Shown: piece after piece, positions 1-64,000 of the stretch
How the letters are laid out: every line of letters starts with the position of its first letter
Numbering within the stretch: position 1 is the first letter of the stretch
From: Bugula neritina
Taxonomy: Eukaryota > Animalia > Bryozoa
DNA length: 64,000 bases
Direction of reading: 5' to 3'
Assembly: GCA_964035545.1 (NCBI GenBank)
Contig: OZ037766.1
Span: 7,554,722 to 7,618,721, forward strand
Notes under the pieces: model-generated
Told to the model about the DNA's origin: nothing
Databases searched by the model: none
The model's input: only the letters and a program-made list of their open reading frames with translations
Position numbers and translations under genes: made by a program

Positions 1-150
1 TTACAGAATATGTGTATGTGGCACTGCACCACAATTCTATTGAAAATTTAGCATAATGTTACAACCCCTATAAGTAAGATTTTGCTAGAAATAATTTTAA
101 TTAAAAGTGTTGATTTCTGTGAAATGATGACTTTCATAATTTGTGTTCAG

Positions 151-3100
151 GTCAATAGTAAAGCCTAAAGCCATGCTGCCCCAAATTCTATCCGGCGAGG
201 GGGGCTCTTCAGACGTATCTTCACCTCACAAGACATCCAGTTTATCTCGGCTCAAGAGTGTTTCTGTATCGGTAAGATACTTCTCCTAAAGTAAAGTTAC
301 AGTGTCATAGTATGGTGCTAAAACATTGCAAGTGTCCTACTACAGTTGCCAGTTATTGTCAAAATCTATCGATATAAAAGATAAAGCTTACCACTCACTA
401 TACATTAGTTGCTTTATTAATTTGAATAAAAGATCCACCATATTCTAATCAATTGCTGTGTTTCACTATAATTCATGTGTTGTTAGGAATTTACTCCAGA
501 TTCTATTTCTGAGGTAAATTTATTCTGTTTGATTGATTGATTGATCGATTAATTGAGAGCTAAGCGAGTTTCTAACTTTTCTCAAAATTATCAGCATGTT
601 TCTCATGTTATATGTACAAAATACAATTGTGTTAAACAATTGTATTGCTAATCCAGTTCCACTTTCTTACTCTATTTGGAAGATATGCCTGAATTTTTGC
701 AATTTCCATTTTCCTTTTTTCTAATTGTTAACCAATCCTCCATTTGACAAGTTTTATAAAATCAGGGAGTAATAGCGTGAGTAGCCTGTATACTGTATTA
801 TTTATAAATAGTAATATAAATAGAGACATCACGCTGCCATCTGTAAAGTACTATTGGTTGTTGCAGGACCTGACCAGGCAGCATTCTCTTCCTTCAGCAG
901 GTCTCACCAAGTCTAGGAGTCAGACGATGCTCCAGTCGACTGCTGTTGCCCCAGAATCCAAAGATCTTACTCCATTGGTCAAGAGTCTCATTGTACGTTT
1001 GCTGCCTGAACTGGGTCATCCTGTACCATTGCACTGAGTCATCCTGTAATATTATTCTTAGTCATCATTTACCATTGCACTGAGTCATCCTGTACCATTA
1101 TACTGAGTCATCATTTACCATTGCACTGAGTCATCCTGTACCATTATACTGAGTTATACTGTACCATTATACTGAGTCATCCTGTACCATTGTGTTATTT
1201 ATTCTTACTAATACTTATTTGATTGCTCATCTCTTCTTGCTTGCAGTTACCTAATGGTAGTACGAGACAGGTGATGTATATCGAGGGAAAGCAGGCTAAC
1301 CAAATGTTTGATGATATATGGAAAGCTAGTCCGGGTTCTGCCACTTCTGCGTTTGATCATGATTCAGATTCCCATTCTCACAGCTCAGCCAGTGAACTCA
1401 GGGTGAAAGGAAGGCTGCTGACTTATTCGCTGAGTAACTCCGTTATTGGAGACGAGATGGTTGATTCTGCAATTGTAAGTCAGCACGGTTTATTCGCTGC
1501 CGTTATCTTACAGACTTTCTGTTTTCAATTATGTAGTATTTTCATCCTAAAGTTGTATTTTGTTTAGCCTTTAAACTGCCTGTAAATAAAAGTTTCACTT
1601 TTCACAAATATTCACGAATAAATTAACCCATTTAACTGTTAAGAACAACAGCTAAATGAGTTAATATTGCTCTTGGTATTGGCAAGTCATAGCAGCATAT
1701 TGACAGCATACTAATGCTACTCTGCTTTTCACCTGACAACCAGAATGCTATAATTTTTGTGACCTGATATGTTGCACTCTCTGGTAATGGTGCAACAGGG
1801 TCCCTGTGAGCTCAATTAAGTTGCCATCAAGGTCTTTCACTTGACAAAAAAGTTTGCAGATTATTGATCTTTTATATGATAAGGAGTGTAACAGCATGAC
1901 TTATATTGATGAACTTACTTATAGCAACGTGTTAATACCAGCAATGCTGACATAGAGATACATATGCTCTATTTTACTGTGTCGGGAGCCAAATGAAAAG
2001 TATTTTTTATCTCTTAGTAAAAATAAAGTTACAAATAGGTTATTTGCCCGCTAGATAAAATAGGTTATAGATAATCTCTCCCTTTGAAGGTTATGAGACA
2101 CCAAGTCTTTTGTTTTAATGATTTTATTGCACTCTGTTGAGTAGTGCCACTGTGTAAATGATAATCAAAACCTATATTGAAATTTTGACTCTGCCGCACA
2201 TATGGGTGATTCCAAGAAAATTATGCCTAAAAATAAAAAAGATTGTGAATTCATCAAAATATTTTATTCAAAGTATTTTTATGTGCCGATTTCAAATATG
2301 CATTGGCAAAAAGGCTGATAATGGGTCCTAGTAACAATAAAACACAACACCGTGAACAAAATAGTTCAGCACTTGTCTACTGTTGTGTTTTATTCTGATC
2401 AAATTTGGTCTCTGGGTCTCTGCATGTCTTTATATCACTTCGTTACCATCATATCTATATTATATATTTTATTTCTCTTCCATCAAACTTCAATTTTTGT
2501 TCATTATTAGCTTTTAATTTCTTCTTCATTTTTAAAACAAGGATTTTGGTTCCTCTATCTCTGGTATTGCTCAGAGTGCTAATGTTTTAGTGATTCCGTT
2601 TATTAAAGGGTTCTAAGTTGTCATCAGAGTATGATTCAGAAAATGGTCAGTTGACTCACCTACAGAACTCCAGTAGCTCCGCCTCTGTTGCAATCTGCTC
2701 CACCTATGTGTACGCCTCCTACATGGTAGATAACAGAGATGCCGTATCTGTTCTGGCTGACAAAACTGTAAGTATTGCTGTCAGAACTTGTTCCTCGAAT
2801 ACAACTATAGTAGGTGCTCAGCATAAATACACTTAAGTAAGGATTTGTATACTATTTCTGAATATAGCAATACGTTTAGCCACTAAAATCATTTGCCAAT
2901 AAAAGTTTTCTTCAAATTTTTAATGACATGCAAGTTTGAATGTCTACATTTCAACAATGTATGAATTTTAGGCTCGTAGTGTGTTTGTATCTGGATACGT
3001 AAGTATGAGTAATATGGTGTAACGTCTTCTAATGGTATTATAGTGGTTCTAACTAGTAGTTCAGACATATTATACATGACATTTACAATCGTATACTCTG

Positions 3101-6100
3101 TCTGAATGTAGTTTCTCTAAACGCACATAGCTCCACACTGTTTCAACATATAACCTTAGCTATGTTTGTTACTATCTCACCACACTCTTCTAGCTATACG
3201 CCTCTACCTCACTACACTTTACCAACCATACAGCCTTCTTACCTTATAATATGCACTTTATTAAATGTGCATTTCAGTTTTGAATTTAAATCTATATGAC
3301 ATGATTATATTTTGTTTTCCATTTTTATTCATGAACCGCTGAAAATTGTGTTGATAGTGTAACTAATAGATGATATTTTTAGGGTTTACACTAACAAATA
3401 ATTTATGCAAGTCTCCAAATCCAATACTATTATTATGTTTTATTATATTCAATATTTCTTGCACATTCATATACGTGGTAAATTTTGTAGGAAAACAAGT
3501 CAGTTGATGGAATTAAGAAAAAAATTGCTGACTTAAGTCAGCAAATTGGGGTGAATGTGAAACGCCGTAACAAAGCATGTAAATATGTGAAGAAGATACA
3601 TGAGTCTTCTCAAGGGAAAGGTGAATATTTTAAGATATTTATTTTACGTATATATCAGCTGCTACTACTATTACTGCTACCACCACCACCACCACCACCA
3701 CTACCACCACCACCACCACCATCACCATCACCACCTCCACCACCTCCACCACCTCCACCACCTCCACCATTGCAGTTACTACTACTATTACTATCATTGC
3801 TACTACTGCTACTACTACTAATAATACTGCTACTACTGATACTACAACTGCTACTACTAACACTTTTAAAGAGTTGAGACTGCTCTGATTGTAGGCTCTG
3901 GAGACTACAAGGCCATGTTGAACCAAATACAAGTCGACTATAAAGATGCTGTCACTGAACTGGACTACTTGTGTCATGCTAAACTGCAGCTAGAAATCCT
4001 ATTGGCTGGCCAGGCATCTATTGACGTATCATGTCTGTTCTCTTTCACTAAACCTAGCAGACCACTTCTAGTTATTGAAACCAAAGAAAATCCTCGCCTT
4101 CAATTTCAGACAAAAATAGACAGCAGGAGTAGCAAAGAGGTTGAAGTGTTGTATGCTGGTGAACCCTACGGCCTTCTCTCATATCTCTATGCTAAGTATG
4201 TCTACTAGACAGAAAGTTAATGTGTATTTACACATGTGATGAACTCTTATATGTTGCTTTCGATTTTATTCATTGATAACACTTTTTGTTTTGTTTTCTT
4301 TTTGTAACTTTATAGTAAACCAAGCTTTAGTCAAAAACTTTTTTTTAAAACCATGCAGTATTTTCATTTGCCCAATATTGGTTTTTCTCAAGAGAAATGT
4401 TGGAGTTTCTTTTTCGCTCAGTTTGATCATAGATTGGTGAATAGAGTTAATTTTGATGCCAGATTGAAATAGGTGTTGTGTTTTACAAAACTAATTCTTG
4501 GATGAATATGAAGCACAGGCATAGTACCTATTCTATTTGCCGATTCCATAACCTCTATACCAGTAGATTCTGAAGTTGTTAATGATGAAAATAATAATTC
4601 AGGTTGCTAACATTATGCAGTGGCGTACATAGTAGCCATTAGTATACTCTAGCGTAGTCACTGATGCATGTTGCCATATGTTGCAGAGGGTCACTTGAAG
4701 ATGGATATATTCTAGACTTTTTCCATTCCTACAGATACTTCCTTTCTGCTAAAGACATCATGGCTTTTATCACTGAGAAATACAATGCAGCAAAAGAGTA
4801 TGCTATTATAGAGTTAATATATTACAGATTTATGTGAAGTGTTGAAGTATAATTGTAGAAATTATTTCCCTCTTTAGCTTTCTAGTTTTTAGTTTCAAAA
4901 ATATATTGTGCATATTTCTTGTATACGAAGTTAGCAAATAGAAAATAATATAATACATTTATTCTATTTTTTTTATCTATCTGTGTTGATGTTTGTTTTC
5001 TTTATCAACTATTAACCTTTGATAAAGTGTTTAAACTATGTGGTGAAATATATTGAAGATTCCAGATATCAATTCTATCATTTGATTATAATGTAATTTT
5101 AATACTCTTCTGTTTATAAGGTTGAAGCCTTGCCCTATACGGGAGAAGGTTATGAAAAGATCTCTGGATTTGCTGACATTTTGGGTGACATCATACTACA
5201 GTGCTGACTTTATTCTTTCTCCAACTGTAGTTGTGGCATTGGTAAACTTCCTACAAGATGAGGTTTGTTGATGCTACACTAACTCTTTGTCTATATTACT
5301 ATTGTAAAAAGTTAGTTGCATAGGCTGGAGTTGAACTCAATTTTTATTCGGTTTTTATACAAGTTTAAAAAAGTTATGTTTCCTATTTATTAAATGCTGG
5401 AATAGAAATTTGTATAATGTTATTAAAAGTCATAAAGGAGTAAGTTCAGGAACCATTTATACCTACTAAAAGAGTTTTAATCAAGTGTTTGCATAAAATT
5501 AGCATAGGTCTTTAGATTTGAAGAAAATTTATAAAATTTAGAGATTTTTTAGTTTTCTATTTTTTGTAATGTATATTCGTAAATTAAGTTTTAAATCGAG
5601 GTTTAAAACTAATTTTGTCAAGAATATTGAATAAAATTATCAGCTGAAGCTAATAGAGTACGAAATCTTTAACAAGTAGAATAAAAATTCTGTATCTCAT
5701 ATTTAAATTCAGTAGAGCTGATTTAACTGTAGATTGTGAATGTTACATGCAATGCAAACATGCTGTTACATGTGCATACATGTTGACATGTTACACATGT
5801 ATTTGCAGGTGCTGAGTGAGCATCAAACCGAATGTGAACCCCTTCTTAGACTCTTGGATGAATATGAGAATGATAAAGGGAAAAACTCTGTGTTTATTAA
5901 CCCACTGCCAGTCAATGATTCCCTGCCACATCAAGATGAAGAACTCAACCAACTGAGCAAAAAGGTACCATAAATGTTTTGAGATGTTCATAATTTTTGA
6001 AATATGCCCTCATCTTTGATAAAGATAGTGTATGTCTTTAACACTTGTACTAGGTAGCTGAAACGATGTCCAGTAAAAATGGCACCGGTAAAAAAGGTCC

Positions 6101-9100
6101 AGGTAATAATGGCACAAATGGCAAAGTGGTTAAAAATGGCAAATTTTTAATATTAGGGTTTAAGGTGGGATTGGATGTTTGGGATGGCGATTTAGGTTTG
6201 GGAATGGGGGTTTGAGTTTGGGGTTGGGTTTAAGGGTTGTGAGTTTGAGTTTGGGAAAATTCAACATCAGTGTGCGATTTTCTTCCACTTTTCCATTTGT
6301 GCCCTTATTACCAGTGCCATGTTTACCTAAAATTAGCTGAAACATATACAAACACAAAAGCTTGATAAAGCAACAGACACAAACTCATCAGCAGAATATT
6401 TAAAGTATAGCTACAGTGTATGCTTAATACAGCAATTCTTGTGTTTCTTATACCAGTATCCATTCACTCGACTAGTGACTGGAGATAAACTCATAACAGG
6501 TGTCTACACTGAGGATTTGGTTGGGTATTGCTGCTCGGTGAGGGCTGGTGAGGGGCGTCCCGCCTTTACCCATATTAAAACAATGTCCAGGTGTCTAACA
6601 CTCTTCGTGTGTTGCTATAATGTATCTCTGTGACTTTGGGCTCATCGGATGTAAAGCCTGCTGCCCACTTTAAAATATGTCTCAAACAAATCAAAAGATA
6701 CTGTTATTACCAAATGAAAGTAACATACATTTATTGAAAGAATATTTATTTAAGCATTATACCATGCATTGTCAACCCTACTAGTGGTTAGTTTTTTTAA
6801 CTTCAATAAATTACAATCTAATGAAGTGCTCCATATCTTGACTGTTTTACAATCGGTGGCTGGTTTCAATTTTGAACAAGCATCTCCCCTGTCTGCCCAT
6901 GTCACAGAGATACCTCTTGCCTTCCCACTGTCCAGTGTGCTGTGGAGTCTTATATACGCATATGATTGTGTAACTGTGGCTAGTTAGGCATCATCAATTT
7001 TTCTTATCTTGTTATTGTGGGTATGCATATATCTAATGCCCCTATATTCGTTTATAATTTATGCAAGTATGTTTTGTCAATTTAAAAAGAAATTTTATTC
7101 TGCAATACACTATAGTGAATAGAGTATAGACAAAATAAAAACAAGCTTCATGTAATATCAAGTAGCAATTATCAGAATTAAAAGAGTTTGGTATTTTTAC
7201 AATATCCCATCTATACTGATGCTGCTTCGAGGTAATTTGAAAGCTGTAGAGTGTGCATGTAATATGCAGGTGTTGTGTACAACCAGTGTAGTGGTTGAAA
7301 GTTGAAAAATCTAAGTTGTTGGAATTGTTACATTGAAGGGTTCTATTAGACGTTCAAATACCTTTCGACGTTCTGACTCTGATGATTGGGCCGTGGATAG
7401 TAAAGTATGTCCAGAGTTGGCCTCATTATTTTGTTTTTGCTAACCATCCAGCCTACAATCAGTGCTAAAAATGTACTTTTATATTTTATTGCACTTCTGT
7501 GTAAAACGCTTGTTGCCACCCATTCATTTGGTTCTTTTCTTCCTAAGTTTTGGCATAATTGCCACTTGCTTGATTTGAAAATAATTGCTGTTTTGCATTG
7601 TAATTTTTGTTGCTATTTTTTATAAAACCGCTTTAGGCTCTATTGGAAACCGTTTTAGCTTCAATTAAAGAAAGGTTACAGATTTCCTTTTGTCAAAAAG
7701 TCTCATAGATGGGCATATATTTTAGTTTTTGTGCACTGCAACTAAAATGTCATAAAAATCTGCCTGTTAGAATTTCTATAAACGAAAAAGAACTATGTTG
7801 TCAATCTGCAAAGCTAGATTACTGAGTACCTAACATGGTATTAGTTTGATTTTTGCTGCTACATCTGAGCATTACACTCATAGCTATTCATTTATTTCAT
7901 TTATTCTTTATCTACATGTATATGTCCTACCAAAATAATTCATAGCTCTTAAAAATGAGCAAATAACTTACCTTTCATTCGTTGCAAACTTACACGTTTG
8001 GCATTCTTACTGTCACTTTTAGTGGAATGCAACTAAAACCATACTAACTATTGGATCTGGTAAAAGCACTGTACAGTATCAGAAGACAGGCTACTCTATA
8101 ATCTCATACGTACCCAAATCCAAGAAACTTGGCAAAGAGAGTATAACTCCCTCTTCTTCATTTTCTTCGGACTCTTTTTCCATAATAGACCATCGAGCAG
8201 GAGATATAGCAGAGCAATTGACTCTCATGGACCAGGTAATGTAACTATGTGATGTACTAGTAACTATGTAATGTACTATTAACTATGTGATGCACTAGTA
8301 ACTATGTGATACACTAGTAGTAACTGTGTGATGTGCTAGTAACTATCATTTCGTAGTTTATACATGTGTGTTATGTGCAAACCATTTTGATATAGCATAA
8401 TATTTTATCGAACACATTTAATTAAAGTGCATGACTGATTAGCAAAATTAATTATTCAACTCGTTAGTAACTGAATTTGAAGACATAATATATCTACTCA
8501 TTTGATATACTTGTAGACTTTATTCCAAAACATACATCCTGTCAACTTTATGAATACGTTGGCTCAAGGAATAGGAGCCTCTTTAGTGGGTAGTAATGCT
8601 GACACTATACCTAATCAAGAGAAGAAGCTGCTGTTTCATAGTGACTATGTGCAGTTGGTTGGAGTGTCCGATATGATTCAACATTCCAGGAGATTAGCTC
8701 ATTGGGTGACCGCAGAGGTTATCAGTGCTGCTAATGTAAAGGTATTGCTATTTATGTTTCTCACAAACTCTGGTTTTTTCAAATGGCATTTCCATAGTAT
8801 TGCTAACAGCAATAGCTTCATTCTTGCTGTTTTAAAAGATATAACTTTTGTTGTGAATTTATAAATTTAAGTAGTTTATACTGCACTTTTTAAACAACCG
8901 TTTGTCATCACAGTTAGTTTCAACTATAGACGTTATGACCTGTTCGTATACAGGCATTTCCTTGAAAAAACACCTGTTTTTACTTGACATCATCACCTGT
9001 TTAAGAAATTTACACATGCGTGTAGAGGTGTCTGGATAAATCGCTTACTTTGGTTGGTTGAGCAATTCAATAATTACATATTTTAAACCATTTTTGAATG

Positions 9101-10790
9101 CTACTTGCTTCAAGTAAAACGAAATAGTTTTCATGCAAAACGTTTATTTATTCCTTTTAAATGCATGAATTTTTTCCAACAAGAAGATGTTTGAATACAG
9201 TTTTAATAGCTTTGCTTTCTCCAGAAACTGTGGACAAATTTTTATGATTGAATATTTTATGTTATTTAGACTCAGGTAGCTGTTGTTAGCAAGTTCCTGC
9301 ATATTGCCAAAATATGCAAAGACCTAAGAAATTTTGCAACTTCTATGGCCATCAAAGATGGTTTGGATCATCCACTCATAAGATATATACCAGTAAGTCC
9401 TTGCAATCTTTATTATGATTATGGTGCGTCACTGGCCCATTTTCAAAGTTTTCAATTATTTTGTCTGTCTAATAATGAATAATGCTTTACTTACAATACA
9501 ATTGTTATGTAATGGGTGTAATGTGTATGTTATGTGTTCCATCTATTTACTCATGTATGTCATATGCACTGTACAATCAGCTTGTTATGTAATGCTGTGA
9601 TTCTATTATGTAATTTATTTAGACACTTTTTAAAGTTGGAGAAGTTCTTGTAAAATAAAGACAACTGTTTAACAACAATAAGCATGCCAGGTTTTTAATG
9701 GTCACCTTTCACCGCTGTGGTCCTGTTCTGTTCTATAAATTTAAAATCATTGGGTGAGGTGGGTGAAAAAAAGAGTATTTGCCCCAAATTCTGATAGTAA
9801 ATTGCATTGTAAGAAGTTCTCCAATAGAATATAACTCTTTTTAGAAAACAAATTCTATAGTACTAAAGACTAAGTAATACCAGCTAAGTACAACAAATTG
9901 GCAACTTTTCATAGAAATGGGAATATAGGTGTTGCTGACATTTGTTTTTTTCACGATTAGCATTCCAATTATAATCCAACCATCATTTACACATTTTCAT
10001 TATAATTTTAGCAATCTGTTTCTATTGTGGAAGGTTTTCCCCTAAAAAGGAAAATAAGTATTGGTGTGTGTAACAATTTGTATTTGCTGTCATACTATCT
10101 TATTATAAATGAAATTTCATTAATTTACTTGACCATTTACTGTATGTTTTTTCTTTGCAATGCAAAGTTAATCTAATTCAGGTAATTGAATATCATTATG
10201 TGCAATGTAATATATAAACACTGGAAAGATCATTGGCCAGTTTAGCCATTGATAATTTGTCTTGGTAGGCATGGAAGGAAGTTCCAACTAAACTGATGCA
10301 GGAGCTGAAAGATACTAAACTGCTACTTAAAACCAATGCCGATGCAGTAAAGGCTCCTGAGGATATGGAGGGAATACCAACTATTCCCTGTGCACTAATA
10401 TTTTCTCTACATGTCCAGCAGTTAGAGCAAGGTGGCTTCACCCTGGCTAATGGCATGTACCGTTGGCCAAAACTTAGGTCAGTTGAATGTACATTGCTTG
10501 GCTTTATTCATTTGAAGTTTTCAAGTATTTATAAACTTTTTTTACTTTGTGTATTTGCTTATAGGTCACTGGCCAAGCTAGTCGATTTAATAAGAATCTG
10601 TAAAAATTCTACATTCAAGTTTGTATCAGATCCCTTACTGAAAGAGCAGCTACAGAACCGTATATCTGATATGCATACTCATAATTTGGAAACTCTAGTG
10701 TGGACATCAAGTGATGACAATAAATCTGGCACCAGTTCATCATCTCGCTGGTCAACTGTGCTTAAAAAAATGAAAGGGAAATTTGCATAG
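151..10790 (+). CDS. KNDC1: KNDC1/very-KIND-like Ras guanine nucleotide exchange factor (multi-exon, 5' part outside window)
   Basis: Spliced exons give a REM-like segment (LYAGEPYGLLSYLYAK...GSLEDGYILDFFHSYRYFLSAKDIMAFITEKYN; ~3895-4195, ~4687-4797) and a CDC25-like RasGEF domain (IAEQLTLMDQ ~8200; HSRRLAHWVTAEVISAANVK ~8680-8740; KFLHIAKICKDLRNFATSMAIKDGL ~9290-9365; PTIPCALIFSLHVQQLEQGGFTLANGMYRWPKLR; FVSDPLLKEQLQNRI...KKMKGKFA*, stop 10790). These match remembered KNDC1 motifs. The KIND domain is not seen and upstream exon boundaries are approximate. Confidence 0.85.
1011..1192. repeat. Intronic tandem repeat, ~22-bp unit (TGAGTCATCCTGTACCATTGCAC-like)
   Basis: About 8 degenerate copies visible directly. 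Confidence 0.85.
3657..3860. repeat. Compound trinucleotide microsatellite (CTA)n/(CCA)n in a KNDC1 intron
   Basis: Visible directly. Lies between the donor at ~3620 and the acceptor at ~3894. Confidence 0.95.
6066..6338. mobile_element. Non-autonomous inverted-repeat element (MITE-like) with internally repeated arms and a G-rich core; copy 1
   Basis: Arms built of GGTAAAAATGGCAC/GTGCCATTTTTACC units flank a (TTTGGG)-like spacer. A second copy in opposite orientation is at 51888-52077. Confidence 0.75.
6470..6675 (+). mobile_element. Possible SINE fragment
   Basis: GC-richer intronic segment ending in ...CGGATGTAAAGCC..., reminiscent of invertebrate SINE cores. No second copy in the window. 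Confidence 0.3.
8238..8345. repeat. Intronic tandem repeat, ~19-bp unit (TAACTATGTGATGTACTAG)
   Basis: About 5-6 degenerate copies immediately after a splice donor. Confidence 0.85.
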
Positions 10791-12394
10791 CTTATCTGTG
10801 ATATATTATTTGTTTGTATAAATATTATTCTATCAATACAACTCTTTTTTGTTATTTTTGTTTATTATCTGTGATCATTTTTACATAATTTATGACCGAC
10901 ATTAGTTTTAGTATTTTTTATTCAGTTCCATCCAATTTTTGTTTATTTTGCTATATTCTAATATATTGAAATTTGTATCTTTTTATATATATATCCATAT
11001 ACCTTGAATACAGCATAAATTGCTAGAGGCAAGTTAGTTTTTTTATCGCTCATCCTGCAGGTATTGCAAACTTGATATAATATATGCAAATAATATGCTG
11101 ATGTAACAGCTTTATGAACACTTTGACATATATGGCTGCTTATTGGTAGCTATTTATATATTACAAAAAATGATGAAAGTTTGCATTTAAAATTATCAGT
11201 CAGCAAGTGAAATCTTGCAATCTATCTTTGCGTAATGTTTGGTTCCAAGTTTTCTTATGTAAAGTATGTCTTAGAAATACAAAGCCTGGCAACATAAATT
11301 TAAGTATGACAGTGCATTTTGTTTTGACTCAACAAAAATTGGCAATAAACATACCAGTAAAATCATGAAATAATTTATAACATACAGATATTTTTGCATT
11401 TAAAATTGCACTATCAAGAGTTTTAGGTATATAACATACCATAATGAAAATCCATGCATAGAAACTAGCGGAGTGTAAAATTGAGTTGAACAAGTACTAA
11501 AAGTAAAAACCTAGTTAAATGATGGTATGATGTTAACTAGCCCACCACTATAATAGCAATCAAGATTATCATTAGCATGCCACTCTGTAACATATCTGAA
11601 AACCAATTGAAAAAAATATTTCAACTTGTGGTATAAACTGGACCTTAATTCAACCATTAATAGATATTAGCACAAGATAAATGCGTACTGTAATGGGAGA
11701 TCTTGGTAGAGGCAGATGAGTGACAAGGACGGGGCATGTGCAGTACTCTTTCAGCGTTTGAGTAGCAACAGTAGACAGGTGAGTGACACCTTTCACTGGT
11801 GAAATATCCGCCGTGAGAATAACAGATGACTAGCTACTAAGTTCCATTGTAAAAAAAAACTTAGAAATGTATCTTGACATCACAGGCTTAAAAATGGGTG
11901 AGGGGAAGGAAATTCAAGATGGCAGCTAAAATTTCCAATACTGAAATGTATGCTCGACTATGAGCTAAGCTGCTTGCACCAGTCAATCAATTTATCATAA
12001 AACAGACTAGAGCTCAATTGAGCATTATGACTATCTTTATCACAGATGAGTACATCTAGTCAATGTTATAATTTCATAAATTGAAACTGCCCATTAAATT
12101 CTCTCAAACCCTGTGATACAAAAATACCTTTCTTCAACCATATAATAAGGTATTGAGTCAAATAACTTATAATAAACAACAGTAACAAAAAGATTACCCA
12201 AAACCAACATCTTGATTAAACATAGAATAAAATATAAAATGCATTAACTAACACATGGATGCACCAGAATAGCACTGAATGGAGTGTTTTCATGCACCAG
12301 CCTAAGTAAGACAGAAAGAAGACGAGGAAGACAGTGTGCCTGTGAGAAGTGCTGCCACACAACAGTGTGTATTTAGGAGGCATCACTTGAATGC

Positions 12395-15300
12395 TCACTT
12401 CTCTCTTCGAGCTCTCTTCTTTACATTTTTCATTTTCATTGGTTTAGCCTCCTCCCAGTCTAATCAAAGAGAGAATTTAGAACTTATTGACTAGTCGTGC
12501 ACATACACTTATACTTAATTTAAAACTTACTGATAAGTTGTGCGTATACTTTCATACTTGTGTCTTGTTGCAATACACAAGCAAAGCAGTGGAACATTTC
12601 TTTTGGATAAATTAGCAGTGTTGAGCTCAAATAGCAATTTATGTTCAAGAATTCTTGACACACTACATTTATACAGTATTAAAATATTAATATATGTATA
12701 TCTTAGCCATCATTTTCAGGCTATTTGAGGGTTGTATGCTCAAACAATTTTGATTTAGAAAAGAATTGTGCTAACATGGCATTGGTCATAATTTTTTTTC
12801 GTGAATTTTGTAGCCTAGTGTGCCTGGACAATCACATAGATGCCTGATTTTGTGCAAGTTCAGTGCTTTAGTCATTTACTAAGACTGAATAAATAGGTAG
12901 ACCGCAGTCATTATTTGAAATATTGGCAAATTTTCAAGTGTTATGGAGAAGACAACCCCAGTTATAGCTTACCACCAAACTCATTAAATGCTGGCTGCAT
13001 GGCATCCTCTAGATTCTTCTCTAAAGACAGCTGCTCTTCCGATTTGCTGCCAGGCTCAGTGACCTTGACCTTCGAGTCATTACTGGAAGACGGCCCCTAG
13101 CAATTCAAATATTAACACACGCTGACCACCTTGGCAAAATCGCAGTTTGCACAATGTCGAAATATCAGATGCCACGTAGCGACACGAGTACAGAGTACAC
13201 TCCCTACTAATATCAGATGCCACACCATGTAGCTACAGAGTGTGTAATTATAGTGCCACTTGGCAAGGGCAGGTCATCTCATGTAGATATTGGCACAGGG
13301 AAATTATTATTGCATAATGAAAAGAATAGTTACAAAGGAGATTCATAACAATTTCACAATAATTCTAGTTTAGCAGCCAGTTGGCCATTTCAACATTTAC
13401 ATGGTCGGATTGAAGTCTACATATAGCCAAGTATATAACTGTGGTTAGCCCCAATGAACCAACAGCAAAATAAGAGCAAGTTTCACTCTATGCTGTTCTA
13501 TCATTACAGGTTAGTTATCTACAGACCGGCTCCTATCTATCAACTGAGACTCACTTGAGAACTTACTTTAGTAGCTTCTCCAGCAGTCACTGGAATGTTA
13601 GAAGCAGTATCACTAACAGGCTTTGCTTCTGTTGAGCTGGTTTGAACAGTTTTTGATTTTGCCTCTTTAGTTGGTTTAGGCGCTTTATTATTGGAATCTT
13701 TGGAGTTTGATTTAACAGTTTCCTTTTTTTCTATAAGAAAAACACAATCTTAATGGTTCAACTGAATAAATACCCAACCATGCAGACTAGATTACAAACA
13801 GAGTTATCTATAAATGATGTATCACTGTTCTGAATAGATGCTGTGCAGACTGGATACAAGTTTGAAATTTATCCACTATACCTGACTATTACATCTGAGC
13901 CCATAATATAAGAGCCCAAAACTGCTATATCACAATGCTATCAAATAATAAACAAAGCTACAGGAGTATATTGTATTTCAAGTGAAAAGTAAATCACAAA
14001 CTGGAAGTGCTGGGCAACAGAGATCAGCAAGGTGAATTATGCTGATAAGCATAATAACATCGATGCAAAGCATGTAACTGCCATGTTATTTTGTGAGGTT
14101 GAAAAATATACTGAAGTTGGAATATATGCAATTTGGGCACTTTAAAGAAGTTAAATACTGGCAAGTGAAATCGTAGTAATGCTTTAGTTCAAACGTTGAA
14201 TAACACTACAAGCCGGGAGTACTACTTGTTCAGAAGTAATAGAAATGCAACCATCAAGCTAAGCTTCCACTCTGCTAAGTTTAGTCAAAAGTGCTGGAAA
14301 ACACTAATTCAATTTTGTTAAATATATAGAACTTCTTTATAGACTGGAGCAGAAACTTGGGATTTTGATAAAGAAAAAAAGCTATGCTAGGCGCTAGCAT
14401 ATTCCTACTTCTGTATGTATGTAATTTTGTATCATCTGAAAGCTAGAAATCGCATTCCTTAATCAATAAATAAGAGAATCAATAATTTTAGTGCTACTGT
14501 GAGAAGGAAAGTATAAAATAATACTCACCTTTCACTTGCTGAGATGAAAGTTTAGCAGCCTCAGCCTTTTCGGTCAGACGACGAGCTTCTTCAATTATAG
14601 CCTTCAAAAGGAAAGGAGACTTAGAAACATGGCATACACAACTCCTGCTTACAAGTGATGAAAAAATCGCACAAAATTAAATTTCAATCAACACAGCAGG
14701 TGTATGCAGATATTACATATCACTAGACTATAACACAGTAAAGAGGAACATATAATATCCGTGCAATAAGCTTACCTGTCGAGACTCTTCAGCTACTTGC
14801 TCGGCCATGCTTGACAAACTTTGAGCCTGCTTTGCCTTTTTGTCTTTATTAGACAACACAGTTACCCAATCGCCTATAATGCATTCCATAAAGATAAATT
14901 GGTGCAGAGTAAATAGTATAGTGAACTCATTTTAAAGCAACTTACTACTTACCATTGGACTGCTTACCCTGCAAACCTTTGCTATACATCATGTACAATA
15001 AAGAAAACGGATTTTGCTACCAATTTTACAGCTATGTGGAGTTAATATGAAAATGATTTAAAATATTTTAAACAGATTTTTCTAGTATGAAACTTTCAAG
15101 TAAATTAATGGAAATGCCAGATAACATAAATATTACACACTCAATATATTATTTTGACAATAGATAATAATTGTATACCCAGTACCTTGTTGGGCTTCTT
15201 TTTTCATTAGAGCTTTCTCCAACCTAGCAGCTGCGAGTTCCTCCTCTTTCTTTGCATCCTTCGCTGCGGTAACTTTGAGCTCCACTCTTACCTTCTACAA

Positions 15301-16147
15301 TGTACAGAAGAAGTTAATGGATATACAAATACACAACCTATTCTTGCATATCCAAGTAATGGCAGAACTGAACTATACCTCTACATTTTCATGATTTGCA
15401 GTTTTGGCAGACTTTTTGCCAACTGTGACTGCCTTAACAGTTTCTGGAGCGTCTGCTTTAGCTTTTTCTACAGTCTTCATAGAAACATGGCCATTAGTAG
15501 GTTTCTGTTTCTAACAATAAACGTAGGCATGGCTGTTTTAACAAAAACATGACAAATCTGCCATGATAAACCACAACAGAAGTAGTTTTCTGGTAAGTTC
15601 TAATCATAGTGCTGAAAATGTAAATAGACTTTGTGACAAGCAGTGCAGAATTTGACAAATCCTTGTTATGAACATTATTTCTATTATAATTTCAGTTGTT
15701 TTAAGCTCAAAGACATACAGTTCATGAAGTGAAAATATGTACACATGATACATTGCACTTTATTGCAAACAAAGAATATTACCCAGCAGTACTCTGCACA
15801 TTTCCAACAGTTATCATTTAGAGGAAATAGATTATTGGCAACAAGACGCAAAAATTATATAATATTTACTTTTCATATAGGCAACCCTTGCACACTACAT
15901 ATTCACCAAAAACTATGTCACTTACTTTCTGTTGCTGTTGTTGCTGTTTGAGCCGCTTTTTTGCCAAAGCTCGTTCTTTTTTAGTAGAAGTTGGCTCATC
16001 AACAAGAAGTAAGGGTGGGGGAGCAGGGGCAGCTCCTAAGCTATACATGTACACAACTAGGACTAGAATTAGAGCAGTTACGACTGGAACTGCAAAGGTC
16101 AACATGGACTGAACGAACCGCTCCACATCCGGTAAAGTGTCAGACAT
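12395..16147 (-). CDS. Metadherin/LYRIC-like single-pass membrane protein (multi-exon)
   Basis: ATG at 16147 (MSDTLPDVERF), N-terminal TM (MLTFAVPVVTALILVLVVYMYSL), Lys-rich low-complexity exons, DWVTVLSNKDKK motif, and C-terminus NEFGDWEEAKPMKMKNVKKRARREK* (TGA 12397-12395), which resembles the MTDH end (WE.PK..KKKKKARRE). GT-AG exons throughout. Orthology is an inference. Confidence 0.7.
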
Positions 16148-17834
16148 GGCTGCTCTTGTAGACCTCACCCACCTAGTAGCATGCAGAATATTCACTATAC
16201 AAAATTTACATGACACAACTTATTGTTCAAGAAATTGTATATGAAACAATACAACAAATGTTGTTTACATATATTAGTTCATTAGTCAACTAGAGTCAAT
16301 AATAGACTTGCTAAAGATTTAAGAAATCAGTAAGAATGAGAAGTCGTGAGATAATTTGAGAGTGCTGCAGAGTGGCATTTGGCACCTTCTGGGAGAAAAA
16401 AGAAAGCTTCTTCACAAAATATAAATACATCAAATATTTTTAACGTAACAATAGCAAATAGTGGAACTGGAAAGCAAAAGTTTCAATGTTGAAACATATC
16501 TTGCCTGGCCAAACAAAAGAGCTCAAACAAAAAAACTGAAGAAGTGGTAGAATATGTAATAAACTGTTATCTGCAAAAAATATACTTGTTGCCATTTAAA
16601 CAAAAAAACCAAAAGAAGAAACTTGGTGAAAAAGTAGTTGTAATGAAAATAGTGGAAAAATAAAGCAAAATAAGCTGATGGCGAAACAGAACTTAGCTAA
16701 AATGTAGAAAAGATATACACTACAAATTTGATTGCGATTTCTAAAATCGATTAAAACCATCAATACTTAGTTTCATTCTAAAAACATTTTTTTTATTATA
16801 GTTACATTATCCTATTGAAATACATCTACCTATTTAATTACATTGCAGATCTTTATCTTTAATTCTAAAATATCGATAAATTTTAAATTAAAATAGTAGA
16901 TTATGAATAATAAATTTAAATATAATACCCAAAGCTAAATTTAAATAGTGGTACTACACCTGGTATTAATACTAAGTCTAATAGTAATACTAATAGTTAT
17001 CTAGTAATACTTACACTTATCATATAAATACGACTAAGATAGTAGTTCATTGATTTATTATAATGATTCATGATTAATAATAATTATAAAAACATTTAAT
17101 AAATAATAACAATTGATTAACCACTAGAAATATGAAATAAAACTATAATCAAGTAAAATTAAGAACTATTAGTCATAACCATAAAGCTAATACTATACTT
17201 ATAGCTATAGGTTATAATTTATAACTTATAGTACAGCTATAAGTATTAGTAATCCTAATACAATTACCATTGGCACTACACTTACAGTTACTTGCTACTG
17301 CTACAATTACTGTTAGTATCAATATTACAGTCTTAGGATTAAGTTTAATTTGTCTTCCAGTATTGACTATACAGTCTATTCATTATCATTATGGCTATTC
17401 TAATTCCATTACTATTACTTTCAGTATAACAACTTGAACTTTAAATCAGAAAATGAAATGGATTACAAATTTAAAAATAGATGACAAAATGAAATTGAAA
17501 ACTGTATTTCCCTTTTTCAATTTCAAATTAAAATATTGAAATACCATGCTAACTTGATTATGATGATGATAATAAAAATTAAAATTAAATACAAATCCAA
17601 ATTCACTAATATTAATCGTAATACTAATACTAAATCTAATAGCAATACTAATAGTAATACTAATACAGTAATACTAATACTAATACTAATAGTAATACTA
17701 ATCAGTAATTGAAATTAAAATTGAATTTCAATCTGTATTTAATTTATTTTATCAAGTTCAACTTGAATGATATCTACAAAATGCGCCAATGTTCATAATC
17801 TCTATCATAGTCATCTACACAATGCAAAACATAC

Positions 17835-18538
17835 ATAACAACAGTGAATAATAGTGTGAAATAAAAACTTAAAAAGTTTCCGTCATCTAATTTGAAGTAA
17901 AAGGGGATTGCCAACTCGCAAGTCTGATAAGAGCGTAGTAACAACAGAGTGTTGACATCGATAGTAAAGGCAATATACAAAAACGCCTTATGATTCGCCC
18001 AACTTCTTAACCCAATAAATATTCTTGCGTATCAACCACACATGAAGCTTTTAAAATAACTAGGTCAAAAAACTTTGCTTCCACTTTACTCAATTGGCTT
18101 GAGCTTAAAAATATGTTACCAATTTCCGGTCTTCAAGTTTGGCAATGTGGCCTTAAAGCACAACATCTACTTGCAGCTGGTTTTTTTTAATTTCTTCACT
18201 GTTTATTTATTTTTACTTTTAAAATACATAACATTGCATTTTTAAAATTTTGTTTGTAGTACAACCTTACAAAAGATTCAAGAGCATAAACAAAAGTGAG
18301 TCAAAGAGATAACTCCAGATTAAAACGATGCTAAGCTAGTTTAAACATAGAAACTGTAGGTAGCTACTTTATTGAACTCGGTAATAACATGTCGCATTTG
18401 GTAATTTCTTCTCAGTGGCTACCATGCATTTCTGTTGCATGTGCAAGAACCCTTACTCAATCTAATTGTTCAGGGAAGTTAACGGCTACAACTAGACTCA
18501 TTTCAACTTTCTTGCGCTTTAGGCTTTGGATTTCTAAC
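17835..18538. promoter_or_regulatory. Bidirectional promoter and non-coding first exons of the MTDH-like gene (-) and eIF6 (+)
   Basis: Head-to-head genes. Candidate 5'UTR donors GTATGT at 17834 (-) and GTAAAT at 18539 (+), acceptors just before each ATG (16173; 19844), local CpG enrichment and an ETS-like ATTTCCGGT at ~18122. Confidence 0.55.
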
Positions 18539-19854
18539 GTAAATTAGAAAGTTTAATATTTATTATCAACTTCAAGGGTGTAATAAAAACCACACTGCTA
18601 CTGTTAGACTTGTAGTAGGCGTAGCGGTAGTACTAGTAGTAGTACTCCGACTACTACAGACATTTAAATAACTAGTACTAGTAGTAGTAGTCTTACTCTT
18701 AGTCTAACTCTAAGTCTTACTCTTAGACTAAGACTGTTAGTGTTAGTCTTTAGTGTTACTGTTAGTGTTACATTTACTGACTTAGTGTTACACCTAGTCT
18801 TACTCATACTAATACAGTAATACTGTATTACTAATACTATTAGAGTTACAGTATAACTATTACTATTACTATTAGTATTAGTCTATTAGTATTAGTACTT
18901 TTATACAGTATACTTAATCTTATAATTATACTAATACTGCTATAGTAATAGTCTCTAAACTGTAACACTCACTAACAGTAACTCACAACTGTTAAAAATC
19001 ACACTCTGAAAGTGAATGTGAATTTCAAAACTCATAGACTAAAGAGTAAATCAGAATGAGTTAGAGTTTGGAGTGATGCTGATACTGATACAGTGATAGT
19101 GGAAGTTATACTCATAGTGATATATCTAGACTGATAATGATACTGATAGTCATGCTGATAATCATATTAATATATGTTGACTCGGTTTAATGATATCTCA
19201 CCTCGCATCTCACCTCATGGAACATAGAACACTCAAAATCACTTTGTGGTGTGAACAGGAAGTGCCTCATTGGCCATTGTAAAGTGTTTAGTCAGTGTTT
19301 ATTTAGTGTTGAGTGTTATTTGACTTTAGACCTCCCTCACGCTGCGCAGAAGGAGGCTGTTGTAATATGTCTGACTAGATGCAGATCATTTTGTACACAT
19401 CAATATAAAGTAACTAAAATGCATAGTTTTTGATATTTATTATTTGATGTATCATTGTAGGAGTCATTCACTTATGGTACTGCTCACAAGTGACATGCAC
19501 TTTCATTATGTCTTAGCCCCTAGTATTAGTCACACTATTGTCACTAGTTTTGCAATCAAATTATGTTTTTCTAGTGATTATCTAGTGTTTAATGTTCACC
19601 TTGTATTCAACACAATTCAAAATGGAGAGTTGTTAAGCATGCAGAGTTTTTATTGTGGCTACATTTTTTTTTCTGCTTCTGATTCAGTTTAGTGTTGTTA
19701 TTAGTATCCGTTTCAAATTCTTGTCAAAGGAATAGCAATTGCAATTTTTGTTTCAAGTTTTATTTTAGTGTAAAGTCTGTGACTGCTACAGTGCTAATAA
19801 TCCCGCTGAAAAAAAAAAACTAAAAGCCCTCTATTATAATTTAGATAATACGAA

Positions 19855-22800
19855 ATGGCTCTTCGTGCCCAGTTTGAAGGAAACAACGAAATTGGAGTAT
19901 TTTCCAAGCTTACAAACAGTTACTGTCTGGTTGGAATAGGCGGCTCTGAAAACTTCTACAGGTGAGTGAAAATAATAAATTTGTAATAAAGTTATTTCTT
20001 TTAAGTAATTGTAAAGTTTTGAATTATTCATCACTCATTTATTTCTTTAATGAATAACTTCAATATTTTGCAGTATATTCGAAGGAGAACTTTCTGAAAA
20101 TATTCCAGTTGTACACACAAGTATAGCAGGCTGTCGTATCATTGGTCGAATGACTGCTGGTAAGCCTATAGTTGTGATTGTAGTATAGACTATTACTTTC
20201 AATTATGTGATGGTAGTAGGCACATTTCATTATGAATAGACCCTTTTCATAGGTCCCCAATATCCCCTTTACAACTAAGAGTTGTGTCCTCCCAAAGTGA
20301 ATAGGTTGATCCTTTGTATAAAGAGCAAACTTATTAAAGATTCAAAGTTTGGCTGCTACTTAAAATTCTAATTAGGCTATAAAATTGTTCTTTTAGGAAA
20401 TAGATATTTTGGTATAAGCACACATATTAGCAGTTAAAAAAAAATTATAAAAATATTTCTTTATGGAGAATTTTGAAGAAAACAAACTTGAAAGCATTTT
20501 TGTGGTTTTGGTTACTGAGCAATGCTGTAGTGGCACTTCAGCATTGCTCAGTAACCAAAACCACAAAAATGTGTTCAAGCAACAATTTTCATTTTGGGTG
20601 ATTGATTGATTGATTTATTACATATCACAAACATGACAACACGTTGCAAAATTCAGTGTAAATACTGGCTATAATAAGTAGGAATGAACAAAAATAAGAG
20701 AAAAAAATCAAAACTCTGTTGGATTATTTAAAATGAAAGCTCATTTAAAGTATTTACAAGATGTCGCAAGAAGCTATCTTTGCCCCATGCCCCTCTATAT
20801 TTGATGGTTCGATATCTTCCAGAAGGGCATTGACTCAGAAAGTTATTGATGAAATGGTCATTGTCTATTATATATTTGATGGCAAGTTCTTTAGTGAGTT
20901 TCTGTGGACACAACTCTTAATTGTGAGGGAGACATTGGGGACTCTGAAACCATTCTATTGCATTACACTGAGATTTACCTCTGCCAATACCAACACGCTA
21001 TGGAAAAATGATGCTTATGTAGTGAGCAAGTTTTAACATGCATTATTTCATTGATTCAAGCCCTGGTTGTTAGTATTCAAATTTATATTCATGAAATTGT
21101 GATTTTACTAATATGCTATTGATTCAGTAATTTACCCACTGTCCTGTAAGTCATACCTGTACTATAACCAGTGTTTTAGTAGTTAGGAGTTAGTCAGTAA
21201 TCATGTTTTGTCTGGAGTTATCTTCTTTAGTAATTAGGCATGTGGGAGGCCACTAGGAACAGCTTTAAAGGATTGCTCAATCTTAGTTTATTACAATCAC
21301 ATTATAATTATGAACTATAATCTAATGTGTATGCAAACAATTGTGACTTTGCAAAGGTATATGTGCCTAGAAAACAGCTTTTCAAAATTCCAAGAATAGC
21401 CTAATACGTGACGTGTGAACGCCAGTAACTACGCTTCACGTGCTAACTATAACGCTAGTATTCAAGGTTGCTGAGCACAACATCAACCAATAACGCTCAA
21501 GCAGTTACAGTGCGCTATATAGGTCAGCTTTGGTGTGCCTGTAACATTGCACAATCTGACCTAGTTTAGATCGATCGCAGGCATTCATCCTAAAGAATGC
21601 ATGTTTTTGCAATGCTTTTTTTCTAATGTTTACAAGCAAAATATGGCCTAATGTTATCACATACATGTTATTTAAAATGTCAAAAAACTATAGATTGAGA
21701 TAATTCACATTTGCACATCTATAAATATACAAATTACGAGCTGAAAGATCACATCTCACAGTCATATTTCTATAGTTATTCATTTGTATAGTCACGTGAC
21801 CAGCAGGAATGCTGGCGTTGTTACGTCACATTTCCCAGCTCATTTCAAAATCGGCGTTTTGGCTGTTACCAATCTACACCCTCAACTTCAACTAACTTTT
21901 TCTACCTTTGGTCAAATGCTTTTTGTCAATGCATGCTTAGAAAAACACAATATTATGTGTGTTTGACCTAAATGGCCATTTATTAGACAAGATAGAGCAA
22001 TCCTTTAAAATAATATAGTAGCATTAACATAGAAACTTGCATTGTGCTATTGTGTCTGACAAATAATGTAAGTCATATTAAAGTTTGTTTTTAAAGTTTT
22101 TCTTGCCCATAAGTTTAGCAGAGTCAAAATACTTGAAAGTTCGTGCTTCATCAGCTGTTTTATATTATTTTGTAAAAATGCCTATTTTTCGGAATTTAGT
22201 GTGGTTCCCTGTAATATTTAATGTACCTACAGAGGTTTAGTTACAATTTATTCCTGTGTTTCTTATAGCAAACAGACATGGTTTACTGGTTCCTCAAACA
22301 ACAACTGACCAGGAACTACAACATTTACGTAACTCCTTACCAGACAGTGTGAAGATTCAACGTGTTGAGGAAAGATTATCTGCCCTTGGTAATACGATAG
22401 CCGTCAATGACTACGTGGCACTGGTTCATCCAGATCTCGACAAGGTAAGTAAGGGTTTTTTCAATGGAGATCAAGTCCTACTTTTTGCACAACTAGGCTT
22501 AATTCATTTAAATTGGTCCGTTTGAACCAAGGCCTAAAATACAGGTAACAGGGTGACCAACATAGCCTTTTATAAAGAATTGCTGGATACCAGTAAGGCA
22601 TGTGTTAAACAACGCAGAGATGAATGTTAAGAAGAGTATTAGGCTACTTAGGACAAACTCATCTGTAGATTTATTTGATTATCTTTCAACCATCTGCTGT
22701 AAATTGTGTTCTCTCGGACATTGTCATGTTTCATAACAGAAAAAACTTCATATTAGCTGCTCTGTAAAAAGAAATAGTTATTGTCTAATCTCCAATATAC

Positions 22801-24170
22801 ACAGCCATGCTATTGGTTAATCTCCAGTATACACAGCCATGCTATTGGTTTACCTTTTTAACTTATGTTTTCAGGAGACAGAGGAAATTCTGGCTGATAC
22901 ATTAAAAGTAGAAGTGTTTCGGCAAACATTAGCAGATAATGTACTGGTTGGCAGCTATTGCGTTTTCACTAATCAAGGTGGCTTGGTATGTTGAATCATT
23001 GCTTTTTACATAGGTATTTATATTATCTTGTTTGTTGTTGGTTTATTTTCAAGTGTGGCAATTGCTTGTATTTTGCACTGTAAATTCCTTCTCTACACTG
23101 GAAGAGTTAATGGACTGCAGTCAATTCATTTAGGTACATCCCAAAACCAAAGTTGAAGATCAAGATGAGTTGTCCTCTCTTTTGCAAGTCCCTCTTGTTG
23201 TAAGTGTTCTACACTTATTTACTGAATTTTTATTGGATCGCAGCACTCTTTGTACTTTTCATTATAACAAATATGCTACATAATATTGTTTATGCTGCAT
23301 AGAACATCAACTAAAAGTAGTCTTCGTATGTGCTAGCAGCTTAATAAATGGAAATATGATAGCGTTTAATTATAATATATTGTAAAGTTGTGGTGACATA
23401 TCAAAGTAAGCTTTTTACTACCATGTGTTGCAGTTATTTTGCAGAATGTCGCATAATTTTATAATGTAATGGCTTTTATTTATATGGAGTAGTCTCACTT
23501 ATAAATACACCTGATGCTAAGAGTGGATGTCTTTACTATGATATCCTATACGCAGGCCGGCACTATAAACAGGGGCAGTGAGGTATTAGGGGGTGGATTG
23601 GTTGTCAATGATTGGAGTGCGTTTTGTGGCATGGACACAACTAGTACAGAGTTATCAGTCATAGAGAGTGTGTTCAAGTTGAGTGAAGCAACAGCCAATA
23701 CAGTCGCTACTGAGATGCGAGACTCGCTGATTGATAGGTGGGCTGAATATGTTCTGTTACTCCTCTTTAATTTAATTCGATAATAAAAACATTAGAAATT
23801 AGTTGAAAAATTGGTTGAAAATACATTCTAGAAAGGATTAATATTGGTGTTTAAAATATTTTGCAGCAAAAACCAGTCATTATTCACCAACTATATAAAG
23901 TTAGGAAAAAGATTATTTACTGAAATTTAATTTTCATGAAATTGCTTCTGTAATTGCTGATTAAAAGTTACCAGTAGATAATATATATTATTAAAATTAA
24001 TTGTTATATAATTTCTCTTACAACCAAAGACAACTCCAAAAAAGTCGAAACTTGCATCCAACAATATAATAATCCAATTTAGTTGCTAGATACTTGGTAA
24101 ATATCAAGTAACTGCTACAAATATACCTTGTTTACAATGCAATACCTTCTTTTGTTGTAGTTTGGCTTAG
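19855..24170 (+). CDS. EIF6: Eukaryotic translation initiation factor 6
   Basis: Exons 19855-19961, 20074-20159, 22269-22444, 22875-22985, 23134-23199, 23556-23737, 24161-24170 total 738 nt = 245 aa. [26 protein letters not shown]...[12 protein letters not shown]...[10 protein letters not shown]...RDSLIDSLA*. AATAAA at 24338. Confidence 0.98.
20598..20915 (-). mobile_element. 5'-truncated LINE 3' end (Rex1/L2/CR1-like) with (TCAA)n tail
   Basis: Residual peptide [12 protein letters not shown]...[12 protein letters not shown] resembles the post-RT C-terminus of Rex1/L2-group LINEs (PSGRRYR...NSF...LN), followed by a 3'UTR and microsatellite tail. Related pieces at 34223-34325 and 34460-34592. 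Confidence 0.65.
21269..22004. mobile_element. Non-autonomous DNA transposon with TTAA target duplication (Kolobok-like ends)
   Basis: TTAA|AGGATTGCTCAATCTT ... AAGATAGAGCAATCCT|TTAA: 16-bp TIR with 1 mismatch and TTAA on both sides. AG...CT termini fit Kolobok rather than piggyBac (CC...GG). Confidence 0.75.
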
Positions 24171-25029
24171 CAGACAGCTCAACAAATATCCCTATTTTAT
24201 ACTACCGCAGTGACTTGATATGGTATTGAACCAAGTACTGATCTCAAGTCTGTGAACAACATTTTGACATTTGTTGACTGATAATGTTTTTGTACTATAT
24301 TCTGTAATATGTCATTTGTACAGCTACACAAACTTGTAATAAAGCAGAGGCTAGTGGTAATAGCATACCATGTATTTATATCGAGAATGTATGCATTTAT
24401 ATGTTCACTGTTGTAGAGCCCTGGGCTCTCAAGTATTTGCGGTGATTAATATTTTAAAATACTGTAAATTAAAATCAATTTATTAAAACATATAAATAAA
24501 CTAATGACGTATGGAAAAACCTAGAACTGCTCCCAATGTAACATAGAATTGAGATATGTAAAATATGCATTTTATAAATAACATAATTTATTACTTTCTT
24601 GAGTGCGTCACAAAATCTTGAGCATGATTTATTTAACAAAATACAGATAAATTTCTAGTAATGAAGTTGTAGTGGATGAACGTCATTTAATCTACATACT
24701 ACTTTGGAATTGTTAAGTATTGGGCTTACAATACTGGGTCACCAGAGGAGATAATTCATCAAGTAAATTCAAATCAAAATGTTTACTAAAAGCTTCATCT
24801 ACAGAAGATAAAAAATATTCAATTTCAAATATGAAGTATTCAGTAAAAAAATTAATTAAAATGTAAGCTTCATTATAATCTATTGGAAAAGCAGCAAGTT
24901 GATTTGACCAAAATATTACATACATGCCCTAAAGTCGTTGGGAGAGTCAAGTGTTGATGCGTATGTAAACTGTTAGCAGTGTATAAACTTATATTACAGA
25001 CTGAACTCCTAAGGTACCATATTTTAGAG

Positions 25030-28000
25030 CTAAAGGGGAGTGTCATCAGTTTGGCTGTTCATCCTATCTCGATAATCGTATTTCTTATCAGTGTCTCCAG
25101 CTTCCTGGTCTATTGTTATAACATCAGTGCCTAATTCTGAATCCGCAGAAGTGGCTTTTGTTGTGATTGGTGACTCACGGTCAGGATCAGCAACTGGTTC
25201 TTTTTCAACTGCTGGTGCTGGTGGTGTAGAAGCACTTACAGGAATTCTCCCTGTTCTCCGCTTTGGGTCCAGAGAATGGGTTCTCTGTGGTATTGGTGGT
25301 GGTTGTCTAAGCTTAAAATCCTGTGATTTTGTTCTATTATGGCCATTCACCTCAGTTGAAGAAACTAAATCTGTTTTTATTTCCACAGCAGAAGCATTAC
25401 GAGTATGAGTTTTTTCTTTTGGGGCTGCAGTGGGTGTAGCACTATCTGAAAGGGACCTAGCTGGAGTACCAAAGGAGGATGTTGCCTGGTCTAGTTTCTC
25501 CTCACCAGAGCAATTTGGTGGACTATTAGTTTCAGTTTGAGGTGGTGGTTGCGCAGGTTTGGGTGGTGGTGCATTGAGAGGGCGAGAAAGTGGTTTAACT
25601 GGAGGGCCAGGTGGAGGTATAGTTGGCTTCTTTATGACGTTATGGTCTGGTGGTTTAGTATCAGGTCTGTTGGGTTTAGCAATGTCTTTGTTTGGTGGAG
25701 GTGGAGCATGCTTCTTGGATTTTCTGTAAGTCAACGGGCTACTTCCAAGGTTGGCATTACTGCAACAAACGCGCATCATGAAATTAATGTTCCTAGATTT
25801 TGGGGAAAGAAGGTTCATTTCCTCACACAGTTTAATTGGTTTAAATAGTGAAATGTTTTAGTTACATAAACAAAGCTTATTGCACTGAGGTGATTTATAG
25901 AAAGTTTAGTAAATTGCTCAAAGCCGGTTTTATTGCTGCTTTTTTTAAAGGGACAGAATCTGCATCTACCGTATCAGAGAAATCTTGAAGGTCAATATCA
26001 AAATAGACAGCTTTCGTTGAACTTGATGGAAGTTGTTTTCTTTTTCAAAAACAAGCAATTACAATTGAAAAGTATCTTGGCTCAATAAAAGGCAGTGATA
26101 AAGCAGGAAACTTCTCTTGTTAAATTTGGTGCATTGAATGGTAAATAGTTATAAAGGCTAAATTTCTAACAATCTTTGAATTTTGCAAATTGAATTTTCA
26201 ACAAAAATATACATAAATTTTAACTAGTATGGTTCATGTCATATAGCTTCATAAAAGAACTTTCAGCATCCTAGACATTTTGAACTGTGTTTTGCTTGTT
26301 CTTAAAAAAAGGAAAACAACTCTTATTGACCTCTGCAGAAAATCATCATGAATTTTTTCATCAGGTTGCCAAATTCACAAAATTTTATGAGGTAAACTAG
26401 CAGTTAAGACTGGCTGAGCAAACAACCAAGGCTAAGGCAACAGATAAGACTAGCAATAATATTCTACTAACTAAATGCTACTTCTTAGCTGCAATATATT
26501 TTGGTCCAACAAATCTACAAAAAAAGTTAAAGGTTTTGCCGTAAACCTTTTTTTAGAGCATAACATTCTTTATCAAAGTTATAAGCTGATTTTAATCAAT
26601 AGAGATCCTAATACTTGATAAAACTTAAGCATTTTTGAAAATAAATTAACTTTTTTGTAAACATCAACAAATTTTCCCATAAGCACATGAATTTTCTCTT
26701 CTATATACCAACAGTTTTAATAGCCACAGCATTGCGAAAACTGTTTCTTTATCAATTATCGTCATCGCATAACTCCAAGTCAAGTCTCAAACCTATGTTC
26801 ACCAGTTTTAGGACTTTATTGACTGCAGACACCTAACAAGGCATTTTCATTTTCACCAAGCAATGAGAACCACATAATCATGACGGATAATGCGATAGTT
26901 ACCTGCTCTCAAGTGAGGACACACTGAGCTGGGAACTGCTCATTGCAGATGTGCCAGCCCCTGGTTCAGCATGTTTTCTCGTATTACTGTTGCTATCCTT
27001 GCAATCCAAGAGAGCAGAATTAGAGGGTGATTGTGGCGCTGTAATACTAGAACTTGCTGATAGTGAGTGGCTGCTACTACTGCGGCTAACTGCACTGCTG
27101 TCAGCATCAGCAAACTCTATATCTACAATCATATGACAGTCTAGTTAATAGAAACTGTGATGGAAAGTAATGCAATTTCACAGCATGTACATTTTATTGG
27201 AGTAAATATTTTTATTTTCGCTTAAATATTTCATGCAACATTTGTGCTAAAACTCTAGAACATTATTTAATACAAAAACCAGAATAGAAATAAAACGAAA
27301 GCATGGAGCATTCCAGTGTGCTTTCAATAATTTTTTCTTTTACAACTAATAGAAAAACACAAGTTTTAGAAAAAAAAGCTATTATATTTAAATCAATAAT
27401 TTTTCACAGAATGACAAATAATTTTCAGAAATACATGTCTAAAATGAAAAATGAATGCTTATGAACATTCATTATGCATGTAAATGTTTCATTAAGTGCC
27501 CCATACAATAAATATCATTTCAAATTTGAGAGAGTAAATGCTGGTTAATATCAAGTAAGGACAACAATATGGTTGATGCAGACAATCATGCAATCAAATC
27601 GAAGGCTATTCTACATTGCAGAATGCAGTGAATTAGAGGCAGGGTAGCTAGAACTTGAAAAGAAATCACTTTAAAAAAACCACAAACATGCAAATAATAG
27701 CTGCAAAAGTAAATCAACAATTAGCATTTAAAAACTTTGAATGTCAGTCAAAGATTCAACTTTTTCTTCTTGGCTATCCTTGGGAAAACAATAATTATCG
27801 TTGGCTGTGGAAGAACTGGAGTATTGAGAAGGGCGCAAGACTGGTGAACCAGCAATGGCAACAGTCATGTCCAGCAAAGACATGAGCCCACTAGGAGGTC
27901 TGCAGGAAGAGGAAGCAACTGGTGCCTCCGAGTCAACCCGAGAACTTTGCTGTGGAATTGCTGGAGCATCTATATTACTAAGACTCCGCCCTTTGATCTT

Positions 28001-31000
28001 CTGCGAAGCATTCCAACGCACAGCCCGGTTATAAGATGAATCTCGTTTCAACTGAAATTCTAAACAAAAAAGAACTAAAGATTTTCAACTCAGCTTAGTC
28101 AATTTGGTGAGCAGGGAACCCAGAAACCAAGGTTAACACCGGTTACGACAGATAAAGTGGCATTAACAGGCAACAACAGGACAATAAACCAACGAGGAAA
28201 AGCAGAGCATGACTACAAGGTCAAAGCAGCAGCTGGTGACGACATAGGATACATATTTTACCTTCTGCATCGCACAGTTCTGAGTCCACTTTACTAGGAG
28301 AGGTTACGTAGGCATTGTTTACCACTGAATGTACTTTATTGAGATACTGCAGCCCAGGTGAAGCTGAACCACCAGTTTTTAGAGAAGTTAAAGCAAAGGC
28401 TGTATCATACATGTCGCCATGAACGCGGTAGGGGAGAGAGTTGTTACTAAGAGGGAAATGCCGAACGGGTGGCTCTATAACCAAGGGGCTGTCGTCTCCT
28501 TCCATACCAGCTAATGGAGCGTCTGCTGTGCCAGTTTGCCAAACATCCAGACGTTTCTCCTCTATTGGTGTATATCTTGGTTTGAGTACTGCTTGCGAAA
28601 CAGGTTCTTTGTCAGGCAGCAGTTCTTTCACTTCCAAAGTCGGCGACTGTACATGTCCTGACCCTACATAGTTCATCCCCGATTCGTTTGATTGATAAAA
28701 CTCTTTAGATTTATCTTTCAGTGAGGACCTTTTGATTCCTAAAAAGTCTTTCAATGTCTTTTTATCTTTCTTTTCGCTATCTATTGTTTTTGAATTCTCA
28801 GATCTTTTCTTGCCAAATATTTTGTCTCCCGCCGAGTTTAGGGCAAATGGAAAACTCATTCTTTTAGTTTTTTTTCGTAAAGTGGTATTGTCTAGCCCGA
28901 AGGCTAAATTATCAGTACTGCCTACTGCCTGGTTATAGAATCCTAATGACTCACTCATGGAGCTAGTATTGGTGCAGTCACTCGCTGAGTTTGAGACCGA
29001 TTGTGAACCATTGAGATACGATTTAGAGTTATTATCTTCATCCAGTGCATTACTGTTAGTTGTGTTTTTTGTTGGATTTTGAAGCTCATGTTCATGCAAC
29101 TCAAAGTCTAAATGGAGAAGAGGTACAGAACATTTCATTAATATAAGCTGATCGATACCTGGTTTCGTTTAAGTGTCTTAATTAGTGGCATCAGCTGTAT
29201 CATGTTTTAAGGAAAATCAATTGAAATGAAAATAAAATTTAGTTTGTATAAAATAATCTACCATATACCAGGCTAAGGTTAAAGCAGTGGAAGTTAATGT
29301 GTTATATGAGATGAGACTTTCGACACCTGTTGAGCCCATAGCTTTCTACTTGAAAGTTATATTCATAGCAAGCAAAGCAAAAATTCGCTGCGCAGATCAC
29401 TGCAAGTCAGAATTTAGTCAGCATTCATAATTCAATCACCCGACCATAATATATTGTAAATAAATTTACATCTGACAGTGTGGGCTGTAGTGAACTGAGC
29501 AACAAATTTTTCAAGAAACAAGAAATATTTAGATTTTGCCTTATCCAAAAATTAGTGACAATATTAGCTCAATACTCAAAATACCACATGTAAACTGTGC
29601 CTACATTAATTAGCCTGGTATACAGTTTTAAGCTATACAACGCATAAACTGGTGGTAAAAATTACACACCAATCCAAATCCTATATCGACTAAATGTAAT
29701 AATTTTGATACCTTCTCAGTAAATAAAACACAGCCAGTGGCCAGTCACTCGCACATTTTCCACATAAGAAGCTTTATCAAATAGCATTTCAACATTTGCT
29801 GACTTAATTCTGATGTGCAGCCAAATAATCAAGTGATGCAATTTGGGACATAATTTAGGAACTACTGTTGGAACTACTTCTTTAAGTGATATTTATCCTT
29901 CAATGAAGGATAAATGCAAGCAGCTAAATTAAAAAGCTATAAAATTTCCCAGCTAAATATACAGGAAGTATTGCTAATAGAGAGACTGTTGCATTAACTG
30001 GTTGGCATGTAAATACTGCAAGTATTCACAGAGTCAGGAGTAAAAACTTACCACCAGGAAAGAAGTAGTCATGGTGGAGTATCAATGTCTCCACCACGTG
30101 GTTTTGAATAGCAGACGATACGACATCACTACTGTAAGCAGAGTATTGAGATTATTAGCAGTGCTGATTGGTAGAGCCAGTTTATTGAATGGTTTAATTG
30201 ATGAGCCCAACAGCAGTGTAGAAGATGTTACAATATCAAATCCATTTCAGTTTAGTTTTTGCAAACAAATATAGCAATATAATTCAATCTAAAGTTTGGA
30301 AACAAAAATTCACTCAATCTTTAAAATGGGGAAAATTGAAGAAGAAAAACTATATTTCAACAGGTTTTAAAATTTCATTTTTCAATTTTTTATAATTTAA
30401 ACGAATCTACCTATTGTTGCACACAGACTTGCTGGACATAGGAATGTCTGAGTGCAACAAGAGCCATAACAAGAGTTGCTGTCCATTATGCGTATGCTAA
30501 TGTTTTTCAATGGAGCCACTCACCCTGGGTCGGAGTTCCTTGGTCTCAGCAGATTTGGACCAAACACAATTGATATGTTACTGGGTGTCATTTTGTTAAT
30601 CTCAGATTTCTCTGCTAACTTAGCCAGAAATTTTATCAAGTATTTCACGTTTTCGAAATTGGGTTTTGGTAACTTGTCCACTGTAGACCACATCTGTTGC
30701 AGTCTGGAACCACGGTCTTTGCTGTAAAGGAAACAGTCAAGTAGTTGAATAGCCGTATAAGAAATACAAACATGAAGGATATACCACAGACATCAAATGT
30801 TATTCTTTACATATAATATAACTCTTAACTCGACAAGTAAAACATAACTATAAGTGTAAACCACCTCAGAGACTAAATACACCCTTTTTTTCATGCCAAT
30901 TACATATTTAAATGTGTAGGGGATTGGGTAGTATAATTATTGAAATATTATAATGGGTAGTATATATTGAAATGTTATAATGGTTAGTATAATATATTGA

Positions 31001-34000
31001 AATATTATAATGGGTAGCATAGATTGCATTACACATTGAAATATATATATATTTGCAGAGATAAGGCGTCACTTACACATTCATGCATTGTATAAACTCA
31101 TCATACAAGTCATAAGTTAGCAGAGGCTCTGGAAGCTCACGTATATACAACTTTAGTGCCCCGGCTACAACATGATAGTCCGAGTGATATTCCGTCATGT
31201 CTGTTTGAACCCCGACGTCAAACGTGGCCTACAAGCAATACCACTTGTCAGTTGTATTACAGTGTATACACATCAGCATGTATGGGTGCTGTACTTGAAA
31301 CAATTATACATAAGAACAGAGAAAACTACAGAAGTTAATTTATTCTATCTGCATCTGAATACATTGTTGGTTTTATGCATGCATTACCTTTGAGTTTAGA
31401 TTTCACATTTATTTAGTGTGGTTACTTACAGACCAGCAAAATACTAAAAGAACAGTTGCACTAATAGCATCATGAAACACAATTGACCTCTTTAATGTGT
31501 GAAATAAACAGCAAACAATAAATTATAACGAAACAGCTTTGAAATATGGCCGTATTTGAATCTTTTCAATACCTTACTTCAAGTTGTTCATCTGCTGAAA
31601 TGAATAAAAGTTTACTGGGTGATGTGATGTCACAACAGTTAAAATCTCTTTTGCCACATCCTAATAGTTACAAAGAGTTATAAAAAAAAGTTAATGAGAG
31701 AAATCATATTTATTAAAAAGATAGCAATAAGAGCCAAAGGAATTTTCAGACCTTAAGTTTCTTCAATATGGAAGCTCCAGCAGCTATTCTGAAGAGACCT
31801 TCCTCCTCTAGCCCACTAGGGTACAGTATATGAATGCACTCTTCTATCACCAGAGCTATTTTCCTACCAGAGCTCTGTAAATGCTCTTCCAAAGAACAGC
31901 CGTACACTGGTTTAGTGGCATGTTGCTCTAAACAAAAACCAAAGTAATGATGAACATCCATCATATGTGTGAGCTGTGTGCACAGGCCATAGTAATAAGA
32001 GGGGGGGAGGGGGGTACAGCACAAACTAACAGCATTTAACAGTATTTATATCCATCAGGCTTCTGCATACATTGCACAAATGATAACACATGTATGTTGA
32101 CTTAAAACTGTTGTACTAAAAGCAGTACAGAGAGAAAATTGGCAGTTTAGCAAGGTTATTCCACCATATCTGAGTGAGCTAAACTTTCTGCGTTTACAAA
32201 TATAGTTACACCCACTGGAGTCGTCCTACAAACGCACAGTAACAGCTTTTACTCTTAAATTAATAAAATTGTTCGTCAAAGTGTTTATTTGTACATGTGG
32301 TAATTCCGGCACACCTTTAAATTATTCAAGACTAACATAACACTATTTCTTATATTAATTTATATAACAGAACATAGGGGAAAAATACCGGAAACATTAA
32401 ATAAACTGAAGTTAAGAAGCTGATTAATCAGAAAGCTATGGTTGCTCTAAAAGTGTGTAATACAAGTTGCTACTATTGTACAGCCCCTCAACGGTCTAAC
32501 TTCAAAGCTAAAACATAATCAAATAGTACCTGTTGGTCAGCATATGATAGAATAAGTAAAATAAAGAACTACCTGGAACCAGCAACTTCTGCGTAAGTAT
32601 GGTTCATTTAATACACACCTGTCATGCATCTAAGGTCAACCACCATGTCGTCTAGGTGGGTCAGCGATGTTTTGTAAAACGAAATCTGTGCAGTCATCCA
32701 CTAAAACACATTCACCAGTGCAAGGCAATGCTAAAACTATATTTAACTTTGATGCAACAAGTCGGGAAATGGTGCAGTAAACAACAAAACTATACTGTAA
32801 AGAAACATGCCTCAGTATATACGTGCTTGGTGCACTTTATAACAAAGTACAGTGCTTTGAGTTGCGTTAGTTTGGGGGCTTTGATTAACCTGCCATGAGC
32901 TTGTAGCCCATATGTAAAAACTATTTATTTTAGAATGTAGAAGTACCACGACCAGAAGTTTAGTCAGTGAGTTACAGTAGTCTAGAATCTAGCCCAATTT
33001 CTTCCAATTTTACTTACAAGTATAAATCCATAACGTTGAACAAATAATGATTGCTTAATTAACGCTGTAAACTTCTTCCTTATTCTTTTTACATAAAAAT
33101 TTGTTTAAGAACGAATGACCACATATGTTGATGTCATCCAAGTTTTAAAAATAAGACTCAATTTTGATGATAAAAAACATTACATATTAATTTTAAAGAC
33201 AACTAAATAAATTCACTCCATTAATTGTTTGGGAAAATCCAAATATTTTTAAAGTTTCTCTACCGAATTAATTGTCCAGGTCTAAAAGACACTTTTAGTA
33301 ATAATTTTAGCATAGAAAGGAACATGCAATTATGGTTTAGTTGATTAACAGAATAAAAACAGAGACAAGAAATAGTCATACCTCAATAATTTTGAGACAT
33401 ATATCAGATTCTTTAGATAAGAGTTGAAATATCTCTGTGGTATACTGGTCCTACAAGACACCAGCATATCCCTTGTAATATGTGCAATAGTATCTAATAT
33501 TTACTACTAATGTCTTCTGTTGCATAGCATCTTCTATACTAATAAAATGATCAAGATAATATATTGACACTGCAGATGTACATAAAAACAAATCCTACGT
33601 CATAAGAAAAAGATGTCTCAATACCTACAATGTTAAATATACTTTTTCAATATGTAAACATTATGGTAGGCAGATTCAGTAAATCTCAAGGTTTCTAATG
33701 ACATAAAAATTGCTGGAAGGGAGTACGATTTAAAATTTAAATACGCAACAAAGAAGTGAAAGTGAAATTCTATAGTACAATTACAGATTTATGTGCATGT
33801 AGACACAGCATAAAACTATCCCATGCACTAACTGTGAGTGAAAGCATATAAATGGAACATAATCTACATTGTCATAACTTTTACTATTTCAATACTAAAC
33901 ATGAGAAATCTTACTTATGCTAGTAGTTTGTACCAGCATAGATAGACAGCGACGTATTGCAGTTGGCAAACATCAAATTTGACAACTAGAGAAGTAATGC

Positions 34001-37000
34001 AAGACACAAAGTGCAACTTGCTATTTCTTTTTTCCAAACTAAACGATAAAATTTACCAGCAAGAGAAGACTTGCTATGTAACAGGTGACAGGTTGCAACT
34101 CACCCTGCACGTGGCAACTTTCTGCTCAGCCTCCTCTAATTCAACATTCAGGAGTTCTGTTTTACTCTGACTGTGACTGGAATGGCTAGAGCTCTGTGCA
34201 GCTGACTGCTGCCTGTATACACATTGATTGATTGATTGCATATCACAGACATGACAACACGTTGCGAAATTCAGTGTAAACGGTCATATTTGATGGCAAG
34301 TGCATTATTTAGTTTCTGAAAATACAAATCTACGTCATGATACTCAACACCAAGTTTAGAGCTGCCATAGGGAGTTGTTTACACTTGTAATACGTATATT
34401 CAACATATATCAATATATGGTTATAGTAGGTCATAACATTTTCCTAGTATATAACTTATTTTAAATAATCCAACAGAGTTGTGGCTTTTTCCATCCACTT
34501 TTATTTATGTCTACTTATTATGGCCAGTATTTACACTGAATTTTGCAACATGCTTTCATATCTGTGATGTGTAATCAATGATAAATCAATCAGTTATTAC
34601 TCAGGCACCCTAACAAACATTATACTTTAACAAATTTTAAAAATAAGCTTGAACACCAATACCACCAGCTATAAGCTATATGATTATATTATTTAAACTG
34701 TATATGTGTACAATCAAGTGGAAGTCCTCCACAACTGTATACTAAAATAGTAGAATAACAGTTGTTGTGTATACCTTGACCGGGTAGAGTCCATATCTAA
34801 CGTCAGCTTAGTCAATTGTTGCTTACTTTTCTTTATTGCTGGCACATCAGTCTAAATATATATAATCAATGCAATGGTTAGTGTGATGTTTATTCAAATA
34901 CTCAGTCTCTTGAGTCATCCTCACACTCTAAAAAATGATTGGAGCATTTACACAAAAAATTTAGTCTTGGTTAGATTTGAAATTGTCAAAATTTCATTCT
35001 ACATTTAAAAAAAATTTCAACGGAATATTTTTAAGCAAATACTAAGCCTAGGGCCACACTGTGCGTATTTTCCCATGCGAAAATTAAAATCACGAGTAGC
35101 AAAGGTGTCCACTGTAGCGTCAGTGATGCGTGATAAATAAAGCTTTCATTTTTAAATCGCACTCGCTTTCAATAAAACGCAATTTACTGGAATATAGCAC
35201 TAAATAAAGAAATTGGGCTCGCTGAATAGCTACCAGCCAATTAGGTGACGACGACAGAGACGATTCGCACTTGCGTTGAAAATGCAGAGCGACAAGTGCG
35301 AATGTTTTCTCAACACGCACAGTGGACACCTTTGCTACTTGTGATTTCAATTTTCGCATGCGAAAATACGCACAGTGTGGCCCTAGGCTTACTGGTAATT
35401 ATAACTTTAATACTAGTACAGTATTGTAAAACTTTTTGAGAACATGCATGGAGTTTACTTGATAACGATATATTTCAGCTTAGCTAGTAACTTTATAAAA
35501 AATATTCTAACCTATAATTTCACAAATAATTGCTTTTTATTTACAAAACTGTCTTCCCACTACATTCAACATAATATTATTAATAGATACTTGGGTTGAA
35601 GAATTTTCAGTATTTTCAAGTTGTTTCTCCTGTAAACCTTCGATTTTTTTATACTTGCCAAAAAAGATAACATAGCAAATAATATAGAGTTGTCTACTTT
35701 TTATTAACAACTAATTTCAAACAAATAAAAGTAGGTGGAGCTGCTATAATGTCAATTATTAGATTTATACCAGCATTTAAATAGAAAAAAAGCCATACTA
35801 CAGTCTATGCTATCAGTATATAACATAACTCACATCTAGGATTCCCTGAATATAAGAAAGAATTGATTCCTCCACTGTGAGTTCATAGGACTGTTGTGCG
35901 TATCCAATAGAATTCATTCCAAAAGAGCATTGTCGCAAAACATCACTACAAAAGGAGATAAATCAGGATGTAGTATTAATCTTATTATAATTAGCTAAAC
36001 TTAATTTCACTAAAACTACTGATTACTAATTCAGACGAAAATCTTGTACAAACAATGATTGTAAAAGGGGGACAAGTTACTACATATTTATAGAAGACAA
36101 CCCCAATTTCAAAGCCTGTCCACACTTTGGTGTTTTCATGAATAATATGATGAAACACGGATTGGGAGTAGTTTATTGCTAAAAGATAATGTACATCCAA
36201 TAGAAACAGAAGGACATCTTCACTTGCATTTACAGCGGCTCTTATAAAAATGTATTTAATACACTGTTCAACCAAACTGATAACGCCAGTTTTGAAAACA
36301 TCTGCTTAGCCAGACAGCATGGTGTTTAACATGTCCTTGATTTCACAAAACCAGGGATAGTCAAAACTGATATGTTTATTTCAAAAGAAACATCCAAGTG
36401 TGTGCAGACCCTTATTTCACATACAAAAATAATGAGAACAGCTGCTTATGATACAACTGTCAATACTTGTGTCATACCAGAGCATGCCCTCTCCAAGCAC
36501 TTTACTGCTTTCCTCTAGAGATGTAGCAAGGTGCACGATAGGCATCTTCTTCTACAGAACAAATCCACTGACAAAGTTAATTAAAATCAATAACGCATTG
36601 GTTGGTTAGATAAGTGCTCATGTAAAGTAGCCCAACAGAAACTCTCAACAAACATCCGCAGAAACATTATTAATTCAGTCTGAGTCAGAATAACTGATGC
36701 AACCCCAACCCTGTAATCTCTCGGAGATAAGTTAATTTACTTCAGCTAATGCATGTTAGAAACACAGCACAAACATTATTGATTATTCTGACAGGAGTCA
36801 CATATTTCCATGACTATAATTACACAGATATTATATTATAATGTAGGCCACATATGATATAATCATCCTAATGTGTCTGATAGCATACTAACTGTGCCCT
36901 CATTATGTATACCGAGATGATATATGCTTTATAGTCAGTTACTTTCCATGAATCCAGCAATCAAAGAATTACTGAACCCATTAATTGAGGGACAGTGGAG

Positions 37001-39222
37001 AGTTTATATAACCACAAGCATTACATGAGAACCAAAATTCAAAGTAGGGTTCATTATTCACACTTGAACCTTCATAACCATTATTATAACTACATATTTT
37101 GTTCCAGATTTCCTGGTCATCAAGTCAATATAGTAATGAAGAAGGAAGTAAAGCATCATATTTGAACTTTAGCACATCGGGTCACTAAGCTAAGAGACTA
37201 AGTGCTTTGTTGAAAAGTTCCTTATTTCTCAAATTAAGCAGTGACAAATTAATCTACCAATCTATTTTAGTGATTTGAAAAAAGTTTTTTCCAAAACAAG
37301 CTTGCAATTCAAATTCTAGAGCCTCCATGAAAAGTAGTCAGTAAGTAGTTATGTAAACTCCAACCAGAATAAAATGCAGAGAAAGATAAGTTGAAAATGT
37401 TTGACAATCTAAATCCTTCTGGAAAACTCTAAATGATTACATACCCTGGTATGAAACTAAACGTTTGTGCAGATAGAAGCAAGCAGTAGTCAGTCAATTA
37501 TTAAGGAGAAATTGAGGGTATAGATAAGCAATGTGTAGAGAGATATACTGCATAAACTCTTTATAATCAATAACTTACAGCCCGTTTTTCTTGGTCATGT
37601 ACATTGTGGGCCTGAAGGGAAGCCGTTAGCTTTTTTACTAAAGTCTGCAAGACATTTTTCAAAGCTTCTACTTTCTTCTCCGCCAACAGAAGATCTTCAG
37701 ATAAAACTTCTGTTTTCTCTGCTCTGCAAACATAAGCAAGGTTTTAGTAGTCAACCCACTGCAGCATTCACATCTAAACCGGAGTAAAGTCAAGTGTTTT
37801 AATTTGTTTTAGCCAAGCTGTCATTTGAGACAATCGACTGTGGCTTTTATACAAGGCTACTTAAGCATTTTAGGAGACTTAGATTATAAGTTAAGGTAAA
37901 AATACTATTAAAAGCAAAAAAATTTTTACAAAATTGCTTTTGCCTGAAATGCAGTACACATATACATCTACTGAGTCCATTTTCTAACACCAGAGAAAAA
38001 CAAACCTTTGGAGAATAGTGAACTTAGCAACTGGTTTGATATTTAACTACAAGCGCCACAAACCAGAATTTAGTAGAACAAACTAAAGGAGCAAGTTTTC
38101 TGAAGTCAAGCTACTAGCATTAGATAACATTGTAACTGATAATTATACACCCATTAGCTTTAGACTGAAATGCAGATAACATTACTAGTTAAACAGAAAC
38201 TAAGTAAATAGTGATACACCTTTCATAGTTCAGATCATAGCTGGAGATTGATAAGTTATTCATTATAAGTACTACTAAGTAGCTGCTAGCATTAGGTATA
38301 TGAAAATCTAATAGAACCATAAACATGCAATATCAGGGGGAATAAAAATGTAAGTGTTGCGGTTTGTGTAACATCTGGACAGTTAGCAATTATACTTTTC
38401 ACATTAAACCAGCGGAAAACATAATCTGCTTGTAATAAAGAGTATGGCTTCAACAGAAAAAAAATCACATTTCCAATGCAACCTGATTGATAAAAAATCA
38501 CTTACAAAAATAATTACCAACATTCATTAAATGTTATATATAATTATTACTTGTGAAACTTTAGCTAATACTGGGGGCCTTGTTGCATAATAATCTTGAA
38601 CAAGATGTAATAAGTGAACAAATAAAGTATTTAGTATTTCTGTCAAAGCTTTTAAAGATTTTCACTGTCAGTTTGGTGCTATTAAGTAACATCCAGTTAC
38701 GTGTAAACAGCATACGCTAATGAATATTAAATAGTGACTATATTGCCAAAGAAGATTCACACAAACATCTACAAAAATTACACACAACTAGTAACATGGA
38801 AAGGAGCAAGATATTGAAGAAATAGCAAAAATAAGTTAAAACTGTTTTAGATATGACCAAAAATGCAGCTAGCAACACACCAGGAAATCTGCTCATTTGA
38901 AACAAGGCATCATGTCGCCAGTCCCATCAAGTTTATTTGCAGCTGTGATTGAAAACATGATACAACTTTTCTTACAGTCAATACCAACCAAGCCAATTCA
39001 AGTTAAGGAATTTCAAGGAATTAATCAAAAAGCAAAGTGATTTGCACCCATCTCTGAGTGACCACATGCGGCATTATTGCATGGTACACAAAATAAACAC
39101 ACTGTGACGAAGACTAAATTGCAACTTTAAACTCTCAGTAGTTTTACTATTTAGTCTATAATATATTACCTGCCAAGACCTTGGTCAGCCCGTTGCTTTA
39201 CTCTGAGAATATTCTTTATCAT
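25030..39222 (-). CDS. BAR-domain Rho GTPase-activating protein, RICH/nadrin family (ARHGAP17/ARHGAP44/SH3BP1-like)
   Basis: ATG at 39222: MIKNILRVKQRADQGLGR|AEKTEVLSEDLL (RICH N-terminus); BAR exons including LTLDMDSTRSR; RhoGAP PVYGCSLEEHL...GLEEEGLFRIAAG, KLYIRELPEPLLT, NKMTPSNISIVFGPNLL, YFFPG; Pro-rich tail ending DDTPL* (class I PDZ-binding motif). Confidence 0.93.
34223..34592. mobile_element. Two oppositely oriented fragments of the same LINE 3' end
   Basis: 34223-34325 matches 20598-20660 plus 20870-20910 (same orientation, internal deletion). 34460-34592 is the reverse complement of ~20598-20730. Confidence 0.75.
35043..35391. mobile_element. MITE with ~70-bp terminal inverted repeats
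   Basis: TAAGCCTAGGGCCACACTGTGCGTATTTTC...AGTAGCAAAGGTGTCCACTGT versus its near-exact reverse complement at the right end. TAA/TTA termini suggest PIF/Harbinger or a TA-target family. Confidence 0.9.
36110..36415. mobile_element. Possible degenerate MITE
   Basis: Loose inverted ends (GCCTGTCCACACTTTGGTGTTTTC vs GAAACATCCAAGTGTGTGCAGACC). Confidence 0.35.
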
Positions 39223-39562
39223 TGTATATCCAAACCCTGTGACAAAATGAAGATGAGTGAGTATATCTGTGACAACTGACAAGTGATTGTTACAGATAAG
39301 AGTAACTGTAAGTATAGCTTAAACTATAAATATAAATAACTTATTCTAATAGTATTACTAATACTAATGATAATACTAATAGTAATATTAATACTAATAG
39401 TAATACTAATAGTAATATTAATACTAATAGTAATAGTAACACTAACAGTAAGTGTAATTCTTAAGTAAATCAAACTTCAACGTGAAAGTCAAAGTCGAAG
39501 TGTAATATTTGTCAAAAAGTTTAATCATTGCTTAATATTACATGCCCAAAAACAGCACTTAC

Positions 39563-40038
39563 TTGTGAGGCGATAAAAATATTTACGGTACTGATTATTC
39601 AGACAGGTGGCTTTAAACAATTTCTGCAACGGCTTCTGTAACCATCTCAATTCTTTATCGCTATGAGCTTAAAGCTCCTACATTAATTTTGTCTAGTAGG
39701 AAGTGGGCAAGCTTCTTGAAAAGATGCAATGTAATAGTAATGCTAATTGGCTGGATTCGGTGCACCCGACAAATCATGTAAAGCAATTTCTCTATTCCCA
39801 AAACGGGCACGCGAAAAGCAAAATGTTCGAGATATTGCGCTATCAAAACGCAGTCCCGCTTCGTCGCCAATTTAATCGGTTGTGCTTTCACTATTTCAAG
39901 CACTGAGCTGGAAGATTTTATTGAAAATATTATTGAGTTCGATGATTTTCAAGTATATTATTTTATTTTTATTTTTAGCCAAAACTTGAGTCTTACATGA
40001 ACTTTGTAAATTGTAATGTCTAGACCAGCATCTGCAAC
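39563..40038. promoter_or_regulatory. Bidirectional promoter and non-coding first exons of the RhoGAP (-) and DGCR8 (+)
   Basis: CpG-rich island at ~39750-39880 between head-to-head genes. Candidate donors GTAAGT at 39562 (-) and GT at ~40039/40044 (+). Confidence 0.6.
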
Positions 40039-41415
40039 GTAAAGTAATTCACATTACAGTTGCCCATAAAAAAAGTTTAAACTTGACTTAAATTAACAGT
40101 CATTATGATTATCATTTTATGATTATCACTTTAAGTTTAAGTTTATGATTGAGATTATCATATTCAGTTTCAGTTTGAATTTCATTATCATTAGTGATTA
40201 TTCATTATGTAAAAAAAAAGTTAAAATCGAAACGAAAATCAAAATGTATAATTGTAAAGTGAGTACATACTGGTAGTGGTAGTACTAGTACTAGTAGTGT
40301 GATAGTGATATTCATAGTGATAGTCATAGTGATAGTCAATGTCATACTGATTATAATACTCATTATACTTATACTCATAGTGATATTGATAGTCATATTG
40401 ATATTCATAGTCACAGGGATACTGATAGTGAAAGTGAATGACATGAACTAAAACTAACAGTGTTACACACTTACACTTACAGTAGGCGTAGCATCATGAT
40501 GATGATCATGTTGCAATTTAACTTAAGCTCACCTGTACTTATAGGCTATAAGTTATAACATAGTCATATTTTAATATTATAATTATATAATTTAAATTAT
40601 AAGTAACTTAAAGTTAAGCTTAGACTTATACTTATAGTTATAACCTAGTCTTATAAGTTAAACTTGAAAGAAAAAATTGAGTTAACGTTATAAGTATAAC
40701 CATAAGTGTTAGTGCAAGCTAAAGCTATAAGTATAACATTACCTATAAGTATAAATATAAGTATAACTCACTCCTTGCTCGTAGTACTAACTTAGTATCA
40801 CTTATTAAGTTAAACTTATAAGTTATAGTAATAATTTTGTAAATCATTACATATATTAAAATGGTTGTGGTTGTGTCAACAGTGACCATTATTGATAAAT
40901 TTCACTTTTACATGAACAGCCACACTGTTGGATTATTACGAATTGTTCAATCGATATTAATGTCATTAACTTATAGCTGTTATTATAAGCATTAAGGTAA
41001 TAACTATGCGATTGAAATAATTGCCTAAAAATACTTGTTTGCTTTTTACTAAAGTTTTAGATGGGTCAAATCTATTTCTAGTGTTGAGTCACTCATAAAG
41101 TATTTTAGTTGTGCTAAAAGTATGGACTTATCAGTTATTTCAAAACTAATGCTCTTGTGATTTTTGATTTTGACCAACAATACCACTAATTATTCCTCAC
41201 CGGACTGATTGGGTAGCGGGCAATGCCACTAATTATCGTCTTACTATAAATATTGTTGCCTCAGTTTCTTTTCTTTAGTAATGAGGATATTTTAGATGTA
41301 CAAACATGTAACGTATCCCTGTTTTTATTAATTTGTTGTGTTTTAGCTTGGGTCAAAGTATTTTTGTTATTTCAAATTTTTCTGGTTTCATCGTCCTTCT
41401 AATCTGAACAGCAAT

Positions 41416-44400
41416 ATGGAGAATGAAGAACCACCAAAAAAGCGTAAGAAGTCTGAAAAAAAGAAAAAATCCAAATCAACTAAGGTTTGATATTTCATTT
41501 TAGTAATTTACTTTATTTTTAGTTATTAACTTTAGGTATTGCAGCGTGTTTTACTATTGTTTTTGAGCAATATTATTTTGTGTTTTTGTGTAGTTTAATT
41601 TAGTGTTTTTAATATATTTCATTGAATTGTTTTTAATTGGCTTGATGTGTAGGTTTCGCCCGAGAATTCTCCTCAACATTCTGCATTAATCACCCACCAC
41701 GCTCACCCAGACGGTGCTGCTGATGTTTTGTGCCATCCAAGTGCAGACATCAACCCACTATTACCGCCTATTGTTAATGATAGTGGGGATAGTGAGCTTG
41801 AGCTCTCTACTTTAATGGCAGAGTCAGCAGACGGATCAGTAGAGGAGTGTGTTCTACCCACAGTGCCTAGTTTGGCCGATATGCTCTCACAGTCAGATAT
41901 CTGTAGCAGTATTGCCAGCGCAGGCTCTTCGTTGGAAGATGGAGACACTAATTCCCAAGACCATTTGTCTAGTTGCAGTGATCAACCAAGTTCCACACAG
42001 GTGTTATACTCAGGCTTTCTTTCAGTGTTTCTATACAAAATATCTGTAGGTGAGCTCAGAATTGTTGTTTGCTCCTTTGTAAGAAGAAATGATCTCTTCT
42101 CTGTACACCCTCTCAAATGCAACACCACAGTTATGATTGCAGTTGCACTGTTTGCATTGAAATATCTTATCATGTTCAACTTGCCTTGAACATGTTATGA
42201 GAAGTTTAATTTTAATAGTACCAAAAAATTAGAGCTAGTGTCAGTAGAGGTGCACATAACAGAAAAAACATTGCAACACACACTGAGTTGCTTTCCGCCA
42301 TTGCAATCATTGTTATTAGTAACATTTTTGGGTATGGCTAGGTAAAAGATGTTCAATGCTTGTTACAAACCCTTTTTTTATTAGTTTAATGTACTCATGG
42401 TTTTCAATATTTCACCAATTTCACTTGAACTTTTCATACTAACAACATTTTTCTCAACTGGCACCATTGTGATGTATTCATTTATCAAGTTCATAGAAAA
42501 AGCAAAAAAACTTTAGTGAAAGCTGTTTGCTGTAAAGTAGTAATTACCATTACCTACTGGAATCTTAAAAGCTATCACTCCAGGCTGGCTGGTATTTGGT
42601 CAAATATTTTATTTTCTTTAGTAGTTGCTAGAAATTCCCCAGCTTGTATTTATATATTCCCGCACTCAACTATTCAACCAATGCTCTGTAGATCACTGTA
42701 AAAGCTGAACCCTGTGATACAATATTCGATCTGCTAAGTAAACCAAACCCCTGTGAAACTTCTGTGGGAGAAGCCAGCTCTTGCACTAACAGTTCTTTAC
42801 CAGTCACGGAGCTCAACAACCGTGCGGGAGAGTTGGGAAGCGACGAGGCTGTAAAAGCGGAATCAATCAACCAATCATATTCAAGCGAGCAAGCTGAATT
42901 GGATGCCCATGCTCACGAGTTACTGGACTCTATGTCAGCGACCAGTATCACTGCTAGTACCAATTCAGATGAATGTTATACTTCTAAAGATAACCAAGAA
43001 AAAGATGCCACTGTGAACAGTGAAGGCTACATCACCATGCACCGCTATGTTGTGAAAGGTAGTCCTAGTTTTTTATGTTAACTTGTGAGTTCTTGTGGCC
43101 ATGGCCTGATTCTGAAACTGATTATTGCTGTGTGTAGATGTAGTGCCGAAAGGTCAACTAGAGGCCTTGCCAGAAGGTTGGAAGGAGTTGGCCCATGAAA
43201 CTGGTATGTCCATCTACATTCACCTGAAGACGAGAGTGGTCACATGGTCCAGACCCTACTATCTAGATAATAGATATGCTAAGGTAGGTTTTTATAACCT
43301 GTAGACATAATATAATGCTATCTTGCTGATTATAACTATACATATTTAAATTGTCTTGTGGTTTTTAAGCCTATGATTAGTACATTGTTGCTGTAGACTC
43401 ATCCTGTGCCAGTCGGCGCCATTCCTTGCATGGTCTACCGAAGGTGCAAAGATCTGATGGAAGGAAAACCTGTAGACGAAAACACAGAACCCAAGATCCA
43501 AGCCACGGCAGAAGTGACGTCATGTATGTAGCTACTCGTTATTCCACGTAGTTTAACAAATAAAATGTTATAGCATGTCACAGATCTCATGTCTGTTGAC
43601 ATGCTTATGATATAAATACATTTGTGATACTGGCTGTTAGTTGTGTGTGGAATTATTTGCTCAGCAGCTAAGGTGCTGTGTATTAGCACAGTATCAGTAA
43701 TAACTAATATGAAAATGCTTAGTATTTGCCTTGGCATTGTGCATTATTTTTGACATGTATGATCATTTTAGGCTCTATTTATTTGTTGCAACTTGAGCGG
43801 TGAATGAAATTGGTTGATATGTTTTGTGATGTTTTGATGTAGTAAACAATTTTGTGAAACTGAATATAAACATCCTACAACTATAATGTATTTTAATCTG
43901 AAAACAGCTGGTATGGATTCATCAAACAAGAGAGAATTGGAAGAAGGCACACTAGAAGCTCCCTGTGTTAAAGTAGACAATAAATCTGGCCCAGAAGCTA
44001 ATAAACTGCCTACTAATCAAAATGGTGATGAAAAAAAAGAAGACAACAAGATCACGGATGTCTCCTTACGGGATGTACCGGCTGCAGAGAAGTTTCCAGA
44101 TCTCGGTTAGCAGAGTTCTAATTGCTAGACTATGACTGCTCCCTTAAAGTCTTAGTTAGGGTTACATTTTAAACACTGCTACAAAGTCAGTTAGTTTTTT
44201 TTTCTTACAGCAGCAGTCATGGTGTTCCCTACCTCAGTCTTCCTCCAGTGTTGTTAACTCCATTTCCTATTGAATAGAAATAAATTATATAGCGCTCTTG
44301 CTTCATATAAGTGTTTCATAGAAGATTATGTGTGTTGTTGATTTGAATACTTTGAGATGCTTAGCACATTTCTCTTGAGAATAAACTAATAATTCTATTT

Positions 44401-47400
44401 TTTGCAGATAAAGAAGCCATGATGGATTATTGTAAAAGCATATTTACATTTGAAAAAAAAGAGTTCAAAAAATTTGAAAACTGGAAAGTCAGAAAAGATT
44501 ATGAGAAAAACAGCAAATTTCAAAAGAAACTGGTTAGTAGATGTGGACATTAAATGTTTTGAATTGAAAACTGTAACCCCCTAGACACACCTTGCCGTAA
44601 CGTCAACAGTGCCATCAAATGTCGGCCATTTTTAAAAATTTCCAAGCTGACTGATTCAAAAAATTGCGTCGGACTCCTATTGGACAGGAAGACATTTGCA
44701 TCAACTTAATGGATATAAATGTCCTATGAGGTGTCATAGATTGTACCCGATAACAGACTTTGAGCACTTCAGCCCGGGCACATTAAAAATGGCTGAATTT
44801 TACATTACGGCAAAGTGTGTCTAGTAGGTAATTACAGCCAGTTGTTGCATTAAAGTCATGACTGTCAATAGAAAATATTAGTGCTGAGTTACAGGCATGC
44901 ATATTTATGCTGCATAATACTTGTCTATGTATGAGCATAACTGTAGCCAGCTGTAGTTATTGGGGCCTAGTTTGTCAACGCATCATATTCTGTAGGTTGT
45001 TGTTCATTATGGCAGTAGTGTTTTTCTCAGGTCTACATGAATGTATAGTTGAGAGTACTTCAATTGTGCAGTGGGCCTACATATATAGCAGAGCCAATGA
45101 GACAGTTGGTATCACTTCTCAGGCAACTATGCTCTGCAATGCAATCGTCCATTTTCGGCTAATTTGCATGATACTATATTTTACAACATAAATTTTCAGG
45201 CTGATACTAAAGACGCCTCGTTGACCCCTGTGGTGATTTCTGCGTCAGAGTTGCCTGAACCATATCAACGAGATGACAAAGGAAAGCTAAAACGTATGAC
45301 AAATTGTTATTGGTCCTTTAATGTTTATTATTATATAATGTTTGATTGTCATGTGTAGTGGGTATAATATAGCCAATGGAAGAAGCATATACAACCTGAT
45401 AATAAACTGGTAGATTTTTTACCACTAGGTGATTTCTATTCTCTCCCTGGTGCCAACTCCGTTATGGACATATACATGAGCTACGCTACCTGGCTGCTCC
45501 GGAAATGCCCAATAGTTGAACACAGTCCTACCACTAGTGGCTTTGAGTGTAAACTCAAGTCTAGAGACACGAATATTATTCATGGCATAGGCTCCGGTCA
45601 CACAAAGAAGAGTGCTAAAGAAAATGCTGGTATGTTAAGATTGCACATTTTTCAATTTGTTTTTTGTGTGACCATTTTGTGCTCTACTTGCTTTTGATAT
45701 ATAGATGTGAAGTTTGTCTAACAATTTTATAATTTTAATTTCAAAGCTTTTTGCTATTTTAAATGACTCGATATATAATTGTTGTGTTATTGTAATGTTG
45801 CGTTGTCATTATAGAATTTTGCACCTACCTAAAATATGTTTGATTACTTTTACTTTGTCAATCTGAAAATGTCATGAGGTTGAGAATGGTTTATAACATG
45901 CGTTTAACTTTTCAAATGACAAATTGTTGAGCTTTAGTCAATGACCAGAATATGATATGTGACTGTTTATATGCTGTAGCAATCAACGCTCTAGAATCTC
46001 TAGTTCCAAAGTATGCCAAAAAGCTGATACAGAATACCGTCTCTCAAAACATGGAAAATATTAACAAGCAAATGGCTACAACTGCCTTGTCCGAATATTA
46101 TCAGGTAAATATTGTTTGTATTGCAGTTATGGGCGAGTTCATTGTAAATCTAATAGCAGTGAATAACTTCTTTACAATTTGCAAAAAGTCGCCCGAAAGG
46201 TGGAATTGAACCACTATGTCGCTAGACATCTACAGGTTTGAAGCCTGCACCCCAGACCACTGAGGTTCATCCGGGCAATGAAGGCACCTTCCCATGCATA
46301 TATATACTGTAGTGTGGTAATTATAGTGCAATGAGTGTGTAAAATCAAAACCATGTATTTTTCTGGTGTGCTGCTTATTTTAATCTGATAAAAGTGTTGT
46401 TCATTGCATTTCTATTTGTTTTAGTGTTCATAAATATTATATTGTCATGTGTAGTACATGATTAGTGAGTTAAATGCCATTTATCATGTGTATGGGGAGA
46501 TAACTTCTATATTTTGTAGCTTTTTGATGCAATGTCAATAACAGATCAAAGAGTCGTGGAAACAGCTAAAAGTACAAACCAAATATATCCACTGCCAATA
46601 CTAAAGGCGTGCATTGCTCGCAATTTTGCGATGGATGAAAGCTGTATAAAAGCTGAGACTACCATGAACCGGAAGGGGCGTATCTTGTCCCACGTGTGTG
46701 ATATGAATGTCGGCCAGTTCTCAGCAAAAGTATGTACCATTTAAAACAAGGAAATGTTGGAATGTTCACACTTTATTTTCTTTAATTATATATTCTCATT
46801 TTACTGTATATCTTTGCATCGAACTAGACCAGAAAATCTTTGACCTTTGAACTTACCATTTAGAGGACCAGATTTGCCATCTTTTCAACTCATATGGTTT
46901 CTGTGTAGGTTATGTTGTTTTTATTGTGTATATATCAGAGCAGGCTTCATGTTTCAGCAAAACATTATGTAGCGCAAGCGAGTGGTGTTTAGTAGCCAAC
47001 AGATCTTTGCTTTTTCTTGGTTATAATGTCTTAGTGTGACGTAGGGATACTGTGCAGCGGGATGTGAAAGTTCAGTAACTGGTTGTACCAGTATAGCTCC
47101 TTTGACATGTACAAACTTATATGGTAAACCTCTCCCACTTCTTATATAATATGTAACGAAGGGTAGTTTTTGTAGTACAAAGTATGCGTTTTACCTTTTC
47201 TAAGGCAGTGCTTTGTTCTCAGGGGGTGCCAGGCAAAAACAGTAGATTGGCTATTCAATACGCTGCTCAAGAAATTTTACAGGTATGTTTCTATTTTGGT
47301 GGAATTGCCTCATCATTATCTTGATGCACTGATTGTTCAAAGTACACAGTTATAACATACTTGTACTAGCTGCTGAAATATGTGTAGTATTTTATGTAAA

Positions 47401-50400
47401 AATTGTATTGGGAAAAATATTTTGTGTTTTAAATTTATAAAACATTTAAAAAGTGGGCTGTTGGTTTACAAATATCTCTCAGGTGTTCTCACTAATAATG
47501 GTTCTATAAGCAGCTCCTAGGTGGGGGTTACTGAGTGCAGTAGTTTGCTGCTCTTGAGATTAGAGTTCGAACTTGGAACTCCAAACTCAAGAACTGCAAA
47601 CTACTGCACTCAGTCACCCCCAACTCGGCGCTGCTTATAGAACCATTCTCTCACTAATTGTGATGAACCTTTAGTCACAATCTCTAAACCTTAAAGTGTA
47701 GCCCCTCGTTGGCCCTCTGAAGTTTTTAAAGAGGAACAATTTCTAATTATCAATCAAAGTAAAGAAAACTTTTCTTATGTTGTGAAACATTTTTTTATCA
47801 TTTATGTTGTACTTTTAGCAACTGCACTCACATTTGAAGAGTTGGGGGTCTATATTACGTCTCTATGGCACTTTCGCTGAAGGTTCTGCTGCGGCTATTA
47901 AACAAGACTCGGTAAATATCATATTATTACAATTACTTTTATAAAGTTGATAGTAATCTAAAGTATCAAATTTGTTTATGTTCTGCATTTTCATGACTAT
48001 ACAAATACTGTAGATATTCTATTAGAAAATATAAATGAAAGAAAAAAAGTATTACTTGCATGTCAAAATGATCACTAGTGGAAGGTCTATTTTTGTTACC
48101 TGCAGTTAAACATGTGTTCAAATATGAAGATCTTTTTTGGTCAAAGAATCAATGCTGAGTGTTTAAAATCTTAGACATAAGTCTTCTGTGAATTGTAAAA
48201 TTAAAACCGAATATTTGCCAATATTACTTTCAAGACTTACGCTTTTTGTGCAAGACACTGTATATGTATATATATACTATTGATCTACTTATAATTTGTA
48301 TTCAAGCAGGTATATGTATATATGTTAAGTTATTTATAATATATATAGAAACTTTGTCATGAAGTATGTAGCGTCCTCAGTCCTTAAGTGACTGTGCGCA
48401 CAAATGATTTGCCGTTTCAGTTTAAACCCAGAGGGTAGAAAATATTTTAGGATTTCCATTAGTTCTTTCAATATAATATTGCGGTTGTTGCTGTATATAA
48501 GTAGCGCAGCATTTGCTTATCAAAGTTGGCCCTGTGGAGTTACTAGGACAGCTAGAATTGTTTACAATGGTGAGTCTGAGTGTATTAGAGTGTGTACAGT
48601 AGTAACTAACCCTTTAGCACAGCTTCCATTCTAGCTAACCACCATCACTGTCTAGTCTATTAGTAAAATAGCTTTACTAACATTCACCTACCCTCTTCTT
48701 CTTTATGATTCTACTATAGTTTGTAGCTGCTTGGCTAACCACCCCATTCTTGGAATTGTATGTGAGTGGGTAATGTAGCTTTACAGTCACCCGAATTCTA
48801 TGAACTTGTAATAGATATTTTCTTTGGTGTTGGTTTCTTTTCATTCCCCTGGAAATTTTTTTTATGAATATTGATTTATTGATTGATTGACGTAATCTTT
48901 TTCACAGCATAGGCATAATTTCTAATAATTCCGAAGAAATTATCTTTGCTTCTTGTAAATTTCAAAATTTCACTAAATGCTCAATAGAAGCTACTTTTAC
49001 TGTGAATCACACATTAGTAATATATTTTGCAGCAGGAAAAGATCTTTCCAGCTCAAGGTCATCAGAATACTGATGCTTCTACACAAAGGCAGCAATCACC
49101 AGAGAATGCTGCTGCCGTGTCAAATGGACAAGCTGCAGGGCACAATCTCTGCAAGAAAAAGCAACTGGAGTTGGACAATTCTGAGAATCTCTCTGGCAGC
49201 ATGGATGGGGATTCAGCGGTAGCAACGACTCTGTCAGCATTCACTCAAACGGCTCAGCAGGAGATTGCGGGGGTGTCTAAAAGCACCCAGTCTGATGTTG
49301 GTGGAATGAATTCTTTCTACTCTAATAAATGTCTTAAACCATGCGTCGTTCTGGAAGAAGGAATTACAGCTCATGAAAACTATCTAAATAATCAAGGCTC
49401 CTACATTTTACTTGCCTGCACCAGTACACAAACGATTAATTTTGGTCATAGTACTTTTCACAAGGCAACTCAGATGCCTGAAATGTCCTACAACCCCTAC
49501 ACCAACAAAAATATTGTCACCAAGAAGCCAGACTTTTCTGGGGAAGCTGAGAAAGTAGCCACACCCCAAGTGGCTGGTCGTGTAACCAGTCCACAAGCTG
49601 ACCCCGCAGTCATCAGCAAGTTACATAAGGCCACCCAACACCCGGACAAGGAGTACGCTGACCCTGGTCATCCACCTCCTCCGGCGCCTCCCTTTCTCTG
49701 GTCAGATCAGCAAGCTATTTCTCTTCAGCAGTCGCAGTTGATGCAGCAGCAGTTACTTCTTCAGCAACAACCACAAACTCAGCAGCCCCTTCCTTCATAC
49801 CCGTACTACTATGTAGACCCCAATACCGGTCTTCCATTTTACAATCCTTTGCAGCAATATGCAGCTAATGCTACATCCGCTGATCCAACCCATCAGAATC
49901 CCCTACTCTCCCCACAACCACCGCAGCAGTGGTATTAACTACTTCACCAGTTTCATGGTTTCACGCTGCTTGGGTTTTGTGTTTCAATTTGACTTTGCTT
50001 GTGTTTTTCTTGATAAAATTTAATCGTTCACTAAAAATATTCATTTAAGTCATCAATCATTTGTTAATAATATTAATTGTATTACTTGTTGATAAATTTT
50101 ATTACCTGTTTTTTAATATTTACCTCAAATTTCTGTATATTTTTTGGTTGTTGAATAATGTATATGTTGATCATTTTTGTTGCACTGAATTAAAATTTCT
50201 CTCCTTCAAATTCTGTGTTCTTTATATCATTTGGTTCTTTAAATAATTTCTTATACTTTTACAAATATGCATGGCAGTTGGTAGTTAGGCATCGCAACAT
50301 TCTATATTTGGTAAGTTCGGTCAAGTAGTGTGTTTTCTCCACGCTCTTAGCATAAGTTCCAGAAGTATTATTCCGTGCTGGAAGCTGAAGAGGATAAGTA

Positions 50401-51400
50401 AGGTCCCTGCATTAGTTGAGAACCCCTGGTTATCAGCCACATCTTCTCCCAGTCTACCAGTTTATGTTATTTGTATTAGATGGTATGTATGACTAATTGT
50501 TTAACAGAAAACTCAGAGTGAAATAACGCAGATTGGGAGCTCAGAAAAAGGCAACAAGTCAACAGAGAGTGGTATCTGTGGTGTAGAGCTGAAAGAAGAT
50601 GTCTGTACATCAGTTCTCCTTAAGCTGAAAGAGCAAATGAAGAAGGTGTACAAAGAAAGACAGGTTTGCCTAAAAATGAATTCTAGTTTTAAAATTTAAT
50701 GCTTTTTTTATACAGTAGCTTTGATTTTAGTAAAAGTTTGAAGCTGGAGTGTTTTTCCTAACAACTAAAATATCATCCTGACTCTTCTACTGTCAAAACA
50801 AAGACCATGGGTAGCCCAACTTTTCAATAATTTTGGCTATCTAATTATCAAATATGTATCGATTGGCTTGGTATATGCAAGGTCAGTGGTTTAAATCTCA
50901 TTGGTGATGTTAGGAAGGGCATTCAATTATAATTGCTCCTGTGCCACAATAGTGAACAAGTCGTTAGCCCCCTTAAAAACTCCTTCCATCAGGGATTCTC
51001 ACAGGAGTGTTGCCTATAAACCCACTAAGTTTTTATCAATAAGTGAGCACATTTTCTTGTAGTTACAAGTAATTCTTTCTAAGAAAAGTTTATGTTTCTC
51101 CACTCCCTTTAGCCATCTTTTATCTTTAGTGCCAATCTGTGCAGTACCTTTTAATCACCTGCTTTTAGCCTGACTTCAGCCAGAAGATTTGGAAGTCCAT
51201 TATCATGTACATGCATGTTGGTGTTGTAAGATAATTATCTCCACCACTCTGTTGTTTAGAAGCACCTGCAGTCTGGCAAGAAGAGGAAGTATGAAATGTC
51301 GTGTACTAGTGAGATGCATCTTCCCTTACACACTGTAAACATGAAGCCTGAGGAGTCCGAAGACGCTGTTCGAACCAAATCCAATCAAACTGTTTCGTAA
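41416..51400 (+). CDS. DGCR8: Microprocessor subunit DGCR8/Pasha
   Basis: N-terminal NLS-like PPKKRKK; WW/Rhed region EALPEGWKELAHETGMSIYIHLKTRVVTWSRPYYL...AIPCMVY with the heme-ligand-type Cys; dsRBD1 (HGIGSGHTKKSAKENA); dsRBD2 (PLPILKACIARNF...AAQEILQ|QLHSHLKSWGSILRLYG); C-terminal tail VLLKLKEQMKKV (exon 50508-50663); last exon 51260-51400; AATAAA at 51526. Confidence 0.95.
44577..44829. mobile_element. MITE in a DGCR8 intron
   Basis: CTAGACACACCTTGCCGTAA ... TTACGGCAAAGTGTGTCTAG terminal inverted repeat, plus inner GCCATTTTTAA/TTAAAAATGGC. Confidence 0.8.
46190..46276 (-). tRNA. tRNA-SeC(TCA): tRNA-Sec (selenocysteine, anticodon TCA)
   Basis: Reverse complement reads GCCCGGATGAACCTCAGTGGTCTGGGGTGCAGGCTTCAAACCTGTAGATGTCTAGCGACATAGTGGTTCAATTCCACCTTTCGGGCG (87 nt), near-identical to the remembered vertebrate tRNA-Sec. 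Long variable arm, TTTTT terminator 2 nt downstream. Confidence 0.97.
46296..46345 (-). promoter_or_regulatory. Upstream Pol III promoter of tRNA-Sec (TATA box, possible PSE)
   Basis: TATATATA at about -30 to -23 (46306-46299), as expected for tRNA-Sec genes. A PSE candidate (TGCACTATAATTACC) at about -55 to -40 is an inference. Confidence 0.6.
47497..47647. mobile_element. Fold-back hairpin MITE with 9-10-bp target duplication (Mutator-like)
   Basis: ~72-bp arms with ~8 mismatches and a ~7-nt loop, flanked by direct repeat TCTCACTAAT (47487-47496 and 47649-47658). Confidence 0.85.
49033..49938 (+). CDS. Putative alternative terminal exon of DGCR8 (Q/P/Y-rich tail)
   Basis: ~300-codon open frame with a TTTTGCAG|CAG acceptor in phase 0, matching the donor at 47911. 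Ends in TAA and is followed by U-rich 3'UTR-like sequence. Confidence 0.7.
   Translation, partial: QEKIFPAQGHQNTDASTQRQQSPENAAAVSNGQAAGHNLCKKKQLELDNSENLSGSMDGDSAVATTLSAFTQTAQQEIAGVSKSTQSDVGGMNSFYSNKCLKPCVVLEEGITAHENYLNNQGSYILLACTSTQTINFGHSTFHKATQMPEMSYNPYTNKNIVTKKPDFSGEAEKVATPQVAGRVTSPQADPAVISKLHKATQHPDKEYADPGHPPPPAPPFLWSDQQAISLQQSQLMQQQLLLQQQPQTQQPLPSYPYYYVDPNTGLPFYNPLQQYAANATSADPTHQNPLLSPQPPQQWY
50860..51035 (+). mobile_element. Probable tRNA-derived SINE fragment
   Basis: Degenerate B-box (GGTTTAAATCTC) followed by GGTGATGTTAGGAAGGGCATTC, similar to a core motif common in invertebrate SINEs. Confidence 0.45.
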
Positions 51401-51887
51401 CAGCCTGTATTCAACACCCTAGTAATGGCTGATGATACATTATTTTTAGCTTCGACCTAACTGAGTGTGCATCATTGTACATGTTTGTACTGTTATACAA
51501 TTATTATATTACTGGAAATATTAGCAATAAACCTAAAGTGTTATTTATGTAATAGATATGTAACTGTTTTATATATTACTTTTAAATGAATCATCAGTCA
51601 ACTGTATCTTGTATAGACAATTCAAACTTTGTGATAACTCATGATTTATAATTTTTACATTTATATGTGTATCTATTGCTGTTTTATTTGAACAGAAATT
51701 TCTAGTCAAACTTGCTTTTGGACATTGAGAATTGCTATACTGCATTTGCAACAAAACACTTATGATATCATGAATAGAAACTTTGCACTGCTTTGCATTA
51801 AATAAAATATTGTAAAAGTATGGCAGATATATTAGTTTAGTGATATAGTAATTTAAGTTAGTTGTATAAAGTTGATTCTGGTGTCAT

Positions 51888-52077
51888 GCTAGATTATAGG
51901 TAAAAAATGGCACAGGTAATAATGGCACAAATGGAAAAGTAGGTAAAAATGGCACATCTTATGTTAGATTTCCCCAAATTCAAACCCCTAAACCCCCATC
52001 CTAACCCCCCCCACCCCAATATTGTAAATGTGCCACTTTTACCTTTTTTCCATTTGTGCCATTTTTACCGGACACCT
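51888..52077. mobile_element. Second, shorter copy of the 6066-6338 inverted-repeat element, in the RTK 3'UTR
   Basis: Same GGTAAAAATGGCAC arms and a C-rich (AAACCCC/CCTAACC) core, opposite orientation. Confidence 0.75.
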
Positions 52078-52101
52078 GCCTGCTAGTATCTGCTATTAGT
52101 G

Positions 52102-55100
52102 CTAATAAATATCAGGCTCAGTGATATTTATTATTGGAGAGTCTGCATATTGTACTGAGTCCCGAACTCCCTCTCTTACTGTGGGTGTCATATAATCTCC
52201 TGATGCAGCATCTGCTCTACTGCGCTCACCCAATTCAATTGTATACGAATATTCTCCAGGTGGGCTCTGTTTACTCTCCAGTAATTTAATAGATTGTAGA
52301 AGCTCACTAAAGTGTGGCCTATTCTCTGGATTGGCACTCCACATCAACCTCATTAGGTCATATCTGTAACGAAATAACTTCACATTTACTGCTGCACTGT
52401 GATTTCTGCAGTTAGCTATTCGGGGCATATTATATTTATCAGATGGTAATATTCAAACAAGAGATTAACATGCAGTTGCTTAGAATATTTGTTCAGGCCT
52501 CACCACATACAATTGATAATACTCATAACTGACACTATCAACTGGTTATACTCACAATTGCTGAGATAAATTGTCAGGTTTAGAAAGTCTATAACCAGTT
52601 TCCAGACATTCTTGTAGAACTGACAAGTTGCCAATGGCTGGGTACGGAGAACTGCCATTAGTGAAGAGTTCCCAAATGGTTACCCCGAATGACCACTGGA
52701 ATAAAGATTTTTACTCTGATTAATCTTATTTCTAGAGAGAGAGAGAGCAAATCTTAAAACAACTTCTATCCTGTATTTTACCCAGTAAATTTAAGTTAGA
52801 GTTGTCAACCCGAGGAATTGAAATGAGTTCTAGTATTAAAATCATGTTCTGAAGAATTTCCCTAAGACTTGTAAATAACTGATCTGTAGAGATGCTATTA
52901 GATTGAGTTCTATGCATTACTTATGTACTTAAAATGTACATCAGCTCACCACATCGGATTTGTGTGTAAATGTTCCTTGCTTTATGCATTCAGGAGCCAG
53001 CCACTTCCATGGCAACTGCTTTTCAGTGACATCTGAACACTCGTATACTCTGCTGTCATATATATCTCTGGTTAATCCAAAGTCACTTATTTTTATTACA
53101 TACAGCTCACTCACCCTGAAAGTGAAATTAAAGGTAATTTAATTTTCATAGTATTCAACTTTTCACAACATTGAGATAGAATATTTCATACCATACAATA
53201 AGTTAATAGCTTCCAATTCAAAAACGATTAGCAACTTTAACATTTCAATTATTATTTATGTAATAAAAATATTTTATTTACAAGTACAAAGTTACACACA
53301 TACTTAAAAAATAGATGTACATTTCATGTAGCATGTTATATATGTACATTTTGGTTATTTCAAATTTCATAATATGTATTGTATTTCAGATAGATTACAT
53401 GTCATTGTAGTTTAAAAAATGCTCTGGTTTTTTATGTGGTTTGAATGAATTCCTGTTGAACTCTGGAGAATATTTAAACTCACAAGCAGTTACGTAATGC
53501 TATGTCTCTGTGCACGAACTTCATTCTCTCAAGGTACTCCAGTCCCGCTGCAATCTGCACCACAAAACTCATCCGATCCGTTTCACTGAATTTCTTCAAC
53601 ATAAAAATAAATAAAGTATAATTGGTAATGAGAACAGCTGCTTTTTTAATTTGTGACTCAAACTTAATAAACAGTTAAATAAAAAGTATTTCTAACAAAT
53701 GAACTCAACACATTGCTACCCGCATGCCATGTTTCATCAGTAAATGTTGCAGATAAATACCAAACTGTGAGGTTCTAAAAGAACTAATGATAGTTAAATA
53801 GTAATGCTAATAATGTTCAAACACATGACATATGCTATTCAGCCCAATTCCTATATCATTAAACATAATTATATGTATATTGTCTACAAGCAATCAATTA
53901 TTGTTATTGCAAACTTAAAATGCTTGTGACCTAACCATATACACAATCAAAGTACCAAACTTAATTTTCTTATATCTATACATGACTATTAATAAACTTT
54001 AAGCTAACCCTACAGCACATGAATAAAGCAACTTGAAATTTTTGTATTTGTAGTTTGTTGAAAAAGTTACAATAATAGTTTGATTTTTTGGCACTAGCAT
54101 ATAATATTTTAGTTATTGTCAGTTTTTCCTCAATTTCTAGTAAACCAATGAAATTGTAATAATTGAAACGAATGTAGCTATCAACAACTGCAAAACTAGT
54201 AAACAAGTTGTTGAGAAAATATGTTTGAAGCAATGTTGCCATAAATCTTACTTCAACTTTTGAAGCCCTAGCTTACCATGATACGGTTTAAGTGCATTCA
54301 AGACTAATTTGATATATCTGGTGAGTTTTAGGTGCACTAAGCTACTCGAAGGTACACAATCTTAGTCCTCACCATTTCACTCCTTTTGACCAGATCCAAC
54401 AGACTGCCTTTTCCCATATAAGGGCAGACAACTGCTGGGGATTCATCATTTTCCCAAATTAAGCCAATAAGGTTGATTACATTGATGTGATCAAATTGAC
54501 TCATGGTGTAGGCCTCTCGGAGGAAACTATGCACCTCTTCCTCATACTTTTCTCTGTTAGGATTCCTAATAGTCTTTATAGCTACTAACTTATATTTGGA
54601 GAGATTGGCGTCTGTAAAGTATTTAGCCTTTCTGATAACTCCGAACTGACCTGAAAAAAGGCAAGAGTGTAATTATATACTCCATTTATTCTACTACTGT
54701 ATTGTAAGAACATGTATAAGGCTCTAAGATATCCCTCAATATGTTTCACAGTTATACTGCAAAACGCTACTAAATCAAATTAATATAATTTTAATATGAA
54801 CTAAAGCTTACAACTGTTCATACTACCAGCAAATTTTAATGGCACTACTGAATAAACTCATTTTATTAAATAGCATGCTGAACTAAGCTCAAAATGCTAT
54901 GTTAAAAAGCCTTTGTTACAATAAGCTTGATAGATCCTATAATCATAATCTCAATTAGTCGATAACCATATTGACACTAAATGAACTGGTAATTAAATTA
55001 TTTAATAATACGTAATTATATATAATAAATATAAATATATATGTAATAATATATCTCAACTATGTTTTTGTAGTGAAGTGCAGGTAATACCTGCTTTAAT

Positions 55101-58100
55101 TTTATAGGCTTTAAAGGTAAATGTCAGTGGTCTCACTATTTGTGGTTTGCAATGTTTCATTATATATGGGTGACAGTTGTTGTTGTAAGTTTATATGCTG
55201 ATTTATTCTTATAGTTTTGTCGTTTCTGTAACATTTTTATACAAGTTGAATTCTAGTGTTTATTATGCCAGAATGAAATCAATTTATATAAAGCATAAAG
55301 CAGTTTGCTTTTTTTCTCTCTGTGTGGTACATTGAACATTCAAATCACCTTATAAGATGCCACTGCAGAGCTCTGTTGAAAAATCAAGTCTTTTTAGTTA
55401 AATCAATAAAGATAATAAGTTGTTAGCAAATAATTGTTTAACATAGCTGCTCCCTCATATACATTTGTTAAAATTTTTGTAGCTAGCAAATGAGAAAAAT
55501 AAGTTTTCAGTAAAAAAGGCCGAGTTTTATTGTAACTCATCTGAAATTTTGTTTATGATTGTCATATTTGCTGAGTGCAGCCTTCACTCATTTCTCAAAT
55601 TGCCAACACATCACTGTTTTCAACCAGCGTATAACATTTGCTTATTGCCATTAACTATTAGAGTTATCCTCTCAAATGCAAATTATTAAATCTAGTTATA
55701 TGAATATATGCATAAGTGTCATGACAACCACAAAGAATTTGTTGCTTAATAGAATGAAGCTCTAGTCCAAATTTTTGCAACCTATTTTGGTGGCATTATA
55801 TAATTTAGATCTCATTTATGGTAGCACCATCAACTATATACTTTATAGAGGGCACCTTGCAGTACCTTGTAAGATTGTCATTCTAAAAATATGTTTTACA
55901 GTGTAGCATGAAGGTGCAGTCATCTGGTGAACCAACGTTACAGCTCTTTAAATAGTATAATTTATTCAAGTGTAACTAGCTTGTTGTGTAAGCATAGACA
56001 CCGATGACAATATCATGATTGATAGACATACCCCTGCCTATTTCTTCCATGACTTCTATATAATCCAATGGCAATAAGTGTTGTTTTACCATATTCTTTA
56101 TTTCTTCAGAACACTGGTCCAGGCTAAAAGCTGACTTAAACTTTGCCTCTTCATATGAAGCATCAGGCCCATAGTTATAGCTGTTCTCATTTCTTACTGT
56201 CAAACAAACTAAAATATTGTACTCTTTTCAGAAGTAAATATATATTCATATATGATTTAAATAATGAACTACGATAACGTTGGCTTCAAGGTGCCAGCAT
56301 TAAAAATATACTATTATATCTCATGACCTAGTAATATCCTGGTTTTTGTATTCTGTGACACGCACACCGAGTATTTATTGTAACAAGCTGAGTTTTATGA
56401 ATCCTAAATAAAATACGCTCAAATTAGCATACTGCTAATCCTAAAAGTGCTCCCCAGACCGATTGTCCTTGTCAGAGTCGTTTCTGCTTATCTGAACATG
56501 AGTTATATGACTCACCTCCCAAACCAATCTCACTCATGGATTCATGTTGTCTTCGTTTCCGCTGCACATACCAAAGCACTGCTACGATCATGGCGACTAT
56601 AATGACCGTGCTTACCACAACTGGCACTACTATTGCTGTCACGGAAGCAGTGGTGGTGGTGGAAAATGTTGTAGCTAAATTAATAAAAGCAAGTTTTTGT
56701 TGCATGCAAGCTCATGTTAACAAGTATCTTGCACTTTCTACTTCATCGTTTAATAACATTTTTAAGAAACTAACATTGATTTGGTTTTGGTGGTGGTGGT
56801 GGATCAGCCACACCACATTGATCTACCATCCACTTGGCGTACTGTATGATATCAGGCGCTTGAGGCCGTAAGGAGCATGCGTCCTCTCCAAATGCGTGTG
56901 TAATGCCGTAATCAACGCAGAGCCTGTCTTCTAGTGCACCACGCCCACAATCTACATCTCTGTCAGAAATAACGTGATTGAACACACAGTTCCTGGCGCA
57001 TTGATCGTCGAAAGCACACTCTTTCCAGTCAGTGGCTGTCACATCTACCAGTTAACATATTGCACATCCTAGTATTTTGGTATGCCCAATACATCAACTT
57101 CATATCAATCCATGTTTATAATGGTAAGATATTGTCATGCTATTCTAAACATTGCTATGAAAGGAAAATTTGCAAAATATTTCCTGCTATGAGTCATTAA
57201 AACGCCAATTATCAATATATAGCATATAGCAGAAAATATTTTAGTTTTTTTTACTTCTAATTCTTGGGCCAGTCCGGCTGGTGCATCTCTCGTAGTAGAA
57301 CTCTGATATAGAGTATTCTCCACATGTCTCTCTTTCACTCGGAAGGGCTTTTGGCCAATCATGAATTATACATTCGCCTAGTACTGCAGGATTCACTGGT
57401 TTATTTAGCTCTACCTAAGAGGAGTTTAAACTTTAAAGTAATAAAAGTTAATATTAGTGATTATAATATGTAAAATGAGGTTTATTGGAATTGTTTGCTA
57501 GGTGTCTTGAAATAGGGTCAACTCTAATGTGAAATATTTGGCATTAACCTATCAAAATGCTTCTTTTAAATGATTCCTTGAAATATTGGCACCAAAGTTG
57601 TGGTAAACTTGTTTTTTGTAAATTTTGAAATAATCACATAGCTGAGTATAATAGCATCACCATTTAGGTGCAGTAGTAGAAAACTTTCCAGATGCCTGAG
57701 TTCTTTAGTTTTCTTTAAACAAATTTTGTTTACTGCATTTCTAATCTAGAAGACAGGCTTTATTTAATTTCTCCATTGCTGCACCTACCTCATCAAAATC
57801 TGCATTTGCTTTAAAAATAATTTGCTTTGAAAACATTTGCTTTAAAGTAGTGCTTTTGGCTCAAAAATCAAGTTTTAGTTTAAGCTGACAAATGCTACGA
57901 GATATTGGTTGACAGAAGAGCCAAAAAGCCAATGCGGAAGTAAGTAAAAGCACAGGTATGATTGGAGTTATGACCTTTGTTACTGCAGCACGTCAGCCCG
58001 AGAGTATACTTACAGTTCTTATGCAGTTTAAGCAGCCAGCAGTAATTACGGGCAGCACTGAAAATGTAAATACATAACATCAAGTATACAGTCTTATAGA

Positions 58101-58382
58101 GAACAGCATTAATGTTGTTACAATCACACAGTTCTGTGAAATACTATAAGTACAAGTATAGACTCGTGATGGGTCTGTTGTACTAATTAGTAAAAAAGTA
58201 TATTCTGTTGAAATGCTTCTTGCAAGCATGACTATACAATATTGTCACACCTGACTTGTAGCTAGTTAATACACATCACTTGATACTGAAACCTTCTCTA
58301 GTTACTTGCCAGCTATTGCCAACAATATGGCGATTGAGTTCATCAACACAATAGTGTGTCGAAAGTATGAGCATTGCACCAT
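52102..58382 (-). CDS. Receptor tyrosine kinase (MET/RON-like kinase) with an extracellular i-type lysozyme/destabilase-like domain
   Basis: Exons 58382-58310, 58057-58014, 57414-57255, 57044-56775, 56674-56516, 56196-56032, 54650-54373, 53593-53484, 53115-52950, 52695-52556, 52363-52102 join in phase to 608 aa. Signal peptide; Cys-rich ectodomain; TM (AIVVPVVVSTVIIVAMIVAVLWYV-QRKRR); kinase motifs IGRGQFG, VAIK, HRDIALRN, DFGLTRDIY, LPWKWLAPE, SDVWSFG. Exon 1 requires a GC donor. Confidence 0.9.
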
Positions 58383-58579
58383 TTGACAGATGTGCATTAT
58401 ATTGCATGCAGTGGCATTTTCTGTCAACCAAAATTGTGTATGTACTTCAAAATGGAGGACATACAACTTCACAATAGACTTACTAAATATTTCTCTTCAA
58501 AATTTATCTGGATATTTAGGGATCTGTACACATAATTTTGCACAACATATTTTCATGAATGCCGCTAATATTACTTGAA

Positions 58580-58583
58580 CACA

Positions 58584-58622
<39 letters not shown>

Positions 58623-58645
58623 GCACACGCGCACACACACACATA
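58580..58645. repeat. (GCAC)n/(CA)n microsatellite upstream of the RTK start codon
   Basis: Visible directly. Confidence 0.95.
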
Positions 58646-60704
58646 CGAGCCACTGTTGGAACTCCTGTTGGTAGGGGTTTGCAAGGGCTGTATGCTCACT
58701 ATGCAAACAACACAATTTAATTGAACCTCTATTTGTAATAAAGGATCAATAAATGCTATTCCAGGCATCAGAAACTATGATTGGAAACAATCACAGTACC
58801 ACTAATATTTTACCTGGTTGTATAGACACATGTAGGCTAATATTTAACTATATAAACATGTCTACACAGTTTGTACAGAACAGAGTAGAGATAGTCCTTC
58901 AAATAACTTACAAACTACATGAATACTTTGGATATAAAGATATTGTAGCATTTTTGTTAAAGCAAACCTTTAATCAATAGTTATCAGATTTTATTGTTTT
59001 TAAACTACTCATATTGATGTTATTTGACAATAAAACTGTATAGTATTTCTGTATAGTTATTTATAATATAAACTATATGCAAGACTAACTTATACACTTA
59101 GTCATAATATAAGAGTATCTCAAGATACAAATGTCATTTTTTTCTTTGACATACCTTCAGTTTTCCACTCCATAAAGTCCAATTATAACAGAATTTCAAG
59201 GTCTTGGAATAAGTCAATGTAACATGATACAATAATATTGTGCTACCCAGTCTATACAATGCAGTGCGGTGGTGTGAATAGTGAACACTACTGGTCACGT
59301 TAGAAACACTGCTCAAATACTAGTCTATAACTTATTATGCTAAACCAAACTATCACAACCATGACGACACACTTTCATGTCAAGCGGAACATGATTTTTC
59401 AAATGTGTTGGAGTTCTTTTTCTAAAAATAAATATTAATGTTACGCATGGCTACAACATAATTATAGCGAATGAGAAATCATCTCACGTAAATCCTTATC
59501 ATTTCAACACCATTTGAGAACCACCAGAAACAAGCATATCTACTGCTCATAGGTTCAACACTAGCATTACTGTCAGTGGTTGGCATATCTCAGTTTGCAT
59601 TATACAGCACCTGAGGGACTTTTTTGTTTGGTTTAAATTCATAAATTTTTCTCCAATCATCAACCATCACAGCACAATAAACAAGAGTTAAACTGTGACA
59701 TGAGCTTTTGTTAGCCTCCGTGTTACATAACAGTGGTTTTTATAGTTAGTTTTGCAGGAGCTAATATGATGCACTGCAGTATTTATTACTTTTTTGATCG
59801 CTTCCAAACAAGCATGGCATACTTTAGCAGACCCTCACAAAAACTTTTGATTACCAACTATTTAAGCTAAGCAGTACTTGTACTGGTTTATAAATGCAAA
59901 GATAATATGTTAATGTCTATTTTAGCCATGAGCCAGAACTTTTGAATATCATTTCCTAAAGCATTTCAACTGTATCAACTCGCACACTAAAAATGAATAT
60001 ACCCACGCAAATAAACTAAATTAAATTTGTATACAACTATACCCTACCATGCCAATTATCGACTAGATGTTTAAATATATGCAATCAAATACCAAATGCA
60101 CTAGTTTGTGCATACACAGTACTGTGAATCTACTTCTATTTTGCCATCTTCATGTGGGCATAGAGCCACGACCAATGCCAGTTATATGTTATAGTTTGTG
60201 TACAGTTGAACAATCACCACGTCAGTTTCTGCCAGCATTATTTGGTTTTTATTAGTGTCATTTACGTTTCCAATAAACAAAATATCCTATTTATAAACAA
60301 TTATATAATTCAAATGAGAGAAAAAACCTAGCTTTGGAGTTGTATTCTCAACCTGCTATCTTGTGCCGTAGCCTTACCATAATCTTCACTATGACACTAC
60401 CAACAACAAGCTACTTTATGGATATAAAGAAAGTGAAAGAAGCAATACATAAATTGACTCACAATGTTCAGAGTTATTTCCCCTTGTTACTTTTTGCCAC
60501 CTATTTTAATATTGTTGTCCTCTGGTCAGAAATCGTACCTCGAATCTTTTATATCTACTTAACAGAGATAAGCCATGTTTACTTTCACATACGCATGTAA
60601 TATAATCAAACAATGAGACAGAAATAACACAAGTAAGGAGCAACTTGACACCATACCCTTTGGTTTTTTTTAAATTGAACACCAGAGTGAACAATTACAC
60701 AAAC

Positions 60705-63700
60705 ATGAAGGACAAGATGGAGTGCCAGTTGGTCTTTATTGTTCTTGTGCTAGCTCTGCCTCAGATATGTGCAGAACAAAACTTAATTGGTATGTATGCT
60801 TATCCATATAAGTAAGTACAGTACCAATTTCCTTTCACAGAAACTTAAATTTTTTTATATCGAAAAATATTGTTGAGTTGAAAGGAATTAATAGCTGTTG
60901 GCATATAAAGTGTTATCATATGTTTTGTTTACTATTTCTACTATATTTCAGTTAATGTACTAAATTACTGTGACTCAATTCTGTCTATGGCTCCCAACTC
61001 TAATGGCTATCTTATTGTAAAAGATCAAGGAACAGAGGCTATAGACTGTCTCATGGCTATTAAATCTTCTGCAGATAACGTCATTTCAACACGATTTCTG
61101 GTAAAAATATTTTTGTTTTTGAGTTTTTTAACAACGCACTTGAAATAAAGTAATCAACGCTTCAATGAGTTTTTTCAGCTTGACACACGAATACCAACAT
61201 TCATTACATCAGATAGCAAATGAGTGTGAACTGCATATTTTAGGAAATAAACTTTCCGTCATGTGACCAGACAAGTTTGGAGCTAATCTCAGTTTTGGGA
61301 CCATCAATAAATGATCAATACTCTGTCTTCGTATCCAAACCATTTTTCTGTGGTAAAAAAATGTCAGACGTGATCGACTTTGATCAGTATGGAGAGAGGC
61401 AGTGGAATATCTCACTGAGGTCGACTCCAAAGGGGGAACATAGTTATGCCAAATTCGCATTTTCAGTTCGTAAGCAAGAATTTTATCTCGCCTATTATAT
61501 GCTCAGAATTATTATAAAAATAGGCCCATATATTCAATAACAAAAATGGAAGCCAGCCCCACAAGTTATAATGCGAATCTTTCTTGTTAATGCATGATAG
61601 ACGTTGAATGTTCTGTTATGTCATAAATATATCGTGTCTTTAGATGAGCCAGACAGTCCAGCACAATTCCCATCAATTCAGAGCCCAGAAGTGTCCTCAA
61701 CAATTTCAACAACACCAACTTCAACAACACCAACTACAGCCGCACCAACTACAGCCGCACCAATTACAACCGCACCAACTACAGCCGCACCAACTACAGC
61801 CGCACCAACTACAGCCGCACCAACTACAGCTAAACCAACTACAGCCGCACCAACTACAGCTAAACCAACTACAGCCGCACCAACTACAGCCGCACCAACT
61901 ACAGCCGCACCGACTACAGCCGCACCAACTACAGCCGCACCAACTACAGCCGCACCGACTACAGCCGCACCAACTACAGCCGCACCAACTACAGCCGCAC
62001 CAACTACAGCCGCACCGACTACAGCCGGGCCAACTACAGCCGCGCCAACTACAGCCGCACCAACTACAGTTGCACCAACTACAGCCGCACCAACTACAGC
62101 CGCACCAACTACAGCCGCACCAACTACAGCCGCACCAACTACAGCTAAACCAACTACAGCCGCACCAACTACAGCCGCACCAACTACAACCGCACCAACT
62201 ACAGCCGCACCAACTACAGCTAAACCCACTACAGTTACACCAACTACAGCTAAACCAACTACAGCCGGGCCAACTACAGCCGCGCCAACTACAGTCGCGC
62301 CAACTACAGTTGCACCAACTACAGGTAAACCAACTACAGGTAAACCAACTACAGCTAAACCAACTTCAGCTAAACCAACTACAGCTAAACCAACTACAGT
62401 TGCTCCAACAAAGCCTCCTATTTCAACATCAACTACAGCAGTTGCAACAACAAGTCAAAAATTAATTTCAAAGCAGCCAAGCACAGCTAAGGCAGACCCT
62501 ACATCAAAATATACTAAAACGACACCACCAATCAAGAATACCGTTACATTCAGGTAAGTGGTAGCAAGTTACTGCGTTAAATGATTGGGCTTTTCTTAAA
62601 ACACTCTGTATTTTTCTTGGATAGAAAGGCTATGAATATTATGCCAAATAATTTTTTAAAAAAATTGTATGTGGCTGTGGGTCCAAGTTATCTAAACAGT
62701 ACGAAAATGTAACCCAAAGCTTATCATCACTTAGATAAGATAACATTATATTCCATGCATTATATTGAATATATTCCAATGTATGTGAGAATTAACCAAA
62801 TTTGTGATTGCAGTTTTTATAATTTCATCTGTCCAATGTTTACCACTGACACTAGGTATTAGTGTCTGTTGGAAACCCGAGTCATCACCAAACTATTCAT
62901 ATAATCAGTGAGTAAATGTTCTAAGCAGTTGATCTTGGCAATATGCCAGGTTCATTTCAAGTAAAATATAAGAAAAAAAACTAACGCAAAGCTTACCTGT
63001 ACAATAGCAATAAACGTAACAAAAATCATTTGAAAGTGAAATTTCAAAATAATAAAACTTATTAGAAATCTTTAGAATTATTTTTCCAGGTGTTCTTGTC
63101 CAATATCAATCACGGACTCCATTACCAAGTCAGCTATCCCTGGAGCTCCAATTGTTCATCTTGACAAATCATCACATCTTGTGTTTGATATAGCTGCAAC
63201 TGAAGGTGCTTCGTGTGGCAGCAACAGCTTAAAGAGCCAGTGTCAGCATCTCTGTTATAATAATGGTAAGTTATACACATATCTGCTGGTTTTCATAGCA
63301 ATATAAAGAAATGAAATTCTAAAGAAAAAACGTCTAACAACCCTACATTGAATTCTGGGAGTCAGCAACTTCACATACTGTCATACTCATCCTTTTAGTA
63401 AACTTATAACTCACACAGGGTGTTGGTTGCTTATATAATTGTCAACTAGTAATTAACTAATTATCTATTGATCTGGCATTCATATAATATTATATGATAT
63501 AAAATTATGCCATACCATATAATGTTATGTGTCATACCATATAATATTAAATATCATACCATATAATACTATATAATGTTATATGACATATAAGCATAGC
63601 ATGTATAACTGAACACCTATGAATATTACTTTACAGCGTACAAATTCTATAGACTCTATGGACCCAACAAAGCCGTCAGTATAAATGGAGCGTACAGTTT

Positions 63701-63705
63701 ACTAG
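60705..63705 (+). CDS. Secreted or surface protein: signal peptide, CUB-like domain, PTTAA mucin repeat, Cys-containing domain (3' end outside window)
   Basis: Exons 60705-60789, 60952-61100, 61244-61469, 61644-62553, 63090-63265, 63637-63705 join in phase. Signal [15 protein letters not shown]; four-Cys CUB-like pattern (YCD..GYL..DCLMAI..ISTRFL|[17 protein letters not shown]); Thr/Pro-rich repeats; then RCSCP...CGS...CQHLC. Confidence 0.8.
61728..62408 (+). repeat. Coding 15-bp minisatellite (CCAACTACAGCCGCA)n encoding [10 protein letters not shown]
   Basis: Roughly 45 tandem units visible, in frame within the mucin exon. Confidence 0.97.
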
Positions 63706-64000
63706 GTACGTCATATTATGTAGGCATTGTGTTTACTAAATAAAATGATGGCATAAATGTAGCTATCATCTAATAAAAAGTAGCATCACACCAATTTCAT
63801 TGTACCCCCATATGACTCGATGGTACCACTATAGATTTAACTATAGTGTAAGCTGTAATATATTAGTATGATTATTTACATCAAAAACATAGAATAATAA
63901 AGTGAATAATTGCGGTTATTTGTTCCCAATTCAAGTTTACATGTATTCTACATGCATCACATATAAATTACTCAAGCCTACTTATATCAGCAGCTAATAT

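Follow-up and report, generated by a model that had tools for sequence, protein, structure and literature searches.

A Bugula neritina gene that joins a lysozyme-like domain to a single-pass tyrosine kinase

The window analyzed here, a stretch of 64,000 nucleotides of Bugula neritina DNA, carries a real, expressed, single-copy gene whose product is a 590-residue single-pass tyrosine kinase. Its N-terminal portion (about 155 residues, 12 Cys) consists entirely of a diverged i-type lysozyme (destabilase) fold. The architecture alone, a lysozyme-like domain followed by a membrane helix and a tyrosine kinase, is very probably correct. The fuller proposal, that this is a receptor gene of fusion origin whose outward module binds GlcNAc/MurNAc glycans and signals downstream, has about an even chance of being right. 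Because lysozyme-like domain, membrane anchor and kinase are joined in one gene, it could couple recognition of bacterial cell walls or chitin directly to phosphotyrosine signalling. A sequence-only reading of the window had recognized no described class of receptor tyrosine kinase with such an outer domain, and a search for one in the literature and among long database proteins likewise found none.

Gene model and splicing

The gene model comprises 11 minus-strand exons from 59173 to 52102, all with GT..AG borders, that together give 1773 bases and 590 codons with no internal stop.

Exon 0, 59155-59184, minus strand: 5' UTR (seen at least to 59184), ATG at 59173-59171, codons MEWKTE plus one further base; donor GTATGT
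Exon A, 58014-58057, minus strand: VLPVITAGCLNCIRT, with the first lysozyme motif CLxCI; phase 0 end; RNA joint 57414/58014
Exon B, 57255-57414, minus strand: VELNKP...CGEYSISEFYYERC...RIR, first half of the lysozyme-like fold; spliced to both neighbours in the RNA
Exon C, 56775-57044, minus strand: C-terminal half of the lysozyme-like fold and poly-Pro stalk; donor GTTAGT; RNA joint to the membrane exon
Exon D, 56516-56674, minus strand: Ser/Thr stalk, membrane helix AIVVPVVVSTVIIVAMIVAVLWYV (hydropathy maximum 3.06), stop-transfer QRKRRQHE; RNA joints
Exon E, 56032-56196, minus strand: juxtamembrane region and first part of the Gly-rich loop (EEIGRG); L010, L015 and L020 have homologous exons
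Exon F, 54373-54650, minus strand: kinase N-lobe, including GQFGV, VAIK and the Glu of alpha-C; PF07714 positions 11-95, E 2.2e-13
Exon G, 53484-53593, minus strand: catalytic loop HRDIALRN; PF07714 positions 99-133; RNA joints
Exon H, 52950-53115, minus strand: DFG, activation loop (DIYDSRVYE), PWKWLAPE; PF07714 positions 139-187
Exon I, 52556-52695, minus strand: kinase C-lobe (WSFGVTIWE...); PF07714 positions 188-231; RNA joints
Exon J, 52102-52363, minus strand: end of the kinase domain (NPENRPHF) and Tyr-rich tail; stop codon 52104-52102; RNA joint 52363/52556

The three small exons proposed by the sequence-only reading (58057-58014, 57414-57255 and 57044-56775) are in phase and yield the peptide that it quoted. 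Spliced contigs from X1 and X2 contain every junction of the model, among them the predicted joints 58014/57414, 57255/57044 and 56775/56674 and the six joints of the kinase exons; none was found in the DNA run X3. X1 and X2 were both made from a single sample of a sibling lineage. They carry the label RNA by guess only, though the GT..AG borders at their joints point to cDNA. The aligner shifted three joints by 1-3 bases. Two of them agree with GT..AG borders plus one synonymous variant each; in the remaining one, which links exon C to the membrane exon, the junction codon is replaced (tct to ccg, Ser to Pro).

One contig of 689 bases leads from exon 0 through exons A, B and C into the membrane exon and the juxtamembrane exon. 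The in-frame stop at 56772-56770 is inside the intron after exon C and is removed by splicing in the RNA contigs. The 5' limit was wrong in the earlier reading, which had set it at the ATG at 58382. This ATG is out of phase with exon 58057-58014 and unused; the RNA contig runs to the upstream exon, with the start at 59173. Exon 0 was located by the loose end of the X1 contig at 58059, which is an exact match to 59157-59184, and an in-frame TAA (59185-59183) lies a short distance 5' of its start codon.

Lysozyme-like and kinase domains

The expected Destabilase and tyrosine kinase profile matches were obtained exon by exon. Exon C alone matches Pfam Destabilase (PF05497) at 27.7 bits (cut-off 26.2, E 3.3e-6) over profile positions 50-104 of 116. 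Exon B alone has no match in the Pfam scan; its profile-profile alignment (hhalign) with exon 2 of canonical lysozymes has a probability of 91.6 and an E value of 8e-7. The relatives L010 and L015 (contiguous) reach 45 bits on PF05497 at profile positions 23-108 of 116. The solved structures matched by sequence are 3AB6, 4PJ2, 8BBU and 2DQA.

The fold was modeled on L010 (L010:800-1213), a relative 41% identical to exon C, without its first 22 residues, and not on the joined protein of the window. The AlphaFold model has a pLDDT of 78, and its top six Foldseek matches are all i-type lysozymes (probability 1.00). VIA-align of the L010 model with solved i-type lysozymes gave Z values of 9.3-9.6 and an rmsd of 2.4 Å over 96 residues, so the anticipated structural match holds for this relative.

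The protein has, as modeled on L010, the fold of the i-type lysozymes (PF05497; Tapes japonica 2DQA, Meretrix lusoria 3AB6, Hirudo destabilase 8BBU), and it has in common with them the motifs CLxCI, (V/I)E, CGxY, YYxxC, W..CA..CA..CV and C.DYG..H. The earlier claim that the lysozyme pattern is followed from end to end is true in part. The first half of the domain has an insertion of 4-10 residues in the catalytic hairpin, the Cys number 12 rather than the canonical 14, and the Asp is ambiguous and not conserved. The canonical CGxYQI motif lacks its QI here, and the loop ahead of W..CA is enlarged. Two additional motifs, CGRG....R.C and WM...CGV.D, are conserved across the family and absent from canonical lysozymes. 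Those lysozymes are small and secreted, whereas the receptor has 590 residues, lacks a signal peptide and is tethered by a helix to a kinase.

The sequence-only reading placed a Pro/Thr stalk, one membrane helix and a tyrosine kinase after the lysozyme exons; all three are there, and the kinase is complete. Five exons tile PF07714 positions 11-257, and the kinase motifs GRGQFGV, VAIK, HRDIALRN, DFG and PWKWLAPE, read directly, are all intact; the activation loop has two Tyr. The Tyr-rich tail in exon J includes YSYTIEL, DYMTP, VQYADS and PDIY. The best solved relatives of the kinase exons are all tyrosine kinases: MET, Mer, FAK and RON are closest to exon F, and MET, FGFR and InsR/IGF1R to exon H. 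MET is the top solved match for two exons, near Mer, InsR and FGFR, at 33-41 bits, and membership of the MET/RON class is not established because these per-exon scores are modest. SPAVVCPYMGKGSL and the activation loop RDIYDSRVY resemble the MET sequence, and the receptor is, like MET and RON, single-pass with a Tyr-rich docking tail. It differs from that class in the absence of a signal peptide. Pfam detected no Sema, PSI or IPT domain of the MET/RON class in the scanned exons, those of the ectodomain giving Destabilase only.

Topology, relatives and origin

The protein has a single hydropathy peak (3.06, residues 179-197), followed by QRKRRQ, and L010, L015, L017, L013 and L020 likewise have one membrane helix. 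A positive cluster is found on the kinase side of the helix wherever the flank is seen (QRKRRQ, RRQK, RKKKRE, RKKKRK, KRRHKR). The sequon CAxN(x)[ST]CA is kept in six of nine relatives. A signal peptide was sought in the window protein, which starts MEWKTE with a stop just upstream, and in L010, and was found in neither. The segment MEWKTEVLPVITAG is weakly hydrophobic (best 9-residue hydropathy 2.03), and its L010 counterpart, MLDWKTDILPQVTDD, is acidic. L010 has a first exon of the same phase, M(x)DWKT(D/E), as in exon 0 of the window.

The earlier description of a receptor tyrosine kinase with a lysozyme ectodomain therefore stands as to destabilase fold, stalk, helix and kinase, which are on one RNA-verified transcript. 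The word ectodomain is used here presumptively because the signal peptide is lacking. The lysozyme-like module is probably outward-facing, since positive-inside charges follow the helix and the domain has a Pro/Ser/Thr stalk, 12 conserved Cys and N-glycosylation sequons. Outward placement without a signal peptide would require reverse signal-anchor (type III) insertion, and it is unusual for a leaderless domain of this size (about 175 residues).

At least four loci have lysozyme-like, membrane and kinase exons in line: the gene described here, L010, L015 and L020. In the last three, as in the present gene, a juxtamembrane exon lies between the membrane and kinase exons. L017 and L013 show the same exon order up to the membrane or juxtamembrane exon. 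In the canonical lysozyme genes of this genome, as in the receptor gene, one intron (phase 0) follows CLxCxxx and another (phase 1) interrupts the DCG...W loop. Their exon 1 ends in CLSCLRQ/gt and CLDCIGK/gc, the same place as the end of exon A, and two of them (L006 and L007) have normal leaders. These common intron positions and phases suggest that this small family originated by fusion: the three exons of a secreted i-type lysozyme gene, minus what encodes the signal peptide, were probably linked to the exons for the membrane helix and kinase of a MET/RON-like receptor.

Coding differences from the sibling lineage total 26 synonymous and 3 non-synonymous, a ratio that excludes a pseudogene. 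Of 20 listed or inferred coding differences, 18 are synonymous. Exon C differs from the sibling-lineage contig L014 by 8 synonymous changes, 1 non-synonymous change and one 3-base in-frame deletion, and all 8 listed variants in exon F are synonymous. These sequence comparisons show purifying selection on the gene.

Ligand binding, catalysis and alternative readings

The Glu at the catalytic position (VE or TE), the second codon of exon B, is invariant in all six relatives and shares its exon-start position with the IE or VE of four canonical lysozyme genes (L002-L005) found in this genome. The catalytic pair of the Tapes enzyme is Glu18 and Asp30. In the Asp region the window reads C-I-I-H-D-W versus C-N-W-D in the canonical genes of this genome, and placement is ambiguous; an Asp-like residue is present in only three of the six relatives, and hhalign pairs the canonical Asp with Pro. 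In the window gene, L010 and L015 an Asp is retained at a distance of two to five residues from the preceding Cys (HDW, HTDW, HDDW); L017, L013 and L021 lack it. Because the catalytic Asp is unplaceable and not conserved, the module is more likely a ligand-binding domain than an enzyme, as judged from sequence, although the invariant Glu could point to some residual activity.

The sequence-only reading had hypothesized that the receptor recognizes peptidoglycan, chitin oligomers or isopeptide bonds. We propose that the module works mainly by binding a ligand, most likely a glycan that contains GlcNAc/MurNAc, for example a peptidoglycan fragment or a chitin oligomer. If polymeric, such a ligand would cluster the receptor and lead to trans-phosphorylation of the activation-loop tyrosines, and the phosphorylated receptor would recruit SH2/PTB proteins to its Tyr-rich tail. 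B. neritina keeps a bacterial symbiont, Candidatus Endobugula sertula, that is transmitted vertically, and the larvae of many marine invertebrates settle on bacterial films.

It is also possible, if rather unlikely, that the lysozyme fold is a mere scaffold for recognition of something other than a glycan, for instance a protein. Such a ligand could be a factor secreted by the animal itself, a determinant of self/non-self, or one of the lysozyme inhibitors of bacteria, such as PliI. PliI binds the cleft of i-type lysozymes, a solved complex of the two exists (4PJ2), and the heavy remodeling of the first half of the domain (hairpin insertion, lost QI, expanded loop), together with the family-specific motifs, would fit such a partner. 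No candidate partner was identified, however, and the invariance of the Glu is easier to explain with a sugar-binding cleft that is still in use. That Glu, with the Asp of the window, L010 and L015 close to the canonical C-N-W-D position, would suit a still active membrane-tethered muramidase, chitinase or isopeptidase whose substrate turnover is reported or regulated by the kinase. We consider this reading improbable. The relatives without the Asp, the Pro aligned with it, the loss of 2 of the 14 canonical Cys and the insertion in the hairpin all speak against it, and since purifying selection spans relatives that lack the Asp, the conserved function would appear to be independent of the Glu/Asp dyad.

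Two further explanations concern the protein itself rather than its ligand. The missing signal peptide in both the window protein and L010 would be accounted for if the Cys-rich N-terminal domain were cytosolic, or if the protein were no surface receptor at all. This is very improbable: the kinase requires cytosolic ATP, the positive charges sit between the sole hydrophobic helix and the kinase in all relatives with the flank seen, and the conserved Cys, the stalk and the sequon fit lumenal exposure. A chimeric assembly, a read-through of two genes or a decaying pseudogene has a negligible probability. Apart from the small size of the exons and an in-frame stop shortly after exon C, nothing hints at such an artefact, whereas independent DNA contigs of other samples have the exon order of the window, spliced RNA crosses the lysozyme and membrane exons, the 590-codon frame is open, and the ratio of synonymous to non-synonymous differences excludes a pseudogene.

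Glycan binding, as preferred here, has parallels in other systems. Plant LysM receptor kinases (CERK1, NFR1/NFR5, LYK5) sense chitin, peptidoglycan or symbiont signals. They embody the same concept, a module derived from cell-wall-lytic enzymes outside one helix and a cytoplasmic kinase, but the likeness is a proposed functional analogy: the binding folds are unrelated (LysM versus a GH22-like lysozyme), the origins are independent, and the plant kinases are Ser/Thr kinases of the RLK/Pelle type whereas this one is an animal tyrosine kinase. That the present genes represent an animal receptor tyrosine kinase family convergent with these plant receptors, sensing peptidoglycan or chitin directly through a lysozyme-derived, disulfide-rich ectodomain (roughly 175 residues) inserted without a signal peptide, is a tentative suggestion that we regard as somewhat doubtful. 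An animal precedent is Drosophila PGRP-LC, a non-catalytic PGRP that signals via the IMD adaptor pathway. There an amidase fold has lost catalysis and now serves as a membrane sensor of peptidoglycan, although, unlike the receptor described here, PGRP-LC has a different fold and no intrinsic kinase.

Exon structure and transcription of the receptor gene

The minus strand of the window carries an expressed gene whose exons encode a lysozyme-like N-terminal domain, a membrane helix and an intact tyrosine kinase, an architecture that is conserved in related loci. The assembly has an automatic Ensembl annotation (PMC11480708). The exons listed here were obtained by sequence reading.

Exons of the receptor gene
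59173-59155, minus strand, exon 0, coding part
58057-58014, minus strand, exon A (lysozyme-like)
57414-57255, minus strand, exon B (lysozyme-like)
57044-56775, minus strand, exon C (lysozyme-like)
56674-56516, minus strand, exon D (membrane)
56196-56032, minus strand, exon E (juxtamembrane)
54650-54373, minus strand, exon F (kinase)
53593-53484, minus strand, exon G (kinase)
53115-52950, minus strand, exon H (kinase)
52695-52556, minus strand, exon I (kinase)
52363-52102, minus strand, exon J (kinase end)

All introns have GT..AG borders. Exons were searched singly, and joining was confined to local scripts (frame, length, hydropathy and codon effects); the joined exons span 1773 bases and form an uninterrupted frame of 590 codons. 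The three small minus-strand lysozyme exons splice in phase exactly as the sequence-only reading had stated. The in-frame stop at 56772-56770 sits just beyond the exon C donor, GTTAGT, and is therefore intronic.

The upper limit of 58382 proposed earlier for the gene start has to be abandoned. An exon beginning at ATG 58382 stops two bases into a codon, exon A requires one preceding base, and no other GT yields the correct phase; the RNA contig enters 59155-59184 instead, and the 28 letters at its end match 59157-59184 exactly. The coding part of exon 0 begins with ATG 59173, has the six codons MEWKTE and ends at the donor GTATGT. Nine bases before this ATG there is an in-frame TAA, with no AG in between. 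The resulting N terminus, MEWKTE-VLPVITAGCLNCIRT-VELN, is at best weakly hydrophobic, and the equivalent exon of L010, a related locus on another contig, has the same phase and encodes the acidic MLDWKTD-ILPQVTDDCLACVRK. A signal peptide is absent from the receptor family. The intron between exons 0 and A contains a compound microsatellite of ACGC/AC-type units (58500-58720), which produces repetitive ORFs on both strands, e.g. CVRACVRACVRA. Upstream of the gene, on the opposite (+) strand, a long mucin-like ORF of repeats occupies 61604-62557.

Transcripts were found in runs X1 and X2, which represent one RNA-type sample labeled symbiont metagenome and dated 2016. Their contigs are 90-99% identical to the window, indicating that the sample came from a sibling lineage; the label and the identity would fit the B. 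neritina cryptic species complex. All receptor-gene junctions are present in these contigs, and in the DNA run X3 the introns are read through, with no joint at those junctions. Three of the X1/X2 joints lie 1-3 bases away from the GT..AG positions. For two of them a synonymous variant at the border of the exon accounts for the shift; at the third, which links exon C to the membrane exon, three letters are replaced and the junction codon changes from tct to ccg (Ser to Pro). A single contig of 689 bases runs from exon 0 across all three lysozyme exons and the membrane exon and reaches 29 bases into the juxtamembrane exon; other contigs share these 29 bases and then extend through the kinase. 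The possibility, raised with the original proposal, that the lysozyme exons end without joining the kinase was checked, and spliced contigs join lysozyme, membrane and kinase exons. Unspliced pieces also occur; their word depth is much smaller, contig depth being a rough measure. Compared with the sibling lineage, 18 of the 20 coding differences listed or inferred are synonymous, and exon C shows eight synonymous differences out of nine plus one in-frame 3-base deletion in a poly-Pro run.

The intron between exons A and B includes a short high-copy repeat (57729-57795) where X3 depth is ~6100, vs ~106 nearby, and where many contigs of X1, X2 and X3 stop or branch. Between exons E and F (54924-55348), 423 bases of the window are missing from a low-depth, unspliced sibling-lineage contig (X2 record 10); either the intron is polymorphic for an indel or one lineage alone has a small mobile element here. 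L014 (positions 450-527), a sibling-lineage metagenome contig, matches exon C and the preceding intron and then departs abruptly after ...AAACCAAAT into unrelated sequence with a poly-T end. This 3' tail is probably an assembly chimera, and the part beyond exon C was excluded.

Fold and origin of the N-terminal domain

Exon C alone matches the Pfam Destabilase (i-type lysozyme) profile with 27.7 bits (cut-off 26.2; E 3.3e-6). Exon B alone had no match in Pfam, and exon C alone had none among sequences of solved structures. A profile of six exon-B sequences from the family matches that of canonical lysozyme exon 2 (probability 91.6, E 8e-7). In L010 and a second related locus, L015, B and C occupy a single exon; these relatives reach 45 bits across profile positions 23-108 of 116, and the L010 sequence also matches 3AB6, 4PJ2, 8BBU and 2DQA. 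An AlphaFold model of L010:800-1213 has a mean pLDDT of 78. Its best six Foldseek matches are all i-type lysozyme/destabilase entries with probability 1.00, separated by a large gap from the next, and VIA-align gave Z 9.3-9.6 and an rmsd of 2.4 A over 96 residues. A language-model search ranked i-type lysozyme first. The fold evidence comes from L010, a relative that shares 41% identity with exon C; the model is without the first 22 residues, and short exon-B rows, misplaced in alignment A1, were omitted from the folding alignment. By HMM and modeled structure, the receptor N-terminal domain is assigned to the destabilase fold family, outside its secreted enzyme class.

Eight ordinary i-type lysozyme loci are present elsewhere in the same genome (G000), and these clusters are likely the parent type of the receptor's lysozyme exons.

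Canonical secreted i-type lysozyme loci
G000:C1:642.8-678 kb, L002-L005, four loci (cluster at C1:643-678 kb)
G000:C2:12.53-12.79 Mb, L006-L009, four loci (cluster at C2:12.5-12.8 Mb)

A normal leader is present in L006 and L007, the loci for which the fetched stretch includes the first exon; the first intron of L006 is GC-AG. The third Cys of CLxCIC is absent from the canonical genes of this genome too, so its absence is not specific to the receptor. Canonical genes have a phase 0 intron immediately after CLxC(I/L)xx and a phase 1 intron in the loop that connects DCGxPG with W..CA. In the receptor gene the first lysozyme intron is at the identical point and the second is in the same loop, here nine residues longer, both with the canonical phases. 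These common positions and phases fit an origin by exon shuffling, in which an entire lysozyme gene, apart from its leader, would have been placed onto a receptor kinase.

The kinase and the related loci

The kinase exons cover positions 11 to 257 of PF07714 and encode GRGQFGV, VAIK, HRDIALRN, DFG, PWKWLAPE and two activation-loop tyrosines, followed by a tail with four tyrosine motifs; no pseudokinase signs were found in the kinase motifs read from the exons. The kinase is of the receptor type, without a leader. For both exons tested the best solved relative is MET, and RON, Mer, InsR and FGFR come next, yet the scores are modest and the kinase cannot be placed in the MET class.

A search of 1.84 billion representatives with exon C returned only 14 matches: 12 short exon-sized gene calls (mostly 44-52% identical), one near-identical fragment, and P0013, which has four canonical lysozyme repeats and no kinase and was the only long protein with a lysozyme-like domain in that set. 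The threshold was strict for an 89-residue query, and fusions of canonical-type domains in other phyla could escape it. A word-index protein search with the L010 ectodomain found only P0006, a gene call at the same locus; this search is insensitive and says nothing on rarity.

Lysozyme-like, membrane, juxtamembrane and kinase exons are in line in L010, L015 and L020, and L017 and L013 have the same order up to the contig end; the contigs of L016, L018, L019 and L021 are too short to show exon order. The related contigs come from runs SRR30417838/39, SRR31252243/63, SRR25569774/77/78 and SRR31840192/94. The kinase exons of the related loci are clearly relatives of one another, which argues that the lysozyme-kinase fusion arose once and that the gene has diverged since. 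The window's genome has one copy. Candidates for a second were rejected: every other destabilase locus encodes a canonical secreted lysozyme, and the closest kinase exons, only 38-45% identical, are located elsewhere.

Putative binding function, topology and significance

All six family members seen carry a Glu at the catalytic position, encoded by the second codon of exon B, and retention of enzymatic activity by the lysozyme-like domain is possible. The second catalytic residue is uncertain. Canonical B. neritina lysozymes have C-N-W-D and the window has C-I-I-H-D-W followed by a 4-residue insertion; in the Trp-anchored hhalign alignment a Pro faces the catalytic Asp, whereas a Cys-anchored alignment would permit the window's Asp to correspond. 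The window, L010 and L015 have this Asp; L017, L013 and L021 lack it. Constraint across the family, together with an Asp that is not universal, suggests that the Glu/Asp dyad is probably dispensable for the conserved function, and a putative binding module is therefore favored over an enzyme. Ligand would bind the former substrate cleft, and the bound ligand would cluster receptors and so activate the kinase; we infer clustering through this cleft. The most economical ligand would be a GlcNAc/MurNAc glycan. A protein ligand is possible instead, and the receptor family would represent a new ectodomain class for receptor tyrosine kinases even with a different ligand.

The sole hydrophobic helix is preceded by a Pro/Ser/Thr stalk and followed by QRKRRQ or a similar run in every relative with that flank seen, and twelve Cys are kept. 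A CAxN(x)[ST]CA sequon is kept in 6 of 9 relatives; the window lacks it and carries NVT at residue 75 instead. From such features we infer that the Cys-rich domain faces outward. An outward domain without a leader would require reverse signal-anchor insertion, for which neuregulin-1 is one precedent; export of about 175 residues in this way would be unusual, and a receptor located away from the cell surface is possible. The route by which a large Cys-rich N-terminal domain is exported without a leader is itself a cell-biological question.

Animals sense peptidoglycan via PGRPs, NODs and lectins, and LysM receptor kinases are the plant counterpart; we know of no animal receptor tyrosine kinase that reads cell-wall glycan directly. 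The receptor, known here from sequence and transcripts, would share the presumed way of working of receptor tyrosine kinases and is alike in concept to plant LysM receptor kinases and non-catalytic PGRP receptors. In open-access text no paper joins a destabilase or i-type lysozyme to a receptor tyrosine kinase architecture, and the combination is also absent from the long database proteins searched at the strict threshold, in agreement with the novelty claimed for it from the sequence. Unusual ectodomains are no rarity among the lineage-specific receptor kinases of invertebrates, which lessens the surprise; the origin of a receptor from an enzyme, the lack of a leader and the symbiotic setting increase it. 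The gene is a testable candidate for coupling microbial cues to growth-factor-type signaling in a marine animal that carries symbionts and settles on biofilms. A lysozyme fold coupled to a tyrosine kinase would be a clear example of exon shuffling converting an enzyme into the head of a receptor, and lysozyme genes of the parent type persist in the same genome, available for comparison.
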